Positions 1-64,000 of a stretch of DNA of 64,000 bases are shown here, one piece after another. Within the stretch, counting starts at the first letter, position 1; the number at the start of each line of letters is the position of its first letter. Under the pieces are notes generated by a model, which ran no database searches, was not told where the DNA came from, and saw nothing but the letters and a program-made list of their open reading frames with translations. The DNA lies in the NCBI GenBank assembly GCA_000708835.1, contig DF237454.1, positions 1 to 64,000 of the forward strand, written 5' to 3'. This DNA comes from Klebsormidium nitens. Lineage: Eukaryota > Plantae > Klebsormidiophyceae. The translations under genes were made by a program, and so were the position numbers.

Positions 1-874
1 AACGAAGCTCTGTGCAGAACGATCAAGTTGAAAGCTGCATGCTTGCGCAAAGGATTGCTCTGATGAGAACGCAGGTGCTTGAGGAGCGAATCAAAAGAAA
101 AGGAGACTACAAGCTAAGCAGGTAAGAGGAAAGGCGAAAAGGAAGAAGGAAGCATCGTAGTAGGGGAGCAAGGAGGCGCCGTCCTCCTTGCGCTGTGTAG
201 AACTGCTGAGCGACAGATTGAAGAATTTGTCGCGAAGACGCGGCTATAAAGCCGCGTTTCGGGTTAAGAGGTTCTCGTTAAGCAGAGAACCTCTGTTTTC
301 GACTAACTACGAACGTCGAAAACTATCAATTTTAAGTGAAATGGCCGGGAGTTACCAGTATCGCGTACTTCGCTTAAATTGGCATACGGTGGACGACGGC
401 ATATGCGCCGAATGTTAACACGCACAGACATCTTCGCTATTTTTGCTTTCTCTTACTTTCGCAAGCCGCCTTGTAACAGAGCGGACAATACGATAACAAG
501 AGGAGGAGGGGCTCATATGTGCTGAGGGCCAGCAGGTGCGTCAATATGCATATATGGATGGGCGTGCCACGATAGTTTCTCGTCGACGGTGCGTGCGAGC
601 TGATCGACTCCTTGTATGCGCATCAAATCCTTACAGACGGAAAACAACGCAGAATGCTCGTTGAATTGCTTCGTCTTAAGTCCGTCAGGCGCGCTCGAGG
701 CGTCAATCAAATGAAAGACCCTTTCAATATCTCTTCCTGTCAAGAGAAGGTCCAACTCGCTGCAAGACGTGCAGAGGAAGGCGACCTAGGGGACCTTGAT
801 CTATATACGTTAAATGTTTTCCAGCTTGTCCATTCAGATGCTTGATACTACATGTTAACGGGCGGTCTGACATA

Positions 875-3800
875 TCATAGACGCAACTGGGACCTCGCCT
901 TCTCAAGAACCTCTTTCCGGATCTTTGGGTAGTTCGGAGACGCCTTGATTACCTGTACCGAAGAGAACAAAGAAGGGTTAAAAGTAGCTCCCTAACTTCC
1001 TGGAATATCAGTCCGCGACAGCCAGAGAGGACTTAGGAACAGGCTTTCTCAAAATACTTAGTTTTGAGCCGTCCGATTCTCACCGGTACCTCTAATGCCT
1101 ATTTTTCGGGTTTGTGATGGCCCTCATGAGGCTAGAGAAAAGAGCCGAAACGCCAGAATTGATACGCACGCGACTCGAGTCCGCGCTCAAAAACAAGCAC
1201 GCAAACCCACAAGCAAGAAAGAAAGTTCCGTGGCCCCGATTTCACATCCCCGCAAAGCATCGCACGACAAAATCCTAACCATACGTGGTCTCACCTTATG
1301 GCATACGTCGATCGCCTCCGTCAGCCGCTTCGCCTTGAGATACGTATACGCCAGCCGGTAGCCCACGCTTGGGCTGGCCTCGTTTGTGTGGCGCCACGCG
1401 TTCTCGTATTTCTGCGCAGCGTCCTGGTACGACTGAGTCTTCTCTAGGATCTGGCCCAAGTATTCCCAGGCCTTGCCGCACGACTGGTTGTACCGGATGC
1501 ACCGCGTGCACAGGTCCTGCGGCGGAGAATCAGGGCCTTTTGACGGGTGGGGCAGTTGCAAAGAGCCCTTCGAATGGAGTTTTACTTTCAAGAATGGGAA
1601 CATCTGATGTAGCAGGACAGTTGAACACCAACAATCTATACTGAAACCGCTCCTGTGGTTATGGATCACAGCGACCCCTTGGTCATGTCAATGAAGGAAA
1701 GGCGCAGCAAACCACAAACGAAAATCGAAATTGAGGAGCGCACAACCCGCTTCAGGGATGCTGCTTCTATGTCCGCCAAAAACTTGTCTTTCCACCCTAC
1801 GTACAGACCGTATTTCCACTTACACGACCTTCAAGTCGGCGCTAAGAGCGCATTCTCACCTGCGCCGCGTCGTGCTTCCCCCCGTGGATGTACACGTCCG
1901 CGAGCATGAGCCAGCCCCGCTCTAGTTCGTCCCCGTCCTCCGCCGAGTAGCTCATCTGCTGGATGCGCTTCAGGATGTTCTTAGCCTTGGGCGACTGCTT
2001 CAGCAGCATGAACCCGGTCGCCATCGCCAGCAGCCCCGGCGCCGACTCCATGTCCTCCTTCACAACCTGGGAGAGGATAACCAGATCCTGCTGACGTTAT
2101 CATTCAGAATCTGCTGACGTCACCGATCTGCTGACGTGAGATTCTGCGAGAGTACAAGGATGAACCCGGTCGCCATCGCCAGTAGCCCCGGCGCCGACTC
2201 CATGTCCACCTTCACAACCTGAACGGACACATTGAACGTCTGCTGACGTCATCAACTGCGAACATCACAATCCAGTCAGATCACAAATTCTTGACCTCCC
2301 GAATTGCGAGCCGACTTCAAGGACGTTATTGTGCCCGTCATGCCTCAGCCCCGGCGCCGACTCCATGTCCTTATTCACATCATATACGAAAGTCGAGCCT
2401 CTGCTGACGTCACAGTATGCGAGGCATCTCTTGCGGCTGGGGCGACGACGCACGCTAAACCGGACAGAAGGAACGACTGAAGCGTGGCTTTGATTTAACC
2501 AGTTGAGATGCTGACGGTGCAAGCTGGTATCGGCATCGTTGTGCTGGTTTCGCAGCTTTCAAGGCTTCTCCGGATCCGATCATCCGCGCACAATGCACAG
2601 TAGGGGTCGATATCTAAATGCACAAGATCGGAAAACACCGGCTCAAAACGGCAACCAGGAAGCGGAGCCCACCTCGTGTAGTTTCGCCAGCGCAGCCTCG
2701 ACGTCCGCCTTTTGCTTGCTGGCCATCAGCGCGTAGCTCTCCAGCACCGTGTGCCGCAGCGGGAGTGGACCTTTAGACGACGTCGCGATCTGCGCACGCC
2801 CAAAACCAAAGTTTCGAGTGATGCCCAGCTAACACTTTGCGACCCGTCGAATCCCTCTACAGAGTGTTTAGAAACTGTAGCTTCAAACTCTTGAGAAATT
2901 TTTGTGCCATCGCTTTCCCGATGACGACTGCCAAATTTGCACAAAGAAGGTTTCTGACCCTCGAGAAAAGGGCTCTGAATCGTGGAGATAGGGAACCCGC
3001 GTAACAACGGAATTTGGATGCGTACGTCAAGATCCGCTGAGTTGCTGCCAAACCAGCACGACACCAGCCCTATGGCTTATGATTCGCGCACTCACTTCTT
3101 GCAGCACTTTCTTAGCGGCCTTGGTTGCTTCGGCGTTATCCCCCGGGCCAACCTTCTCCCCCGCGTCGCTCTGACCCTCCTCCCACAGGTTTTCGTTCTC
3201 CGGGTTGAGATAAACCTCCGCCATAGCGTATGCCGCCCGGACGCTCCACTCCGAATCCCGCCGAGCCTGCACGTGACCGCTCGAATAGAACGAATGCCCA
3301 CATGGCTTGCGGCGACACACAGAGGTCACATATAGTTACTGCGGGTCGCCGCGATAGTGTTGCAGGTGGTTTATTCTGGCGACTTCGAAGGCGGAGTTTC
3401 GGGCCACTCAGTCTCTGTGTGAGACACGTCAGGCGAGGACCGCTGTTGAGGAAGCGTACGTTGCAAGCTCGTTTAACAACCGCCCGCAAAGGTCCCAGAA
3501 GATTTCGAGGACCTGTAGATTTAACTCTGAAATAACAACGTCTGGGCAGTAAGCGTACTTGGTTAACTTCGTTCCCATCCCAACGTTCTGACCCGCAAAC
3601 TCCTCATTGCGTGATCCATTGGACCGGCCAGTCTTACTGGAATGGCCCATTTTGTGTGAGTTTTGATCCAGAAATGCTTCTTCAGAACAGAAGACACGCT
3701 AAATGAAAGGGGGCCAAGAGCTGCTCCATAATAGATAACAAGACCGTCTTGTTAAAAGGGGCCGCAATACGCGGGATATCCACCAAAGACTAAAGCCGTG

Positions 3801-6800
3801 GACTCTCAGCTGTGCTTAGTCCCCCACCTGGTTGAGCTCTTTGAGTGCGTCGTTGGGCGCGCAGCTGTGGCGCGCGTACATCCCCTTGCAGAATCGGTAC
3901 CCCGCCTCCACCTCCGCGTGCGGGTTCGCCTTCTCCGCGTTCTTAAACAGCGCGGGGACTTCAGAGAGGCGGCCGCACCGCCGCATGAGCTGCATTATGC
4001 GGTGGCGTCGAGATTCGGAGAGTATAACCCCAAAAGCAGAGCATTGTCACGGCTGTCCGCGGACAAGGCCATGGAAAACTATTTCCGAGAAAAAGTTGAC
4101 AGCTTATTTCGCTTGATAACTAGGCGCTTGAACGGTCAGGACAGGCCAAAAGTCGGACGCTTTGACTGCGCTTTGTCCATCCAAACTCAAGCAGTCCTAA
4201 ATTTTGGCTTGAGCTAAAGGCTCTGGGTTTGATGCACGCATGCATCTTAGACGGGCCAGCATTTAAAGTCCACGCGTTTAACCACTTGATGAACAGATCA
4301 AGCAGACTAAGTCCGCGCGCGCGCACCTGTATGAGCTGGTGCAGCGCGCTGTGATTGCAGGGCGCCTTTTTGGCGCACGTTGGACGAGCCAGCATCTGAG
4401 GGGAACGACCTTAATCGCATACTTCACCAGTGCAGAAACTGGGCGCGCGCACCTGTATGAGCTGGTGCAGCGCGCCGTAGTTGCAGGGCGCCTTTTCCAG
4501 GAGCTGCTGGAAGTGGTACACCGCGGAGTCGTACTGCTCCTTGCGGCACATGACGTCAGCGATCATCAGGCTCGCGTCAGCGTTGGTCGCGTCCACGCGC
4601 AGCAGCGCCGTGCACTGCGCCTGGCACGCGTCCTGCGCGTGGGGTTTGAGGGTTTAGCAGTGATTTGATTGAGGATTCGGGTGTGACTCGGTTCGCTTAA
4701 CAACATAAATTGGAGGATCAGCTAACGAAATGGGGGGCCACAACTGGCGAACTTGAAAGCTCCTCAGGTGCAATATTCCAGGTGTTAAGCCGCTTGGTTC
4801 GCCTATAAGGTGCGTCCGTTTCTTCAAAGTCGCTTAGGAAAATTCACACCATCGCTATAATTCTGATAGCGAAGAATTTTCTTTCGCTTCGCATTTGTTT
4901 GCAGCTAAAGTTTCGCAGAGTAATCAAGCGGAAGGCCCGATCCAGACTGCGTGCCAAGCTGCGCAAACGGCTCATGCTGCCGACAACACCCTCATTCCAA
5001 GAAGTTGCACTCCCGCAAATAACGATTCAGCCTGTAACCAAAGTAGGTGAGCCTTTGGTAAAAGAACTTTCGTCAGAAAGGTATGTTGTCGCTGAAGGTG
5101 ACTCGAATCAAACAGCGCCACACTGAGCCGTCAGCTGCCACCATGCTCGGCGTGAAAAGCGGGCGAAGGCGACCATTTGACTGCGCCGCCCACTCACCAG
5201 GTCGCCCGTTTGGAGGTAGAGCCGCGCTAACGAGAGCATTGTGGGCACGTGCCCCTCCGCCTGCTTCAAACCCTCGTGGTAGAACCCCGCGGCCGCGTCG
5301 GGCGCCTTGGCGGCCTCGCTGTCGCGCGCGAGCATCTGGCAGATGTCGGCGGCAATCTGGAGCGGAACAGAAACGACTCGTCAGGTTTCGTGCGTCAGAA
5401 GTCAATTTAACTTTCATTGTTCAGAAAGAAAGTTTCGTGGTTCAGGACTCCAGGATTTTGTGGTCCGGTTCGTGAATCTTTTGGTGTTATCGCAAAGGTT
5501 GTGTCTTTGAATTTATGCTTTCTTGAGAGCAAGAGTCCAAATCCTGAAAGCAATGAAGTTGCGAAAGAGCACAAGGAAGCATTAGATTTTGCAGCTCGAG
5601 AAGAAGAGTCCTCGAAAGAACGGAATCTTCTCCTCTGTGGTCAAAGCAGGGGGGATACGGGAAACAACAGCGCCTCTCAACGTTGATCAAAAAGGTGCAG
5701 AGAGCAGCATTCGGAGACCAAACAGCAGCAAGCGCAGGCTGCGAGCGAAACCACTTCACAAGCGGAACGGCTCCACAAGCGGAACGGCTATATAAGCGGA
5801 ACAGATCCACGGGTCCCACACCTGTTTCTGCACGCGCACGGTGTCGGGCTGCTCGAGCCGCGTCTTGGCGAGGACGGCCTCCTGCGCGGTGCGCGCGCGC
5901 AGGAGCGCGCCGTGCGCGTCGTCCTTCTTCCCGCGCGCCTGGTGGACCTTGGTCAGCAGTAGCAGCGCCTGGACCTCCTGAGAAAGGAGGGAGTGACGTC
6001 AGCGGTGCGCTTGATGCCGTCAGCCAGAGGAGAAGAGGACCGTCTGTCTGGGTGCTGAAGATAGAGAGGGAGGGGAGGGAGAGTTGACTCCTGCGGTGTA
6101 GATGATTTGCCAGAGAAACGGAGGGGCCGTATTGCACACGATTGCACTGGAGAGCTGACCAGAAGTGTCGCTGCGAAAGAGATAAGAGAGGTAAACATTG
6201 GAGGAGAATGGTCATAACACGAGTAGGACAAAGGGAGGGGCCGCAGACATGAATTGAATTGAATGATTTAACGACTCAACGGGGGCTTGCACCAGACCTT
6301 TTAAGCATACCACAGGTCAGATCGTCACGTCACACCCCTTTGAGCGGCGACGTTTCTCACCTGCATCAACGCCTGCGCGTCGCCCAAAGTTTCATCGTCG
6401 TCCGCAGCCCCGCGTTCCAAAATCTGCGCGAGCGCGCGCTCGCACTCGTCCAGTTTCTTGAGCTTGAAGTAGAGCGCCGCAAGATCGTACTGCATCCCGC
6501 GTTTCTCGGCGCCGGGTGCCACGTGGCCGCCGGTGAGCGTGGCCTCGTAGTGCGCGAGCGCCTTGGCGTAGCTGTGCGTCTGGACCAGCGCGCGGCCGAT
6601 GCGGGCAACTAGAGCAGCGTCGTTTGGATTCCGCTGCAGACCCGGCGCTTATAATCAGGGGGTTTATTTTTAAGACGGGATGTAAGCACGAGGAAAAGGC
6701 AGCGAGGAGAGATTGGCGCGTCTGAGGAAAGGATCGGACTGAAAGTCGAATGTACGGTGCATAGAACGTTTTTCGGAAGTCCATAGTAAGGCACCGGTCA

Positions 6801-9800
6801 AAAGATGTCAACCTCATGTTTGCGGATTCATGGTAGAAGCCCAAAAGCTGAGTTGAAATGCAGGAGTATGATATTTTCAGGTGGGTGAAGTTCGGAGAGA
6901 CCGCTCAATTTTGCGATCCACATCAGATGTTGCACCGCAGCTCAGCGCGCTGATGCCTGGCCGAGGGTATCAAAGCCGAAGTTCGGTAAAATGTAGTTAA
7001 AGGTGGGTTCGCTATGAGCACGAGACGCATCGCTAAGAATGGGTTGCCAAGTACGATAATCGCAAGATTTCAGGATGTTAGCCTCTCACCCGAAGCGCTT
7101 CCTGAAAGGCGGCGATGGCTTTCGCCGGGTCCTGGATGCGCATGTACGCCTCCCCCAGCATCATGTACACTTGCGGCGTCTTGAACCTGCACGACGAGGA
7201 GAAAGGGCTGGGTTGCTCTACCGAGACCGAAGTCGCCGCGACCTACAGCACGGGGCCCGTTGGCCGACAGGCTTCCATGGCGACAACGACAAAGAGCAAG
7301 GTACGAGCTGTTTCTGGGACTTGCAGGCAACAATCTTCGAAGTTCTTACAGCGTTTACGCAAGGATTTGGGTTCTCTCAGCAACCGCGGTTGGGAGCGCT
7401 TCTCAGCTCCTTCTCCTCTTAACAATCGTCCAAATTTCCAAAAGCAACTTGCACACCGCCTTTTAGATCAATATAAAATGTATTCACATCGTTTACGCAG
7501 CTTGCAAAACGAAGCAGAGAATGGACGTCTCTGGACGGTGCCAAACTATGGTGACGCTGGAGAGAACCGTACCGTTCTGCCAACTCAGCGTAGCTCTGCG
7601 CGTATGCGGCGCGGTCTTTGCGGTGCTTGAGCAGAATATCCGCCATAGCCACTTTCGCCTTGACGAACTGCGGGCTGTCCTTGGGGATGGCCCGCAAATA
7701 GGAGAGCGCCACGTCAGTGTCCCCGCGCGCGAGTGACAGCTCGCAGTTGGCGATGATCACGCGGACCTGCGGGGCAAGATCACAGGCTCTTGATTAAAAG
7801 CTCAACGGGATGTGTTCAGGAAAACCCTCTTCTGTTTGGAACAAATGCCTGGTTAGATCTTTGATGCGGACTCGCAGTCACTTTAGCAGTCACTGTTGCG
7901 CTTCTCTTTCCTCGGTACTTGCTTACGGTAGCTTGTACCTCGTTAACTTCCCGGTGGTTCCAAAGACCCGGGAATAACCCGGGCCCGGGTCCGGTACGCA
8001 GAATGTCATTGGAAACTTCACAGATCGACTCCTGCAGTCACGGCGTTAGGGACTCGGGATAAGACTTTCTAAGAGAGGCAACGAACTATCCGAGCGGACG
8101 ATCTTACTGCGAAGATAGTTCACCGTTGATACCTGTCCTTCCGCATCTTTAACCGCTCTATCTCCAATAAGCGACATTTTTACACTTGGACTAACTTCTT
8201 CAAACCGGAAAGCGCACCTCTTCCGGCGTTCCGGCGAACTCGTTCATCGCGTCTTGGACCACCTTGGTCGCCTCCGGCACGTGCCCCAGCTTCAGCTGCG
8301 CGGCCGCGAGCGTCAGATAGATATCCACCCGGTCGCTCAAAGCCGCGGAAGGAGTGCCCGGTTGAGACCCTCCGGCTGACGTCATGCTCGGTCGGCGCGC
8401 CACGTGTTTGACTCCAGGAAGGCTCATTGCGCCCTCAAGTACCTAGCGAAGGAGAGACGGGAAAGGGTTAGCTAAAAGATGTAGATCAGAAGAAAAAGAT
8501 GCAAATTGGTTTCTTCAGAGCATGCCCATATGTTGTCGAGTACTTCCGAGCAGATTCCTGAGGTTGGGCCGATTGATCGTTTCTGTTTCTAATTGCTTGA
8601 GAATGGGCACCAGAGACGGTCTTGGGTGCGTAGTTTTCACGCAGAGAGCCGTTGTTGCGTTTCCTCCCACAAATCAACACATTGGATCATCAAATTCAGA
8701 TTATTCTGCTTTAAGACGGAAAGCACGGAGTCGGCGGCTTTAGCTGCAACATTCCGCTGGGATGGCATGGACATAATTCCGTTCTCAACGGAACGCTTGC
8801 CTTGACGGCCTCCTCGGGCTGCCCCCCGGCCAGATGCACTTTGGCGAGCACGGCAGCGTAGTGCGGCGAGTTCCGTNNNNNNNNNNNNNNNNNNNNNNNN
8901 NNNNNNNNNNNNNNNNNNNNNNNNNNNNNNNNNNNNNNNNNNNNNNNNNNNNNNNNNNNNNNNNNNNNNNNNNNNNNNNNNNNNNNNNNNNNNNNNNNNN
9001 NNNNNNNNNNNNNNNNNNNNNNNNNNNNNNNNNNNNNNNNNNNNNNNNNNNNNNNNNNNNNNNNNNNNNNNNNNTTTCGTGCTTTACTCCCACCTCTAGG
9101 GGTTGAGATTAATCCTAACGTTGAGGGGGCATGGAGAATTCGTGCGCGACCGCCTGTTCCAGCTGCCCGGCGGCCAGGTAGATCTGCAAAGGGAAAGGTT
9201 TGCAATTTGAAATCGAGGTTCGGATTCTGAACTCTGGCTTTCGGGTTCCATTTTGAGGTGTTTTAAACTATTGGATTAGGGAGGTCATCTGGAGAGTTGC
9301 TAGGCTAATCTGCAGAAAGAACCTTGCGCATAGGGGATCGTGCGCGACCGCCTGCTCCGGTCCGCGGCAGCCGGCGTAAATGTGCGCTGCGCTAGTTAGA
9401 TCTGGGGGTGACAAGTGGGACGTAGAACCCAGGAATCGAGGGTTTTGAGCGGTTTTTGTAGTCCACCACGTTGCAGAATCATATAAGGCCGTTCCTTCAA
9501 TTCTGCTGACCCGCACAACTTCCAAGCTACAGTATTTGGAAAATTACTTCGAAGCAGCAGGTCATCCGCGTCGGCCTGCAGAGCTACAGTAGCTACGCAC
9601 TGGCAGCGCCCATCATCAACCACTTTCGAAGGAGTCACTACGTACCGAGGTTTCGAATCTGCATAGTTTTCCCAGTCTTAAAACATGTCCGCTTCGGCCC
9701 TGACAGCGCCTATTACGCATGCATTTGCGCAGCCCTTTTGTCGTGAGTTCTGGGTCTGCCTCACCTGACTCTGGAGCACGTTCGCCTCGGCCGACGCGGC

Positions 9801-12800
9801 CTCGAGCCGCAGCGCGGCCGCGACCGCGCGCTGCGCGCCCTCGAAGTCCGCATCCACGTACTTGGCACGTCCGAGCAGAAGTTGGACGTCCGGCAACCCG
9901 GGGGCCGCCTTGTACAGCACGTCCAAAACCTGAGAAGAGCAGCCGTGTTACGAGACACGTCAGCGGTGTCGTCATAACGGGCCAACAAGGATCAATCATT
10001 AGGAGCTGTGGTTAAGTCTTCATACCTATATAAACACCTCTGGATGTAGTTTGTTGTGGTCAGGGTGAGATAAAGGGAATGGATTGTCCCCCCGACCCAT
10101 CTTGAGGTCGACATTTCAAGGGAATCCAAAACGCTTCATTCTGCGACACCTCTGCAATTACTTCCTCATCTCCTGAATGACCATTCGGATCCTTTCCACT
10201 GTCTCCTGATATCTGGCAATTTATTCACAATGGAAAGCCAACTATACAATAACACAGACAAAAACGGGACCCAGCGAAGCCAATAGCCCCCAAGTCGACG
10301 ACCCTTCTTCGTATCATCGTTCGAAGGATACGCGACCGCAGATTGAAGCACAGAACCTCCGCGCTTACCTTGACCGCGTTTCCCACGTGTGGGCTCGCCG
10401 GCTCCGCCGGGCCCCGGGGTTCCGTTCCGGCCTGCGCCAGAAACTCCCGGGCGGCGTCCAGCAGCCGATCCGGCTCTAACGCGGCGTAAAAGCCTAACCC
10501 CGGTCTTAACCTCCGCAAAGCCCGGAGGTGCGCCTCGACTGCTTGTTCGAGAAGCGCGCACGCGCGCGCGCTGTCGCGGTCTTTCAGGCGGGCGATAGCG
10601 GCGGAGAGGAAAAGGAGTGGTGGGGAAGGGTCGGCGGAGGTGGACATCTCGCTGAGGAACTCGAGGTGGGAGGCGGCCTCTTGGAGCTGGCCCAGAGCGA
10701 TCTGCGGGTCAGAAAATTTGGTTCGAAGGGTCAATATAAGCGTTTAAGAAGAGAACAAGGAGATCCAGCTTGGATCTCATGCAGGCTCCGAGACAGGCGG
10801 CTTGCTGGAGCTGGCCTAGCGCATTTAGCGGCTAACGACAGAAGCCAAAGGAAGGTTCCAAAGACGGTGAATAGGGTTGGGACATGCTACGACGAAGTAC
10901 TCGAAGCAGAGTCAGCTTGTACTAGAGAAGCTTCCAGACGTGGAAGACAGGAACCAAGTAAGTCTTCGGCCCTCACCTGGCAGAAGAGCGAGCCGTAAAC
11001 CGCGTCCATGTTCATCTCGTCCAGCTGCGACGCGCGCCGATACGTCCTCAGCGCCTCGGCCGCGTTTCCCGATAGCAGCTGCTGGTACCCGCACTCCGCG
11101 ATGTACCGGGCATCCCCCGGGGCAAGTTTGCACGCTCGGTCGACTAGCGTTAGGGTTTTCTGGATGACGGCGGGTGCCGATTTGCCCGCCAACCGGGCAA
11201 GAGGCTGGGCGGATTCGAAGTAGACGGCCGCGTTGCGGGGCTCGGTGCGGTCGATGCTGTCGAGCAGGTCGGTCTGCGGGGAAAAGGGACGACTGGTGTT
11301 CCTATGACAAGTGTAACGTCATGCTTTCGGAGCTAGTGCAGACACGAAAGAACTTTGTTTGGCTGACGACTTCGGCAACGTCGTGTCTTATCGCAGCTGG
11401 ATGAAGTCACGAGGTAAACGATCGTCAGCATCGAACAGAGTCGAAGAGCGTTCGACCTTCGGAAGTTTGTACGAAAAGACGCCCTTGAGGAGTGCTACAA
11501 TGTGCGCCCAGCTAGATATTCGTGTGCGGCACCGTGTACTGCATAGCAAGAAAGTGCGCCCTCGTAAAACTTTGCCTGGGGATCCAGGCCGACCAGAATT
11601 GGTGACGGCGTTCCTTCGGCCAGCGTAACACTTACTTCATTGGTCGGTATATACTTTGATTAAAAGTCTTTTTGCGTCAAAACTGGCGTGACAGGCTGCG
11701 CCTCCTTTCTGAATGGTTTCAACCCAGTCGGGTAGACGGAAGACTTTCTCGAGAGCTCTGAACGCGTTCCTACTCGCGCGCACTCACCAGGTGTCTGAGC
11801 GCAATCTGCGGCCGGCTCTCCTGGCTCAGCAGGTAGAGCGCCGAGAGGCGCAGAGCGTCGATGTTGGCGGGATCGACGGTCAGGATGCGCTGCGCGACCT
11901 CCATAGCCTGCTCCCAGTCACCAACGGCCACCAGCAGCTTTGCTTTCTCGGTCAGTCCGGGGATGAACCAGGAGTGAGCCACGATGACCTGAAACAGCGG
12001 ATAGAGGGGTTTAACCAACCGTCTGCGCAAATGCTCCTCGTTGGGTTAGAGGCGGTCAGCACGAGGACAAACCAGAAGTAGTAAGCCACGATGATTCTGG
12101 AGGCGACGCATGAGGTGTGGGTTGTACAAACTTGTCTCGTTAAATCAACTGTCGGTTAGAGATCCACACTCTTGTTCCTTCAGTCATCCTAAGAGCGTTC
12201 CAGGAGCAGCAACTGATGACCTAGCAGAAAGGGGCGGAATCAAACCTGGAAGGTATGACAGTTTGAACAAGTGAAGCCGCACTTGATGCACGAAGAACAA
12301 GCGGCTATTGAAAACTTGAGAGCGTCAGCAGCTTTTGATGCTCTGAAAGATAGTGTGACTGCTGTTTGTGAACGCTCGTTAAATCCGACAGCACTTAGGC
12401 TAGCGCAGAAAAGCTCTATGAGAACGTGGGTTGTGAGGAGGCCGTAGCATAAAAGAACCGACACAAGGAATGAGATTTGTGAGAGAGGGGCCTCACTAGT
12501 AACTCGCTTTGCTCATCAGTTTCCAGGAAGCATAGTAACTGAAGAAAGGTCTCCAGCATCAGATAGACTGGAACGTAGACATGAAGACACAAAGTGAGGA
12601 CGCTTGGGCAGTGTGATCCAGTTCAAGGGCGAAGCAAATTCTCGCCATGACTTCCTTGAGTATTGCAGTGCACAACAGACTCCCAGTCACAGCCCATAGC
12701 TGGGCCAGAAGTTCCATGCCAATGCAGACATTCCAGGGCCAGTGCTAGTGGGACATTGGACATGTGGCCGCACCCATCCTTACCTGGTTGATGTGCTCCA

Positions 12801-13890
12801 GCGCCCTGTTGTACTCCTTCTTAACCTCCCAGCACTTGACCTGCCCCAGCATCGCTTCCAGGTCCCTCTCATTTCCCCCCAACACCTCCTCAAAGAACGC
12901 CAAGGCCTTATCTGCCCCGCTGCTCCTCCCCCCATAGCTCCCCCTTCTGCCGCCCCCTTTGTCTGCTGATGACAACTCGATCCACGCCTTGAGACACCTG
13001 GCTTCCGAATTCTGAGGTTGAGATCTGAGAACCTGGTCCAGACAGCTGTTTGCTTTTTTGAGATTCTCTGCGGGGCCGAGGTGAAAATGAAAGAGTGCCG
13101 CCTGCAGAAAAGCGGGCTCCCCGGCGCTGCGCTCCGCCACGCCTAGTTGTTGTTTCAAAGCGGAGACGGCCTCTTCGTCGATTAGACTGCTGTGGGAGTG
13201 CGCATGAAGTGATGCGGCGATGGCAGCTAGCTCCACATCTCTCTGGCCCTGGACAGCAGACACCCAACAGTTGTCAGGACAATTTGTAACAGGCATCTTT
13301 TGAGTTTTATCAAAGGGATTGGGTCAATTGTAGTCCTCACCTCAACATTTGGCCTTACATTTGAAAGATTATGTGCCACTCTTAGCATTCTTCTTTGATA
13401 TCATTGCATTCGCCTGCAGGCTTTCTCCCAGATGACTGACAATATAAGCACGAAACCAAGTACTTTGGTCTCATACTAGGATAAGCTCAATCAGCTGTCA
13501 ACTGCCAAAAGGATTCAGTAAGAAGTGCCGGGCCAGACGTTTAGCCATGCCAAGGAGGTAAAAACCCGTATTGACTGCTTCAAGGCTTTAGCACCATCCC
13601 TTGACCTTTTAAGGCAGTGGTGCAGCTAGTGCACCTTATTCGAGCAGCTTCCTAGGGGCTATATATTTGATAAGCAAGACTATGAGTTGTATGACCACCC
13701 TACTTACCTGCAGGGGCTCGAGCTCACGCAATGCCTCTGAGAAGCTGCCCTCCTGCAGGGTGCCAAACGCTCTCCAGAAGAGGAGCACAGAATCGCCGGA
13801 TCGCTTCCGCAAGGCCTCTGTACATGCTCCCTGAATGTGCCTCCAGTAACCCTCTCGTGCAAGGTAATTGACCAGCGCTTGCGATTCCAT
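875..13890 (-). CDS. TTC21B: Tetratricopeptide repeat protein 21B / intraflagellar transport protein IFT139 (IFT-A complex), about 20 exons
   Basis: Phase-compatible exon chain in transcription order: 13890-13708 (MESQALVNYLAREGYWRH), 13248-12784, 11988-11788, 11273-10977, 10701-10369, 9929-9765, [start in N gap]-8801, 8442-8218, 7766-7573, 7186-7090, 6633-6361, 5977-5822, 5356-5198, 4632-4453, 3989-3828, 3266-3096, 2789-2673, 2066-1860, 1516-1295, 952-875 (VIKASPNYPKIRKEVLEKARSQLRL*). TPR-type helices run throughout. The N-terminus (INYY/RH-like), the 'WLMLADVYIHGGK', 'YNQSCGKAWEYLG' and 'YPKIRKEVLEKAR' segments match TTC21B/IFT139 as I know the family. About 3.96 kb of coding sequence is visible, consistent with a protein of about 1300 aa. 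Confidence 0.93.
2160..2380 (-). repeat. Two intronic direct-repeat copies (2160-2221, 2347-2380) of the 5' end and acceptor of the TTC21B exon at 2066-1860
   Basis: atgaacccggtcgccatcgccagtagccccggcgccgactccatgtccaccttcacaacctg at 2160 matches 2008-2068 with few mismatches. agccccggcgccgactccatgtcc recurs at 2347. Several ctgctgacgt motifs are interspersed. Confidence 0.9.
4315..4370 (-). repeat. Intronic copy of the 3' end and donor of the TTC21B exon 4632-4453
   Basis: gcgcgcacctgtatgagctggtgcagcgcgc...ttgcagggcgcctttt occurs at both 4317-4370 and 4443-4496 (offset 126 bp). Confidence 0.88.
5757..5804. repeat. 17-bp tandem repeat x3 (cacaagcggaacggct) in a TTC21B intron
   Basis: Units start at 5757 and 5774, with a degenerate third unit at 5791. 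Confidence 0.85.
8877..9074. other. Assembly gap (198 N) covering the 5' part of TTC21B exon 7
   Basis: Run of N. The coding frame RNSPHYAAVLAKVHLAGGQPEEAVK resumes immediately at 8876 on the minus strand. Confidence 0.99.
9135..9380 (-). repeat. Two degenerate copies of the TTC21B exon-7 start (IYLAAGQLEQAVAHEF.. and IYAGCRGPEQAVAHD..)
   Basis: cgtgcgcgaccgcctg occurs at 9141 and 9339 (offset 198). The copy at 9184 is preceded on the minus strand by a strong acceptor (ccctttgcag), but its frame runs into a stop. Confidence 0.75.
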
Positions 13891-16488
13891 CCTGCCAGCA
13901 TCTCTTGGGCTAGAACCGAGCCTCTTCAAACGCTGCAAAGCAGCTTCAAGGACGTCGCAATCCCTGAAGCTGATGACACAAGATGGTGCTTCCCCATTCA
14001 GTACTTCTCTAAATACTAGCTAGCAAAGTAGTCTTTCAAGCTGGATTCTCGCTCAATTTCGCCACACAATTTCCGCCTTCCCAACTTGCCAAGCTTCGGA
14101 GTTCGACTCTGAGCCTGAGGAATTGCCAAACCCTAATCCGGCAGTTCCGACAAGCGCGGAACGTTCGACCGGCGCAGGAATTCCGCCCAAACTCAGAACC
14201 AGCTAACCTCGACCCGCCGCGCACTGCGGCCGCGCAGCTTCCGCTCCGAACGGTCAGTGCGTACCGCGGACTGCGCATGTCAGCATGTTCAACGACTCTG
14301 GATGATCCAATGATCGGCGTGTCGGAACATTCTTCAAGAGCTATACTGGCCATGTCCGTCTGCTGGGCTTAGGTATTTGTGGACAATTCTTCAAGCCTGC
14401 CGGAGCAGCGTGAGAGCAGCGTCTCCAACCTGGCACAGGAAGCTGCTTGAACAGCTTGCCTTTGTCCAAATGTGGTCCAAATCTGCCTGGCCCGCGTCCT
14501 TGCGTGCTAAATTTGGTCTATTCTGTGGGGCACGTCCGCATTTAACATGTCCTCAGAAATGCACGCGCGCAAGGACGAGGCAGGTCATTCATGATCCACC
14601 GCCCCCGGCCCTTCAACTCGCAATGATGAGGCGCAGCGGGCGCGCAGCAACTTTGCCGGGCATTTAGGGACGAGCGGTACGAAATGGACGAGGTTGCAAA
14701 CGCAGTGTACGATGATGGCCTCTCAGCGGGGTATGCCGCCTTCCCGTAAAAGTCCAGGAATGCCCGCTACAGGCCGTTCCTCGCACCTGGAAGGATGCCC
14801 CGGAATTGCAGGAATACCTAGATCGCCGGGAACGCTTCGAAAAGGCGTACATCTGAAGAGGGTCCAGAACTCGCCTTTCAGGTAATCTCGAGGCAACGCG
14901 TTCTTGGACCTTAAGATATATATACGAACATCTGCCGCAGTACGGGTTCAAGGTGGATCCCTGATCAAGCCTTGAGTCAAAGGGTCACTCGGACGTCAAC
15001 TCGTCAGAGTCTATACCCGTGCCGTAGACGTTAACGAGGCTTGTAATCTTCTGGATCTTCACTCAAATGTAGTAACGAAGGCATTCAACACTGCAAAACC
15101 AAGTAGTACACACTCCTGCCTTTGCTTGGAGTGCCGTGAATGTCCTGCACTTTCGGTCCGATTCAAAGATCTGCATATTCCAGGTCTTGCATGGAGATTC
15201 AGGATGCCATGATGTTGGAAGTTTGCACTTGACCCCGCTCGAAGAAGCGTAGAACCTTTGCCGAATACTAGCTGCGTCCAATCTATCCTGCCTGTTCAAT
15301 TTTCGGCAGCTATGAATACGGGGCAAAGGATTTTGAACGGCCCGGAACATGCTGCATATGTGCCAATACGTCGCAATTGCTTGAGTGCCTTTTGAGTCTG
15401 CGGAAGGGCATGCAACATTCCTTCCGAGATCGCCATCTTACTATACTTGCTGCACTTCTTACTGGGGATATGTTCACGCACTGCAGCCCCAGGCTAGCTG
15501 ATTTCATAGGACAACATATGAACAGGTCGTCATCCGGCCCAATCCTTGCGCTATCTACAACGAGCTGGCGCGCACAAAAAGCATGTGCTGCCATGTGCCT
15601 AATCTCAATGATTCATGCACGCACGCGCCATGCTTAATTATGTGGTTGCGTGAGCTGATCGACGCTAGCTCTGCACAATCGTCCCATGGCTTGAAGCCGG
15701 GATCACGCATGACAAACAAGTGATAAAGCAGTTATGTAAGAAAACTTGCCCACTCGATGTACCAACAAAGACTTACGGTATTTTGCCGGTATCAGATTGG
15801 AGCTCTTTTCCCTTATCGCGGGACTGGCATCATATGATTGCACGAAGCATCACTGGATACGACGGCCGACCCACAGCACACATGTGTCGCCTCAGCCGGC
15901 TGCCCATGAGTTCGCATCCAGGAAGCGATTTAAAACAAGTACTAATTGCGGTTTGGCATAACGAGGAGGTTTACAGTATACATGTAAGTTTGGATTTTAT
16001 AGGCTATGCTTGTTCAAAATTTACCCGCTCAATAAGAAATCAATGGGAGGAGTAAAGTTGTTTTCCTTCTGATCCGGGCTTCCACTCAGTGTACTTTGAA
16101 TCCCTATTACGCGCGGCTTCATGAACCAATCGGTAACTCATTTCGCGGGGCATTGAGTACAAGCCTTGCAACACTGCAGTTAGGTGCTCACAATGGTTGT
16201 CACGATGGACAACCAGATTCGAGTACTCACGAAGAACCAGAAATTTCATAGTAAGTTCATACTAACCTTCCTCACACATTAATGCAATACTAGAAAAGTG
16301 GCCAATCCATTCACGATAACCAATCGTTACACTGCCTTCTTGAAACTGTCAAGAATCGTCTCGCTAACTTGTCATTCCAATGAACTCAACTCAAGGAGCC
16401 TAAAAGACAAGCCCCTACGTCAAAACCGATTATGAATCGCCCTACTGTACAAGAGGGAAAATCGACTTTACAAAGAAAGATTGCTGCC

Positions 16489-19400
16489 CTAGTCGACCAA
16501 CTGCTGCACAGTGTCTGAGAATGGGAAGGGGAACGGCAACAACACGAGCAGGCCAAACACGAGCGCCGCTATTCCGAGGGCTTTCCTAGCGTTGTCTGGC
16601 TCGCTTATCTCGTCCGAGTGGGGCGGAACGGGCCCTCGTTGGAGGAACGCGGTCAACACGACGAAGTACAAAGAAAGGTCGTTGAAAATTCCCGCAATGC
16701 CGAGGAGAAGGTACGAGACGAGACTGAACGTGCCCCAAAGCTGCAGAATGTGAAAAGCGGACAGGGTTCAAACCTCGTCTTTTACCGCGCTGAGCACGTC
16801 AGCATTACGATAACCGAGGAGGTTATAGAGCTCCGCAAAGATGAAGACGGGTACTCAAATGCTACGGACGTGCTGCTGAGCGACTTCAACAAATGTGGCG
16901 ATAATGCTTGTACTTTGTTGTGTTAAGCGCGTCAGGAGCGCTACCTCGAAACCTGGCTCCTCGGTGAAGGTGCTGAGACGAACCGCGCTTGATGCGAAAA
17001 CTGCATCGCCTATCTGGAGATTCGACTCAGGGAGCAAGCAATTGAAGGAAGCAGACAATCTAAGCAGGAGCGCTTTGTCACAGGACTTGCTGTACGGAAA
17101 AGGCAAAAGGACAAAAAGAAAGGAATAGGGAATACAGTGACGGCAAAAACTAAATAAGGACGAAGAACGGGCCCACCTTCCGTCCAAAGAGGCCGAGCGC
17201 CAGCCGGCCGCCGTCGAGCTCCCCGACGGGAATAAGTTGCAGGGCGTTGACCGTGAGCGCCGACCACGCCGCGAGCGCGACCGGGTTCATCGCAATTGGC
17301 TTGCCCTCCTGGAGCGCATCTCCGAGGAGCAGCTTGGCTGCAAAATTTAGAGGAGAAGACATATGTTACTGATCCGCGAAATATCCGTAGTTCCCCAGAA
17401 TCGGACCTGATCGAATCACAAGCTCACGGACCACCCAGGTCAGGAACGAACTGCAAATCAGCATGATTGGCTTGCCCTCCTGGAGCGCATCTCCGAGGAG
17501 CAGCTTGGCTGCGAGAAGAAGCGTAAATATGGGTGACTACAAGCTTGCATAAGACTTGAGGCGTACGGGAACCTTCACCCGGAGCGGACCGGACGAGCTA
17601 CGAGATGATGAAGTTCTTAGGTCAGGAGCGAAGATGGGGCAAAGCCGCGCATGTTAGAGCTTCAAGTTCTCGGTGCTCTACGGTACCGTTCAGGAAGAGA
17701 GGAAAGATGCTTTCTTCAGATCCAGGGAAGCTAGCTCTAGAAAGAAGCAGATGTGAAAGGCCGCGAAGAAATTTACGAATTTGAGTAAGCGATGAACTTC
17801 AGACTTCAGAGGTCAGTCGCTTGGAGCCAGTCAGTGCACGATAAACGAGAAATACCCCGCAAAGGAATCAGATAGCAGATCGCGAAAACAAACGTCCTCA
17901 CCTAGACCCCCGGCCAAGAACGAGTCGTGGAACACCGACGCATCCACCACGGTCGCTACCCCTCCGGGAGGTGGCAGTGTAAACCCGGCTAACAATAACC
18001 CTAACCCAACCACCGCCCCGAGCGCTGGTCCCGCTGCCGCAATCTCGATCAGAACCGACCGTTTTGGGAGGATGCTTTTGATCTGGGTGATCGCACCGAA
18101 AGTGCCCAGCTGGAGGCCCGGGATGAAGAACGGCACCCCCAGCTTGACACCGTGCCGTCTTGCGGCGATCTGGTGCCCGAGTTCGTGGGCTGCGAGGACG
18201 CCGAGAAGGGCCACGGAACTTGGCCAGGTGTCAAAGATGGCCTTGAGGATGGGGGTGGCCATTTGGTCGAGCGGGAGGCTGCAAGGAAGGATGGGATACA
18301 CTACGGATCTTTGGAAAACACTTGATTCACGATGTGTTGACGAGAAGCAGCAAACTGGGAAGGATAAGGGAGATAGTGTAAAGTCGGAAGGACAAGAGAG
18401 AATGCGAAACTGGAAGGACAAGGGAAAATACAAAGTCGATAGGCAGGTGCTTGAACGAGACGTTCGTTCTTCAGCAGTTGACAAGATTAAGCATCTAAGT
18501 AGCATGGCTGCACTTCAGAGGGGAGGTGTGGTAGGGCGAAAAAAGCTCTCAGAAGCGATATTTGTTTGACGTGGCTGTCGAAAGTGGCCCAAGAACCGGG
18601 CTTTCCTGCCTACACAGCGGTTCTCTATGTACTCACCCTTCTTCGAAGATGACCCCGTTGCGGATGAAGATAGTCGCTATGGTCGACGTGGCGAAGATAG
18701 CGGCGGATAGAAGTTCGGGCACGGCTGCAGAAAAACACAGAGCCCATGAAAGCCCGGCAGGCGGCTCGGAAAGCATTCCGGCGCTCGGTTGTGACGTCTG
18801 CCGTGTGTAAAATTTGATGGTTGGATACGGCCAACTTACGAGGAAACTCCTAGCTTGTCAGCGACTTCGCGTGCATGTGAATACCAGCGGATGGGGAATA
18901 AAACGGCGGAGTCCATGAGCCTTGCTGGCTCTCGAATAAATACTGGCGATGGGTGCCCCCCTCCCGATACCAGCAGATTGTCAATGAGGGGAAGTTTGGT
19001 CGCTCAAGAAGAAACTCAGGATGGAATATGGTCCGTCGGATAAACATCTTCCTGATACGCAGATAAACAAGGGTATCTTAAGGCGGCTCCCTGGACGTGA
19101 ATCAATGCTGAATGTCCATGTTATGGATGCCCGCACGAGTAGGAAAGAGCGAGTAGCGGAGCGCGAAGCCTTACGAGCTTGGCGAGGCGTGATGGCCGCC
19201 TTCGGGATGACGACAGCAGACGGGTTGTCGTCCTCCGGGTTTCTAAGCAGGAAAAACTCGTACTCGTCTCCGTACTTGTCAGTCAACCGCTTCCCGATCT
19301 TGGCATGAGCTTTTGCGGCGTCCCCGCCACGCAGGTTGCCCTTGAAGAGCACGCCTCCCTGCGGATATATTTTGAGAGACTCAAGCAGGGGGACGGTGGC

Positions 19401-21567
19401 ATGGAATCGTGATTGATATTTCAGGGAATCTTGTTTTGCAATACCAGACTGTTGCTGGTATTGCCAGCACATAAGGGGGCAGAACGGGTGCAAGGTAAGG
19501 GAACCTCGATAATAAGGTTGTGAGCGAGGAAGAGATACGAACGCCCTTAATCAGAGTCGTATTAAGGCTGACCACTTGCACTTTCTCAGTGACACCAGCA
19601 TCAAAGATTATCGGTTCTGTTGTTGCGCTCGCATGTCGCAACTTGAAACTGACGGATTGTCGAGCAATCTCGATCTTGCTTGATTCGGCAGTGCTGATCG
19701 CAAAAACCAATTCTGTTAGAATGAATGTTGTAGGCTCTTCCATGTGAGAGGTTTACAATCGAGGCAGAGCACAGCGACTTGAAGCATCAAGAGAGCAATG
19801 AATGCCCGTTGAAGCGAAACCTGACATCCTCGAACTTGAGAGCGGATCAAGCAGCTTCTAAAGTCTCCTCACTTCGTCATGTCAGATGAATGTAATCTAT
19901 TGCTCTGACACCTCTCAAAGAGACTTGACACCAGAACCTCACCTGAGGAAACGGTTCCTGGCCGGTCACGAAGAAGGTGTCAAACCCAAAGACCTGCGTC
20001 TTCAGGACTTCTATGACGGCCTTTGGCAACGGCAGCGGGATGAAATCGGGGACTTTGGGGGGCTGGTCCTCTGGCGGCTTTGCAGAGCCGTCCTCTGAAC
20101 TTGTTTGCTCTTCCTCTTTCTGGACAGAAAAAATCTTTGTCGTCAGGACTTGGACACAAATGGAGCATGTGCATTGACCTGAAACCGAGGGGGCTGTCAG
20201 TTGTCAGGCTCATAGAAAGGTCAGCCAGCTCGTTGTTCTACAGCACTTCGTGCAGGCTGATCAGATTCATGCGAAGGTGGATACAGATTACTTCGAACAT
20301 GTTAAAGGTGGCGCAACAGAGAGCGCCAATCATTTTTCGCAAGCTACTTGACTTTCCCACTATTCAAAGACGTCAGGCTTATAGGGGGTGATTTGAATCC
20401 CCTTCGCAAGCTGCTTGACTCTTCGGCAATGGATAGACGCCAGGCTTTTAGAGGGGCAATCAGCAGAACTCATCGATACCCCGACCAAACTTCTCACAAA
20501 AGCTAAGCAGCCATTTGGACCGAGTGGACCAGACACCAGAGCTCAGGCAGACAGCATTTAGTGTTTGCAGTGCCTTCTCAAAGGAACTCATACTTGTACT
20601 CCTGATTTCGAAGGGGCGTCTTTTGAGTCGCACCTTCCTCTCCTCCACCTTTGTTTCAACGGAGCCGCCTTCCTTGCCCTTCCCTTCCTCCTCTGCTCTG
20701 CAGACCCCCGCCCCATGCCGTTTGTTACTCCCTAGAGTTGGTCGGTGGGGTAGGTACGGAATCCTGCAATTCAACCAATAACAATCAAGTGTTGATCTAT
20801 ACCAGATCTGCTTGAGATATGTCAGGTCCTGATTGAAACAAACAATCTTTGTCATATTTTTGCTGCCAACTGGTTGCTTTCTGCTGATGCTCAAAAAGAG
20901 GGGCATTGGACTCGTCACACTTTCTTCACACGAGCAGTGTCCAAGCACACTTTACTACGACCCAAGCTCCGATCAGCTTTTCTCAGTGGGTGCTAAGCAT
21001 CTAAAACCAATGAGCATTCACACGTGAATGTCAGCATTGCAGCTACTGAAGGTGAGGAAGTCACATACAGGATTACTGAGCGATTGGCGAGTAAGGCCAT
21101 TGATCGGAAGTTAGAGACATGGTCTGGTGATCCTACTTGAGATGGTGGCACTTAAACGCCTTCTCTAAGTCACCAAGTGCAAATGTCGGCTTGTGCTTTG
21201 AGACTCCGCTACGTAAGCAGGTTAAGGATATCAACATGCCCACAGTAACTTTTCAACTGCATACATACACCATGCCTCGGAAGCTGTGACTCCAATACCC
21301 AGACTCTTTAGATTGCTCTGAAAAGTTCATACTTTCTGCACGTTCCAGAAAGGCTCACCCCTTCTTTGAAGCAAGAGAACTCTTGTGCCCCGCTGCAAGC
21401 GGCAATGCAAAACACCGCTGGCCGCTTTGCTCATTAGACACTCTGCATGCAGGACGCAGCACGCAAAATTGAGTCTGTCGACCTGTAGTCAAAGAATGCT
21501 GACTGCGGGACAGCTTTTGGAGGGGGCAAATTTGGAGCTGGAGTGCGCACACGTTGGAGGCCGCCAT
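16489..21567 (-). CDS. EGY2: Chloroplast site-2 (M50) zinc metalloprotease, EGY2-like; 8 exons, about 525 aa
   Basis: Exons 21567-21359 (Ser/Arg/Ala-rich transit-peptide-like MAASNVCALQ...), 20763-20634, 20119-19943, 19358-19175, 18724-18637, 18278-17902, 17337-17177, 16740-16489; all junctions are phase-compatible. Motifs: VFGFDTFFVTGQEPFPQGGVLFKGNLRG, HELGH (HExxH zinc motif), NALQLIPVGELDGG (NxxPxxxLDG), FLQRGP. Confidence 0.9.
17466..17512 (-). repeat. Perfect 47-bp intronic copy of the 5' end and acceptor of EGY2 exon 7
   Basis: attggcttgccctcctggagcgcatctccgaggagcagcttggctgc is identical at 17295-17341 and 17466-17512 (offset 171). Confidence 0.95.
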
Positions 21568-22249
21568 TGTTCAAGTCGCGTAACCCAGGTTTGTGCAGAG
21601 CGCTGTGGAGCTTTGGTTATGAGTTGACCCGCTATTTGGTGCGAATGACCCTCTGCAGCCAGCGCTCAAGAACAGTGCGTAACGCCGCTGCGTAGACTTG
21701 CGGTTGTGTTACAGGTCGTTGCTGATTGCCACAGACCCGGTTAGCTCCCCGGTTATCCCCTGACGTCCTTTTTGCTGCAGCCTTGCAGGGTTTCAACATT
21801 CAACTTCAAGGTGCATGCAGCCTGCAACCAGTGCAAGAACTTGAAGACGTGCTCCCTCACCTGGTTCCTGAGTTTCTCCAACGCCTTGACTCTGAGCCTC
21901 AGACTCAGAGGCAGAGTCAAGTTGAGGAGATGGCTGGTCAAATGGGCGGAGCCGAATTGAGAGTTTTGCAACGCTGGCGAAGCTGCCTTTCCCAGCACCG
22001 GAGGTTGCAATCCCGCTCTACGGTCAATGGTGCGAATGAATTGAAAGGGTGCAAATGCTGATACCCAATGCAGCTCAGTCAGCTTTGAAGCGCCAAGAGA
22101 GAGGCTGCATCTTTCGAATGTTGCTGCATGTAATGCTCTGAGAAGAAAGCTGGAAGGGACAGCATTTGAACCCTCAGTTGATGGTCTATCTCCGGAGGCT
22201 TTTGTAAGCATACGTGCAAGGTGAACTTGCGACACTGGAAATCAAAGCG

Positions 22250-25200
22250 ATGACCCTTTTCCCGCTGTTTCAGTGGCCACTTAGGAGCACACTAGCAACT
22301 TCGGCTCTCCTTCTCTTCAGCTTAGGTCTTAGCTCAGCGTCCTCAATGGGTGAGCCTCAGGTCAAAAGGTGGTATGTTGAAAAGAATGCATTTGGGGCAG
22401 GGCAGCCTCCAAAGCAGTTACGATTGACTGCACCTGAGATGCCCCACCAGTATCCTGTGCTCATATTTCAGGTGAGATGGCATCTGTGCTTCTTCAGCAT
22501 TGAAAAAAGTTTGCCTCCAACTTAAAACAAGCCCCCTTCACTTGCACAAACACCGGTGTTGCATCCTCCTGTAGAAGCTGTGCTTAGAGTGAACTTCTTC
22601 TTGAGAAGACGTTCTTGTTTCCCATCGACCCCTGACCCTGGCTCAATCTGGTCAAAGCATGGACGACTTTTGAAAGAGGGCCCTCGACGGTTTTGTTGTG
22701 TGAGCAACCCCACTATGGTTTGTCACATCAAACACGTGAGCCAGCACAAAGCTTGCAAGCTTACTACGCACAGCCCGTCACTGATGCATCCTCTTCAATC
22801 GATTCAACAGTTTCTCCATACCATTGTAGCTGTCAGTGTGCCCAAAGGTGGTTGCGACTGAGCTTTTAGAACTTCAGACATGAATATAAGTCAATTTCCG
22901 GGGGAAAGGGCACTGTGGTGGCTTCCTGATTCTCTGATCGTCCTGACTATCACATACATGTAATTTGTCTCGGCAAAAGTGGTGTATGTAATTTGTCTCG
23001 GCAAAAGTGGTGACACTGTCTATAAATGCTGTTTTGAAACCATATCCGGTAATATCGCCTTGGTCCTCTTGTGCCCGCTCAAAACAGATTGCTGCAAGTA
23101 GGTCATTGTCCATATCATGTCATGTTGTGAACATCTTGGATGGGTTTCAGAAAGATCTCCCCTCTGTTGAAAGTGCAGCGCTTTATGGCATGAGTCAACT
23201 CCAATAGTCTGCTATCTTGATCTTTAAAATCTGCTATATATCCAGTCCTGTCAAAAGAAGGGTCTCCCCCAACAATTGGACCGACCAGGAATCCTTATAG
23301 CAAAAGCTTGTCCAAGAATTTTGCAAAGACATTTCAGATTGTAACTGTGATCTTCTACTCATGCAGCATGGTACCAGTATGTACACGGCTTGGTACTCCA
23401 CCATCCTCGACCACGTCGCGTCCAGAGGCTACGTTGTCATTGCACCTCAGGTAAACCTTTTTCCCTGCAGAGGAGACCAGGCCCGGTTTAAGAAGAATCA
23501 GATGGCTAGTCTCCCTTCTCGATTGGACAAATTCTGGTCGAAATTTCGAGCTACTGCCCATGGCTGAGTCCTGTGAACCTCTCCCCCTTTGTGCTTTTCT
23601 TGCGAAGTTATGTGGCTACTTCAAGACAAACTGTTATGTTTTTGGACTTGGCAAAATGACCAAGTGCTGGTAGAGGAGGTTACTGAGGACCTCTCTTTAT
23701 TTTCAATCTCAACGAGTGTCTCAACTTTTCCCTGCCAGTGTCGTTGCCAAGCACCGGTCACAAGATTGCGACTCCTTTTGTTGCAGAACGATCGCAGGGC
23801 CGTAGTATCCGCAATCCACAGAACCACGCCCCTTGAAGCCGATGTCACGAACTTAACTCAGATGATCAGATGAATTTCTGCCAAGTTTCAGCTCTGCTTG
23901 AAACTCTCCCCAAATCATCTTTCCGTGCCAGATGTACACGATCTGCCCGCCAAAGTCCACGGACGCGAACGAAGAAATCTTGGAGGCGGCCGCCGTCATC
24001 CACTGGATCTCGTCCAATCAGGACAAGCTGGGCCTGCCCCTGGGGGTCACTCTCGACTTCGACAAACTCGCGCTTGCAGGTACAGAACCGTCGGGCTTCA
24101 TCTCGAAACTACTTTGAGCGTCTTTTGCTCGATTGATTCGGAGCGATGGGTATCCACTCTGGACGCTTGTGTTTCGAAAAGAGTTTCTTGAGGTCGTGCC
24201 GACTTGGTGCAAAGCGGCAGTGTCGAAATCCCAATCGACTTGGGCTTGTCGAATCCTGCGAGCCAGGTGTCTCTGCTCCTGGTTTCTAGGTCACGCTTCC
24301 TTACCTTTGGAGAACTTATTTCCGCCGCTGCTGTGGGCTTTCTGACTCCAATATCCAGTTTCGGCGTTTTCTGGTGTTGACAAGAGTCAAAGAACGACAA
24401 CGCTCACGCTTTCCTTACTAAGTGTTCGTGGTATTTCGACGAAGCGCCCAGTGAAGTGACGTCTGCTCCGATGGCGACCCTGCAGGGCACAGCCGGGGCG
24501 CTAAGGTCGCCGTAGCGCTGGCCAGGAAGCTCCTGAACACTGACGTCACGATGCGCGCGCTGGCGGCGCTGGACCCAGTCGACGGGCCCAAGAACGGGAA
24601 CCCGATTGCGAAAGACACGGTGAGGAGTGGGACAGAAAGGCCGCAGACTCTTGCTTTTCAAGTCTTCAGCCTCTCAAACTTATCACCTTTCCAGCTTTAC
24701 AGGCTTCAGCAGCGAACGGAGGCCTCTATAAGTCTTCCGTCCCCTGCAAGCGCGCCCTAGCCAGCTTACGGACTTGCAGTGGAAGGATTCGGCTCCAAAG
24801 CTCTTGGCAAGCCTGCAATAGCACCGGCGCTTATCTAGGGTACAGTTCCTTCTTTTCTTCCAAACTTACTCCTATGCCAAGCCCCCCATTCTGTGCAGCG
24901 CCCGAGCAAAGCAGCGGCCTTCAAATGCTCCACAAATCAGCATTTCAAGCAAAGCACTCTCCAAAAGGAAGTAATGTGCCAGTTCATCCCAAAGCCCCAG
25001 TCAGTAAACCGTCAGCCAAGCCCCCTATTTGTGCCCAAGCAAACAGGCCACATCCGAATGTTTCAGCGACCACTCCGTCGCTTAGGCGTCCCCCGCCTTC
25101 CTCAATGACTCTCGGCTTGGGGGATCTCCCCGACTCTGCCAGAAGCGTCCCCTCCCCCCCGATGTAACCCTCGATCAAGCCCCCCATCTGTGCAGCGCCC

Positions 25201-26687
25201 GAGCGAACCGGCCACCTCCGAATGTTCCACCGACCACTCCGTCGACTTGGGTGTCCCCGCCCTCCTGTTCGGTTCCGGGCTTGGGGGATCCCCCACGCTC
25301 GGAGGCCTAGCCGGGCCCTGCGCCCCGGCCGCGCTTGGATACGCCCAGTTCTTCAGGGCGTTCAAAAGCACGACGTATCAGGTGAAGTGCCCATTCTTTA
25401 CAAAAGCAGAAGCTTCTTGGGCTTGAGTATTTTCTGCTTTTGGACGCAACAGTACTGATCGGTCCTCCTCTTCTTTCTCTCTTGTCGGAGTTGGTTCGTT
25501 TCGTTGTGCTCGTGTTCCGTACTGTCTGAATCAGCGAAGCAAGTAACTGAACTGCATGCGGGCTGCAGCAACGGCGATGCGTATGACCTGATGTGAGGTG
25601 CCTTCTCTAGTTGTGTGCTTGGAACGGTTAAGACGCGGCACAAGCGCGCCGTGCGACTCTGGCCTCCTGCAGTCGCTGAAGTCAGTGCTTCCCTCCGTAG
25701 TGACGCATTCGAGCGTTGAACGCAAGCCGTTGGTCGTGAGCGAGCGTGCTAGTGTGACAATTCTCAAGGGACCGCTCCAATCGTTAGGCGAAGGAACGTG
25801 CAAGCCGAGCATCGGACATCCCCTCAATTCTTTCTTCCACCCTTCTCCCAGTTCGTGGCCAAGGACTACGGACACATGGACATTCTGGACGGGAAGAAGG
25901 AGGGTTGTCCGTCGTTCTCACGTTTCAAGAATTGTTTGGCGACCAAGGTGTGCCCGGGGTGTGGCCCCGGGCGGAGCCGCGGGGAGCTGAGAAGCTACCT
26001 GGGGGATCTGCTGGTCGCCTTTCTGGACTCTTCCTTAAAAGTAAGGCGCTTCTTCCCAGTGCCTCCTTGTATCGCGTCACAAGATGGTCGGAGGATCGCT
26101 GTTCTCAATATTGCTTGAAACGTTGCCCAGCATAGAACTCGGAAAGCACGTGAAGTCAGAAGCTACCTGGGAGACCTGCTGGTCGCCTTTCTGGACTCTT
26201 CCTTGAAAGTAAGGCGCCCTTCTGCCTTCCAAGAAGGACTTGGAATGGGTCGGCGAACGGATCTGACTACGTTCAAGCCGATCCAAATGACTTGAACATC
26301 CCGTTGCGAAGTTGTTCGGTACGCGGTGAGGTTTGAAGGGCTACAAGAAGGTGCCTACTTGCTTGTAATCGTTTCGATGACCACGAGGCATTTGCCGTTT
26401 TCTGGCTTCGGTTGCAGGGCTGGCGTCGATTGTGCAGGTTGCTTGATTGCCTAACTATTGCCGCGTTCGACCGAGGATGCTGGCGATTGAGTCACTTAGA
26501 TTTTGTGTTTACGCAGAACAAGCCCGGGGGCTTAGAAAAGCTGAGAGTGGAGTGGGAGAGCGCTCCCATTGCGGTCGAACAGCCGAAGGTCTATGCCAGC
26601 CCCAGTTCGGAACCGGGCCGGGGACCGGATCAGTCCACGTCTCACTATGAGAGTCCAACGAGAGTTCTAGAGCCGGCATCAGTGTAA
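22250..26687 (+). CDS. CLH: Chlorophyllase (alpha/beta hydrolase); 7 exons, about 377 aa
   Basis: Exons 22250-22471, 23367-23450, 23932-24079, 24486-24619, 25196-25381, 25852-26040, 26517-26687, all phase-compatible. Motifs: PPKQLRL..P..YPVLIFQHG, HVASRGYVVIAPQ, GHSRG (catalytic Ser), LDPVDG (Asp), GSGLG..CAP, AKDYGHMDILD (His). Confidence 0.9.
22958..23012. repeat. 28-bp tandem duplication in chlorophyllase intron 1
   Basis: atgtaatttgtctcggcaaaagtggtg occurs at 22958 and 22986. Confidence 0.9.
24878..25135 (+). repeat. Two degenerate intronic copies of the acceptor and 5' half of chlorophyllase exon 5
   Basis: ccaagcccccattctgtgcagcgcccgagc (24878) and ccaagccccctatttgtgcccaagcaaacaggccacatccgaatgtttcagcgaccactccgtcg..ggcttgggggatctcccc (25016-25135) mirror tcaagccccccatctgtgcag|cgcccgagcgaaccggccacctccgaatgttccaccgaccactccgtcg..ggcttgggggatcccc at 25175-25292. 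Confidence 0.85.
26158..26222 (+). repeat. Intronic copy of the 3' end and donor of chlorophyllase exon 6
   Basis: agaagctacctgggagacctgctggtcgcctttctggactcttccttgaaa|gtaaggcgc matches 25990-26049 (offset 168). Confidence 0.92.
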
Positions 26688-28298
26688 CTGAGAATGTTTG
26701 ATCAGGGTCGAACTGAGCATGTAGTGATTGAACATATAGTGATAGCCCGATGCAGAATCTCCACAATGGGTGCAAGCAACGAGGCCGATTGGACCTTCCG
26801 CGTCCGTCGCAACACGTCGACTCTTTGGGCTGTTCCCCGAGTTAGGACGGACTGTCAATTTAAGGCTGAGGACTGGTCCCAGAGCTTGAGCACGCCTTTC
26901 ACGTCGATCAGCTAGTAGGTCGGCGTGATCAAGCAAAGAGAGCGGGTCAGAAATAGTTTGGAGATGCACCGCATGCCAAGCATGAAGCCTATATATGAAG
27001 ACCTGCGGATCGAGGTGGTGATTGCGTCTTGTCAGACCGTCCAACTTGTTGCCTGCACGCATTATCATGATTGATCGATGCCTTAATGTGAATCATGCTC
27101 AACTCGATGTCCCCCGGCCCATGTCGGGACTGCATGGGCGGCCGGCAATGATGCGTTATATGATCATGTGTTGAGCTAGCTTCTTCTGTTTTCTGTTTTC
27201 GTCGGACATGGACGCTAAGGCTCTGAGTCTAAGTAGTTGAAATGAGTCTGGCCCCAAGATATTTTTCACGGCATCCAGCTGATAACTTAGTTCCCGCGAC
27301 GGTACCTTCGACAATTGAACTCGGCAAAGAGTCCCAACTTTTCAATCACAAGTACGTTGCGCCGCGCTTTAGGCCCGTGCACACAATCATCCCGCAAGAA
27401 ATTCGTGCTGCGCCAAGAACTCAGTCCTCACTCAGTCCTCACGATAATGTCGCGACGTAAATGTCAATTTCACAGCGTGTTTTCCAGGGTTTCTCTGTGC
27501 AAATTCATTACTTTGACATATTCACGCCTGGGCAGAGCTCTACTGTGTGGAATTCAAGTTCGTAAAAAGCGTCGGAGCTCATCAGGGGGATGTCCTGAAG
27601 ACAGCCACCGCACAGAAAGTGCAGGAAGGTATTGCTCAGCTTTGCACAAACCGGGCGGGCGCGATCCATCAACGATTTGCAAACAATTTCTTCCTGTATA
27701 AGGGGACTTTTAGTATACGGCATATTCGATTGAATGCAGTTAGTGAGCGGGGAGCTGCTAATGCGACGTACTTCATCATGCTGCTTGCTGGCACCACGTC
27801 ACCAGAGGGTTTGACATCACTATGTGAATGCAGGTCTGGTTGCGGGGACCCTTTTCCTTCTACCGCACACTTTCGAATATCCTTGTAAATCATTCATATG
27901 TACAGCCTGTCGTAATATTCAGTCAGAAACGATGCAGGAGGACTTTATGGTAGGTTTGCAGTGATGCTGCAAGGGCGTTCGCTCGGATTTTCGATCAGAC
28001 GGTGGCCTTACCGACTCTGGCTCTGGCGAGCACCCGATCCTTGTGCCAGTTATCATCATAACGGTTATGTCCTTTCGTGTGATTATCAAAGGAAAGTAAG
28101 CTCGTCTAGCAGGAAATACCAGAGAGTCAATACGTACATCGCACAAAGTTTTATTTTGAGACAAGAGTCGTTCTCGACACCTACAAGCCTCCCTTCCTGT
28201 GTCCAGCTCGCTCAGGCTCGCCCACCGACCGTTTGACAGGGACACGTTTGGACAGAAATTAGCTCCTGAACAGACTCTATAACCCAGAAACCGTGACG

Positions 28299-30212
28299 TC
28301 ATCCTTGCCCCAAAGTAGCCTCCTCGCATCTTGCACTTTTTGCTATCTGTGCAAGGCTCGAAAGCTGCTCTGCGTTCAAAGCTTCCCAGAAGGCCTTGTC
28401 TGAATTGAGCTTCTCAAAGGTATCCCCAACCGTGTCTCTGATTTTCTTATCGAGCATTTGCACGTCGGACCCGTGCTCCTTGGAAACGAACTCGAGCCAA
28501 GAGCCGACGGAGTCTAGAGTGACCACTGCCATGTCCGAGATGTTCGAGCACAGAGAAAGCAGTCCGCAAGCGTCCGCCAAAGAGAAGAGCTCCTGCAAAG
28601 AAAATTTAATCATCTAGGATGCTGTTCTTACAAGAGCTCTTGTCAGAAATTTCTTTCTTTGCCAAAGACGCTCTTACGGATGAAGGGAAAAACTTGGCAT
28701 GAGATTGCGAAAGCTCCTTTTATGCTTTGTGGGCACTCTTGGGATAGAGAAAATTCACACCGCATGGTTCTCAATCCCTAGAACGTGACATTCTACTGAA
28801 GGCAGTTTCAGAAGCTCGCCACGAGACCACATTTGAGGCTCGCCCATCAGAATCATCTCGGCGTTCTGTCAAAGCGCCACCATTTCGATTGTTATCCATT
28901 TATCGATCAATTTGAAGTTCTATGTATCCTATCATTACCTGCATCATGAGAGCGTCCGTTGGGCTGAGCTGTCGCAGCGACCACGCGCCTCCGTACGCGT
29001 ACTTGAGAAACGCCTCCACGGCGTCCCGGGTCACCGGGCACGGCAGGCTGAGCTCCAGCTTGTTGGTGAGGGTCCACCCGGGCCCCGACCAGTCGTCCTT
29101 GAGCCTGGTTCTAAAGTAGGGGATGCTGGCCAAGACCGCGGAGTGGGCCGGGACCTTGGAACCGTCCTGCGTCGACAAAAAAGATCGGACACGTCACGTG
29201 CTCGGGAGGGCTTCAACGAGCTTCCAAAGAAATTGCGAGGAGGGATAATGTTGGTGATTAACACGATATTTATCAGAAAATGGAGATTACAGCATCTGGA
29301 GCCTGGAAAAGCAGCAGTCAGACCCTCACTTTCGAGACTGCCTTTGAGCGCTTGAGGATGGGAATTCAAATTGTCGCCTAATCCAGCCCACAAAACAAAA
29401 AGCTGCATATGACCCAGCAGATTGAAAGATCTTTTAAGTAGGAATTCCTCTAGGGCTTTCGCATCGAACCCAAATGGGTCTCAAAATCGCAAAGCACGTG
29501 CGACGTCTCATGTGGTCTCCGTCAGTCAGTAAGAGCCTACGGATCTAATGACCAGGGGTAGAAGTCCCACCTTGCAGACGAGCTGGATATCCCCCGTCTG
29601 TTCTGCTTCGTCCAACAGAGAAGCCTTGAGCAAGGGGCTCTTCGAGTCGCTGAAGAAGCAGACAAGAAAGGGCTGCTCTGTCTGGTGGTAGAAACTCAAG
29701 GAGTGTCGGACAGCTATCTCTAAATCGCATGGATAGCCTGTTGGGGGCTGCAGCTGGCACTTTCCGTTCTGCGGCATCTGCACAGACCCTAGCTCCTTTG
29801 CACCCTTTCCTTGCAGCCCAGTTGCCTCGTGAATAGTAAGACCCTTCACCGTACATTTGTAGGCGCTGGAAACCTTCCCGTCTGCATCGGGCTCCTCGAG
29901 TTCAACAGTCGCTGAAAGGGGCTTCTCAATCTTGAGACTTGTTCTTTCGAAGGTGAGAAAAACTGTGCCCAATGCGCTTGCGACTCTCCCAAGCTTTTCG
30001 TTTTCCGGTTTGCGGAGAACGTAATCGCGAGAAGCGTGAACAAAAGGTGGAAATTGCTCTAATCTCAGTGAATAGAGAGCTGTCACGTCCAAATTTTGGA
30101 AGCTTTCGAAGCTTGTCTGGGTCAAAGTGCTCTTCATTGGGTCGAATTCTGACCAGTAAAAAGAGATTTGGATGCTATGAGAGTCCACTGGTTCCCTCGC
30201 CTTTTGCGCCAT
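28299..30212 (-). CDS. BTB/POZ-domain protein with an unassigned 200-aa N-terminal region; 3 exons, about 387 aa
   Basis: Exons 30212-29571, 29166-28939 and 28592-28299, all phase 0. The BTB signature GDIQLVCK|DGSKVPAHSAVLASIPYFRTRL...W...VEAFLKYAYGG is followed by ELFSLADACGLLSLC. The start codon and final exon are less certain. Confidence 0.8.
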
Positions 30213-31629
30213 TCCGAAGACAAACGGTTGTGTGCCGAGACCGAGGACCTTGATCAGTCAGGGTTCCGCGACTCGCTCTGCTACAGCTCCTTAGGAGACA
30301 CGAAAAGGCGGTGATCGTATGCTTTGATTTCTTCAATGTTGGCAGCTTGCGCATTGAAGAATGTTCCTTAAAAATGCAAGCATGTCATTAGATATGAAAG
30401 GGCTCTGATCTGTAGCATCTCGGTACGTTCACGGAATATGCATGCGCACGTGAAGAGACCTTGATAAAAAGGAGCCCCGGTATCCAGAGTCCTTCCTTCT
30501 GATGACGCTTGTTTCCGTGAAGGATTCGTGATCAAGTCCGTGAAGTCGTGGCCCCTCCCATGCTACAAAGAGTCCCAGCTTTCATGCGCAACGATTGTCC
30601 TGCATGCGTTGCAGGGTGTTTTTACAGCCTCGTGTCGGCATTTCCAGCCAATCATCATCAGATGTCTGAATCTTTGCAACGAGTATGCGCAGGCGCTACG
30701 GCAAACTGATCGAAGCACAGAGTCAAAGTCACTTGATAAAAGAAGCAGCCTACCTAACCGCTTTCGTCGAGCAACTGCAAACACAAGGTGCACATCCGTC
30801 TCATACTTTCGAAAGTCATCAAAATTGGAGGGCGTGCTGAGCTTGCATACCCGGCTATCCCAACTGCAAAGATGCTGCAAGACGAAGGGACATTCCTAGT
30901 CGACTAGCCAGTCCGATCAAATCGACGGGGCGTAGCATGCTGCCAGCTGGGACCGTCGCGGCCGCGCGCAGTGAGCCCCCGCGGCAAGATAACGTAGAAC
31001 CCCCGAAACCCCGGGGCAATATGAGGGGCACGCAAGAGCACGCGGCCGGCACGGCGGCCCTACGTCACCGTGACGGAACTGTACCATCACTTTTGCGGAA
31101 GCGTAGATGTGAGCGTGGTCAGCGCGACGTCTAACGCCTGGCAGGTCATCTGCCGCTTGCAGGCTTCATTCTGCAGCTCATTTGGTCTCTTCGACTCACG
31201 GAAAGACGCAGGCCGGTTCTAATAGAAGGGGCGTTCGGCAGTTTGTTTGCGGTCCTGCCTTAACACTTTGAGTTCAACGCCAGCCTGTTCCTTGAAGGTC
31301 GCTCTGAAGTGCTCGCAGCAAATCAAGTGGGCCTTCAAAGAGTGTTCAACTGCTCTTCGCTTCCTTTACTTTGCAGCGCTTCATTCGCTGGCGGCAGCCT
31401 GCCAGGCCGGCACAACGGAGAAGATCGACCAGCTCTTTAAGCAGCCTCAGAGTAACAGATTGTGAAGCGAGAGAACCCAAGAGCTCTCCAGGTTGTGACA
31501 ACCTAAGATCAGCGCAAAAGTCACGAGAAAGCCCCAAGCAAGACGAGTAGTTGGAGGCCTCAACAAAGAGAGATAAAACATGGAAGGGGTGGCGATCAAA
31601 CTTCGCGGGAGTGCTCGGCAAGCGGGGCC

Positions 31630-32679
31630 ATGACGCCTGACCTGAGGATCCAGGTCGTTTCTGATCTTCATGATGAGGAGAGCAGAGGAAACGCCACAAG
31701 GATCCCTGTGAAATGAGTGGTTAGCAGTCGTTGAACAGGTTGACCGCTAACCACGCCGAGCTCCAGCATGATTAGAAACCGCAAACATGGTCGAGAATGG
31801 TTATAGAGTGGTTAGCGACCACGTTAAGCAGCCAATCCTTCCTGTGAAAGCCCCCGTTCTGGCTCTGCGTGAAGACATAGGCATCCCATCCACCAAGATT
31901 TACGCGAGCTTCTTGAAGACCGTGTCGCAAATTTTTGACACCGTGCTGGTTTTAGCGGGGAATCATGAGTTCTATCTAGATAAGAACGGGGGTAGAGAGA
32001 GAGTATGGGCAGAGGAAAGAGGAGATCAAGGAGCTGTGCGCGCGTTTTGCGAACGTGCATTTCTTGGATTGCGCGAGCGTTCACCTCAAGGGGGTCACAG
32101 TCCTGGGCTGCACGCTAAAAATGGAGCCACGTGCCTTCCTCTACAGAATCAGACGTCATGAAGGACTTAGAAGACTACGAGAAAATAATGATCTGTGACG
32201 CAGACACTAGCTATATAAGGTCGCTCACTGTGGCTGACACCAACTCTTTCAATGCATGCGAGGTCGCCTTTCTCCGGAGGGGAATTGCGGCGGCAGCGGC
32301 GAATGGGCGAACCGTGCTAGTGCTAACCCATCACGCCCCCCTCATGGCGGGAACCTCCGCACCGTGGCATCCGCCTAACCAAGGCCTTAACCACGCGTTT
32401 AGGACAGACCTGAGTGACCTGATGGGCAGCCCGGTGGCTGCGTGGATTTATGGGCACACGCACTATAACCCGAAAGGGTTACAGGCTAACGGGACTAAAG
32501 TGCTGGCAAACCAGAAGGGTTACAGTAAGGAAGACACGGGTCGACCTTTTGACCCGGGCCTGGTGCTCTACGTGAAGAGACTGGTGGAGACGAGCGTCGA
32601 AACTCAATGGGCGAGGAATGGTGAACATTCAGTCCCCATTGATTCCGGAAAGGGGCCTCGAGATGCATGGACGGCTTGA
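31630..32679 (+). pseudogene. Calcineurin-like metallophosphoesterase, interrupted (pseudogene or homopolymer sequencing errors)
   Basis: All five motif blocks are present in order: RIQVVSDLHDE (31645-), ALREDIG (normally GD), LAGNHEFY, LTHHAP and WIYGHTH, then LANQKGY. The frame is broken by a stop at 31714 followed by a duplicated cctgtgaaa segment, a +1 shift at the G5 run (31988-31992) and a +1 shift at the A5 run (32117-32121). Correcting them gives ...DKNGVEREYGQRKEEIKELCARFANVHFLDCASVHLKGVTVLGCTL(K)WSHVP... Confidence 0.75.
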
Positions 32680-34199
32680 GGTCCATGTGTAGCTTGAGAT
32701 TATCATCCTCTGAAATGTGGAACTTGATTGACTCTCGGGATCAAGCTAGGCGGGGGAGCAAACAGGACTTCTTGAAAGAAAGAGACGAGCAGACCTTTGC
32801 ATCCCCATTGAACAACGCCCAATATCTATTGTTGACATCCGAGATAGCAGAGAACTGCAAAACTTAGCCAGTATCGAGTAGGACATCTGCCACGATTGAT
32901 AAGTACGATCGGTGCCTCTTAAAAATATATCTGAATGCGCGAATGGCCGGGCGCAAGATCGTATGCATGTTAGCCTAACATAGTTGTGCCTTCAGGGCTG
33001 CGATCAGTCTTTCAGTTTCATTCCAGCTAGTTTAGAAGAGTCATTGACCACTGAGTCGCCTGCGGCGCGCGTCACTACGGCGTAGCTGCGGCCGGATGCA
33101 GCGACTTTGAAAGAGCCGGCCCATGGTATATTTTTTTGGGGCTATACGAAACAGCACAATGATAGATCAGTGTCACTGTGCATGCCAATTTGTAGTGTAT
33201 GCTCAATCCCAGTACACATGAACCGGGTCGGAGTGAATATATGAAGATGACGTATAGTCGCGGATTGAGCGGAGTGAGCTGCAGTGCACAAGTTGCATGA
33301 CGATTTCAATACTAACACGCCCTTAGTAGGTGCGACTGGCAGTGCTTCTGCACTTATGCCTGCAAGGGGCAAGCCTGGGTTTCTTGCTGAATTGAATTGT
33401 AGTGGCCTGGCCGGCACGTATACATACTCATGCCTACGCTGCAGACTGACTCAATGTGAGAATATGATTCTGACGTTATAACCGTACAATTCAATGCATC
33501 GAACTGAACAGTCTCAGTGCAATTGGGTCTTTCAACCAAATGGACAGGCAACTACCTAGACTCCTCTCATGAGGCCGTATCATTCACCTGCTTGCAGCAG
33601 ACTTCTCGCTTCTTTACACCAACAATTACAGACATGCAATATGTTTAGTTCAACTTACACGAACTTAGTACTAAACGTTTCCAAGGTCATCATTGTATTG
33701 ATGTACAGAAGCGCAATTTGCGGTGGTACATCTGAGACGCGTGGCTCCGTCGCCTATTCAAGAAAGACACTGTGGAGGAACTTTTGAACGGGGTTTCGGT
33801 GCTTCGGCTGTCCTGGAGGCGGCAATTCTGCGATCAGCGACAACAGAGAAAGGTCCATCAATGCGAGGAAAACGCAAGGACAAAGCTTACAAACGTTGGA
33901 CCACTTGGAATAGAGGACGCCGGTGCGAGCAGAGGCCGCGGCAGGTGAAAGACTTGAGGATACTGCCACTCTTGTTCTGAGAGAGAGCACGGTCAAGCTA
34001 TGTCTCTCCAGTCCGAAGCCGCATGCTTCGAAATCTCAGCCCCTTGCGTGTGAAAGCTAGAGCCGACAGGCACCATCCGCGTCGCTCAACAGTATCTAAC
34101 TAAGAATAGGTGTGCCGACAGTGAAGGAAACCGACCGACTGTCATCAGCAAGTGTGTCGCCAACCGACAGAAGAACTCGACGCACGCTGCGATATCGCA

Positions 34200-37100
34200 T
34201 CAAAACAAGAGGCTCCTCATCAAGAGACTGACAGCCACTGTAAGATAACTCAGGGGGCCCAGATCAAGTTCAATTTCGATATATTTGGGCACGTTGAAAA
34301 ACATAACACGTGAAACGTTGGTGGGCTCACCAGACGCTGGGTAGATTGAGTTGTAATGAACGTCGGCCCAGAAGCTGAGGTACAAAACTGCAACAGTGAC
34401 GCCAAACAGATTTAGTATGGGGTCTGTGACTTGCAGGAAATATGCACCAGTGCAGTCACGGAACGAGGAAGAGCTGAAAATGAGCGCGAGCTCGCCTTTA
34501 CGAGGAGCATTTGGCTGATTTGACGAAGCCTGAGCGTCAATGAGGAGTCGACGGTTGACAAAAGAGCGCGGCTGCGTTGTTTAAGTAGTCCGTTGGAGCC
34601 CGGCCACGATTGTATGCCGGAAACAAGAGTGTCAAGACCAGGCCGCAAGCGCTCCGGGCTGTGAATGGCTTCTCACAGACCTCAAAAGTAGCCAGAGAGT
34701 ACCATGTTGTAAACTGCGATGCACGTGAATCCTCGTGTCTGTAACGTAAGGTCTAAAGAGTGACGTGTCCCTGCCCTTGTCACGAGAAGCTGCCACAGAT
34801 TTTATAGGGTTGCGCGATCAAGGCGTCACGTTCTAAAGGACCAGAACTTGTAAGCAAAGATGCGATACTCACCTCTTTGCGACTTCGTCTCCCGAGGCTC
34901 GATCTGGATGAACCCGTTGTCCTTGAAGGTGGTCAGCAGACTGATCTTCAGACCGTACTGCACAGCGCCCGAACATCGATCAACCAGATATCTATTGAAA
35001 CAATAGCTTTCAAATCTTCACGATGCAGTATAGAGGAAGCCATAAGACGTTAAGATAAGAGCCACCGATTGCTGTGGCTTTGTGGCTTCGCCCTCGCAAG
35101 CAGAAGATGGTGTTGTTTGCAGCGGTCAAAAAGGGAATAAACCGGTGGATTTCACCAAAGAGACTACTACGATCGTCCAAGAAACACTGTACATGGCTGC
35201 ACATAAGAGTGACGCATTCTCGATCACTTTCTGCCGTCACAGACTGTAAAGCCTATTGGAACTTCTTCCAGAATATAGTAAGCAACAACGAAATATTCAA
35301 TGAAGCAGACAATCATGTGCGCCCTAGCTTTGACAAATTCGGCGACAAGGTCGCCTGCCGTTCCCTGACGGCGAGACATAGGGTAAGACCAGCATCTGCT
35401 GTCACTTACTCGGTCGGCGGCTGCTTGGAGGGTGATGTGATCGCCCCACTCGCCGTCCCTGCAAGATGCACACCCCCACTGAGCACCCCTCATTGTGAAG
35501 TCAGCATGACCCATCGTTTTTAAACTCTTTGGGCTCCTTCAGAACACCATTTGGAACGATCAGAACCGACCAGTACGGTTCTCCGACGTATCAAGTAGCA
35601 AAGCGAGAAAGAAACGGGAAGTTGCACAGAAGTCGCGGTTGAGGGCGACTTACGTCGCCAATCGCTTGAAGTAGTGCTTGTAGTCCTCGTCAGAGACGTA
35701 GGCTTCGTAGAACTGGGGGTGATACTTTAACTGCACGGGCAACAAGAGTCAGCCTTCACCCCTGGTATACAGGAGTGAACTGACGGCAAACTAACGTGAC
35801 CTTAAACGGATCTACGAGGTGCCAATCTCTCTCGAGCTTCTAAGCAGCTTTCTCCAAGCAAGCCCCCGTCCAAATACAGCCGACGGTGCCCAACCTGAAT
35901 GCTCTTGCTCTTTTCAATTGCGTCCTTTGTGCTGTTTTGAGTTGTGTCCTTAAACCAGACACATCCGACGCTAAAACGTTCGCGGTGGGCAAAGGCAACT
36001 GCGCCTGACCAGCAACACCAGCATATTTCCACTGAAAGGATTCCCCTGGATCTATGCAACTACCCTGTGGCAGTCCTCCGACACAAACCCCCCGGATCTG
36101 CGACGTTGAAGACATCTGCCAAACTGAGTAGTGTCGAGCTAAGCTAAACGTCCAAACCCCGCACTATCGAACAGGATCAGAGGACCGTTCGTCAGTGTGG
36201 TTTGGTGAACGAGCCGATGCCAATCTCTCACGTACTGCTCCACTACTTTTTCAGATCTTTGTCGCTTTTGACGGTCTCTGCATTTCAGGCTCCAAAAAGC
36301 CGCCCGTTCGCAGGCACCCCACTCCCTTACCTGCTTGTACACCGCTTTCCGGACGTGCTCGTGCTTATCTGGCGTGTGGTACAACTGGTCCGACAGCGCG
36401 CGGAACTGCAGAGTGGCAGGGCGCGACCGATCAGGGCACAAGCTTCGGGCTTCGATCGAGGGTCGAAAGATGGTGATGGAGTTTCAAGAAGGCGTGCATA
36501 GACACACCGAATCTAGCTCATTCAGCTTCATGTCAGCATGCTTCTTGGTTGCGCTGAGGTCGGCGTCGGCATCAAATCCGCACTGTCCTTTGAGCCTAGC
36601 CGTCTTACTTCATAGTTATCAAATGGCTATGAACTTGCGAGTTCCTGAACTAATCATGAGGGTGCCCATCAACCTCCTCGTTCTTCTGGGTACTGGGGAT
36701 TGACGACAAGAGAATAGGAGACCGCATAAAAAACATGCCGGCGTCTATGGTGGCCCGATTGCTTGAATTTTACACTCTGATTTCATGCCGGTGGGAATTC
36801 CGTTCGTAGAAAACTTGTACTGTCCCCCCGAACAAAAGCTGATTGAATGGTATACCTGAAAAAGTGGAGCAGGACTCACCTGACAATTGCCATCTCCTGC
36901 CACGTGTCGCTCTGCCAGCCCGTAAGCCTTCAACCTGGACACAAACCGCCAACGAAGTGAGCATGACCGACAAAAAGTTTGCATCAAAAGGAATCAATTG
37001 ATCGGAAAATCGATCGAGCACAGGCATCGAACTTTGCGGAGTAGTATAAGGTGACATTCGGATGAAGTCGACCAGTCTAACAATCTTGTGTCGCTCATTT

Positions 37101-39457
37101 CGGTTTTTTCACTCCGATAACTGATTGAGTAGCCCAGCATCTGCTTTTGTTGATTCGTTCAAAACCTGCAGTCTCACAACGGCACAGCATTTGTTGAAAG
37201 TTTGGTGACCTTCCTTAACCCAAGATGACCTACAGGACTACGAGATAGCGTTGCCTTTACTATCGCAGTCACAAGATGACACGTTTGTCTGCTTTACCCC
37301 CCCGGTTAGCAGCTTAACCCCCAACCTCGAAATGGTTCTGTCAGGGCCTAGCTTTGATTCCTTACCGGTCGACCAGCAGCTCGTGGTCTTCGCTCGACGA
37401 CTTCTCATCCCAGGTTGGCACAAACGAGTTGGTCCTGAGCACATGCTGCAAAGAAGAAGAGTGCAAACTGAACATACGCACAATTGATCGATTTGAATTC
37501 TTGCTAAAGCTGTTTTTATCGCGGCTCCAAAGAGACGGAAAAGACGAATCAAAGGCAGTAGCTACGAAGGAAAGTACTTTCAACAGACTACCTCAGCATG
37601 CTTCTTGCCGGTTGAATACCCTGGGTATGCAATCCACTGTAGCGTAGGCACCAGATTGTGCCATGCAAGATAGCCTTCGTAACTTACATATACTCGCCCA
37701 AAAACCTGCCGGCCAGATCACTCTTGGGAGCCAATCAGCAATTTCTTCAGATCTATGGTGAAATCTGGACAATCATTTAGTGCTCACCGGTATGGACTTC
37801 ATGTGCCGCAACTTTGCTCCCACTGGCCCATCAAATCTTGTGAAAGTGTCATGCAACGGCGAACCTGCCAACAAGTAGTGGCAATGTTTTCAAACTTCAT
37901 AATTTTTGAAGCCAAGGGTCACAAAGTATCTGCTTGTAGCTATCCGCCTTGATGCTGATTCACAGCGGCAGGTTCTCATTTCTTTCATGAAGCATAATGC
38001 TAAGGTGGCTTGTAGAGGCAGCGGAATACAGAGGTCAAGTTATGATCTGCAATGCAGAAAGCCCCAGGCATTGATCACATGTTTGAAGAGGCTTTCTCCT
38101 TGTGGATCTTTTTGAACCATGCTGAAACCTCATGAAACTCCGGAAGGGTAAGCCAAATTCACCGTGCTACATGCGCTACACTTGTGGCTGTACACCAGCC
38201 ACGATAAGCAACATCGACCTGAAAACCTGAAAACTTAAGCCCCATATCGAAAAACCTCAATGCAAGCTAGCTCCATCAGCTCTGTCTAAAGTGGCCTGAG
38301 ACTTGGTCTCTGTCTAAAGTGGCCTGAGACTTGGTCATTAAGGTAAGTTACAGCTCCAACAAAGTCGGCACAAGGGCGCCTTTGAAGCAAACGTCATCCT
38401 TCCTGCTTCTTACAAAGACTTGCAAACCCAATCTTGCTCAAGGGTTAACAAGTCTTTAAATTGTCCCCGTGTTTGGTATTATGCATATTGTCAAAAAACC
38501 TGATCTCTCCTATTGACAGTAGGAAAACATTAGGGACGTCAACCAACCATAACCAAAACCTTCATCAAAAAATGAGGGAAGTGCATGCGATGAGAAGTAA
38601 TAAACCTTAGTAGCAACATATATGTCGCTCCTTTGCATTGCCCAATTTTGGAAAATCACAACTGCAACTTCCTTTCCGCATTAATGAACGTTTCCCTGTT
38701 ACCCTGAGTACATTCAATGCCTCAAACCATACTCACCCTCCGCATCTGATGGAGTTCCCGAATTAAAACTGGCCGACTCCTCCAGTTCCTCCGGAGAGAT
38801 GATAGGCACGATCTTGGGGTCCGTCTTTATCCCATCAAAGAACCCGTCCGGGGGAATGACCTCTGACGCAACAGGCGTCCCCGGCCCCACAGAACTAGCT
38901 TCACTTTTGGTTGAGACCCCTTCCAAACCCTCCCCCACTCTTTGAATCTCCGTGTTTGCGTGCGCCTGCTGAGAACTCCCTGTACTAGGGCTGTGGTCAG
39001 CCGGAGGATTTGTATTAACTCGCAGTTTCTGTAGAACGTTTAAGTCCACCGGAGCGTCTGAGCTCTGGGCCACCTCTAGTTCCTGGGCCTGCAAGCCTTG
39101 GGCCAGCTCCAGGTCTCTCCTCTCAGACGGCTCCACAGAAGCATGCACGGCGTCATTTCTAACCACGCCTAGTTCTTCGGCCTGCAGATCACGCGCCAGC
39201 TCAACATCCGTCTGCCGCTGCCTCGCCTCCTGGGCCTTGCGAACTTGCTCCCGCAATGTGTCTGCTTGGTTTTGGATTACAACATTCCATTCATTGAAAT
39301 GAGAGGTGTCTTCCTGAACAGGGGGGACTGACGAGGGGGGGTCTGCATATTCCTGACGGAGGGGAGGGGGTTTGGGAGCACGACCGGCGCGATACTCTTC
39401 TTCCTGAACCGCCCGAGCCAATGCTGCATCACTAGCCACTTGGTTTTGAGAGTACAT
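34200..39457 (-). CDS. OTU-domain deubiquitinase (plant OTU9-12-like) with a long N-terminal extension
   Basis: Exons 39457-38737 (N-terminal extension), 37445-37366 (HVLRTNSFVPTWDEKSSSEDHELLVDR), 36934-36880 (LKAYGLAERHVAGDGNCQ), 36405-36331 (FRALSDQLY), 35730-35654, 35458-35410 (DGEWGDHITLQAAAD), 34957-34873 and 34387-onward (VLYLSFWADVHYNSIY). Catalytic GDGNC and VHYN motifs are intact. The link between exon 1 (ends phase 1) and the 37445 exon (starts phase 0) needs an unidentified small exon. The 3' end may instead splice at 34331 to an exon near 33976. Confidence 0.82.
38280..38336. repeat. Perfect 28-bp tandem duplication in an OTU gene intron
   Basis: ctctgtctaaagtggcctgagacttggt occurs twice in tandem. 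Confidence 0.92.
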
Positions 39458-40125
39458 GATTGCTGGTCAACAGAAGCAAGAGCAATGACAAGACAATCCT
39501 GCCAAAGGCTCTCCTTCTGAACTTAGTTTGGAGGATACACAAATGGGTTTAAAAGGCAGCTATTAGATAAAGAAAGCGAAGGGGCACTCAAATTGTGGCC
39601 AATCGAGCTTTCTACCATTCCAACGAGGTGGATAGACCGCCCTTCAGTGGAACTGAATTTTCAAAGCTCCTCAAAAGCATGCAGGTTGCTGGAACTTGGA
39701 AGCAGCGCTTTTGCAGCGGTCGAGCTTCCTGCTTCGTCGCGAGGAACCATGTTGACATCATTCATGACAGCTTCCCAGCTAGCGCGCCAGCTTGGCCTCA
39801 GAAAGCGCACGCCAACTTCAGTGCAAATGCTGCCACCTGGCGCCCGATGCTGATCTGGCAAAATTTGGCGCGGAAGCAGAGCCATCCGATTGGTTCATAC
39901 ACTATTGCGCGTATTCACATCAATGAGTCACGGGCACGATTTAGGGCTTGCCAACTTGCAAAAGCGGCGCACAATGACGCCGGGCGGATTTCACAACGGG
40001 AAAGAACCAACGGAAGTGTTCATGATATCAGAAAGCCCCTCTTCTCATTGGAGCGGTGGTGTTTCTGCAGTTTGAAGGACAGGGAACAACGTAGAAGTTG
40101 AACGCGATATCTCCAGGGGTTCAGG

Positions 40126-43100
40126 ATGGGTGTTCAGGGGCTGTGGGAGCTGTTGGCCCCCGTCGGCCGGCGTGTGTCCGTGGAAGCTCTTGGAGGCAAG
40201 CGACTGGCAGTTGGTGAGTATTGCAGCCACTTTTGCCTTCGTGGGGTATGTATTTTAGGTCATCTTGGAGAGTTGTTGTGAAGTAGTGCTCAGGAAGCTC
40301 CTTTACTCGACATTGAATCTAGTTGAAGCACAATCAGCGAGGTTTAGCAGTTGGTATCCAGCAAGATGATGGTGGTGATTTGAGCAACTGTTCTCAGGCG
40401 CGGCTTTGAGAGATTCCTGAGACTGTTGAGGACGAAAGTCAGAAGAACGGGCCCTTGGAACATCGTTACATCGGCGTTCTTTACAGTTGATTGTAATATG
40501 ATCACCTGCAGACACGGATCTTATCTTGTCTCGTATTCGCGCTCTCCACAAGAAGCCAACTTGCGCAGGGATGCAAGGAGGGAATGCTGACCTGATCGAC
40601 AGAGCTTAGCATTTGGTCTGCTGTTGCACTTCAAAATGATGGTTCTTAAGTGGTTGGCGGACTGAAGTTGGACCTTAAGAATTGGAATAAGAAGGACGAG
40701 TCAGTAACTTTGAAGAGCACCTAAGAAGTGGTTCTGCTGCACCACCATTAGCGATACATAGCCGACACCATATCCACCTGCGAGTTGACTGCAAACGGTT
40801 TCCCAGACCTGAATCCCTCTGCTTCTTGGTTTCTTTGCAGATGCAAGCATCTGGATTGTCCAGTTCATGAAGGCGATGCGCAATGACCAAGGCGAGATGC
40901 TCCGTAACGCACACTTGCTGGGGTTCTTCCGGCGCATCTGCAAGCTGCTGTACCTGCGCGTGAAGCCCGTCTTTGTGTTTGACGGGGGCACCCCCGCTCT
41001 GAAGCGGCAGACGGTCATGGCTCGCAGGCGGCAGAGGGACAAGTCTCAGGCAAAGATCAGGTCAGATTTCGACGCTTATATTAGTTATTATCCAAGAAAG
41101 TAGGGCTTGTACTCTGACCTTTGATGCAGTATGCAAAGCTCAGCTTTATAAGTGTTGACTGCAGTTCCTTTCCTGGTAAACTATCTGGTGGTTGGAAGTA
41201 ACAAGCTGAAGCCCCGTGTGTGGAACAGGTCGTCAGATGATTTGATTTAGGGCGGCCCTGTAAAATACGTTACAGACTTACAAAATGACGGTCTGATCTT
41301 GAGAGTGAAAGCATTTTGACTCCATGGTCACTCAGGCAGTAGCCCGTGGGCTTACTGGCAGGTGCAAGTATAACCCGTACCACCAACTGCAAGGAAAGAT
41401 TGGCACTTTAGATTGATCTGAAAAGCCACTGCCCCACTGTCTGCAGGAAAACCGCTGAGAAGCTGCTCCTGAACCATCTCCGAACCCAATGCTTGGAAGA
41501 GCTCGTCGAGAAGAAGACCAAGGCCTCCCGCCTGAAAATGCAATCACCAGTCCCTGGGGCGACTTTCACCCCAGACTCTGCCCCCCCGGAAGAACCAGCC
41601 CCGCAGCGAAAGCAGCGGAGGGGGGTCCGTGCAGATGGGAGGGGTCAGTTTAGTGTCGTGCGAGGTGCCGAGAACAAGAAGGGGAAAGCGCTGAAGAGGC
41701 GGCTGAGGAGAAGGATCAAGGAGAAAGGAGTGCGGAGGCGCCAGGCAGCGGCACAAGGGGGTCAGGGGGAAGACGGGGAAGTTGAGAGCGAGGGAGATGG
41801 GGAAGAAGACGTTGAGCTTGAAGAGGAGGAGGAGGAGGAAGAGTGGGAGGAAGGGCAAGGGGGTCTTGGGGATGGAGATGCTGGGGCGTCGACAAATACC
41901 CATGCGGCGCAAGGAGCTGAAACAGGGAAGGTTATTGGCCAAATGTCTCAGGGGCCTGGTCAAAGTCCGCCGGGGGCCAGTGCAGGTGGATTGGCGTCGA
42001 TGGCGGGTTCTGCGGGAACAGCGGCTCGAAATTTCAGAGGGGAACAGGGGTTGGGGCTTCCTGGTTCGGGAATGTCGGCCTCGATAGAGCGACGGCCTGC
42101 TGCAGAACCGCAGGGTGCAAAGGCTCCCTCATCCGGACCTTTGCCGACGTCAAGTCTCGCACAGCCCGTCTCGAATGGAACCCGATCCTTGCAATTGAGC
42201 AGCAGTGCCGGTCAACCATTGCAGATCATGGCCGGCCCTTCTGGATTGAGTTCGCACCAAAACGGGGGTCCCTCAGCCAATGGGCTTCAAAACGAGGGGG
42301 CTGGAACGCAGGCGGGTAAAGGGGAGGAGGACGATGAAGAGGAGGAGGAGGGGGAGTTGATCATGATGCCAGATACGGACAACGCGCTGGATCCGACGGT
42401 GCTGGCGTCGCTGCCGGCGTCGGTGCAGATCGAGCTGATGCAGCAGATGAGGGAGCGGCGAGTCGCGCAGAACCGCGAGAAGTTCAGGTTGGTAGCCTTG
42501 CCTGATAGACTCTCCACGGCTTCTGGGTCTGGAGGGTTCCGATTACCCCAATGTCAAAGGTTTTGGCTTGCTAGAGTCCGATGCTTCAAGGTCTCAGGGT
42601 GTTCTCCACTTCCTTGCTTCTTGTATCTCGGACATCCCTAGGCAGTCACACAAGCTTTTTGGAATCTCTTGGCCAGTTCGGATGTTGGCTGCATTGTGGT
42701 GAGGACAAATTTTCCCGGTCTGGACCCCGTAGGTAGCTGCTCGAATGAAGGATTTCGTTTCAAACTTACAGAAAAGCCGCCCGCAGAGGCGCAAATGCGA
42801 CGGGTTGGGACAAATGTGCACCGAGTTAGTTTTACGCTTGATTTTATTCCCCAGAAACCAAGGAAGTGCACCCTCAAATGCATCTCAGGTTTCTCACAGG
42901 CTTCCACTGTGCCAATCTACATTTTAAAACGGTATCCATGGTTCCGAAAGCTTTTGCGGAGGTCAACGACGCACCTTTTGCGATTGCAGGCAAGTGGCCA
43001 AGGTCCCCGAGTCCTTTTCCAGCATCCAAATGGAGGCGTACCTAAAGAACGTGGCGATGCGGCGCGACGTTGCCAAAGTACACGAGGCGATGGCCAAAGG

Positions 43101-46100
43101 CACCAAGGTCATCCCTGGCATGGAAGACGTTCCGGCCATGCGGATTGCGAGCGAGCAGGGGCGAGAGTTTATTTTCAAGAGCAATCCTGAGAGGGCTGAC
43201 TCGGAATCTCAGGACGGTTTTAAGGCAGCTTTGGGAGTAAAAGGCTTAGGCCGGGGGTTGGGGGCGAGGAAAGTCCAGAAGCCAGGGGCGTTGAAATGGA
43301 GACAGAGCGAGAAGGACAAAGTGGAAAGCTACAAGGAGAAGCCGTCGTGGTTCAAGGCGAGCCCGTATGGGTTGGGTGAGGTTAAGTTGGAATCGGTTAG
43401 CGACGGGGTGATTGGCGTGGTCAATGCGGAGACGGTCAGTGATGCCGGTTATGGCGAACTGCAAGTGGTTAAGGAGGAGCTGGAAAGTGCTGGAGGGAGC
43501 GGGAAAGTTTTGGTTGCAATTGACCCGGAGCTTGCGGTGCTTGATACGAATTCGCAATGGTCGATGGGGGGGCGTTCGTGGTGGGGGGGGGAGGTCGGGA
43601 GGGGGGCGAGAGGGGGGGGGAGAGAGGGACGAGGAAGGGGGGGCAGAGGCGACAATGGCGCCGACAAGTTCCTGGGGGGGTGGATGAAAGTGCTGAAGCT
43701 GACCAAGGACGAGGTATTTGGAAGCGACGAGGNNNNNNNNNNNNNNNNNNNNNNNNNNNNNNNNNNNNNNNNNNNNNNNNNNNNNNNNNNNNNNNNNNNN
43801 NNNNNNNNNNNNNNNNNNNNNNNNNNNNNNNNNNNNNNNNNNNNNNNNNNNNNNNNNNNNNNNNNNNNNNNNNNNNNNNNNNNNNNNNNNNNNNNNNNNN
43901 NNNNNNNNNNNNNNNNNNNNNNNNNNNNNNNNNNNNNNNNNNNNNNNNNNNNNNNNNNNNNNNNNNNNNNNNNNNNNNNNNNNNNNNNNNNNNNNNNNNN
44001 NNNNNNNNNNNNNNNNNNNNNNNNNNNNNNNNNNNNNNNNNNNNNNNNNNNNNNNNNNNNNNNNNNNNNNNNNNNNNNNNNNNNNNNNNNNNNNNNNNNN
44101 NNNNNNNNNNNNNNNNNNNNNNNNNNNNNNNNNNNNNNNNNNNNNNNNNNNNNNNNNNNNNNNNNNNNNNNNNNNNNNNNNNNNNNNNNNNNNNNNNNNN
44201 NNNNNNNNNNNNNNNNNNNNNNNNNNNNNNNNNNNNGAGTGGGAGGACGGCGCCGGGGGGGGCGATGTCGCTGTGAGCGTCGAGGGGGGTGCAGAGGTGC
44301 AGGGTGATGATTTGTTCACAGCCGACATGTTCAAGAAAGGAGGGGCGAGGGAAAAGCTGGATCCAGGGGTAGTTGCGGAAGTGGCCCGGGCGGCGGCGGA
44401 GCGGTTGGCGAAAGCGAACGGATTGGGCGGAATGGCGAACGGAATGGGCGGAACGGAGCAGGAAAGAGCCGATGCAGAGATCAGCATCGGCATCCAAGTT
44501 GCGCAGAAGGATGGTGGCGAGGGAGGGGCTCACGTAAACGAGAGAGTGGCTGACGAAAGCGGAAGAGGGGCTGACGTAAGCGAGATGGGTAACGGCCATG
44601 GCTTGGTTGTGAGTGAGGACGAGATGGACTGGGAAGATGGGGGCGTGCTCGAAACCGGGGGGGTGGCAAGGAACTCAGTCGCTGCTACAATTGCTGACCA
44701 AGCGCAGACAGAAATGGGAGCCGGAAAGTTTGAGAGCGTGGAGAACGTGGGGTTAAAGAAGCCGGGGATAGCGAGTCGAGGACTGATTTCCAAAGCGGGT
44801 GCTAGACGTCTCGAAGAAACGCTTGTTCTAACAGCGGATGGAGAAAGCGTGCGCCCGTTTGTGATGGACGACGGGAGCGATGTCGAGTGGGAGGACGGCA
44901 GCGGGCAGTTTGGGAAAGCGGACCCGGTGTCGAAACCTTTAGACTTCTCCAGCGAGCAAAGTGAGACTGCAGGAAGCCTAGACGATCTGGCGACACTGGC
45001 GGCGGTTCTGGACGATCCGACGGGGGCGCTGCCGAGCATTGGCGCGCTGGCGGAGGACGCGGACTTGGAAGAAGCGATACGGAGAAGCCTAAAGGATTTC
45101 CAGGGGGCTGGCGGCGCGGCAGGGGGCGGGAAAGCCTCTAAGGGAATTGTCATCCGAGAAGGAAAAGGAGCGGGAGAACCACTAGCTGCAGCAAACAATG
45201 GAAAGCAGCCAGCGACCGACTCGGTAGTGGAGATTGCGGATGGAGAAGAGGCGTTTTTCGCGCGGGAGAGGGCGAGAAAGGGCAAGGGAAGAGTTGGGGA
45301 GGAACAGGCTGCGAGGCATGAGGAACCAGATTGTAAAGTAAATAAGCCCTTAACGGGCGCTGCAAATGTCCCCTCCAGTGTACAGACAGGTGACGGAAAA
45401 GCACGCCCCCAGCAAACGGACATTTCTCAAGTCCAACCAGACGAACGCGCTTCTGGACAGGTTTCGGACCAAACAAGATCCTTAAACCCACCACTTGTTG
45501 ACGCAGCAACGCTCCCTCCATCCGTGCTACCGAGCATTTTGCCGGACCCCATTCCGAGCGCTCCGGCAGTAACAGCGGATCCGACAGTCTCTGCAAACCC
45601 CTCCGCGGATCTTAACCCTCAGTCAAAGTTCTCGCCTGAGGGGCTTTTGACTCCGCCACTGAACACCCCCTCCAAAATAACGCCTCCAGCTGGGTCAAAC
45701 CCTCTTCCAAACCCTGTTGAAAACCCCTCTCTAACCGGCACCGCGAGCAAATCGAGCGCTCGGCCCACAAACGGTCTCCCAAAAGTGAGTGACTCGTTAC
45801 CCCCCCGGCCCAGCAATATGCGGAACCCGTTTGCGGACGACGCCCCTCCGTCTTTTCCGGACATTGACGAGCTTCTCGAGGACGAGGAAGAGCTGTCGGA
45901 AGACCGGCACGAACTAGAGCGGCGGGAGAAGGAGGCGCAGGACTGGGAACGCGCCGAGCAGGAGACTCTGGAGATGGAGGCCGCCATCGCCGAGAGCCTT
46001 GTGGATTCCGTTCCCGGAACCGGGGGGCCGGAATTCCGTGCGGGGGCGTCCGGAAGCGCGGCGAGCGGTGTGCACGAAAAGCAACTAGGTGCGGGCGAAT

Positions 46101-49100
46101 CGTCACGGAGAGAACTGGCAGGATCACGGTCGGAAGTGGAAGTCGGACGAAGTGCGGGGCTCGATTTCGGGGGATCATCCGATGCGGACGCTCCCAACGG
46201 GGGGGCGGCTCACGAGCCGGACGCCGCTCTGGGGGCGTCGGGAGGGGTGAGGATAGCGACCCCCCGGGGCGGGGAAGTGATGTTTGAGGGGAGCACGCAG
46301 CAGGGGCGCTTGTTAAGGGAGCAGGAGACAAGGCGGGCGGAAAGGGAAAAGCTAGCGGAGGAAAAGGCGAAGCGGGAAGCGTTGGAGAAGGAGGCGGAGA
46401 TGCAGGACGAGCGGGAAAGGTTGGCAGCAGAAGAAGCGGCGCTGCAGGTACGGCTTCGTGTATTAGGAGGTCGTTTTTTGTAGGGCGCGTTGTCTTATGT
46501 GAGGGACGTTGTCTTATGAAAGGCTAATTTTTGTTTTCAACAGAGCACGTCCTCTTATGTAGGGTACGTCGTCTATTTGGGGCACGTTGTCCGAGGTACG
46601 GTTGCTCGTCTACCTAGGAAAATCAGTCTGAGGTACGGTTGCTCCGACCTCATGAGCGGTCGCCTGATTCGTGCCCCAGTAAATGCAGGCACCCTGTGAG
46701 TCCAATTCGGAACGGTCTGTTACAGAGGTTGAAAGCTTCTCCTGATTCTTGGGTTGCGAAATTGAGTGTGTAGCCGTTGCTGATCGCTTGGACTGACAGC
46801 AAACTTGCGCCTAACCATTTTTAGCTCACAATTAGCTGCACGTGTTCTGACTTGTGTCTGAGATGGTATATCTAGTGCCGAAGCTTGTTCTTGCCGCCTT
46901 TCTTGCTGAGATTATTGTTGCACTGTTTGCGGAACGGAGACGGCAAATGGAGCGGTCCGCATTACAACCTCTATGGCAGCATGGCGTGAGCTGGGGAGCA
47001 CCACGCAACAGTTGCCGAGGACGAGCGGGTCAGTGATTGTAGGCTTCAGCAGAATGCAAATTCAAGATCGTCCAACGCTCTGAATCCTAGCGGACCGAAC
47101 AAGGGTGTGGAAGAGTCAGATTCTTGTCCGAATCCCTGACCACAGTCCACAGACGGACAATGAGCGCACAAATGCTCTGCCGACGGATGACAATACAGCT
47201 GGACTACGACTTTCGAAGTTTCCAACTACTGCTTAATACAAGTCTGCCGAGTTTCAATCAATTCTCTCCCATCCTCGCAGGCTGAGATTGAGCGCGAGCG
47301 CGCGCTCTTGGAGGACGAAGAAGCCGAGCTGCAGTACGCGCAGCGCGCCAACACGATCAACGCCGAGTCGGCTACCGGGGAGATGTTCTCCGAGTGCCAG
47401 GAGCTGCTGCAAATGTTCGGCATCCCGTTCATTATTGCGCCGATGGAGGCAGAGGCGCAGTGCGCGGCAATGGATAAGATGGGGCTGGTGGACGGGGTCG
47501 TGACGGACGATAGCGACGTGTTCCTGTTCGGCGCCAAGGTGGGGCAAGGGGTTTTTAATTTCCGTTGTACTTTTCTATTTCGTATTTGTTTGTCGTATGT
47601 TGTCCACAAAACGTATCAATCGTTTTCTTTTGGTCAAATGATGGACGAAAGAAGCAGTGCGCGGCAATGGATAAGATGGGGCTCGTGGACGGGGTCGTGA
47701 CGGACGATAGCGACGTCTTTCTATTTGGAGCCAAGGTGGGACGACGGGCTTTCAAGTCTTTTCTTTAGAATGTTTGGGGATGTTTTCGTACCTCAGGGTT
47801 TCATGGATGGAGAGGAGTGCAGTGCGCGGCAAAGGACAAGATGGGGCTGGTCGATGAGGTTGTGACGGACGACAGGGACGTGTTCCTATTTGGCGCAAAG
47901 GTGGGGGCATTGGGTTTTCCGTACCTCTTGAGGTATCTCTTTTCTTGTTGTTCTCTACATGTCTCCACATAGTCTGGGACTTATGTTGAGTTTTGTACGT
48001 TGGAGGATGCGCCGTGCGCAGCGATGGACAAATTGGGCAAATAGCTGAAGATTGTTTTCAGACTTCCCTGGATCTGTTCTTACTTCCGGGACGTTGGTTC
48101 GCGGATTACGGAGATGAACAAGATGGGGCCCGTCAACGGAGTCGTGACAGCAACGTGTTTTTCTTTGAAGCCAAAGTGGGCCTTTGACAAGCTCTCCGGA
48201 CCGATGCGGGTGGCGTATTGAGACGTGCTCGATGTCAGCGGCACTCGCTTGTAACAAAATGTAGTTCCGCAGAGCCTCTACTTATGTTGAGTCACAGGAA
48301 ACATTCGCAGCCAATCAAGAGAATTTTGAATGTTCAAAGGAGAGTCTCCACAGCAGAGAAACGTGTTTTCTTCTTTTCCAGGCGGTGTACAAGAACATCT
48401 TCGACAACAAGAAGTACGTGGAGACGTACTATTTGCGCGACATCGAAAGTGAGATGGGCCTGGATCAACAGAAGCTCATCAACATGGCCACGCTCCTTGG
48501 TAGTGACTACACCGAGGGCATCAGGTGCGGCGGGGAAACCCAGACACAAGATTGCTTTCTGGTGCAGTTTGGTCTGTACGTATCAGTCTTCCTGGTTTCT
48601 ACTTTTTCATCGCTGTTATGTTGCTGTGCGCCACAGCGCCCAACCAACGTATCTGCCCCTGGTTGTAACGGGTAAACTTCTTTTCTTTGGAGGTCTGTGT
48701 TCGCAGTAAAAGTGCTTCGGGGCTGAATGCTTCTGGAAGTTCTTGCAGCTCGTAGGAACCTTACGCATCTTCTTGGGAACGCTCGTCTTTGGCAGCAGGG
48801 GTGCGGGCTGCTATGCACTCTCGGGACGTTTCACGCTTCCCGTCTTTACAAAAGCTATCCCTGTCTGTTCCAAAGCCGCAAGACGTTAGCATTACGATTC
48901 CTCGTCACGTATCCCCAAGTCTGAAAGCCCTCCCGTGTGTGCAGATCATACGCTAACGCATGCCCTCCCTTTTGCAGCGGCATCGGCATCGTGAACGCCA
49001 TCGAAGTCGTGAACGCGTTTTCCGGCCCCGACGGCCTCTCCAAGTTTCGGGACTGGCTGGATGCTCCCGACGAGGCCCTGTTCGCTGCCGCGCAAAAGAA

Positions 49101-52100
49101 CGCCAAAGCCCGGGAAAAGCGCAACCAGGCCGAAAACAAGGCCTCCGCCAAAATCGAGTCAGACGACGAAGACCGACCGCTCGCGTCGCTCGCCACGAAT
49201 CGGAACAGCGGAACCGGAACCGGCGAGGCCCTGTTGGAGGTCAAGGCGGAGGTGAAAGAGGACGCAGAGCTGGCGATCGCAGCGAACCTGGCCGAAAACA
49301 GGGCCCCCAAGGAGGAAAACGAGGAGACCGTCCGTTTAAAAGCGTTTGCCGCGAAGCACCGGAACGTGAGCAAGAACTGGACGGTGCCGCCGCGGTTTCC
49401 GGACCGCGCGGTCGTGGCGGCGTACACGCGTCCGAGGGTGGATACGTCAGAGGAGAAGTTCGAGTGGGGGCGGCCGGACCTGGAGGCGCTGCACCAGTTC
49501 TGCTTCGAACGGGTGAGCGGAACGGACTTGCCGCAAATGGTGCAAATGTCGTTTGCGTCTCTTTTGTTGTTCATGCAGTTTGCTCCTTGGGAGAGAATCA
49601 AAGACGTTGCTTGCTCGATTGTCCAATTCTCTCAATGTTCTGAGTGTTTCTTCGTCCACGGTCGTGACTTCAACTGCCTGACATGCCTCGTGCCTTGATA
49701 AGGCTGACTTGACGGAGAAGATGCTCAAACAGGAACTTCAGTTCACGAAAATGTGGAGACTTGAATTCTTGTCGTGACTTGCGTACCTGGTCAGAGCGGT
49801 TCGGGCGATAGGCGTACTCTTTTGATCCGGCTCCCTTTCACCCGCGTACTAGTCTTGGCGCGGAAAAGCATGTCGGAAGGGCATGCCAATTTTAAATCTC
49901 AGATTGTTTTCGTCACTAGCTTTCAGTCAAACTTGCTCAGTTCACTGTGACTGCTACGTGTGCTTCAAGTGCTCCAATGTCTGCACGCAGTTTTCGTGGC
50001 GCAAGGACAAGTCGGACGAGATCCTGCAGCCGGTGGTGAAGGCGTTCGACGCGCACGAGTCCCAGACGCGCCTCGAGTCCTTCTTCGGGTTCAGCCAGCG
50101 ATTTGCCAAGATCCGCTCCAAGCGGATTGCGAAGGCCGTGACCGGAATCACCGGAAAGAAGAACGCGGAACTCATGGCGGACGAAATGGAGGCGGCGCCA
50201 GTGAAGAAGGGCCGGAAGAAGAAGAGGGACGGGAAGGCTATAGAATCCGGAAGTGCACGGGAGAACGCGGCTGAAGCGGGAACTACGAGAGAGGCGGCAC
50301 CGGCCAGGATTGGCGGCAACAAAGAGACGAATGGGAAGCTTATCGAGTCAGGAGCGGAAGGGGAAGAAATAGCTGAAGCGGGAACTTCTAGAGGTGTCGA
50401 GCTGGATCCGGAAATCGGAAGGAGTATCGAGAAGGCGGCTCGGTCGGTGGGCAGGGGTGCCGGGAGGGGAACACGTGGGAGGGGTAAGGCCGCCCCACGT
50501 GGAAGAGGCGAAACGGGGACGCGTGGCAGAGGCCGTGGTCGGGGAAGGGGAGCCGAGGTTGAGAGGGCCAAAGAACTAGGAACGGGACAAGCGGATGTGT
50601 TGAACGGGGGCCCTGCCGAAGCGGCCGCGCCGCCATCGAGAAGGGTGAGCTTTTGTATATAGTTTTCAGCGTTTGGGTTGCTTTTGTGGTCTCGTGGGAG
50701 CATTGCGGAAGGGGATTCAGATCGCTTTGGATGCATTGCGGATGGTCTATTGGACAGCGTTCTGTTGATTGGCAATAGGTCGGCCGTTGGTTTCCACCTG
50801 CCGCTCTTTTAGAGCTTCCCTGACAACTCAACACTCAAATATATGAGTCGTGAACATGAATCCACTTGTCTGTTATTGAGCCGACCGGGTGGTACTACGG
50901 CGGACGTCTTACTCTCTTGTCACAGCCTCCGCGAATCCGGGAATTACTCACAAGCAACACAGCTCGGTCAAGCAGCTGCTTAGTGGAAGTCGATCGTACT
51001 TGACAAATTGTCACTTCGTAGAGCAACTCTTCCAAAGATCTCACTGAGCGACTCGCGGTCTCTCATCCTCCGAAGGCTCACCCCTGTCTTTCTGCACAGT
51101 CGAAGCGACAGAGAGCGCAAGTCGCCTACGCAGAGCCGTCGATCGAGCATTCGGACGCCAGCGTGAGCGACTACCAGCTGTCCGATGACGATCCGGACGC
51201 GTCGCCCAGCAAGCGGCCGCGGGGTTCAGGGTCCAAGGACCGGGAGACGCGCCTTCTGCAGGCCGCTGAGGCGGTGGCGGCCGCGAAGCCGCGACTTGCC
51301 GGGGTTGGAGGGGTTTCGGATGAAGCTCCGCTGAGAGAAGTGCGGTCCGGTGACGCGACGGCGGCTGCGGACGAATTGCTCGGGGGAGCGAAGGGTTTTG
51401 CGGTCTCAGAGGGTTTGGAGGTTTCGGAGGCGGCCGCCGTCGAGGCCCGGGAGAGCGGGGGAGGGTTCGTGTTGGAGGAAGATGACGTTACTGCTGACGA
51501 GGAGGCGCTGCATGGGGGGGGCGGGTTCGTGCCGGACGAAGAAGAGGAGGGGATAGAACCGGGTACTGCGGACGGAGGGTTAGGGAAGGTTGACGGAACC
51601 GGGGAGGGTTTGCGGACGGAAACCGGGGAGGTTTCTACGAGAGACGGGGATGGGAGCGGGGGCGTAGACGATGCGGTGTTGCGGCTCACGAGCGATCCCG
51701 CAGACTTCGCTTCTCGGTTGGAAGAAACAATGGCGCAGCCTGACGGGGGGGTGGACAAGCCCAGCGGGCGCCAGTTCCTGACCCCCCTGAAACGTAAGAA
51801 GCAGGTCCGTTTTCAGGAGGACAGGGAGAAGCCCGAGCCAAAAGCGCCCAGACCGTCGCTGTACCTTGGCGCTGCGAAGGGCCCTGTGTCTGGCAGTGTT
51901 GACGGGGTTACGCCTGGGATTGGTGCGGGACCGGTGATGACAGGGCCTGGGATGCTTCCTGTGCAACCGGGGGGGGCGCCGGTTGGCGGCATGGTTTGGA
52001 TTAACCGGGGGCCGGTACTGAATCTGTGGGTGGCGGTAGTTGCAGTGCGGCAGGGGTTCTCGTTCGAAGAGGGGCTATCGTTTGGGAAAGCGGTGACTAC

Positions 52101-52515
52101 GATGTACGCGCAAACGAAGGGACGCAGGCTGGGGATCATCAAAGGGGGGGGTGCGGAAGAGCAGGAAATGGAGGGGGTGGAAATGTATCGAGTGTTCAAC
52201 ACGGAGCTCCCCGCCAAACGGCTGAAAGACGGGCTCCAAGCGGTGAGCGAGAACCGGCTCCTCGCGCCGGGCCCGATCAAGGCGTTCCTCAGCAAGGCCT
52301 TTGCGCATAACTGGGCATCGGCCCGGGCGGCTATGGAGTTGCTGGCGGGCACTTATGATCCGGAGGAACTAGGGGCGGAGTGCTACAATCTGTATGTAAG
52401 ATTCAGGCCCAGCATTCAGGACGGAGTAAAGGGGTGGGGTCAGAAGGGGCTGCTAGATTTGGGCTTCATCTCGGGCACGCTGGTCAGGGAGAAGCAGGAA
52501 AGAGGGCCGCTCTAA
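40126..52515 (+). CDS. UVH3: XPG/ERCC5/RAD2-family structure-specific endonuclease (UVH3-like), about 2,600 codons, with an extra C-terminal domain
   Basis: Exons 40126-40213 ([29 protein letters not shown]), 40841-41060 (DASIW...[14 protein letters not shown]), 41447-42487, 42990-46447 (spans an N gap), 47281-47538 ([14 protein letters not shown]...[12 protein letters not shown]), 48382-48524 ([10 protein letters not shown]), 48978-49512 ([10 protein letters not shown]; [11 protein letters not shown]), 49991-50644 ([22 protein letters not shown]) and 51100-52515. All visible junctions are phase-compatible. XPG-N, XPG-I and H3TH motifs are intact. Confidence 0.92.
43733..44237. other. Assembly gap (505 N) inside the G-rich XPG spacer exon
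   Basis: Run of N flanked by G-rich low-complexity coding sequence. Confidence 0.99.
46486..46630. repeat. Degenerate short tandem motifs (cgttgtcttatg x4; gaggtacggttgctc x2) just inside an XPG intron
   Basis: cgttgtcttatg at about 46487 and 46507, with variants at about 46547 and 46567. gaggtacggttgctc at about 46593 and 46631. Confidence 0.7.
47654..48180 (+). repeat. Tandem array of 3-4 progressively decayed copies of the 3' end and donor of the XPG-I catalytic exon
   Basis: gcagtgcgcggcaatggataagatggggct..gacggacgatagcgacgt..tt.gg.gccaag|gtggg at 47457 (true exon), 47654 and 47819, with fragments at 48014 and 48116. Confidence 0.92.
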
Positions 52516-53725
52516 CAGGCTTCCGTATGTTCAAGTTCATACTGTGTACTGCGTGTTGGATGAAAAGTTCGGTTGTGGTCCTCGCTTGCAGGCGGACAGC
52601 TCAGGATGATCATTCCAGTCATCATTGGTTGTTTCCTGTTCATTCGTGACTACCAACTTGGCAAGCTGGACGTGTGTCGGAACCTCGATGATCATGGGCT
52701 CGATCATTTGTGGCGCTCCTTTGGGAGACTGTAAATAGCCACCGTATGTTCCTTACTGCGATCCTTGTGCAGTGGTTGATGACGGGTGGGCATCATGGGT
52801 CATAAGCGTCTTGATTGAAACGTTCCACCTCAACTCTAGCTAGAAGGTTAAGTTACTCTTCATTCGACAAAAAAACACGTACTCATGGTACGTATACTTA
52901 GGGACTCACACAAATAATTATGGTAGGCGCAATCTTCCCATGTTTCAAATCGAAACACACCTTATATATAGATGCCAGCACGTCATGATCCATGCAACGG
53001 TTCCACATATTCTCCCGTGGAAGTATTGCATGAAAGTCCCATGAAAGTCCCTAGTCCTAATCGTGAATGGACTACTTCTCAAACATATCGCCGTATTGAA
53101 GGGAACATGCTCAAGGCTCGCGTCGGAATGGACGGCGTTGTCGGAAGCTCAAGCGGCCAGCCTCGCCTCCGACAGTTAGTGCGCCAGCTAGACATTCGCC
53201 GGCCGCGCCCGATCATAGGTGCGGCCGCGCGGTCGCACCCGCGGCTAGATCCAGAGGCCAGCCATATGTACAATCTCGAGCTCAGCTGCAGTCTCACAGC
53301 ATTTGTGCGCTGGGTGAGGCGCCACAATCCTCTCTTATCCCACGGAGCTAGTCGCAAGGGGCAACATTGGCTTGGCTAGAAAGGTGCCCCTACAGGATCA
53401 GCCGCATAGCGGCAGCTGCTGGGCGGTTCAGCTCGGCAGCTCGTTCCCATGCTGCTCCTAAGAACAGTGAGTTGTTGGGAGATCTCATTCTCAGGCAACA
53501 GAGTAAGCTATCAGCTTAGAGGTTGTCGGAAAATACCAGAATCAGCATCCTCTAAGCAATGCTGTGCGTGGGGCTGTAAGCTGGATTCAAGTCACGATCT
53601 GCAGGCGTAGGATCAGCTGATACTGCGAAATTGTCTTGCAAAATTGCTGCCAAGACATCCTGGCAGGCAGCCCTGAGCTGCAGGAGCTGCTGCTGCTGAA
53701 CACTTTGATTGCACGTCTGCATGCA

Positions 53726-54805
53726 ATGGCGGCATCGGATGCTGCCAAACTAGAGAAGACTATTGGGCAAACCAGGGTCCTGCTATTCTGGCCAAACATC
53801 GTGGACTATGTCAGAATAGTCATGGCAGTTGGCACTTTCTTTGGGCCCTGGGACCAGAGAGAGCAGCCGCTGCTGTTTGCTGCACTCTACGTGGCGGGAT
53901 TCTTTCTAGATGGTGTAGATGGCATTCTCGCAAGAAGCCTCAATCAGGTACGTCCATACGTTTATGATTGATTGGTGGTGATGGCTGGCCACTGGTTGAC
54001 CCCCATCCATAGATTCTACTTTTTGGTCTGCCTTGCCATGAATCTGTGGCGCAGGTGCTTGGCCTGCAGCGATCCTATTCTGGTGCCACATCTTTCACTT
54101 TGAGCACCTCGACAACCTTGCAAACTGAGAACCGTCTCTTAAAGTTAGATCAAAGGTGGTGCTACTTAAGATACAGAATCGGTGTCGCCTCTTCATCTGC
54201 AAGGACATACTCTCGAAACTCCATTTTCAATCGATCTTGGACCCAGAGTCATAAACGAAGTTGAGGTGCTCATAAGAGACACGCTGAGATGAACATGTTA
54301 GAAGTCTGTTAGATTCGTTTCTTCTTTTCCGCAGGTTTCTTCCTTTGGAGCCTTTCTGGACGTGTGCATAGACAACGGGGTGCGACAAGTGATGTGGACA
54401 ATGGCTGTCCCGGGTCCAGTCGGATGCTTGCTTCCCGCTCTAGAGTGGCTAGTTTTAGCGGCTACTCACAGCCAAGGGGGTGCAGCCTGGAAGGAAGGGT
54501 GCTTCAGAGATGCACCTTGGTGGGTGACCAGTGTTGTGAAGAACGGGTTCAAAAGCCCATCAGGAGTCCTTTGCATTGGGGGCCTTCATTTTCTGCCGTT
54601 GTGGTTGTGGCTACGGCAACATGTAGATAAATCCAGTGACAGTCGGAGCAGCTCTGCTGCCCCGTCCCTCTTTCTGTTTTTGGGTGTGTTTTTTGTTGCA
54701 GGCAGGGCGTATTGTTTCTTTGTGGAGCTGTGGACCTTGCAGCGGCATCTGGGGTCCCTCCTAAAAGAAGACGAGAAAGGAGCTTCTCATCGTAAGAAAA
54801 CTTGA
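53726..54805 (+). CDS. CDP-alcohol phosphatidyltransferase (phosphatidylinositol synthase-like); 2 exons, about 230 aa
   Basis: Exons 53726-53947 and 54335-54805 (phase 0). The family signature DxxDGxxAR...GxxxDxxxD is FLDGVDGILARSLNQ|VSSFGAFLDVCID. The N-terminus VLLFWPNIVDYVRI is PIS-like, and there are several hydrophobic helices. Confidence 0.88.
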
Positions 54806-55299
54806 CATATTATCCTGTGCGCTCAAATCAAGCTTCCAAAACGCATGAGCTGCCTTGCTTTTGATTAAACAAAATGCTTATTAACTATTATTAGATTATT
54901 AGATCATGAACGAACGATATTAGATTATGCTACAAAACGTGCACTGGTTGTTTACGAGACTGGATAACGGTTAACGATCCACGGTCGATTTGTATCAAGT
55001 CGAATGACAGTAATCGAAATCTCCTCAGGAATGCTAGTAAGCTAGAAATCTCTGGCCTGACAAAACGCATACATGGATGTTCATTTTGCATGTGACGGTA
55101 TGATAGTAAACGATAACACCAGGGCAATGATTCGCTGAATCAACTTAAAGAGGGCGTCTACGTGACGTCAGCACCGGTCACTTAAAGCAGAGAGTTTTGC
55201 TCGGGGAAAACACCGCTGATACCAATTTCAGGCGACTGCGTACCACAAATCCATGCTTCGATGTCGCTTCTGTGACGTCATGTGTACGTCAATGGTGTA

Positions 55300-55377
55300 C
55301 TTGAGATCCTCATCGAACAGGGCGAAGATGTAGGATTTGACGGTGCGGTTGGGGTACCGCGGCGTGCCCTGCCCACT
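55300..55377 (-). pseudogene. Isolated fragment of a GH17 glucan endo-1,3-beta-glucosidase C-terminal region
   Basis: Translates as SGQGTPRYPNRTVKSYIFALFDEDLK, matching the conserved GH17 segment GTP..P......YIFA(L/M)F(N/D)E(N/D)LK, with GC3-rich codons. I found no other GH17 motifs (such as IGVNYG or the catalytic VGNE and SETGWP) nearby. Confidence 0.7.
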
Positions 55378-55855
55378 TGCAAGGGGCGAGACGCTGTAGG
55401 TCAGGTAGTCGCTCGTATAGGACCGGTCCTGCGACGCCCTCTTTAACGAGTCAAGGAACGCCAGCAAAAACAGCCTGATCGAGTGCTGAGTCTGCACGAA
55501 TTAGTCGAAATTCGAAAATCCATGTGCATATGCATAAACAACGTACTAAGTCATTCAGTAAAATCATGGTGTATATGCGTAATTTCATTTTGCAACGTGC
55601 TTGCTACCGTCCCGGCCATGAGTGACCGTCTGAGTCATCGACTTGCAGCTAGCAGCTAGCGCTGAAGTACGATACAATCATTTGCATGCATCGCCGCGCA
55701 CGGTCCAATGCCACTTTGACCGCATGCATTAAATTTCGCAATAGCGCGCAGGCTCGATCAGCTCTCCAGGCCGGCCGCCCGCGCGCTCCGGTGGCCGCTA
55801 GTATGAGTCCATGCCATGATACATATGCACGTCGTCGGCTGATCTCAAACGGCTA

Positions 55856-55914
55856 CCGAACTGAGTTTCTTGAGAATTTTGACTTCCGAACTGAGTTTCT
55901 TGAGAATTTTGACT
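55856..55914. repeat. 30-bp tandem duplication
   Basis: ccgaactgagtttcttgagaattttgact occurs at 55856 and 55886. Confidence 0.92.
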
Positions 55915-56281
55915 ATAGTAAGGCTAGACCGATCGGACTGGAATTCGCATATATGCATAACAAGCGCGTCGGATCGATCGAATGATTGCAATACTTGATT
56001 ATATAACTCGCGTTTTAATCGTGTCGACTCTTGTAAATCTTGAGTCTTAGTATCCCTTCGTACATTGTTTGACATGATTGAACGAAACTATTCAGATGAC
56101 ATTTTGCCCTAAGTATCCACAAGCATACTCCAAATCTTTCTTCATGCATGCAAGGGCGTCCTCGGCACTCGCTTGCGTACCAAAGACGACCCCGTCTGAA
56201 TCTTCAATCACGTCAAAGATTCCTCATCTGAGTTTCCCTCAATTCAAACACACCGAGCCTCTAGCACAAAGCTGAGACCAG

Positions 56282-57147
56282 CTATGCCGGCGGTTGCTCG
56301 GCCCTTTTTAGAATACTCGTAATTAGGGGCACCTTGTCCCCAAGCCACAGCGCCCTGTGAGTGTGGTCACCGAAGTCGTCTCCGGTGTGGGGGTGAATGA
56401 GCACCGAGTGCACTCCGTGATGGACTTGGATCCAGGGGACGAACTCGGCGAATTGGGCGGGGGTCCGCATGTCCACCTCGAACATTCCCTGCACGGTGAG
56501 ATGAGACAACGCTCGTTCCTTGACTCACTGAGTGCTGAAGCATCACCCATTTCGAGCCTCGAACTCTAAGTATCATTCGATGCTGAGGACAAGGGACCAA
56601 AAAGCAGCTGAAAGAACGTCAACTGAGGAAGTGGATACCTGGTTTTCCAAAATCGTGGTCTTGTCCTAATCTTCATCCACATGCCACTTTGATTAATCTG
56701 GAAAGTGTCCGAAATCAAGCCCCTTATATTTCAGAACCCCTCACCTACGCCTCCGCTCGGTCTCGTTCCTGCTACGAGCAGGTCAACACGTCTTCATTGG
56801 GTGCACAAGTGGAACGAAGCTGATGCTTTTATTCGGTCCTTGACCAAGATCGAAATCGATCCCCTGAGAGAAGCTTAAATCTATTCGTACGTCCCTATCA
56901 CGGATGGTTCTGCGAACATGAATCAACATCAGATTCCGGAACCTTTGAAGAAACTCACCGTCGGGTGTGGTCCGATGGGCTTCTCCCAGAACTTATAGAC
57001 TTCCAGGTGCGGGAACTCCTTGATGATTTCCTCGCGGAGGGCTTTTGCGGAGGCTGACGAGGCGGGGTTGTCCTGGAAGAAGTAGATGTGCGCATCGTAC
57101 GACTTCACCGGCTCCGCAAAGCTGGTGGGAAAGGGCTCCGCAGCCAT
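56282..57147 (-). CDS. DOPA 4,5-dioxygenase family protein (fungal/bacterial DodA type, DOPA_dioxygen family); 2 exons, 131 aa
   Basis: Exons 57147-56959 (MAAEPFPTSFAEPVKSYDAHIYFFQDN...KPIGPHPT) and 56488-56282 (GMFEVD...SVLIHPHTGDDFGDHTHRALWLGDKVPL), phase 0. The motifs YDAHIYF, PIGPHP, SVLIHP.TG and DH...ALWLG are characteristic of this family, with the metal-binding His residues intact. Confidence 0.88.
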
Positions 57148-60100
57148 GGCTCGTGTCTGCGCAAAAGAGTGAGCAATAAGACTGGTGTGCCGTATTTCGG
57201 ACTTTTTCAACTTCGGACGGGCAAAGCCGAAGTTCAATTCCTTACTATCAGCTCCTGTCTGCGGCCGCACACGCAAGTGTATAACTAAGTGTCGTGCACG
57301 GTTCATCTCCAGATGGTAGTTTTCAGCGCAACATTGAAAACCGAAGCGCACGAGCAGTCGCAGACTGGTTTCATTGAGTTCGAGTATGAGTTCCGGGTTC
57401 GTCCGATCGAATTTAGATCGTCCGAATTGGGGCGCACCAGTTTTAGTTGCTCAGAAAGAAAGTCAGAAATGGCAAATTAGTGAATCAACTTCAACCTCTG
57501 ACCTCTCAGGGGTACCATCTAGGATAGTCATGGGCTTTGCGATCAGCAGTACCAGCATGAGATGTTGACGATTCTTTAGTCAATGTTGGTAAGAGCAGAT
57601 TAGGACAGCCAGTGCGAGTGGGTTTGCTTGATAAAGCAGAGCTTGTCAGCATCCACAGACCTTCTCCCAATCTGGAGATCCCATCAATGTCTTTGAAGTT
57701 TGAGCAATCAAGTTGCGTAAAGAGACTGCAAATCAGAGTAGCAGGTTAGTCAAGCAGAACCAAAGCTTACCCTGGAGTAAAGCCTTTGTGGAGGCTGGTC
57801 CAAAGAGAAACGTTGTTTCAAGCAGCCTGCTTGGCTAGCCTTCTTCAAGATCTGTCTGCCTAACTGAGGCGCTGCATTCAACAACCACAAAATAGATTCC
57901 ATTTAAATGAAAAAGCAGGTAAGCACCAGGCTTCCGCTCACTCTAGAAAGATTGATAAGGTCAATCACATAACTCTTTATAAGCGGGTCTGAAATTGCAC
58001 ATTTTTCGTGGTAGCTCGTCAAATATTGAGGCCTTGCAAGAAGCTTCTAATCCCTGAAAGCCAGTCTCAGTGATCTGAGGTGGCGATCACTACTGAAAAT
58101 GTTTACGGCAGGAAACAAGGTAGTGGAGAGACTATTACAAGGCCCTGTAGCATGGAAAGAACACAGTTTACAAGCCACGGATCATCAGGGTGCTTCACAG
58201 AGCGGTAGTTTTCTATTATTTTCCACAATAATAGACTTATTACCACCATTGTAACCAGGGAGACTAGACAAGAATTGCTCCTTCCTTATCTTTATGCTTT
58301 TGCAATCGCCTTCAGATTGGTTCAGAAAGAGGAATGTCGTGCCGTCACTGACAGCACACATGCCAGCAGCAGAAGCCCGCAACCTTTAGGCAAACAGTAC
58401 AGATGTACCAAAGATCACAGAGCTCCTTCTTGCCCAGCTCCTCACGCTTCAGCCAAAGCTCACCTGGTGTTGTTGCGAACAGGTCTACGAGTGATTGCTG
58501 GAGTCGGATCCCCCGAACATTGCAAGCCATGCAGCAGCTCCTTCAAGTCAATCAGGCGACAGCATTGCCAAGCGCACAGCCCGTTCTCAGCCCTCCGTTT
58601 TCATGCAGATAATTTGATCCCGCCTACCACTCCTGTGATGCTTCCGTCATCAGGTGCTCCCTTAATTGACCATGGCCGCCTTCCAACTTCCACCACTCCC
58701 TCTGTCAGCCGTCACGAGATTGAAGTACCTAGACCTGAAAACTCAAGGCAGTGGCAGAATTCTTGATCGGCTGCTCTCTCTTTGTCGCTCTCCGAGGGAC
58801 CCCTCCCAAGCTACCGGCAGGTTGAAGTTACCCCGAGCTGGCACCTTTGCTCCCGACCGCAGGCGCGGTTGCTGTCCGACCCTTCGAGACCGCCAGATAG
58901 GCGCCGGTGAACACCAGCCGGGCACAACACCCAAACCGACCAGAGCTCGGGGCACGAATTGCACGGCTGGGCCCGTGAGTAGTCACGGTTCTCCCCGCGC
59001 CCGCGCGCGTAGCGCGCTGCCCCAGCATGGAAGTGAGCACTGCATGGACACTCTGGAGTCTGGAATCCAGTCTCGACTCTCCACTCTCCAGTCAATCAGT
59101 CCAGGCAGCGGGGGAGAGGAAGTCATGGCGGCTGCAATCCAGAGCACGGTTGCTTCGGGGCTCGCTGCCGTTGCGCAGCTTCCAACCGACACTGCTGTTC
59201 CCAGGAGGCACAGCAGTGCCTCTTGCATCACTTCGCGTATCGGGCGGGACTCTGCATTTGTGCCGCTAAACAGATTGCATGCTCAAACCCTATGTAGACC
59301 GATGACGGACGAGGGCAGGTCTAGCCGGGGTCCGGTTAGGGCACTTTTTGGAGGTAAGCATCATCTATAAGGGTTGGGTCAAGCGACATACCCACATTGT
59401 GGCGCCCGCAGCCATTCCGGTGACATAGCTCTATGAAAGATACTTTTTGAATGCGAACGCCTTAGTTGGCCTGCTGTCTTGAGATTTTTCGGCTGAAGTG
59501 CTATCGTGTTTCATCTTAACCAGAGTCCGACCTTTCCAAAGTGCGCGATGTACAACTGGTAAACCGGCAACTGCTGCTTGAGCTTGTTGTGGTGGTATGT
59601 CCAAAGTGGCGGTCACTTGGAAGTGATTTCATCGACTGCTTGAGAGCCAGGCTAGAAAGGAAGTGATAGTAGATACATAATACCTCAGTCGCGCTGCTCT
59701 GTCATGTCAGAGAAAGTCGCAGACACTTAGATTGGGCATCCAGATTCCTCGTTCTCTGTTCTGTGGAAATGGAACTGGGCGTTCATCATCTCTCCTAAAG
59801 TATCTTAGCGGCCATTCCAGAAATTTGTTACTGGTGGTGTCAGCTGAGGTTCTGCTAATCCATAACCCCAAGTTCAGAACTCTAAGCGTCTTGAAAGGCA
59901 CTCGGTCTGCGTCCTTACTACTGGTCCATGACCAGAAATAGTGGCTTGAACATGATCAGACAGACAGTACCAATCAACTTTTCGAGCCCCGATGAACCAT
60001 TGTTACGTTCTTCTTAGAGGAGCTTTAACGGGTTCCCTTCAATCAGATTCTCACAATAAGTCTATTCTGTAAGATTGTCCAACACTGGAAAATCTTCCTC

Positions 60101-62339
60101 TGCTGGCTTTAAACAGTGAACCTTGCTTTAAAATCGAAGGACTGAGCGAACTTGATCTTGGGGAACTGTCGGTCATCTACATGCCTTGTCTTTCTGGATG
60201 CTGTTGCGCTTTTCCAGTCTTCAGCGTCTTTTGAACAAGGCTTGCATCGCGTGTCGCTCAAACAATCAGGAAGGAATGGGCGCATGTCGTCTAGGGGGAC
60301 ACGTCAAACGACATCTTTTAGCAGATGCGGCACTGCTTTTCATGAGCTGCTAACATAGTGTGTCATTACAAGGCATCTTACAAAGATCACTGACTCTTGT
60401 CATGGACCTGGTGACTGAACCATCTGACCTGCTCTCAACTTGCACCACATTTGCGATACCAGGGTTACCGTTTGACGCGATTGTATGATCATCCAACATA
60501 TCCCTTTTAAATAGGACCTTCTTGTGATAAGAAGCTAAGTTGTCGGCACTCAAGGATGCCTACTCATTTGGTAATTGCGGGAGTATTGATCTTGAGTCCT
60601 CCGAAAGCCAATGACATCACTCGGAGCTTCTTCTGTGCGGGTCTTGGTATTTTTAACCCTTGAAGATGGTTGAACTGTGTCCCATCTTGTTATTTGCCAG
60701 GCAGAACCTTCCCGGAAGGGTGACAGTCTGGCCTAAAAAGTGGACGCGAAAGTGGCCGCTTTTCTTCATGATACGTCGACGCGACTGACATACAGTGGCC
60801 TGAAACCTGGTCAACTGTTGTGCACTGCAGGTGGTGGCAACGCTGAGGACAAGAAGAAAAAGGGCATCAAGAGAGAAGAGGAGCCACAAGAGTAAGGGCG
60901 CCGCACCGGTCAACTTTTACAAAGCGCAAAGTTGCTCCACTTCGTTTAGTTTCAAGGGCATGGGTTGACGTTTGTAAATTCCGGATCCTGATTTCGACTC
61001 GAGGCTGATTGAACTCGTTTCTTACAGGCTAGTTTCTAGTTGAAGCAGCAGTCGTGCAGGGAGTGAACCGGGTATCGCTCGATCATCTCTGGAGACTTTC
61101 ATGACGGTCTTCTCTATTGAAGAAGCGCTCAGAACGCCGCTCAAAGAACTCTAGTGATTCGAAAGGAGATCTGATGGCCCGTAACCTTGTGCAGATACTT
61201 TCAGACGAAGGCTGAGCTTCAGGGAAAGAGTACCTTCGCGGATCCTCTGGCCATCATCGGAGTTCTATCGATCTTCCTTCCGTTCATTATCCTGGGGGCC
61301 GCGTTTTCAGCAGGCTTGGTCAAACTGCCATCTTAGATTAGGATCGACAATCACTAGGCCTCTGAATCACGGAAGAGTGTACGAGTGCTTGTGTTTGACA
61401 AGCTCGGCTTGCGTTGCTTAGAACTTTGGAAACTTCGAGTTGATTTGTGGGTGCATCGTCTCGGTGCTTTTCCAGCTTGAGGACTCTTACAGATGTTGCC
61501 CGTCGGCCTCCAATTCTAGCACTTAATGTCTTGCCTCTTGGATCACAACGAGGCCATGTCTGCAGCATATGATCCATCTTGCATCCGACCATCTTAGTAC
61601 CATATAGTACGTGCATGGCTATATAAATGCTTGTCAGCACCCACGTATGCGCCACACTTACAGCAAGGCAACTCAAGGATGAATCATTTAGCCTGCGCTC
61701 TCAAATCTAGTTCTCCAAACGGCAAGCCGATCGCGAAATCTGGGTAGCGACGGAGCTCCGACGCGACGTGCGCGTTAAATGGCATCTGCAACCAATGATC
61801 AAGATCAACACGAACGCGGCCGGTCGCCCTCAAGCACTACGTGTGCGCAACCCGAATGGAGTACGCTGCTGGTGAGCCGAACTCCCACTCTGGACCCCAT
61901 CAGGTTCAACGGTTTGTTGCAACATTGGGACCCGGGCCGCTCGAAATGCAGCTCCTTCTTACCTTTGTGAGCAGAGAATCGTCATAAAAGCGTTCGCAAC
62001 CAATCAAATTAAATACACTGCTCGTGTCGTTCCGCTTGCCATGCTTGCCTAGGGGGAGAAAGAGTCACCCGTTTCAGCGAATGCAACTTCAAGTCCTTCG
62101 GTGGACTTCTCATCGGTTGATTTTTTTGGCCCTTCATTTCCTCTTGCGCTCGAATCCTGAAACCTAGCCGGCTACCACCACGCGAGAACCCTCTGGCGAC
62201 TGGAAAGCCAGAGGAGTCCCGTCAGTCTTCGTTCTTCGACTCTCCATTTGCTTCGCTTCATTGAAATCCTGAATGACTGCACTCCCATCAAGCGGAAGTT
62301 TTTCTTGCCGTCGAGTCAAGAACGCGACCAAACACCCTT

Positions 62340-62548
62340 GAGTCTCAGAAACCATGGTTCCCTCCGTTCCGTTTCCGTTTGTTCCGTTCAGGCTCCTGGA
62401 CCTGGTGGGCCCCGACCACGCGGAGGCTTGCCTCGCGACCAAAATCACGAAGAAGCGGGCGAAACTACCTTATCCCTTTCAAAGCCGTACAAGTCTCTCG
62501 AACCCCGCTTCCGTTCGTTTCGTTCAGGCTCCTGAAACCCAGGCGACG
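62340..62548 (+). repeat. Direct repeat of a pyrimidine-rich acceptor-like segment (..ccgttcag|gctcctg..) at 136-bp spacing
   Basis: agtctc..aacc..ttccgtt..gtt..cgttcaggctcctg occurs at about 62341-62400 and 62491-62548. A weaker third copy (gctcgaatcctgaaacc..accacgcg) lies at about 62148. Confidence 0.7.
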
Positions 62549-64000
62549 AATCTTAGCCAGATGATGCTCAGATCAACAATCTGACGTGCAGGCCCATGTG
62601 TCGGACGCTGACGGACGCCGAGCACCTTCGGACACCGTCACGGAACTCGATCCGAACAATTCGTACCCTAAAGGACAGGTCATACCGGCGGGCGGATTCA
62701 CACAGCTCCTCCAGACGATGGGCGTGCAAGGTGTGAACGTGCTCTTAGGAAGTATATCTCGCTTTTCCCGTGATCTGATCAGCAAGGAGCGAGGGTGGCC
62801 TGCGGGTTGGAAATGGTTCCTTCACTTTTGGAGGATTCCGGTTGGGTGCACATTTGACCCTTTCGAGAGCAAGTTTACATCGGGATAGGGGCGTGTCTGG
62901 TTCTCCTTTAAATCTCTGCGACAGACTTGAAAGATTCTGAAGCCTGCTACTGTGAGGTTACTGCAAATTCAAGGGCACGTGCCTTGGCGACTGGGGATGC
63001 ATGGTCCGGGGCGATTTGTCGCTGGAAAGTTCGCGAATGCGCTGTTCCTAGTCTCCTGCTGCTTTTTACTGCGAACCTATGCAGCGTGTGAGTGCGCTTC
63101 TGTGCTGTATCTGGGCCGTCTCTTTCAACGTTTTGAGGATCTGCGGGCTGCGTACAAGCAAACCTTGCACCGATCGTCACGGAATCCGAGATTGCACGTT
63201 GCTGACGTCGTCGGCTCATAAGTCGCTGAGGGAACGCTGACGTCAGGCTGCTGTCTGCTGCTAATTGCAGGCAAGAAAATGCTCTTCTTCCGCTGTGAGT
63301 CGACGTGATTCGACGGACTCGGTTCTTTCTCCTCGCCTGGTGCAACGCCGTCGTCAGTATCTGCAGGGGCGTGTGCTCCCTTTCTTCCCAGGTTTGTTCC
63401 TTCCCTCCTCCTCCTCCTTTTGGCCGTGATGAAACTCCCCCACGTACGGGGCTCGTTGCTTGCTCAAATTACTGGGGCCGGCTATCTTGGTCGTCTTTCG
63501 GTATTCCTTTGCGAATCCGTTTCCGTTCGTGATTACCGCCCAATCACTCAGTTAACCCAAGCTCCAATTCTGGTGGCAGAGGGCTGATCAAGGGCGCCAA
63601 CATGGATCAATCTCCGGTTCCAATCCAGATGCTGAGGTCCGATCTGATATAGTCTCTTCGAAGACTCAGGATCAGGGTGGCACCCTGGATATGCTTCCCA
63701 TCTCGTTTTCGTTATGCCGTTTACGTTTTCGTTCCCGGATTGCGAGAGTACCTCGAGCCTTGCTGACTCAGAACTTCCTTTTGCTGCACAAGGGTCGGGG
63801 CACCACTGTTTACGTCTTATCGTTTCCAAGTCTATCTCCGTTTTGACCGTTCCCATTTTCGAGTACCCCGGTAGTTCGCTTTGCCAACCCAAGCCTGAAT
63901 CCTGGTGCATACAGCTCAGGGCGCTACCGTGGTCGTGATCGTTCCGTTTCGTTACATATCTGCGAATAGTTCACATCAGACCTTCACTGTTGTTGTCAGA

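What the first reader, a model, noticed from the sequence alone, without database searches (positions are those of the whole stretch)
51991..52515. XPG/UVH3 appears fused to an uncharacterised domain of about 170 aa of bacterial/fungal type
Seen: after the normal XPG C-terminal basic region, a phase-0 GTGAGC donor (50645) and a good acceptor (tctttctgcacag, 51099) lead into one open 472-codon exon. It ends in a compact globular segment: [47 protein letters not shown]...FLSKAF...[46 protein letters not shown]. Known: animal, yeast and angiosperm XPG end in a disordered basic tail with no such domain. From memory, not a search, the pattern INRAPVLxLW...GRRLG...YxxFRP....GWGxKGxLDL occurs in stand-alone bacterial hypothetical proteins and some fungal proteins of unknown function. 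Inference: a Rosetta-stone fusion implying that this orphan family acts in DNA damage recognition or repair, and possibly a horizontally acquired add-on to UV repair in a terrestrial alga.
Basis: partly seen in the sequence, partly recalled or inferred. Interest (0 to 1): 0.8.

Follow-up and report, generated by a model that had tools for sequence, protein, structure and literature searches.

The report
XPG repair nuclease with extra domain
In this Klebsormidium-type green alga the DNA-repair nuclease XPG really is made as one protein with an extra, conserved 170-residue domain of an unnamed family whose predicted fold matches no solved structure, and unrelated lineages have joined this family to three other DNA-repair modules, which makes it a candidate new repair factor.

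Summary
The last exon (51100-52515) is spliced in frame, phase 0, to the normal XPG C-terminus. Transcript contigs from four studies carry the 50644/51100 joint, and two 5.2-kb contigs run from XPG exons to the end of the domain. Intron-retaining contigs reach only about 4-9% of that depth. Donor, acceptor and phase are kept in three related genomes.

The domain (51988-52503) belongs to a large unnamed family: 1290 clusters, at least 574 bacterial species, green algae and non-flowering land plants. It has no Pfam, NCBIfam or PDB sequence match. Its AlphaFold model is confident (pLDDT 93) and has no solved structural neighbour (best Z 3.5). It is under strong purifying selection (dN/dS 0.03-0.08).

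The repair inference is partly supported. Elsewhere the family is fused to an Lhr helicase, to an alkyltransferase-like lesion sensor and to a Pol-beta-type HHH_8 domain. Bacterial gene neighbourhoods show no repair linkage.

Horizontal acquisition is not supported. The best tree puts the domain among stand-alone streptophyte orthologues, although an AU test does not reject a bacterial grouping (p 0.17).

The biochemical function is unknown. My best guess is a DNA- or lesion-binding accessory module tethered to XPG. The scan had already noted this same stretch from another window (s1-346675).

The parts
40126..52515 (+). Whole XPG/UVH3-type gene, from the start codon (protein begins [10 protein letters not shown]) to the stop. 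It contains an assembly gap of Ns at 43734-44237.
   Evidence: XPG_N Pfam hits at 40126-40215 and 40867-41100; XPG_I hits; spliced transcript contigs; N run seen.
47308..47640 (+). Exon region encoding the first part of the XPG I (catalytic) region.
   Evidence: PF00867 XPG_I, E 1.8e-17.
48380..48524 (+). Exon with the end of the XPG I region.
   Evidence: PF00867, E 4.6e-5; exon limits from the transcript joint 48521/48975, cut +3.
48978..49512 (+). XPG exon (helix-hairpin-helix and C-terminal region).
   Evidence: Transcript joints in four runs; open frame.
49991..50644 (+). Exon with the normal XPG C-terminus: a PIP-like box QTRLESFF (about 50063-50086), lysine-rich stretches and an RG-rich tail. 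It ends ...PPSRR at a phase-0 donor.
50645..51099 (+). 455-nt GT..AG intron joining XPG to the added exon. If retained, a stop at 50660-50662 would end XPG after six more codons.
   Evidence: The joint that skips 455 nt is present in all four runs. Retained-intron contigs reach 12 vs about 270, 8.6 vs 97.8 and 1-3 vs 35 in depth. Donor and acceptor are conserved in L002, L003 and L088.
51100..51987 (+). Linker of about 296 residues, acidic and glycine-rich, without predicted domains. It has conserved patches, for example SKRxRAQV, two GGGFV...EE motifs, LTSDPxDFAxRLEE and [16 protein letters not shown].
   Evidence: No Pfam hit; alignment with P0002; dN/dS 0.21-0.43.
51988..52503 (+). Globular alpha/beta domain of an unnamed family, with order b1-a1-a2-b2b3b4-a3-a4-a5-b5-a6. 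Near-invariant residues: N14, R15, P17, W22, K52, Y144, R148, P149, G157-W158-G159 (numbering from 51964).
   Evidence: AlphaFold2 pLDDT 93.2, pTM 0.89; family search; conservation over 261 members; dN/dS 0.03-0.08.
52513..52604 (+). Stop codon (52513-52515) and a short 3' UTR. Transcript contigs end at 52572-52604.

Best explanation
Shown: the XPG/UVH3 gene of this streptophyte alga (Klebsormidium-type) ends in an extra exon. That exon is spliced in frame onto the complete XPG C-terminus (PIP-like box plus basic tail). It adds a disordered linker of about 296 residues and a 170-residue globular domain. The fused mRNA is the main isoform, the architecture is kept in at least three related genomes, and the domain is under strong purifying selection. 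The domain belongs to a large unnamed family found in many bacterial phyla, green algae and non-flowering land plants, and its confidently predicted fold has no solved relative.

Inferred: the domain is a DNA-repair accessory module. Most likely it binds DNA, a lesion or a nucleotide through its invariant basic and aromatic residues (R15, K52, R148, Y144, W22, W158), and the alga delivers it to repair sites by tethering it to the 3' incision nuclease of nucleotide excision repair. The fusion probably arose when XPG captured the ancestral stand-alone streptophyte gene, which in land plants carries its own long basic disordered N-terminal tail. The route would be read-through and a new intron, not recent transfer from bacteria.
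For: Fusion:
- The splice joint is present in four runs from four studies, with two 5.2-kb contigs spanning XPG exons and the domain exon.
- The joined exons give one continuous 915-codon frame.
- Phase-0 donor and acceptor are conserved in L002, L003 and L088, while the intron differs in length (455, 787, 858 and 584 nt) and sequence.
- The in-frame ATG at 51730 is not conserved in P0002.
- Public protein sets hold no separate, near-identical protein of 259-824 aa.

Constraint: dN/dS is 0.03-0.08 in the domain and 0.21-0.43 in the linker.

Family:
- 1290 clusters with E <= 1e-3.
- At least 574 bacterial species.
- All members are named 'hypothetical'.

Fold:
- pLDDT 93.
- Foldseek against PDB gives a best E of 0.14 at TM 0.2.
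- The exhaustive VIA search gives a best Z of 3.5.
- The Atlas returns only hypothetical clusters, at TM 0.84.

Repair link from independent fusions:
- Lhr helicase C-terminus (P0156). Lhr is a repair helicase (PMC10953399, PMC9841417).
- ATL domain with PWHRV (P0054). ATLs recruit nucleotide excision repair (PMC10779285).
- HHH_8 domain of Pol-beta 8-kDa type, in nine proteins of one clade.
- Eukaryotic members carry K/R-rich disordered tails.

Origin: the domain sits in an SH-aLRT 96 clade with Mesotaenium, Nothoceros, Welwitschia, Diphasiastrum and Adiantum proteins that start with their own Met.
Against: - No biochemical datum exists, so the repair role rests on four fusion events, and I screened only 67 long members for domains.
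- Two other fusions are not repair-related: a GH5 cellulase, which may be an artefact of my ORF calling, and PMSR.
- Bacterial neighbourhoods are heterogeneous, with no uvr, photolyase or alkylation-repair linkage. The commonest neighbours are an aldo/keto reductase (9 of 80 loci) and glyoxalase-family proteins (4 of 61 operon-like neighbours).
- The fused copy has replaced two otherwise well-conserved residues, E145 to V and Y108 to F, so it may not do what stand-alone members do.
- The reads were assembled contigs, not raw reads. They cannot exclude an additional internal transcription start or show protein.
- The AU test does not reject grouping the domain with bacteria (p 0.166).
Confidence: 0.6

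Rival explanations
1. The domain has a cellular role unrelated to DNA, for example detoxification of reactive electrophiles, a small-molecule enzyme or a chaperone-like protein. On this reading, its attachment to XPG in this algal lineage is a tolerated capture of a neighbouring gene.
For: Bacterial neighbours are mostly metabolic or detoxification genes: aldo/keto reductase, glyoxalase family, asparaginase, POR and DinB_2. There is no conserved repair operon. GH5 and PMSR fusions also occur.
Against: There are four independent fusions to DNA-repair modules. Eukaryotic members carry K/R-rich nuclear-type tails. The fused domain is under strong purifying selection across relatives whose synonymous sites are near saturation (dS above 1.5). 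A neutral capture would be expected to decay or be lost.
Confidence: 0.22
2. The domain is itself a repair enzyme rather than a binding module. It could be a glycosylase or lyase, or a lesion-reversal enzyme, using K52 or Y144 as nucleophile. XPG, Lhr, ATL and HHH_8 would then supply DNA targeting.
For: Invariant K52, Y144, N14, R15 and R148 cluster in conserved loops. The partner domains (HHH_8, ATL) are DNA-targeting modules that in other proteins accompany a catalytic domain.
Against: No conserved acidic, His, Cys or Ser residue is invariant. The one frequent acidic residue (E145, 83%) is lost in the XPG, Lhr and ATL fusions. No fold similarity to any known repair enzyme was found.
Confidence: 0.15
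3. XPG and the domain are two separate adjacent genes, and the joined transcript is a read-through or assembly artefact.
For: Plant orthologues are stand-alone genes. The reads were de Bruijn contigs, which cannot prove a single molecule. A minor intron-retaining form exists.
Against: The exact GT..AG joint appears in four studies at the same depth as the flanking exons. Depth of the last exon does not exceed that of the XPG exons. Phase-0 donor and acceptor are conserved in four genomes. No conserved start codon lies upstream of the domain. The linker is under purifying selection from its first codon.
Confidence: 0.04
4. The domain was acquired by the alga from bacteria by horizontal transfer and then joined to XPG.
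For: The family is most diverse in bacteria. The AU test does not reject a clade of window plus bacteria (p 0.166).
Against: The best hits after close relatives are streptophyte proteins at 48-50% identity, against 46% or less for bacteria. The domain nests in a clade with Zygnematophyceae, hornwort, lycophyte, fern and gymnosperm proteins (SH-aLRT 96; names).
Confidence: 0.08

Closest known systems
XPG / ERCC5 / Rad2 / plant UVH3 (3' incision nuclease of nucleotide excision repair)
   Same: It has XPG_N and XPG_I catalytic regions separated by a long spacer, followed by a PIP-like box and a basic C-terminal tail.
   Different: It carries a further linker of about 296 residues and a 170-residue globular domain after the basic tail. 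From general knowledge (not tested here), animal, yeast and angiosperm XPG end in the disordered tail.
Stand-alone streptophyte members of the same unnamed family (Mesotaenium ME000320S05423, Nothoceros, Diphasiastrum, Adiantum and Welwitschia proteins; Klebsormidium nitens KFL_003920130)
   Same: The same 170-residue domain at 42-50% identity, placed at the C-terminus after a long disordered region.
   Different: They start with their own Met and have a lysine-rich basic tail instead of XPG. They keep E145 and Y108, which the fused copy has changed.
Bacterial Lhr helicase with this domain at its C-terminus (P0156, Latescibacterota)
   Same: The same domain is appended to the far C-terminus of a large DNA-repair enzyme, and E145 is also replaced by V.
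   Different: The partner is a helicase with Lhr winged-helix modules, not a nuclease. This is a bacterial protein and an independent fusion event.
Alkyltransferase-like proteins (ATL; S. pombe Atl1, Vibrio vpAtl)
   Same: P0054 joins this domain to an ATL domain with PWHRV. ATLs hand O6-alkylguanine lesions to nucleotide excision repair (PMC10779285), the pathway in which XPG acts.
   Different: The window has no ATL domain. The resemblance is in pathway logic only.

Membership tests
XPG/Rad2 (ERCC5) nuclease family | XPG N-terminal domain (PF00752) | tested here: met
   E 5e-6 at 40126-40215 and E 8.6e-15 at 40867-41100, both above the gathering score.
XPG/Rad2 (ERCC5) nuclease family | XPG I region (PF00867) | tested here: met
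   E 1.8e-17 (63.9 bits) at 47308-47640. The second half at 48385-48540 scores 24.2 bits, just under the 24.9 cut-off because the region is split by introns.
XPG/Rad2 (ERCC5) nuclease family | Long spacer between the N and I regions (distinguishes XPG from FEN1 and EXO1) | tested here: met
   About 6 kb of mostly open, low-complexity coding sequence lies between 41100 and 47308, including a 921-codon ORF. Its exact length is unknown because of the N gap.
XPG/Rad2 (ERCC5) nuclease family | C-terminal PCNA-interaction (PIP) box and basic tail | tested here: inconclusive
   QTRLESFF fits the Q-x-x-L-x-x-F-F consensus and is followed by K- and RG-rich sequence. Binding was not tested.
Unnamed 170-residue family (INRxPVLxLW ... 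FRP ... GWGxKG) | Full-length, significant alignment to family members | tested here: met
   E 4e-40 to 1e-28 against many members over residues 10-170; it keeps all near-invariant core residues.
Unnamed 170-residue family (INRxPVLxLW ... FRP ... GWGxKG) | Conserved E145 and Y108 (83% and 92% of 261 members) | tested here: not met
   The window and its close relative have V145 and F108. These residues are frequent, not defining, so membership stands, but function may differ.
Any Pfam, NCBIfam, PADLOC or PHROGs family, for the added domain | Profile match above threshold | tested here: not met
   No hit except a sub-threshold RFX match at E 0.16. A profile search against PDB sequences gave only E 0.37.
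Any solved protein fold, for the added domain | Structural alignment covering most of the domain | tested here: not met
   Foldseek best E 0.14 at TM 0.21. VIA-align against 48,161 chains gave a best Z of 3.5, below the usual background of 7-8.

The most novel reading that the evidence does not exclude
The added domain is a structurally new DNA-repair module, conserved from bacteria to non-flowering land plants, that works with excision repair. It might recognise or process alkylation, electrophile or bulky lesions and hand them to XPG, UvrABC or Lhr. Four lineages would then have made this partnership permanent by gene fusion. That would name a so-far unnoticed repair factor in plants and in many environmental bacteria.
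Probability: 0.4. Interest if true: 0.8.

Novelty: new variant of a known kind. Interest (0 to 1): 0.62.

Why it matters
XPG is among the best-studied repair nucleases, and a conserved, expressed form with an extra globular domain is unusual. The larger point is the added family. It is big (over a thousand sequence clusters across many bacterial phyla, green algae, hornworts, lycophytes, ferns and gymnosperms). It has no name, no Pfam model and no solved structural relative. Fusions to XPG, Lhr, an ATL lesion sensor and a Pol-beta-type HHH_8 domain give it a concrete hypothesis that ordinary biochemistry and genetics can test. If the hypothesis holds, it adds a new component to excision repair and explains an orphan family. 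If it fails, the result is still a clean example of gene capture by a repair gene.

Tried and rejected
- Sequence annotation of the domain: Pfam, NCBIfam, PADLOC, PHROGs and PDB sequence searches found nothing usable.
- Fold searches: Foldseek against PDB, VIA wide and the ESM Atlas found no known fold. The language-model Atlas search returned only hypothetical clusters; a first attempt failed because the machine was busy.
- First word-index protein search: only one hit, so I used the exhaustive search.
- Bacterial neighbourhoods: 80 loci, with a naive ORF caller of my own, BLAST clustering and Pfam. There is no conserved partner and no repair operon.
- Separate-gene model: rejected on RNA joints, conserved splice phase and the lack of a conserved start codon.
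- Recent horizontal transfer: not favoured by the tree, but not rejected by the AU test.
- Literature: searches for the gene identifiers and for XPG in Klebsormidium found nothing on this domain.
- Organism identity: I did not verify it myself. 'Klebsormidium nitens' comes from other agents' notes. It agrees with the run pattern and with a 44%-identical K. nitens paralogue.
- Public annotation of the fusion: I could not check it, because the length window of the word search excludes proteins above 824 aa.
Full report
**1. What is in the sequence.**

The + strand from 40126 to 52515 holds a multi-exon XPG/UVH3-type gene.
- XPG_N matches lie at 40126-40215 and 40867-41100.
- XPG_I matches lie at 47308-47640 and 48385-48540.
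- A long low-complexity spacer lies between them and contains an assembly gap of Ns at 43734-44237.

- The exon ending at 50644 is followed by GTGAGC.
- An in-frame stop would follow at 50660-50662 if the intron were retained.
- A pyrimidine-rich acceptor ends at 51099.
- A 472-codon open exon runs 51100-52515.

**2. Is the fusion real?**

I laid contigs of four runs from four studies on 48300-52900. The runs are labelled only 'RNA?'. Their contigs skip three GT..AG introns exactly (48525-48977, 49513-49990, 50645-51099), so they are transcripts.
- The joint that removes 50645-51099 is present in all four runs.
- In two runs a single contig (5264 and 5233 nt) covers the XPG exons, the joint and the whole last exon to about 52600.
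- Contigs that keep the intron have 4-9% of the depth of the spliced form.
- Depth over the last exon is not higher than over the XPG exons, so there is no sign of an abundant separate transcript.

Joining the exons as the contigs do gives one 915-codon frame with a single terminal stop. It runs through a PIP-like box (QTRLESFF), K- and RG-rich sequence, then ...PPSRR|SKRQRAQV... into the new exon.

Caveat: these are assembled contigs, not raw reads. They cannot show transcript ends or exclude a minor internal start.

**3. Comparative support.**

Three related genomic contigs show the same order, XPG followed by this exon: L002, L003 and L088, from two sequencing runs and one metagenome.
- The donor (AGG|GTGAG) and the acceptor (CAG|TCGAAGCG) are conserved and both are phase 0.
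- The intron differs in length (787, 858 and 584 nt, against 455 here) and in sequence.
- Protein similarity starts at the first codon after the acceptor.
- The in-frame ATG at 51730, which a separate gene would need, is not conserved in the relative.
- dN/dS is 0.03-0.08 for the domain and 0.21-0.43 for the linker, across relatives whose synonymous divergence reaches saturation.
- Public protein sets hold no near-identical separate protein of 259-824 residues.

**4. What is the added domain?**

No annotation resource recognises it.
- Pfam, NCBIfam, PADLOC, PHROGs and PDB sequence searches find nothing.
- The exhaustive HMMER search finds 1290 representative clusters with E <= 1e-3, and 308 with E <= 1e-10.
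- A pattern scan finds relatives in at least 574 bacterial species. These span Planctomycetota, Chloroflexota, Acidobacteriota, Verrucomicrobiota, WOR-3, Aminicenantes and others, and most are stand-alone proteins of about 176 residues.
- Every source name is 'hypothetical'.

The eukaryotic members I could name are all green plants or algae:
- Mesotaenium, the hornwort Nothoceros, the lycophyte Diphasiastrum, the fern Adiantum and the gymnosperm Welwitschia.
- Klebsormidium nitens KFL_003920130, a 44%-identical stand-alone paralogue.
- The chlorophytes Apatococcus, Chlorella sp. A99 and Ostreobium.
- I did not identify any fungal member.

With a 62-sequence alignment, AlphaFold2 gives a confident alpha/beta model (pLDDT 93.2, pTM 0.89).
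- Foldseek against the PDB gives nothing (best E 0.14, TM 0.21).
- The Foldseek-independent search of 48,161 chains gives a best Z of 3.5, under the usual background.
- The ESM Atlas returns only unnamed clusters of the same family.
- So the predicted fold has no solved relative that I could find.

Across 261 members, the near-invariant residues are N14, R15, P17, W22, K52, Y144, R148, P149 and G157-W158-G159. No acidic, His, Cys or Ser residue is invariant. The fused copy keeps the core but has V for the common E145 and F for the common Y108. The Lhr and ATL fusions have also lost E145.

**5. What does it do?**

There is no direct evidence. The strongest indirect evidence is domain fusion. 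Among 67 longer members scanned with Pfam, and in the member clusters, the following appear:

| Partner | Evidence |
|---|---|
| Lhr-type repair helicase, domain at its far C-terminus | P0156; Pfam DEAD_assoc and the Lhr winged-helix domains WH_Lhr, WH3_Lhr, WH4_Lhr |
| Alkyltransferase-like domain with PWHRV instead of PCHRV | P0054; best PDB matches vpAtl (E 1e-15) and S. pombe Atl1 (E 2e-12) |
| HHH_8 domain, in a clade of nine proteins | matches the 8-kDa domain of DNA polymerase beta |
| GH5 cellulase (one case) | may be an artefact of my ORF calling |
| PMSR (one case) | single Pfam match (E 2.4e-5) in one member |

Background from papers: ATLs recruit nucleotide excision repair to O6-alkylguanine (PMC10779285). 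Lhr is a repair helicase, and in E. coli also a uracil-DNA glycosylase (PMC10953399, PMC9841417).

With XPG, that makes four independent joins to DNA-repair modules. Eukaryotic members usually carry K/R-rich disordered tails.

Against this, bacterial gene neighbourhoods are heterogeneous.
- An aldo/keto reductase lies within three genes in 9 of 80 loci.
- Glyoxalase-family proteins are 4 of 61 operon-like neighbours; DinB_2 accounts for 2 and SRAP for 1.
- There is no uvr, photolyase or alkylation-repair linkage.

I therefore commit to a DNA-, lesion- or nucleotide-binding accessory module tethered to XPG as the most likely reading (about 0.55-0.6). A catalytic role on lesions and a non-DNA role are the rivals.

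**6. Origin.**

In a maximum-likelihood tree of 93 domains, the window and its close relative sit inside a clade of 14 with the named streptophyte proteins (SH-aLRT 96). The bacterial sequences form a separate large group (names). The streptophyte proteins are stand-alone and have long disordered N-terminal regions.

The simplest history is that XPG captured the ancestral streptophyte gene in the Klebsormidium lineage. The AU test does not reject forcing the window to join the bacteria (p 0.166), so vertical origin is favoured but not proven.

**7. Comparison with known systems, and novelty.**

The gene is a bona fide XPG. The extra C-terminal domain is, as far as I could find, not described: literature searches were blank and there is no family model. 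I rate it a new variant of a known kind.

The larger value is that an orphan family whose fold has no solved relative now has a testable DNA-repair hypothesis. Another first-stage note (s1-346675) flagged the same stretch from an overlapping window. It is not independent evidence.

**8. Limits.**
- The organism's name comes from other agents' notes.
- The full protein length is unknown because of the N gap.
- Only 150 of the 1290 family representatives were listed, and only the longer ones among them were screened for domains.
- The reads were contigs.

Noticed in passing
window 47308-47768 (and on to about 48187): The end of the XPG catalytic exon (protein ...[29 protein letters not shown]) appears at least twice in tandem in open frames. 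The transcript contigs join only one copy to the exon at 48380. The scan also flagged this as s1-346691.
   Followed up: no
L088:1083-1120, against the real acceptor at L088:1241: In a close relative, the intron before the domain exon holds a decayed copy of the acceptor plus the first ~25 bases of the exon. That copy runs into a stop. This fits the 'exon-edge echo' arrays reported for this genome in s1-267523.
   Followed up: partly
proteins P0011, P0012, P0034, P0050, P0059, P0062, P0067, P0084, P0085, P0093, P0105, P0111: Many eukaryotic family members start with a short shared motif, M-x(0-3)-T-R-x-[QS] followed by K/R-rich sequence (for example MARTRSSTKAST). It loosely resembles a histone H3 tail. 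Its meaning is unknown.
   Followed up: no
proteins P0130, P0120, P0110, P0096, P0129 (C-termini): P0130 ends in LSPEQIARIAANREAALARRRAAQ. From memory, this resembles the RPA32C-binding motif of XPA, UNG2 and SMARCAL1. P0120, P0110, P0096 and P0129 end in a pattern (LQxxGxVY...F/L) reminiscent of an RPA32C-type winged helix. Pfam gave no hit, so this is only a lead.
   Followed up: no
window domain residues 108 and 145 (codons at 52285-52287 and 52396-52398): E145, which is E in 83% of 261 members, is replaced in all three enzyme-fused forms: XPG has V, Lhr has V and ATL has L. Y108 is F only in the XPG-fused lineage.
   Followed up: partly
L087:2080-7239: In the Latescibacterota contig, the Lhr helicase core (DEAD, Helicase_C) is called as a separate 386-residue ORF. 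It ends 15 bases before the 1327-residue ORF that carries the Lhr winged-helix modules and the domain. This is either a split gene or a sequencing frameshift.
   Followed up: no
window 43734-44237: A run of 504 Ns (assembly gap) lies inside the XPG spacer exon, so the full protein length cannot be given.
   Followed up: no
window 51460-51550: The linker holds two acidic-aromatic repeats ([10 protein letters not shown] and [12 protein letters not shown]) that are conserved in the relative P0002. Short acidic motifs with an aromatic residue are typical docking sites for TFIIH p62 or RPA70N (from memory, not tested).
   Followed up: no
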